From: Thermoproteaceae archaeon
GTDB taxonomy: Archaea; Thermoproteota; Thermoprotei; Thermoproteales; Thermoproteaceae
Direction: 5' to 3'
Assembly: GCA_020833025.1 (NCBI GenBank)
Contig: JAJHRB010000052.1
Location: forward strand, 1-10,663
Length of the DNA stretch: 10,663 nucleotides
Part shown: positions 1 through 10,663 of the stretch, piece after piece
Layout: each line of letters starts with the position of its first letter
Position numbering within the stretch: position 1 is the first letter of the stretch
The notes under the pieces: generated by a model
The model's input: the letters and a program-made list of their open reading frames with translations, nothing else
Databases searched by the model: none
What the model was told of the DNA's origin: nothing
Made by a program: the position numbers and the translations under genes

Positions 1-2
1 AC

Positions 3-488
3 GTGACGGCATATCACTGCGTTCAGAACACAAGGCCGGTTATCGTCAAGTGTACCGACAGGGGTCTTGACATCAACGTTGGCGTTTCTGTCGTCGAGAG
101 CGTGCCGCTCAGGCCGTGGTCGTGGTCATGTGTGCTCGCCAGGGGCGGCTGCATTAACTATCACGACTACGCTGCAGTTAGCGACGGCCTTGACGGCGAC
201 ATGCCGCAGCTCGTGCTGAGCTTTGGCAACGAGAGGGGCGATTTTGCCGGCTACATGCCCGCGCCGTGGTACAGCGACAGCCCGGCCGGCCGCAGGGTCA
301 GGTACACGTCGTACGACTACTTCGACCGCAGGCTCGTGAACATCGAGACGAAAATTGCCGGCAGGGTGCTCGCCAGCGTTACCGGCGTTGACGGCAGGAC
401 GTACTTGATGATGGCATACTACGCCCACGAGCCCGGAAGGGTGCTGGCAAGGCCTGGATACTCCGGCTCGAACGTCTACGTGATGTGA
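3..488 (+). CDS. Hypothetical beta-rich protein, probably 5'-truncated by the window edge
   Basis: Frame open from the window start to TGA at 486-488; GC3-rich codons (GAC, GGC, TAC, GTG); Tyr/Gly/Val-rich; T5 tract at 505-509 just downstream. Confidence 0.75.
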   Translation: MTAYHCVQNTRPVIVKCTDRGLDINVGVSVVESVPLRPWSWSCVLARGGCINYHDYAAVSDGLDGDMPQLVLSFGNERGDFAGYMPAPWYSDSPAGRRVRYTSYDYFDRRLVNIETKIAGRVLASVTGVDGRTYLMMAYYAHEPGRVLARPGYSGSNVYVM

Positions 489-805
489 GCCAGGGGCAGG
501 CCGATTTTTGCGGCCACGACCGCCACGAACGTGCCCAGATAGGTTGCAATATCTCTTGCACTTTTGTCCTCCCACGCCTGGTATACAACGTACAGTGCAG
601 TGATTAGCGCGGATGCAAGCATGCCGGCCGGGGAGTGGAAGCACGCAAGCGCTGCGACTGTAGCCGCGGCGGCGTGACCAAGATCGGTGGCCTTAATTCC
701 CTGTGCTTGCAGCGCCCTGTACTTACGCCTTAACGCCAGCCTTGCGAGTGCGAGCGCTCCCGCGAGGGCGATGAGCGCCAGGTCGAGCAGCACGACACGC
801 GGCAC
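476..805 (-). CDS. Small multi-pass membrane protein (105-109 aa)
   Basis: Hydrophobic segments VVLLDLALIALAGALALA, AAAATVAALACF, MLASALITALYVVY and IATYLGTFVAVVAA, with basic RRKYR after the first. The in-frame GTG at 793 fits the TATA at 814-819 better than the GTG at 805. Confidence 0.75.
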   Translation of the reverse strand: MPRVVLLDLALIALAGALALARLALRRKYRALQAQGIKATDLGHAAAATVAALACFHSPAGMLASALITALYVVYQAWEDKSARDIATYLGTFVAVVAAKIGLPLAHIT

Positions 806-812
806 GCAGGGA

Positions 813-820
813 GTTTAAAT
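813..820. promoter_or_regulatory. Bidirectional archaeal TATA box (GTTTAAAT)
   Basis: TTTAAA at 814-819 lies 26 nt from GTG 840 (+) and 26 nt from GTG 793 (-); flanked by a 10-bp inverted repeat (800-809 / 831-840). Confidence 0.7.
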
Positions 821-839
821 CTGCCACGAGCTGCGTGCC

Positions 840-1778
840 GTGCAGCAGCTCGTGGTCTACCACACGAACGTCACGAGTTACTCCATCATTGCCAGGGAGA
901 TATGCCGCGTTAACGGGTGGCAGTGCAGGTACATCACCGGCGACTTGTGGCTCCCGATTGACGTCGATGCGTTCATCGGCTCGCAGTTTGACGCCGTCAA
1001 GTGGCACAACGTGAGGCCAAGGCGCTTCGCTTACATCACCGTCGAGGGGCAGTTCGACAGCGCGCACGCGTGGAGGGCGCTGAGAGACCTGTGTGACAGA
1101 ATTACGTGCTACGTGCCAACGCAGTGGGGAAGGGCAGTGCTTGAGGCACACGGCGTTAAGGTTCAGGACGTGATACCGCACGCCCTGCCGGAGCCGGTTC
1201 CCGGCCCGCCGGGGGAGAGGCCACTTGACGTGATTTACCTCAACGCGCACTACCGCTTTTACTGCCGCGACAAGTTTGGGCTGTTCAGCCAGTGCGACAG
1301 CTGCGAGCGGAAGGGCTGGCGGTTCTGGCCCGAGATCAGGAAGGCATTTCCGGGCTCGCTTGGGTTTGTGAGTAACTGCGAGGTAGTTGACGGCGCTGTT
1401 GGGTTCAAGGCAAAGGATATCGTTGATGTCTACAGGCTGCTGGCGCTCGGCAGGGTGTATGCACATCTAAGCACTCACGAGGGCTTTGGCCTCAACCCGC
1501 TGATGGCAGCGGCAATGGGAGCTGCCGTGGTGTCGTGGGACATAGTGCCGGTGCGCGAGGTGCTGCCTGAGGCGGTGCTCGTGCCGGCGCAGAGCTGTGC
1601 TACTTGCTACCTGTACCCGCACGACATCATGGCGAGGGGCACGTTCACCGCGTGCTGGGGGAGCGTTGGCGAGTTCATTGAGGCCGTGAGGAGAGCGCTC
1701 GGGTCGCCGCCGGCCGTGGACTGGCAGGCAGTAAGGCAGAAGTTCAGCGCCCAGAAGCTCTACGCCAGGCTCGCGTAG
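840..1778 (+). CDS. Glycosyltransferase, GT-B fold, GT4-like (viral)
   Basis: 312 aa with VPTQWGRAVLEAHG..VIPHAL, ERKG and HLSTHEGFGLNPLMAAAMGAAVVSWD..VREVL, the GT4 donor-binding region. The second Glu of the E-x7-E motif is replaced by Met. Confidence 0.9.
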   Translation: MQQLVVYHTNVTSYSIIAREICRVNGWQCRYITGDLWLPIDVDAFIGSQFDAVKWHNVRPRRFAYITVEGQFDSAHAWRALRDLCDRITCYVPTQWGRAVLEAHGVKVQDVIPHALPEPVPGPPGERPLDVIYLNAHYRFYCRDKFGLFSQCDSCERKGWRFWPEIRKAFPGSLGFVSNCEVVDGAVGFKAKDIVDVYRLLALGRVYAHLSTHEGFGLNPLMAAAMGAAVVSWDIVPVREVLPEAVLVPAQSCATCYLYPHDIMARGTFTACWGSVGEFIEAVRRALGSPPAVDWQAVRQKFSAQKLYARLA

Positions 1779-1786
1779 GCACAAGA

Positions 1787-1794
1787 GATAAATA
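1787..1794 (+). promoter_or_regulatory. Putative TATA box (GATAAATA)
   Basis: AT-rich octamer in a 35-nt intergenic gap, 26-27 nt upstream of GTG 1814; purine-rich BRE-like flank. Confidence 0.55.
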
Positions 1795-1813
1795 GTGCGG
1801 TGCCGGGCGTGCC

Positions 1814-2113
1814 GTGAGCCAGTACTCGTACCCAATACCGCCAATATTTCCGGCGTGGATGTGCACCATCGGCTATGCCGTTGGCATTGACTACTACGGC
1901 AATCCGGTCAGCCCGGGCAGGCTTAACGTCAGGTTCAACCGGACTGTCAACCCGCCGCTGACTGTACTTGCCGTGTGGGACGTGCCGGTCGCTGCCGGGT
2001 ACTTCTACGGACGGCACGAATTGGGCTACTACACCGACCCAATTATCATCGTGCCGGACTACCCGGTTTACGGAATAGGATTTAACGTTAGAGTAGTGTC
2101 GGGATCGGCATGA
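1814..2113 (+). CDS. Hypothetical 99-aa Tyr/Pro/Val-rich beta protein (possible minor virion protein)
   Basis: TATA upstream; stop overlaps the next start (ATGA at 2110-2113). The virion role is inference from composition and neighbourhood. Confidence 0.75.
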   Translation: MSQYSYPIPPIFPAWMCTIGYAVGIDYYGNPVSPGRLNVRFNRTVNPPLTVLAVWDVPVAAGYFYGRHELGYYTDPIIIVPDYPVYGIGFNVRVVSGSA

Positions 2114-2433
2114 TAGTCAATCCAGTTCCGTGGATGCAGTCGTGTGCGTTCTGGACGTACAGAGCTGGATATCGTCGCATACGTACTGGCTTTGATACTA
2201 CATACCAGGAGTATATTCCGTTTTACTACGAGACGCTGCCAAATGGAGTTAAACTTACATGGAGCTGCGTGCCAGGCACTTGCAGCACTTACGATAGCGG
2301 CAGTACTTATATCGCAGCAATTTCTAGCTGTTCCCCTACTCTCTGCACGCGGATTTACAGCAACCTCAGGATATACGGCTGGCCCGGCATCCAGTGGCAG
2401 CAAATATTCATCAACAATGTTGTAACTGCATAG
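2110..2433 (+). CDS. Hypothetical 107-aa aromatic/Cys-rich beta protein (possible adhesin or receptor-binding protein)
   Basis: ATGA coupling to the upstream gene; rich in Tyr/Trp/Thr/Ser with 5 Cys; about 48% GC with many A/T-ending codons. The function is inference. Confidence 0.7.
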   Translation: MIVNPVPWMQSCAFWTYRAGYRRIRTGFDTTYQEYIPFYYETLPNGVKLTWSCVPGTCSTYDSGSTYIAAISSCSPTLCTRIYSNLRIYGWPGIQWQQIFINNVVTA

Positions 2434-2440
2434 TGCCGCA

Positions 2441-2725
2441 CTATCTGGAATACGCAATCTCGCTGACGTCGTAAACAATTATCTCTATTCCGCCTGCCGT
2501 CGATATGCTCGATGCGTCTATCACGAATATTTCATAGCCGCCATACGTGGAAATGCTCGATGCGTCAACCACGGATATCTCGTAGCCGCCGTACGTGGCA
2601 ATGTACGACGCGTCCATCACGTCAATTACAAGCTCGACGTGCGGGTACACAATGTAAGAGGCATCAGCAACTGCAAGCTCGATGCCGCCTGCCGTTGATA
2701 TCGCGCTCGCGTCCGTGACCGCAAT
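2441..2725 (-). repeat. Intragenic tandem repeat, six units of ~48 nt / 16 aa
   Basis: Units at 2678-2725 IAVTDASAISTAGGIE; 2627-2677 LAVADASYIVYPHVELV; 2579-2626 IDVMDASYIATYGGYE; 2531-2578 ISVVDASSISTYGGYE; 2483-2530 IFVIDASSISTAGGIE; 2444-2482 IIVYDVSEIAYSR. Confidence 0.9.
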
Positions 2726-3862
2726 GCTGGCAATTGCCGGCGGGTAGATGGCCGGATGGAGGCTGAAGTACACCGCAGCGCCGGTGGGCACCGCCACCTC
2801 GGGCCTCAGCTCGAAGACAGCCGGCAGTACTTCGGGGTACCGGTACGTCGGAATGTAGGCAAGCGCGTACACGGCGTAGACCTCAGGCATCAGCTCAAAC
2901 GCCGAAGGCAGGACGCGGCCGGCAGCAATGTAGGGCGCGATGCCGGAGACCAGCGGGCGCGTCGTGACTGCTGCAACGTGCGGCACCAGCGTGAATGCCG
3001 CCTCGGGCCTCCGCGCTGCCGCGTGGGCCTCCGGCCTCAGCTCTGACAGGAGCTCCGGCGCCATGATGATGTACGGCACGTAGTACGGCGCGTAGTTGAA
3101 GTACACGAACAGCGCCGGCACGACGCTGGACGCTGCTGCCGGCAGCGCTGTGACGGCAGGGTAGTACGGCACGTACGGCAGCGCGTAGGGCGGGAGCACT
3201 GCTGGCACTGTCACGGCGTATGCACACGCGTTTCCAATCAGCGCATCAACTAGTGCCGGCCCTGCAAAAAATGCAATGCCCGGCACCGCCATGCCCAGAA
3301 ATCCTGCAATCACGCCCGCCAGGCTGCCCCTCGCGAACGACTCGACTGCCTTCCTCGCGCCGCGGCCGAACATAGGCAACCACTTGTACGCGAGGTACGC
3401 GCCGAAGGCGTACCGCAGCGCCGGAATTACAACGCGGCACATGATGTAGTACACCGCACCGAGCACTGACAGGGCCACTGACAGCGCTGCGTACGCCACC
3501 GGCACGAGGATGTACCTCACCGCGACGCATGCAATCACCACCGGCGCGGCTGCAAGCCCGGCAACCGCACCCGCTATCTGCTCGTGAAACGGCATCCAGG
3601 ATATCCTCCCGTCAACGAACTCCCTTACAGATTCAAACAGCGCCTCGGCCCACGACCAGAGCTGACCGCTCATATCAAGCAGCGCGCTCCTGGCGGCATC
3701 AATGACGTGCTGCAGGTACTGGTAGACGTGCGGGTAGGCGACAGTGAACGCTATGACGAAGCGCGGGTCTGCAACTTTCTTGACGTACGACGCGAGCGCC
3801 CTGACTCTCGCTGCCAGGAACTCGACGAAGCCTCCGATTACTGGCAGCGCGCCCCAGGCCAC
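2441..3862 (-). CDS. 473-aa membrane-anchored protein with C-terminal repeats (putative virion fibre/adhesin)
   Basis: N-terminal ~215 aa with long hydrophobic helices, a Pro/Tyr-rich linker, FELxPEV repeats and six ~16-aa IxVxDASxIxTxGGxE repeats; GTG start 3 nt after the upstream stop. Confidence 0.85.
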   Translation of the reverse strand: MAWGALPVIGGFVEFLAARVRALASYVKKVADPRFVIAFTVAYPHVYQYLQHVIDAARSALLDMSGQLWSWAEALFESVREFVDGRISWMPFHEQIAGAVAGLAAAPVVIACVAVRYILVPVAYAALSVALSVLGAVYYIMCRVVIPALRYAFGAYLAYKWLPMFGRGARKAVESFARGSLAGVIAGFLGMAVPGIAFFAGPALVDALIGNACAYAVTVPAVLPPYALPYVPYYPAVTALPAAASSVVPALFVYFNYAPYYVPYIIMAPELLSELRPEAHAAARRPEAAFTLVPHVAAVTTRPLVSGIAPYIAAGRVLPSAFELMPEVYAVYALAYIPTYRYPEVLPAVFELRPEVAVPTGAAVYFSLHPAIYPPAIASIAVTDASAISTAGGIELAVADASYIVYPHVELVIDVMDASYIATYGGYEISVVDASSISTYGGYEIFVIDASSISTAGGIEIIVYDVSEIAYSR

Positions 3863-3865
3863 AAG

Positions 3866-4099
3866 CTACCCCAGCAGCTCTCCGAGCTGGACTTTAAAGT
3901 AGATGAGGCCGTCCCTGTACCCCACGAACTCGATGCCGCTGCCTGCAAGCGCCCGCGTGAAGAACTCCCTGGCGTCAACGGCAACGAGCACGGCGTCTCC
4001 CTCGTACTCGACCCTCCTGACGAGACCGCCGGTCAGCAGCGCCGCGACCTCCGGCGGGAGCCTCTGCTTTAACCTCTCTCTAACTGCGGCATCGGCCAT
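3866..4099 (-). CDS. Hypothetical 77-aa alpha/beta protein
   Basis: Start reassigned from 4222 to ATG 4099 (MADAAVRERLKQRLPPE...): TGATG overlap with the upstream stop and TATATAA 26 nt upstream. Confidence 0.8.
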   Translation of the reverse strand: MADAAVRERLKQRLPPEVAALLTGGLVRRVEYEGDAVLVAVDAREFFTRALAGSGIEFVGYRDGLIYFKVQLGELLG

Positions 4100-4449
4100 C
4101 AGCTGAAGTACGCCCTGATTATATATCTCTTGCCAATTCTGACGGTGCCGGCAGGTATTCCAATGCTCTCGTCGCTGCACAGCTCTATGCCCCACTTCTG
4201 GCCGGCGGCGGGAAACACGCAAGTTGTGTGCAGTCTCTGCAGCGTGCCGCCGTTTGAGGAAAACTCGAAGAGCGTGTCAATTACCGTGTCGAGATAGTCA
4301 GCCGTGCGCACGAAATCGCACCCAGTTATCCTCGCGCTTGCAGTTACCGTCTGGCCGTTGACCACGACGTAGCTGTTTGCAGTTGACGCCTCGTTGCCCC
4401 GGTACGCAATGCACGCGTAATTGCCGGTGAGCACCTCTATCTTGGGCAT
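4099..4449 (-). CDS. Hypothetical 116-aa beta-rich protein (possible minor virion protein)
   Basis: Operon packing (3-nt gap upstream, 1-nt overlap downstream); alternating beta pattern; 4 Cys. Confidence 0.8.
   Translation of the reverse strand: MPKIEVLTGNYACIAYRGNEASTANSYVVVNGQTVTASARITGCDFVRTADYLDTVIDTLFEFSSNGGTLQRLHTTCVFPAAGQKWGIELCSDESIGIPAGTVRIGKRYIIRAYFS
4119..4127 (-). promoter_or_regulatory. Internal TATA box (GATATATAA on minus strand)
   Basis: Lies inside the 116-aa CDS, 26 nt upstream of ATG 4099. Confidence 0.5.
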
Positions 4450-4452
4450 GGC

Positions 4453-4752
4453 CTAGAAGTACAGCCTCAGCTGCACGTAAATGTAGTCACCGGCGCTGAC
4501 AGACACGTTCAGGTCGTCCACAAACGCCCGGACGACAGGAATGCCGTTCACGTCCCAGAAGAGTACGGCCCATAGCGTGCCGCCTGCCTGCGCGGTGCAG
4601 CCGGCAGACACCGCATTGTACCTGCCGTCCACGCCGTAGTCCTTCCTCACGTCTGCGGTGTCGCACAGCGTTACCGTGGACGTGAGGAAGCCCACCTTTA
4701 CCGTCATGCTCACGGTGATGTCGGCGAGACTCCTGGAGGCCGGGTAGCACAC
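4453..4752 (-). CDS. Hypothetical 99-aa beta-rich protein (possible minor virion protein)
   Basis: GTG start 2 nt after the upstream stop; beta-strand pattern ending VSVSAGDYIYVQLRLYF. Confidence 0.8.
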   Translation of the reverse strand: MCYPASRSLADITVSMTVKVGFLTSTVTLCDTADVRKDYGVDGRYNAVSAGCTAQAGGTLWAVLFWDVNGIPVVRAFVDDLNVSVSAGDYIYVQLRLYF

Positions 4753-4754
4753 GG

Positions 4755-4925
4755 CTACGCCTTACTGCCCTGCCTTCTTGCCTTGAGGCACTCCTCGACT
4801 GCCCGCTCTAGCAGCTGCCTGTCAGCGTTGTATGTCTGTTTGGGCCTGCAGTCTCCATCCAGCGTCACGACGCCCACCTCAACTCTTTCAACCCTTTCGG
4901 GCAGTTTCACGCAGCCGGCAGGCAC
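4755..4925 (-). CDS. Hypothetical 56-aa protein
   Basis: Start reassigned from 5003 to the in-frame GTG 4925 (MPAGCVKLPERVERVEVGVVTLDGDCRPKQ...), 5 nt after the GT stop and 27-28 nt from TTATATA at 4953-4947. Confidence 0.65.
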   Translation of the reverse strand: MPAGCVKLPERVERVEVGVVTLDGDCRPKQTYNADRQLLERAVEECLKARRQGSKA

Positions 4926-4930
4926 GTGCC

Positions 4931-5845
4931 TCAGTGCAGCAGCTCGTATATAAGCGTTCTCAGGAAGTTGTAGTGAGGCCTCGGCACGAGCGGCCTGTCG
5001 CACGGCCTCTCAAGCGCTCTGTGCAGCGCCTCGACGTATTCCTGCGGGCTCCACGCCCTGTACTCTTCATACACGTCGTCTCTCGGGCCCCTGTAGTATG
5101 CCACGTCGTAGTAATTGACTGAATGCACGCACGGATGTGCAAGCACGTCCCAGAACGCCTCGTGGCGGACGGTCACCAGGTTCATGCCCATTGCGAGCGC
5201 CTCCCTCTGGAACAGCCCGAAGCCCTCGCCGGAGCTCAGCGACGCGAACGTGCCGTAGTTCGCCATGAGCGAGTACAGCTCCTGCTTGCCGGTTCTCGCC
5301 AGTCTCTTCACTCCGAGCATCTCAAGCCTCCTGTTAAGCTCTGCAGCATAGGCGTCCGGCACCTCGTCACGGTAGAACGCGTCGAGCACCTCGCGGGCGA
5401 GCTCAAGCGTGCTCAGCGCCCACGGCATCCACTTCCGCGGGTAGTTACCGGCAATGTACACTGCCCTCCTGTTCCGGCCTGCCATGACTAGCGGCGGCAC
5501 TATTTCGTGCGGCACGATGTAATCCACGTGCACGTCGCTCTCCTCCATCCACTGTCTCGCCGCAAGCGACGGCACTATGCTGAGCCCGCAGCCGCACTTC
5601 CTCGCCCTCCTGCGCCCTAGAGACGTGAGAATGCCCTCGACAATCCAGTAACACACTCTGTGCGCTGCCCTTATCTTGCACGCAGCCTCGAAGCCGGCGT
5701 TCGGCGGGCCGATGATCACAACAACGTCGTAACTAGCAAACGGCCTGACCTGAAGCGCGAGCTCCCCGCCAACGCGCTCGGCAATAAGTTGTGCCTGCTC
5801 CATGACGCTCGTGGCAGCCACCGTGGGGATGACTGCAGCCTTCAC
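4931..5845 (-). CDS. Glycosyltransferase, GT-B fold, GT4-like (viral)
   Basis: Motifs VVIIGP, IVPSLAARQWM..YIVPHEI, YIAGNYPRK and SLSSGEGFGLFQREALAMG with intact E-x7-E. Start moved from TTG 5863 to GTG 5845 (MKAAVIP), 29 nt from TTTAATAC. Confidence 0.9.
   Translation of the reverse strand: MKAAVIPTVAATSVMEQAQLIAERVGGELALQVRPFASYDVVVIIGPPNAGFEAACKIRAAHRVCYWIVEGILTSLGRRRARKCGCGLSIVPSLAARQWMEESDVHVDYIVPHEIVPPLVMAGRNRRAVYIAGNYPRKWMPWALSTLELAREVLDAFYRDEVPDAYAAELNRRLEMLGVKRLARTGKQELYSLMANYGTFASLSSGEGFGLFQREALAMGMNLVTVRHEAFWDVLAHPCVHSVNYYDVAYYRGPRDDVYEEYRAWSPQEYVEALHRALERPCDRPLVPRPHYNFLRTLIYELLH
4947..4953 (-). promoter_or_regulatory. Internal TATA box (TTATATA on minus strand)
   Basis: Lies in the last codons of the second glycosyltransferase, 28 nt upstream of GTG 4925. 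Confidence 0.5.
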
Positions 5846-5866
5846 GTCACGGCGGGAGCGCAACGC

Positions 5867-5874
5867 GTATTAAA
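5867..5874 (-). promoter_or_regulatory. TATA box (TTTAATAC on minus strand)
   Basis: In the 113-nt divergent intergenic region, 29 nt upstream of GTG 5845. Confidence 0.6.
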
Positions 5875-5924
5875 CGTGCGCTCCGGGCTGCAGCCTGCCC
5901 TACCGCGAAATTCCCGGCGACGCG

Positions 5925-5951
5925 CTAATGTATATATCGTGCTGCCGGCAG
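5925..5951 (+). promoter_or_regulatory. Promoter, copy 1 of the CTAAYGTATATATCKTRCTGCCGG motif
   Basis: TATATATC at 5931-5938, 28 nt before ATG 5959; 21/24 nt identical to 7521-7544. Confidence 0.8.
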
Positions 5952-5958
5952 TGCTGCG

Positions 5959-6384
5959 ATGGTAGGGAGAAGGAGAGTATACAGGCCGTACAGCAAGGAA
6001 AAAATAAAGACGGCGCTGTACAACGTCATCACCGCCAGGATGGGCGCCGCCGGGACGGAGTCAATACTGCTGCAGCTGCACGCCCTAAATTACTCAACGC
6101 TTGCAGCAGAGGCGTGGGATAAATACGGGAAGCTCGCCAGCGACGTGTTCAATGAATTGAAACCGGTGTCCGGGCTTACAGGAACGAGGCTCGCCGGGCT
6201 TAGGGCAATGGTGGGCGCCGCGATAAAGCTGCACAAGATGTGCGAGCGCGGGAGGGTTGTAACGAGGGCAGAGGCAAGAGAGCACATCACCGCCGCGGGC
6301 AGGAGGGCAGGGCTGACTGACGACGAGATTGCCAGAGTGATTGACCGGCTCGTGTCCGTCGGCTCTTGCGAGAGGCTTGCCTAG
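5959..6384 (+). CDS. Putative major capsid protein, SIRV2-like fold (Adnaviria-type)
   Basis: 141 aa, all-helical; basic N-terminus (GRRRVYRPYSKEKIK); KxxLYxxxxxxMG...Q...NY segment, GLTGTRLA helix-turn and C-terminal GLTDDEIARVIDRL. These match the layout of rudivirus/lipothrixvirus MCPs as I recall them. Own strong promoter and a T6 downstream. Not database-confirmed. Confidence 0.6.
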   Translation: MVGRRRVYRPYSKEKIKTALYNVITARMGAAGTESILLQLHALNYSTLAAEAWDKYGKLASDVFNELKPVSGLTGTRLAGLRAMVGAAIKLHKMCERGRVVTRAEAREHITAAGRRAGLTDDEIARVIDRLVSVGSCERLA

Positions 6385-6773
6385 TGCGCCTCTCTTAGCG
6401 TTTCCAGCAGCAGCCTCCTGAGAAACTCCTCCACTTTTTTCCTGCCTCTCGACTCTGCCGTGACGAGATAGTTGTGCGTGTTCTGCACGTCCAGCCTCAT
6501 GAACTCAATGCAGTCAATGGCAAACCACCACTTCTTCTTTTCCGTGACTGCCCTCCCGTACTTGTGGAAGAACATCCTTATTGCAGCCCTTACATTCTCC
6601 CAGCGCAGGTACCGCGCGAGCCTCAGTCTCAGCAGCCGCGTCGAGAACACCAGCGCCCTCCTCTCCGGCGCTATCACCCTGCCGCAGCGCACTGACACCA
6701 GCGTTCTAATTGCGTGGTACGCCAAGTATGTCTCTGGGCTCCAGCGGTAGTACCACGCCTTTCTCTTCCGCAC
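6381..6773 (-). CDS. Basic 130-aa protein, possible winged-helix DNA-binding protein
   Basis: Very Arg/Lys-rich; helix-helix then beta hairpin pattern (FSTRLLRLRLARYLRWENVRAAIRMFFHKYGRAVTEKKKWWFAID); GTG start 4 nt after the upstream stop. Confidence 0.7.
   Translation of the reverse strand: MRKRKAWYYRWSPETYLAYHAIRTLVSVRCGRVIAPERRALVFSTRLLRLRLARYLRWENVRAAIRMFFHKYGRAVTEKKKWWFAIDCIEFMRLDVQNTHNYLVTAESRGRKKVEEFLRRLLLETLREAH
6435..6440 (+). terminator. Oligo-T (T6) putative terminator of the MCP-like gene
   Basis: CCACTTTTTT about 50 nt after the stop, inside the convergent ORF; T6 runs are rare in this window. Confidence 0.45.
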
Positions 6774-6777
6774 CTGC

Positions 6778-7224
6778 TCACTCCTGCAGCAGTCTCTTGA
6801 GCTCTTCTGGCAGCTCCTTGATGGCAGCCTCCCTTCTTGGCTGCTCGTGCTGTGGCTGCACTCTCACCTGCTGCATGTACGACTGGAGTGCCTCTCTCAG
6901 CATGGCTGCAAGCAGGTCTCCCTCGGCGCTGCCCGCAACTCTCGGCGCGAGCCTGGCGACTATGTCTCTCACCCTCCTGTAGCGCTCGTCAATTCTGGCC
7001 ACGTAGCTCGATATTACCGAGATGACAATGTCTTCCGGCAGGACTGAAAAGAGAGTGTCCATCACTGCCATTTTCGTGTCGCTGTCTGCGTACATCAGGA
7101 ATAACGCAAAGCGCTCTATCATGTCTGCCAGCCGTTCTGCCGTCTCTGCGTCCTCCACCTTGATGCGCGACATGATGACCGCCCTAATTAGCGATGCCGG
7201 ACGCTCCCTCCTCTGTGCCGTCAT
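6778..7224 (-). CDS. Hypothetical 148-aa alpha-helical protein
   Basis: ATGA overlap with the upstream gene at 7221-7224; helical amphipathic pattern. Confidence 0.8.
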   Translation of the reverse strand: MTAQRRERPASLIRAVIMSRIKVEDAETAERLADMIERFALFLMYADSDTKMAVMDTLFSVLPEDIVISVISSYVARIDERYRRVRDIVARLAPRVAGSAEGDLLAAMLREALQSYMQQVRVQPQHEQPRREAAIKELPEELKRLLQE

Positions 7225-7505
7225 TGCTGCTGCTTCTTGCGTATCTTGATAACAATATAGCCCTTCATCCCCACTGCTCTCTCCTCAATTGACACGTCGA
7301 GCGCCTTGAACACGCGCGGGGGTATGCCCTGCCTGACTCTTTCGACTAGCTGCTCAACGGGAATGATTATGCCGACAAGCCCCCTGTCCACGTGTATCCA
7401 CGGGTCGAGGCCTATGCGCTGCAGGTCGCCTGCCAGCTTTCTCAGCACTTCCATTACCTTCTCTCTCTCTGCTTGCGTGAAGTCTGGCGCCGGGCTGGCG
7501 CTCAC
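7221..7505 (-). CDS. Hypothetical 94-aa alpha/beta protein
   Basis: GTG start 27 nt from TATATA (7532-7527, minus strand); first gene of a three-gene coupled operon. Confidence 0.8.
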   Translation of the reverse strand: MSASPAPDFTQAEREKVMEVLRKLAGDLQRIGLDPWIHVDRGLVGIIIPVEQLVERVRQGIPPRVFKALDVSIEERAVGMKGYIVIKIRKKQQQ

Positions 7506-7520
7506 GGCTGAACGCTGTTA

Positions 7521-7547
7521 CTAACGTATATATCTTACTGCCGGGAG
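7521..7547. promoter_or_regulatory. Promoter, copy 2 of the CTAAYGTATATATCKTRCTGCCGG motif; TATA usable in both directions
   Basis: TATATATC at 7527-7534, 29 nt before ATG 7556 (+) and 27 nt before GTG 7505 (-). Confidence 0.8.
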
Positions 7548-7555
7548 CAGCGTCG

Positions 7556-7777
7556 ATGGCGTCGCCCGCGCCAACGCTAGCGGAGCAGTTCCAGGCGCTG
7601 ATGTCAGCCGTGCTGAACGCAGTGGTGCAGCTCGCGCAGGGAATTGCCAGCTTCATTGCCCAGAACGCGCCGCTGTTTGCCATGATACTTGGCTTTGCGG
7701 TACTCGGTGTTATCGTGATTAGATACGGCAGGAGGTTCATCGACGCAATAGTCGGCTGGGTCAGAGAGCTGTTCTAA
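7556..7777 (+). CDS. 73-aa single-TM protein, putative major envelope/coat protein
   Basis: Amphipathic N-terminal helix, TM segment PLFAMILGFAVLGVIVI, basic RYGRR, and C-terminal amphipathic helix FIDAIVGWVRELF. Monocistronic, with the MCP-type promoter and a terminator. Confidence 0.8.
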   Translation: MASPAPTLAEQFQALMSAVLNAVVQLAQGIASFIAQNAPLFAMILGFAVLGVIVIRYGRRFIDAIVGWVRELF

Positions 7778-7780
7778 GCA

Positions 7781-7816
7781 GGGCGCGCGCCCAAGCTCAA
7801 AGCCCACCTCTTTTTT
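7781..7816 (+). terminator. GC palindrome plus T6 terminator
   Basis: Perfect 12-bp palindrome GGGCGCGCGCCC at 7781-7792, 3 nt after the stop, then CTCTTTTTT with T6 at 7811-7816. Confidence 0.6.
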
Positions 7817-7838
7817 ACGCCCTTCCTCTCATCAGCAC

Positions 7839-7994
7839 GTGCCCAGAAGGCTCAAGTCTCCGGTCAGAGAATTTGAGAAAGAGCTCGGAGCACTGCTTGG
7901 AGATGTGACAAGACTTGGGCCGAAGGCCGTGCTGACGACTTCAATCAAGCTGCTACGCGAGCTTGAGAGGGCGCTCCTCGGGGAGGAGGAGTGA
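7839..7994 (+). CDS. Hypothetical 51-aa helical protein (absent from the ORF track)
   Basis: Manual translation MPRRLKSPVREFEKELGALLGDVTRLGPKAVLTTSIKLLRELERALLGEEE; fills the gap; GTGA overlap with 7991; TTTTTA 27 nt upstream. Confidence 0.7.
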   Translation: MPRRLKSPVREFEKELGALLGDVTRLGPKAVLTTSIKLLRELERALLGEEE

Positions 7995-8497
7995 GGTGCT
8001 ACAGGCTGCCGCCAGCGAGGATAGGCACGGCTGACTACACGCCCTACCTCTGCACGCCGGACATGCAGTTCTGGAGGACGCTGTCAAGACTGGCAGTCGT
8101 GTCGAGAGTCACGGCAAGAGCGAATCTGCTCTGGCTTGAGCGCCCAATGCTCTACCCCGTGCTCGACAGAGTGCTCGGAGCGAGAACGTTAAGGCAGTGG
8201 CTTGAGGCGTGGCGCGAGATAAGGCGCTACGGCCTGCCGCCAGTGAGGGAGGCGTACTCGCTGGGAAGCGCACTGCAAGCGCTGACGCCAGAGCCTGAAG
8301 TCTTCGAGAAGCTGTTTAACGTGCAGGTAGCGGGCGCGCCGCCGTTGACGGACATGACAAGACACGTGATCAGACTGCTCGACGGGCTGGTGGGCGCCAT
8401 GGGGCCTGAAGGCGCATACAGGGCGCTGTACGCCGCGGTGTACTGCGCGATGAAGCTTGCACTCGGGCCGCCGCTGAGGCCGAAAAAACGCAAATAA
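7991..8497 (+). CDS. Hypothetical 168-aa protein
   Basis: GGAGGAGG Shine-Dalgarno-like sequence before the GTG; GTGA coupling; helical pattern; basic C-terminal RPKKRK. Confidence 0.8.
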   Translation: MRCYRLPPARIGTADYTPYLCTPDMQFWRTLSRLAVVSRVTARANLLWLERPMLYPVLDRVLGARTLRQWLEAWREIRRYGLPPVREAYSLGSALQALTPEPEVFEKLFNVQVAGAPPLTDMTRHVIRLLDGLVGAMGPEGAYRALYAAVYCAMKLALGPPLRPKKRK

Positions 8498-8517
8498 AGT
8501 GCCGTGCAGCGTCGCGC

Positions 8518-8685
8518 ATGGTCAAGTACAAGTTCAGCGTGCTGCTGCCGGTAAGGCTGCCGCCGGAAGCGGTCAGAGAGCTCAAGGCGGCAGTCGAGAC
8601 GTGGCTGAAGCAGCACGAGGAGGAGTGCAGGGCTGAAGTGGAAGTGAAGGTGAGAAAGGTCAGGAAGCAGGAAGGAGAGACATGA
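8518..8685 (+). CDS. Hypothetical 55-aa beta-alpha-beta protein (absent from the ORF track)
   Basis: Manual translation MVKYKFSVLLPVRLPPEAVRELKAAVETWLKQHEEECRAEVEVKVRKVRKQEGET; AAATAAA 26 nt upstream; ATGA overlap with 8682. Confidence 0.75.
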   Translation: MVKYKFSVLLPVRLPPEAVRELKAAVETWLKQHEEECRAEVEVKVRKVRKQEGET

Positions 8686-8885
8686 GCGAGAGAAAGAAGG
8701 AGGCAGTCGAGTTCGAAGTGGAAGTGCCGTACCTCATAGACGGACAGTGCCTGGAGCGGCTGGAGAAGTACCTCGCAAATAAAGTGAGACAGCTAGTGCT
8801 CAAGTACGGCGCCGCCGAGGTTAGAATCGAAATGGAAGTAGAGCTGAGGAAGAGGTCGTGGCTTGAGGGGCTGTTCAGCCTCTAG
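8682..8885 (+). CDS. Hypothetical 67-aa beta-alpha-beta protein
   Basis: GAAGGAGAG upstream; ATGA coupling; T5 tract at 8922-8926 downstream. Confidence 0.75.
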   Translation: MSERKKEAVEFEVEVPYLIDGQCLERLEKYLANKVRQLVLKYGAAEVRIEMEVELRKRSWLEGLFSL

Positions 8886-9306
8886 CGCAGCCGCCCCTCA
8901 GCTCCACTCTCTCAACTCCAATTTTTCCTGCAAGCTCTATCATTCTCAGCAGCCCGGGGCACATCAGCTCGGGCCTGCACTTAAGGCCGCCGCCTCCGGA
9001 CACGCGCCTCCTGCCGCTGAACAGCACGTTAATGTCAATACCGCGTCTAATTCTCTCATAGTTGATGCACTCGCGCCTGGCATCAGAACCCAGCAGGTAC
9101 TGCAGTAACGGGACGTACTGCAGCTCCGGCTCCGGCTCGACCCACACCGCCACGTGCACGCCCCTGCTTGAGCTCAGGCGGTAGACAAAGCCAGCAGCAG
9201 AGTAGCCAAACGCCTCAAGCACGCGCCTTGCGGCCAGCTCGTACTCCTCCCGGCAGAGCGGCAGCGTGACTTCATCAACGTCAACCAGCAAGACGCCGGC
9301 ATTCAT
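8875..9306 (-). CDS. Minimal archaeo-eukaryotic primase (AEP)-like catalytic domain, 143 aa
   Basis: Start reassigned from 9507 to ATG 9306, 4 nt after the upstream stop. Motif I LLVDVD, motif II SSSRGVH and motif III candidate LLGSD occur in AEP order. Confidence 0.7.
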   Translation of the reverse strand: MNAGVLLVDVDEVTLPLCREEYELAARRVLEAFGYSAAGFVYRLSSSRGVHVAVWVEPEPELQYVPLLQYLLGSDARRECINYERIRRGIDINVLFSGRRRVSGGGGLKCRPELMCPGLLRMIELAGKIGVERVELRGGCARG

Positions 9307-9310
9307 GCCC

Positions 9311-10027
9311 TCACTCTCTTTCCCTGAGGTACTCAATTCTGCCCACAGGCCGCCACACCTCGCCGCGCTCAATGCACTCCCGCTCGCGCCCTGGCCCGCA
9401 CGCCCCGGGGTACGACAGCGCCACGAGACTGCAAATGCTCCGGCAGTCCTCAAGCGCGCAGGTGCCCGGCTCCATGCGGCAGTAAAGGCCGTACAGCACT
9501 CCGGCACAGTACTTGTAGCCGGTCACGGTGTAGCCAATGTACTCCGGCTCGACGCCAAACGCGCCAGAAATGACATCCATCACGGTGCCAGCCGCTGCAC
9601 TCAACAGTTCCGACAGCCTCCTCGCGACGTGCCTGGCGACCTCCGGCACGATGGCTCTAAGCCACCGGTAGTACGGCCTCGTGTAGCCGGCATAGTACGC
9701 CTCAAGTATTGGACGCCACGGGCGCCAGTATGCCGTCAGCTCCTCCGGGTACAGCGCCTCGCAGTAAAGCACGTCAACGTAGAGATTGCCCGTGGCCCAC
9801 CTGCGGGCACAATACTCGAAGACGCCGGTGGCACAGGCCGATATGTAGCGCAACTGCTTGACAAACTCGCCGGCAGGCCCTGCCAGCATGAATATCCACT
9901 CGCGGCGGTAGGGGTGGTAGAAGATGTAAATTCTTGTCAGCGTTAACGAATCAACAACGTAGACAGAGCGCCTCGTGTAGTGAACGCGTATCTTACCCTC
10001 TCCCGCCGGAATCTCGACGTAACTCAT
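9311..10027 (-). CDS. Hypothetical 238-aa Tyr/Cys-rich protein
   Basis: ATGA overlap with the cas4-like stop; 25 Tyr and 10 Cys by manual count; middle gene of the Cas4-AEP operon. Confidence 0.8.
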   Translation of the reverse strand: MSYVEIPAGEGKIRVHYTRRSVYVVDSLTLTRIYIFYHPYRREWIFMLAGPAGEFVKQLRYISACATGVFEYCARRWATGNLYVDVLYCEALYPEELTAYWRPWRPILEAYYAGYTRPYYRWLRAIVPEVARHVARRLSELLSAAAGTVMDVISGAFGVEPEYIGYTVTGYKYCAGVLYGLYCRMEPGTCALEDCRSICSLVALSYPGACGPGRERECIERGEVWRPVGRIEYLRERE

Positions 10028-10653
10028 GCCAGCCTCTCGTTAAGACACTCGTGTCGGTACGGGCAGTACGAGCAGTACGGGCCGCGCTCCGGCTCCGGCG
10101 GGACGCCGGAGGCAAGAGCGTACGACAAGTCCTCATATCTTGCCAGCGCCTCTCTTGCCAGCGCGCGACGGCTCTCATCGTTCAGCGTCACGTGAAAGAC
10201 AGAGTAGCGCTGCAGGTCAAACGACATCATTAACAGCACGCCGATGTCCGCGCCGGCAATTGCGGCGTAGTACTTGAGCTGCCGCTCGTGCCAGCGGAAG
10301 AACGGATTTGACGCGTTGGGCGTTTTCGTGAACTTGAGCTCAATGACAGCCCTAACGCCGCTGCAGTCGCAGAGCATGTCCACAACGCCTGACAGCTGGC
10401 CCAGCGATACCCTCACCTCACTCTCACACTTACAGCCGTGCCTCTCGAACACCGGGGGCGCGTGACGGGCAAACCAGTGGTGCATGTCAGTCCCGCGGAG
10501 CACGAGGTCAGTAATCTCCTTCCCGCGCGTGATGGCACAGTACGCGTACCGGAGGCACGACGCAACGTGGCTGATGCCCGGCTCCAGGCGCTTCACGCCG
10601 TACATGCACTTCAGCTCCTCTACTGCCTTGAGGATGTGCCCGATAGCGTCCAT
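10024..10653 (-). CDS. cas4: Stand-alone Cas4-like PD-(D/E)xK exonuclease with Fe-S cluster signature
   Basis: N-terminal Cys (ISHVASCLRYAY), GTDMH, ESEV..SGVVD..VIELK, QLKYY and C-terminal CSYCPYRHEC give the four-Cys Cas4/AddB layout. No CRISPR array or cas1 in the window. Confidence 0.9.
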   Translation of the reverse strand: MDAIGHILKAVEELKCMYGVKRLEPGISHVASCLRYAYCAITRGKEITDLVLRGTDMHHWFARHAPPVFERHGCKCESEVRVSLGQLSGVVDMLCDCSGVRAVIELKFTKTPNASNPFFRWHERQLKYYAAIAGADIGVLLMMSFDLQRYSVFHVTLNDESRRALAREALARYEDLSYALASGVPPEPERGPYCSYCPYRHECLNERLA

Positions 10654-10663
10654 GCCGGAAAAC

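Follow-up and report, generated by a model that had tools for sequence, protein, structure and literature searches.

A GC-rich contig binned with a Pyrobaculum-like archaeon as a probable fragment of a filamentous virus, likely of a new adnavirus family

The window analysed here, i.e., the whole of contig C16 (10,663 bp), has a GC content of 60.3% and is binned into a 1.56-Mb Pyrobaculum-like MAG, the host part of which has 62.6%. Its tetranucleotide correlation, 0.847, is the lowest in the MAG, making it the strongest outlier. The original prediction described a stretch of about 60% GC with archaeal TATA boxes, tight gene overlaps and no housekeeping genes. All these traits were recovered: the TATA boxes precede most starts by ~25–30 nt, gene overlaps are 4 nt long, and the window is devoid of host genes. 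Similarly, tRNA and Rfam scans of the window revealed neither tRNA genes nor RNA-family matches. The gene strands alternate in five or more blocks, and the following features were assigned.

3..488, plus strand: chymotrypsin-like serine protease (PF25658, FV_peptidase), its last 161 aa
840..1778, plus strand: glycosyltransferase 1 (GT1; GT-B fold, GT4-like; phrog_4356, 3.6e-11; PF13692, 24.8 bits), with a TTTAAA box at about -27
1814..2113, plus strand: 99-aa protein with its own TATA box as promoter, GC3 0.70, no family match
2441..3862, minus strand: 473-aa membrane protein; several TM segments, middle part rich in Pro/Tyr, C-terminus with four repeats of 16 aa
3866..4222, minus strand: small conserved ORF of up to 118 aa, true start probably internal, 68–75% identical in relatives L003/L004, dN/dS 0.18
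4099..4449, minus strand: 116-aa protein, 59–63% identical in relatives, dN/dS 0.25
4453..4752, minus strand: 99-aa protein, 55–59% identical in relatives, GC3 0.84
4755..5003, minus strand: 82-aa conserved ORF overlapping the end of the GT2 gene, 75–79% identical in relatives
4931..5863, minus strand: glycosyltransferase 2 (GT2; GT4-like), a distant paralog of GT1 (phrog_4356, 1.3e-6)
5925..5951, plus strand: promoter motif (CTAATGTATATATC...CTGCCGG) upstream of the candidate major capsid protein (MCP) gene, assigned by its placement relative to the ATG
5959..6384, plus strand: MCP candidate (p141), 141 aa with a pI of 10.1, a helical bundle preceded by a basic N-terminal arm
6381..6773, minus strand: very basic 130-aa protein (p130), pI 10.9, 61% identical in L004
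6778..7224, minus strand: 148-aa helical protein (p148)
7221..7505, minus strand: 94-aa protein, transcribed divergently from a shared TATATA region
7521..7547, plus strand: second copy of the MCP-type promoter motif, 85% identical to 5925–5951
7556..7777, plus strand: 73-aa single-pass membrane protein (TM 30–60; phrog_9875, 2.6e-5) with the MCP-type promoter
7991..8497, plus strand: conserved basic helical protein (p168), 168 aa, with 7 relatives of 67–92% identity, all of 168 aa
8518..9108, plus strand: tight operon of three small ORFs, coding for 55, 67 and 81 aa
9311..10027, minus strand: 238-aa Cys/Tyr-rich protein (p238)
10024..10653, minus strand: complete Cas4-like PD-(D/E)XK nuclease, 209 aa, assigned by Pfam, PHROG and TIGR profiles and by motifs
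10474..10519, plus strand: protospacer (10477–10519) with a 5' CCA (CCN) PAM; the spacer is in the same MAG

The right end of the window (10472..10663) overlaps an end of another contig, C79 (4,316 bp), over 192 bp, 190 of which are identical. The joined sequence of 14,787 bp is still open on both sides; its ends are cut inside ORFs, so the true genome termini are missing, and neither inverted nor direct terminal repeats were found in it. Circular closure of C79 onto C16 was considered and rejected, since the frame left open where C79 ends does not encode the N-terminus of the peptidase. C79 encodes a ParB_N-domain protein and a ribbon-helix-helix (RHH) protein, and the element carries two perfect 33-nt repeats. 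Two other compositional outliers, C48 and C22, were not counted as parts of the virus: they have very long ORFs (2,167 and 2,651 aa) that run past the contig ends, and no compact viral gene set.

The peptidase has lost ~77 N-terminal residues at the contig end, its full-length relatives being 221–238 aa long. It matches PF25658, "filamentous viruses peptidase", with a Pfam E-value of 4.2e-14 and 53 bits (cut-off 27). The triad H82, D132 and S231, with the motifs TAxHC, DYA and GYSGS, turned out to be invariant in 13 peptidase sequences. A profile search of the PDB returned trypsins only, at a non-significant E-value of 0.83, and the trypsin link is one of motif only. PF25658 is absent from the 400 other Thermoproteota genomes sampled and from the viruses SIRV2, SIFV and AFV1, and a full-length homolog had no match among PHROG families. 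Relatives of the peptidase reside on contigs of 28–40 kb, the MAGs concerned being labelled Thermofilum sp. and Pyrobaculum sp. Separately, host contig C46 contains a 47-aa ORF that resembles the peptidase N-terminus and adjoins a tRNA-Arg gene.

The AF2 model of p141 reached a pLDDT of 78, the MSA behind it comprising 3 sequences. Foldseek placed the SIRV2 MCP at rank 1, with E-values that are not significant. In an exhaustive VIA search of 48,161 PDB representatives, ranks 1 to 5 are all adnavirus MCPs with 79–121 residues covered: AFV1 (Z 8.2, rmsd 4.8, 102 aligned), SSRV1 (Z 7.8, rmsd 5.7, 111 aligned), SFV1 (Z 7.1, rmsd 3.9, 102 aligned), SIRV-YNP (Z 7.0, rmsd 3.0, 79 aligned) and AFV1 again (Z 6.6, rmsd 4.5, 121 aligned). 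AFV1 ORF132 appeared 8th, SIFV 13th and PFV2 30th (Z 5.1), i.e., the p141 model is nearer to the MCPs of Ligamenvirales (Z 7–8) than to that of PFV2. The SIRV2-type capsid fold of the model is recognised because adnavirus MCPs alone fill the top ranks, and not by any strong single score, a Z of 7–8 being moderate for a helical protein. A Foldseek search of BFVD with the same model gave no adnavirus match among the 50 matches listed, and the ESM Atlas returned nothing informative for p141 or p238. The dN/dS of p141 is 0.085. One relative, 46% identical, retains the basic N-terminal arm, and a search of 1.84 billion representative proteins gave just 2 relatives. Neither hhalign nor an HMM over all six frames detected a p141 paralog in this incomplete genome; the sequence not recovered, or an ORF that was not folded, may still encode a second MCP.

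The MCP-type promoter in front of the 73-aa membrane protein gene suggests that the two genes are probably co-expressed, and the 73-aa protein is a candidate envelope or matrix component. The 473-aa protein, the gene of which contains 48-nt repeats at 2475–2717 and shows a dN/dS of 0.18 against L004, is a candidate envelope or terminal-fibre protein. As to the smaller proteins, p130 has no family or PDB match, the AF2 model of p168 (pLDDT 48) was too poor for use, and no paralogy was detectable among two small proteins of the 4-kb region and p99a.

The two glycosyltransferases are 24% identical to each other (E 3e-6) and both contain an EGFG motif. Pfam Glyco_trans_1_4 and Glycos_transf_1 stay just under the gathering score (24.8 and 19.7 bits vs. 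27), and GT2 is 85% identical in L004 with a dN/dS of 0.08. The nuclease scores above the cut-off for both PF12705 (31.2 bits) and PF01930 (23.0 bits) and matches phrog_1706 (1e-19) and TIGR00372 (1.3e-11). All marks by which we recognise a Cas4 are present, namely the RecB motifs D, ExK and QxxxY (here DML, ELK and QLKYY) and four cluster cysteines, one N-terminal and the others in a C-terminal CX2CX5C (CSYCPYRHEC). Its 44.7 bits against TIGR00372 lie below the equivalog cut-off of 65, and the protein is therefore called Cas4-like and not a CRISPR-adaptation Cas4. With these genes, the two GT4 proteins, the stand-alone Cas4 (as a Cas4-like protein), the MCP-like helical protein (by its predicted fold) and the co-regulated 73-aa TM protein named in the original prediction have all found support, whereas the AEP it had proposed has not. 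Neither C16 nor C79 gives a Prim-Pol or primase-S signal, no ORF has a Pfam match to an AEP, PF09250 has no match in the whole MAG, PF01896 matches host contigs only, and p238 is not an AEP by any test run.

The element has few relatives. The 473-aa protein has only 3 matches in 5.8 billion proteins and is absent from 61 other Thermoproteales genomes; a metagenome scan with it revealed syntenic relatives of 73–78% nucleotide identity in two other metagenomes. Longer contigs of relatives measure 14,185, 14,911, 28,625, 38,093 and 40,241 bp. Megablast and tblastn with the window and five proteins gave no match in a phage collection that includes SIRV2, SIFV and AFV1. No relative was found in IMG/VR with the 473-aa protein, the Cas4-like protein or alignments of the MCP, p168 and the peptidase, or in GTDB genome contigs with the p168 and peptidase alignments. 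The literature searched contains no described GC-rich adnavirus of Thermoproteales.

Matching of CRISPR spacers, a check proposed together with the original prediction, gave a perfect match. The MAG's own array on contig C47 (63 repeats, Pyrobaculum DR family I) holds a 43-nt spacer (C47:29273-29315) that is identical (43/43) to positions 10477–10519 of the window, which the CCA PAM precedes. The host array is thereby shown to target the element, and together with composition and gene content the match marks this DNA as foreign to the chromosome. Weak DNA matches in three related genomes lie outside CRISPR arrays and were taken as chance. It may be mentioned that a crRNA from the matching spacer is also antisense to the Cas4 mRNA.

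The window is compared with the known filamentous viruses of archaea as a virus fragment, which it is, and not as a piece of chromosome. Members of Ligamenvirales (Rudiviridae, Ungulaviridae and Lipothrixviridae; SIRV2, SSRV1, AFV1, SFV1 and SIFV) are the best structural matches to p141, at Z 8.2–5.9 and near full length. Rudiviruses resemble the element in having several glycosyltransferases as well as a Cas4-like ssDNA exonuclease, and here too a single MCP is detectable. However, Ligamenvirales infect Sulfolobales and have genomes of ~32–34% GC, in contrast to 60% GC and a Pyrobaculum host, and SIRV2, SIFV and AFV1 show no similarity to the element detectable by tblastn. Of the rudivirus core genes the Cas4-like gene alone is present: an SSB/annealing-ATPase cassette, a Holliday-junction resolvase, a methyltransferase and an egress-pyramid gene were not recognised in the element with Pfam and PHROG.

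To our knowledge, only PFV1, PFV2 and TTV1, which form one family with ~45% GC, have been described as filamentous viruses of Thermoproteales. These Tristromaviridae have genomes of 16–18 kb in which almost every gene is on the same strand, and they encode two MCP paralogs (VP1/VP2) and a VP3 sheath protein. The element shares their host order (Thermoproteales/Pyrobaculum) and the MCP fold; tristromaviruses also possess virion membrane proteins and a glycosyltransferase, and one of their minor virion proteins is large, with a size comparable to that of the 473-aa protein. By their published descriptions they are set apart from it, the element having 60.3% GC, alternating strand blocks and one detectable MCP. 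Ahmunviridae and Chiyouviridae resemble the element in that assembled contigs are the sole source of knowledge on them, their assignment being based on MCP fold and CRISPR spacers; by description, their hosts (Ca. Syntropharchaeia methanotrophs and Ca. Bathyarchaeales, respectively) differ from Pyrobaculum.

These data suggest, with a probability of about 0.74, that C16 and C79 together represent an incomplete genome, most of it on C16, of a dsDNA virus of Adnaviria that is so far uncultivated, the host being the hot-spring Pyrobaculum-like archaeon of the MAG or a close strain; that probability covers the host jointly with the rest. The described families do not accommodate its gene content, GC, strand layout and capsid sequence. 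The simplest placement of the element is in a new lineage at the family level. The filamentous archaeal virus of the original prediction gains support from the predicted fold of p141, PF25658 and the PAM-flanked host spacer, as well as from the absence of the 473-aa protein and PF25658 from the 61 and 400 cellular genomes, respectively. That it may be a new lineage agrees with the lack of relatives in the phage collection and IMG/VR, with the mere 2 relatives of the MCP, and with a GC content and strand layout unlike those described for PFV1 and PFV2. A new adnavirus family is likely, known here from sequence, with tristromaviruses compared by description.

The element might instead be a highly divergent member of Tristromaviridae, enveloped like PFV1, PFV2 and TTV1. 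The common host order, a filamentous form, the co-expression of capsid and membrane protein, the glycosyltransferases found there too, the presence of the PFV2 MCP among the structural matches and a recoverable size of at least 14.8 kb, near 16–18 kb, would all suit such a placement. It appears improbable, given that known Pyrobaculum viruses have 45–48% GC, that 38 of the 39 PFV2 genes are on one strand, that the single detectable MCP is closer to those of Ligamenvirales, and that peptidase relatives lie on contigs of 28–40 kb. In addition, phmmer with p141, p168, p130 and p148 as queries found no match among the PDB chains of PFV2.

An integrated or episomal temperate element of Pyrobaculum, the assembly of which broke at or near the junctions, is another explanation to which we give a small chance. 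No integrase, tRNA gene, att-like match or host gene occurs on either contig, and the perfect PAM-flanked spacer would mean self-targeting if the element were integrated in the same strain. Its binning with the host at a close GC content does fit a provirus, and the ParB_N protein, the 33-nt repeats and the RHH regulators suit maintenance; the 47-aa ORF beside tRNA-Arg on C46 and the relatives on long contigs in the Thermofilum sp. and Pyrobaculum sp. MAGs point the same way. Yet no copy was found in the 61 other Thermoproteales or the 400 sampled Thermoproteota genomes, and all characterised adnaviruses are lytic and non-integrating. Finally, helical bundles can reach the Z scores of p141 by chance, and archaeal plasmids commonly carry genes of the ParB, RHH and Cas4-like kinds. 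A non-viral mobile element (plasmid or defence/transfer island), in which p141 would resemble a capsid protein only by chance, is nevertheless very improbable: genes for a replication initiator, conjugation and a partition ATPase were not found, the peptidase family takes its name from filamentous viruses and did not turn up in the cellular genomes searched, adnavirus MCPs occupy ranks 1 to 5 of the 48,161 in the structural search, and a strong promoter common to the genes of the MCP and the membrane protein is what structural genes with high expression would be suited by.

If the element is an adnavirus, dimers of p141 with their conserved basic N-terminal arms would wrap the linear genome and so form a helical nucleoprotein filament; they would be homodimers, as in rudiviruses, if there is truly only one MCP. 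The 73-aa membrane protein and the 473-aa membrane/repeat protein may supply the envelope or terminal structures, and the glycosyltransferases may decorate virion proteins. The protease could process a structural or terminal protein, and the Cas4-like nuclease could resect DNA ends in replication or recombination.

A more specific proposal, which we regard as doubtful, is that this is the first representative of an adnavirus family that infects Pyrobaculum and Thermofilum and combines a single MCP and a co-expressed small membrane protein with a maturation protease and ParB-repeat episomal carriage. The chymotrypsin-like protease would then imply proteolytic maturation of a filamentous archaeal virion, which the ICTV summaries consulted do not mention for adnaviruses. 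Furthermore, the ParB-plus-repeat module would imply stable episomal carriage, as opposed to the purely lytic cycle of characterised adnaviruses, and the host-like 60% GC would be explained by long-term residence.

The value of these findings is taxonomic and comparative, and not that of a new mechanism or biological principle. They flag two viral contigs as wrongly binned in a public MAG and offer a natural virus–host–spacer triplet for the type I-A/III CRISPR immunity of Pyrobaculum. Structurally, p141 would sit between the Sulfolobales and Pyrobaculum branches. In general, a second Thermoproteales lineage, unrelated by sequence, would widen the host range and gene repertoire of Adnaviria.

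The element carried by C16 (10,663 bp), the contig that makes up the window, is DNA foreign to the host chromosome. The metagenome-assembled genome (MAG) to which it belongs comprises 126 contigs (1.56 Mb, 62.6% GC, 94% complete), and complete genomes in the same GTDB genus measure 1.8-2.5 Mb. The CRISPR repeat of the MAG, GAATCTCAAGAGAAGGATTGAAAG, matches Pyrobaculum direct-repeat family I, with the crRNA handle ATTGAAAG (PMC3396285). C16 has a GC content of 60.3%, and its tetranucleotide profile correlates less well with the genome mean (0.847) than that of any other MAG contig of at least 5 kb. No host, tRNA or Rfam feature was found on it. Its 473-aa protein has only three matches among 5.8 billion proteins and is missing from all 61 other Thermoproteales genomes searched. 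Similarly, PF25658, the family matched by the left-end gene, was found in none of the 400 sampled Thermoproteota genomes. The next strongest compositional outliers of the MAG, C48 and C22, are each nearly all one giant ORF (2,167 and 2,651 aa, respectively) that extends past the contig ends.

Spacer matching, a check proposed in the original prediction, revealed a perfect hit within the same MAG. Contig C47 contains a CRISPR array of 63 repeats and 62 spacers, of which spacer 47, 43 nt long (C47:29273-29315), matches window 10477-10519 without a mismatch. This protospacer falls within the Cas4-like gene and is preceded by CCA; type I-A systems of Crenarchaeota usually recognize CCN as their PAM. 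The crRNA of spacer 47 would be antisense to the Cas4 mRNA, therefore type III targeting of the element is also possible. None of the other spacers matches the element, and the weak matches in three related genomes are all outside CRISPR arrays.

The element continues on a second contig of the MAG, C79 (4,316 bp, 57% GC). Window 10472-10663 matches the end of C79 in reverse orientation at 190 of 192 bases, which gives a joined sequence of 14,787 bp. The contigs break 5 bp away from the protospacer, and the assembly graph was probably split by the 43-mer common to the CRISPR array and the element, plus strain variants. The following features are found on C79:

ParB_N-domain protein (PF02195, 26.7 bits; phrog_3264, 1e-6)
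1249-1986, 245-aa protein with a C-terminal ribbon-helix-helix domain
zinc-ribbon protein
five unknown ORFs, all on the same strand and each preceded by a CTTAAAAATTTCTC-type promoter
3816-3848 and 3948-3980, two perfect 33-nt direct repeats with the palindrome CCGGTAACGCGTTACCGG, between the ParB-like and Cas4-like genes

The repeats could serve as a ParB-binding (parS-like) site, an operator or an origin. The closest, though weak, matches of the ribbon-helix-helix domain in the 245-aa protein are cell-division regulators of the CdrS/aCcr1 type (E of 1.4e-4 and 5.8e-3, falling far short of the cut-offs), and a role as a viral cell-cycle regulator is conceivable from this resemblance. The joined sequence is truncated within an ORF at either end and has no terminal repeats, which means that the genome is incomplete; about 77 residues are missing from the left-end gene product. 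A 14,911-bp contig in another assembly encodes an identical 473-aa protein, and further public contigs that encode relatives measure 8,741, 14,185, 28,625, 38,093 and 40,241 bp.

Two other parts of the bin share features with the array or with C79. The spacer at C47:27824 matches 16792-16830 of C94, a contig with 70% GC, at 39 of 43 bases, and paralogs of the 245-aa wHTH/RHH protein (38-43% identity) are encoded at C94 8947-9414 and C49 332-948. C94 and C49 may represent a second mobile element. Two more spacers of the C47 array partially match the 2.7-kb contig C6, at 2023-2049 (27 nt, one mismatch) and 2331-2348 (18 nt); C6 may be another CRISPR target or an array fragment.

Codon-position GC (GC3 of 0.70-0.84) delineates about 20 genes on C16, arranged in alternating strand blocks. 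The TATA boxes and tight overlaps noticed from the sequence were found again: a TATA-like box stands about 25-30 nt upstream of most starts, and adjacent genes overlap by 4 nt. Window 2365-6924 is syntenic with two metagenome contigs, OFEJ01005694 and Ga0080004_1108130, at 73-78% nucleotide identity. Seven genes have dN/dS values of 0.08-0.31 against Ga0080004_1108130 and are therefore real, constrained genes. The match to both relatives ends at about 2365-2371, though their contigs continue for 44-59 nt. The adjoining stretch, 2114-2370 (55% GC), separates the convergent genes for the 99-aa and 473-aa proteins and has the appearance of a spot prone to variation or recombination.

The 141-aa protein (5959-6384, plus strand; pI 10.1), previously described as similar to a major capsid protein (MCP), has no PDB or Pfam match. 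Its only sequence relatives among 1.84 billion representatives are two metagenome proteins with 83% and 46% identity. An AF2 model built from this 3-sequence alignment (pLDDT 78) shows a basic, weakly defined helix at the N-terminus, after which come a long helix and a compact bundle of helices; the basic arm is kept in the 46%-identical relative. In a Foldseek search of the PDB, the SIRV2 capsid protein ranked first (probability 0.82, TM 0.46/0.50), SSRV1 fourth and AFV1 ORF140 thirteenth, none of these matches being significant by E-value. Independently of Foldseek, the model was aligned exhaustively by VIA-align with 48,161 representative chains, each resulting Z being moderate for a helical protein:

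rank 1, AFV1 ORF140, Z 8.2
rank 2, SSRV1, Z 7.8
rank 3, SFV1, Z 7.1
rank 4, Yellowstone SIRV coat C-domain, Z 7.0, rmsd 3.0, 79/83 residues
rank 5, AFV1 5w7g_B, Z 6.6
lower ranks: AFV1 ORF132 (8), SIFV (13), PFV2 (30)

All top five places are occupied by capsid proteins of filamentous archaeal viruses, a result that is very hard to ascribe to chance. The gene has a dN/dS of 0.085 and a strong TATATA promoter motif, an 85% identical copy of which precedes the gene for the 73-aa membrane protein, in agreement with the proposed co-regulation of the two. We take the 141-aa protein to be the MCP. A search of the 14.8 kb revealed no paralog of it, a 168-aa protein of the element being a candidate for one.

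The left-end gene matches PF25658, "putative filamentous viruses peptidase", with an E-value of 4e-14. The motifs TAxHC, DYA and GYSGS, which make up a chymotrypsin-type His-Asp-Ser triad, are kept in thirteen relatives. PF25658 was not found in SIRV2, SIFV or AFV1, and no PHROG family matched a full-length homolog. More distant relatives (about 47% identity) are encoded by contigs of 20-40 kb, of which some belong to MAGs named Thermofilum sp. and Pyrobaculum sp.; the group thus extends beyond a single virus, and its genomes may be larger. A 47-aa ORF elsewhere in the MAG (C46 10680-10796, minus strand; 5681-5797 of locus L018), flanked by tRNA-Arg(CCG) and an aldo-keto-reductase gene, is similar to the N-terminal part of the viral peptidase family (49% over 43 aa, E 0.005 against its member P0015). 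The ORF may have been left behind by an old integration, or the similarity may be due to chance. Both glycosyltransferases are GT4-like, as expected, and are distant paralogs. The Cas4-like nuclease possesses all RecB and Fe-S motifs, with a score below the Cas4 equivalog cut-off. The 473-aa protein has several transmembrane segments and four C-terminal 16-aa repeats.

The MCP fold is the defining trait of the realm Adnaviria, and the 141-aa protein has it according to the structural ranking. The element shares its host order with the Tristromaviridae. However, the latter have genomes of 16-18 kb (vs. at least 14.8 kb, incomplete, for the element), 45% GC (vs. 60.3%) and two MCPs (vs. one detectable), and PFV2 carries 38 of its 39 genes on one strand, whereas the element has alternating strand blocks. 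Furthermore, the MCP of the element is structurally nearer to Ligamenvirales proteins than to that of PFV2. The core genes of rudiviruses are absent. The original prediction of a filamentous archaeal virus, possibly of a new lineage, is supported, and most of the observations behind it were right; the AEP was not confirmed, no AEP or Prim-Pol being detected. The element represents part of the genome of an adnavirus-type virus of Pyrobaculum that has not been described before and probably constitutes a new family. With no new mechanism shown, it adds an undescribed virus to a known kind.
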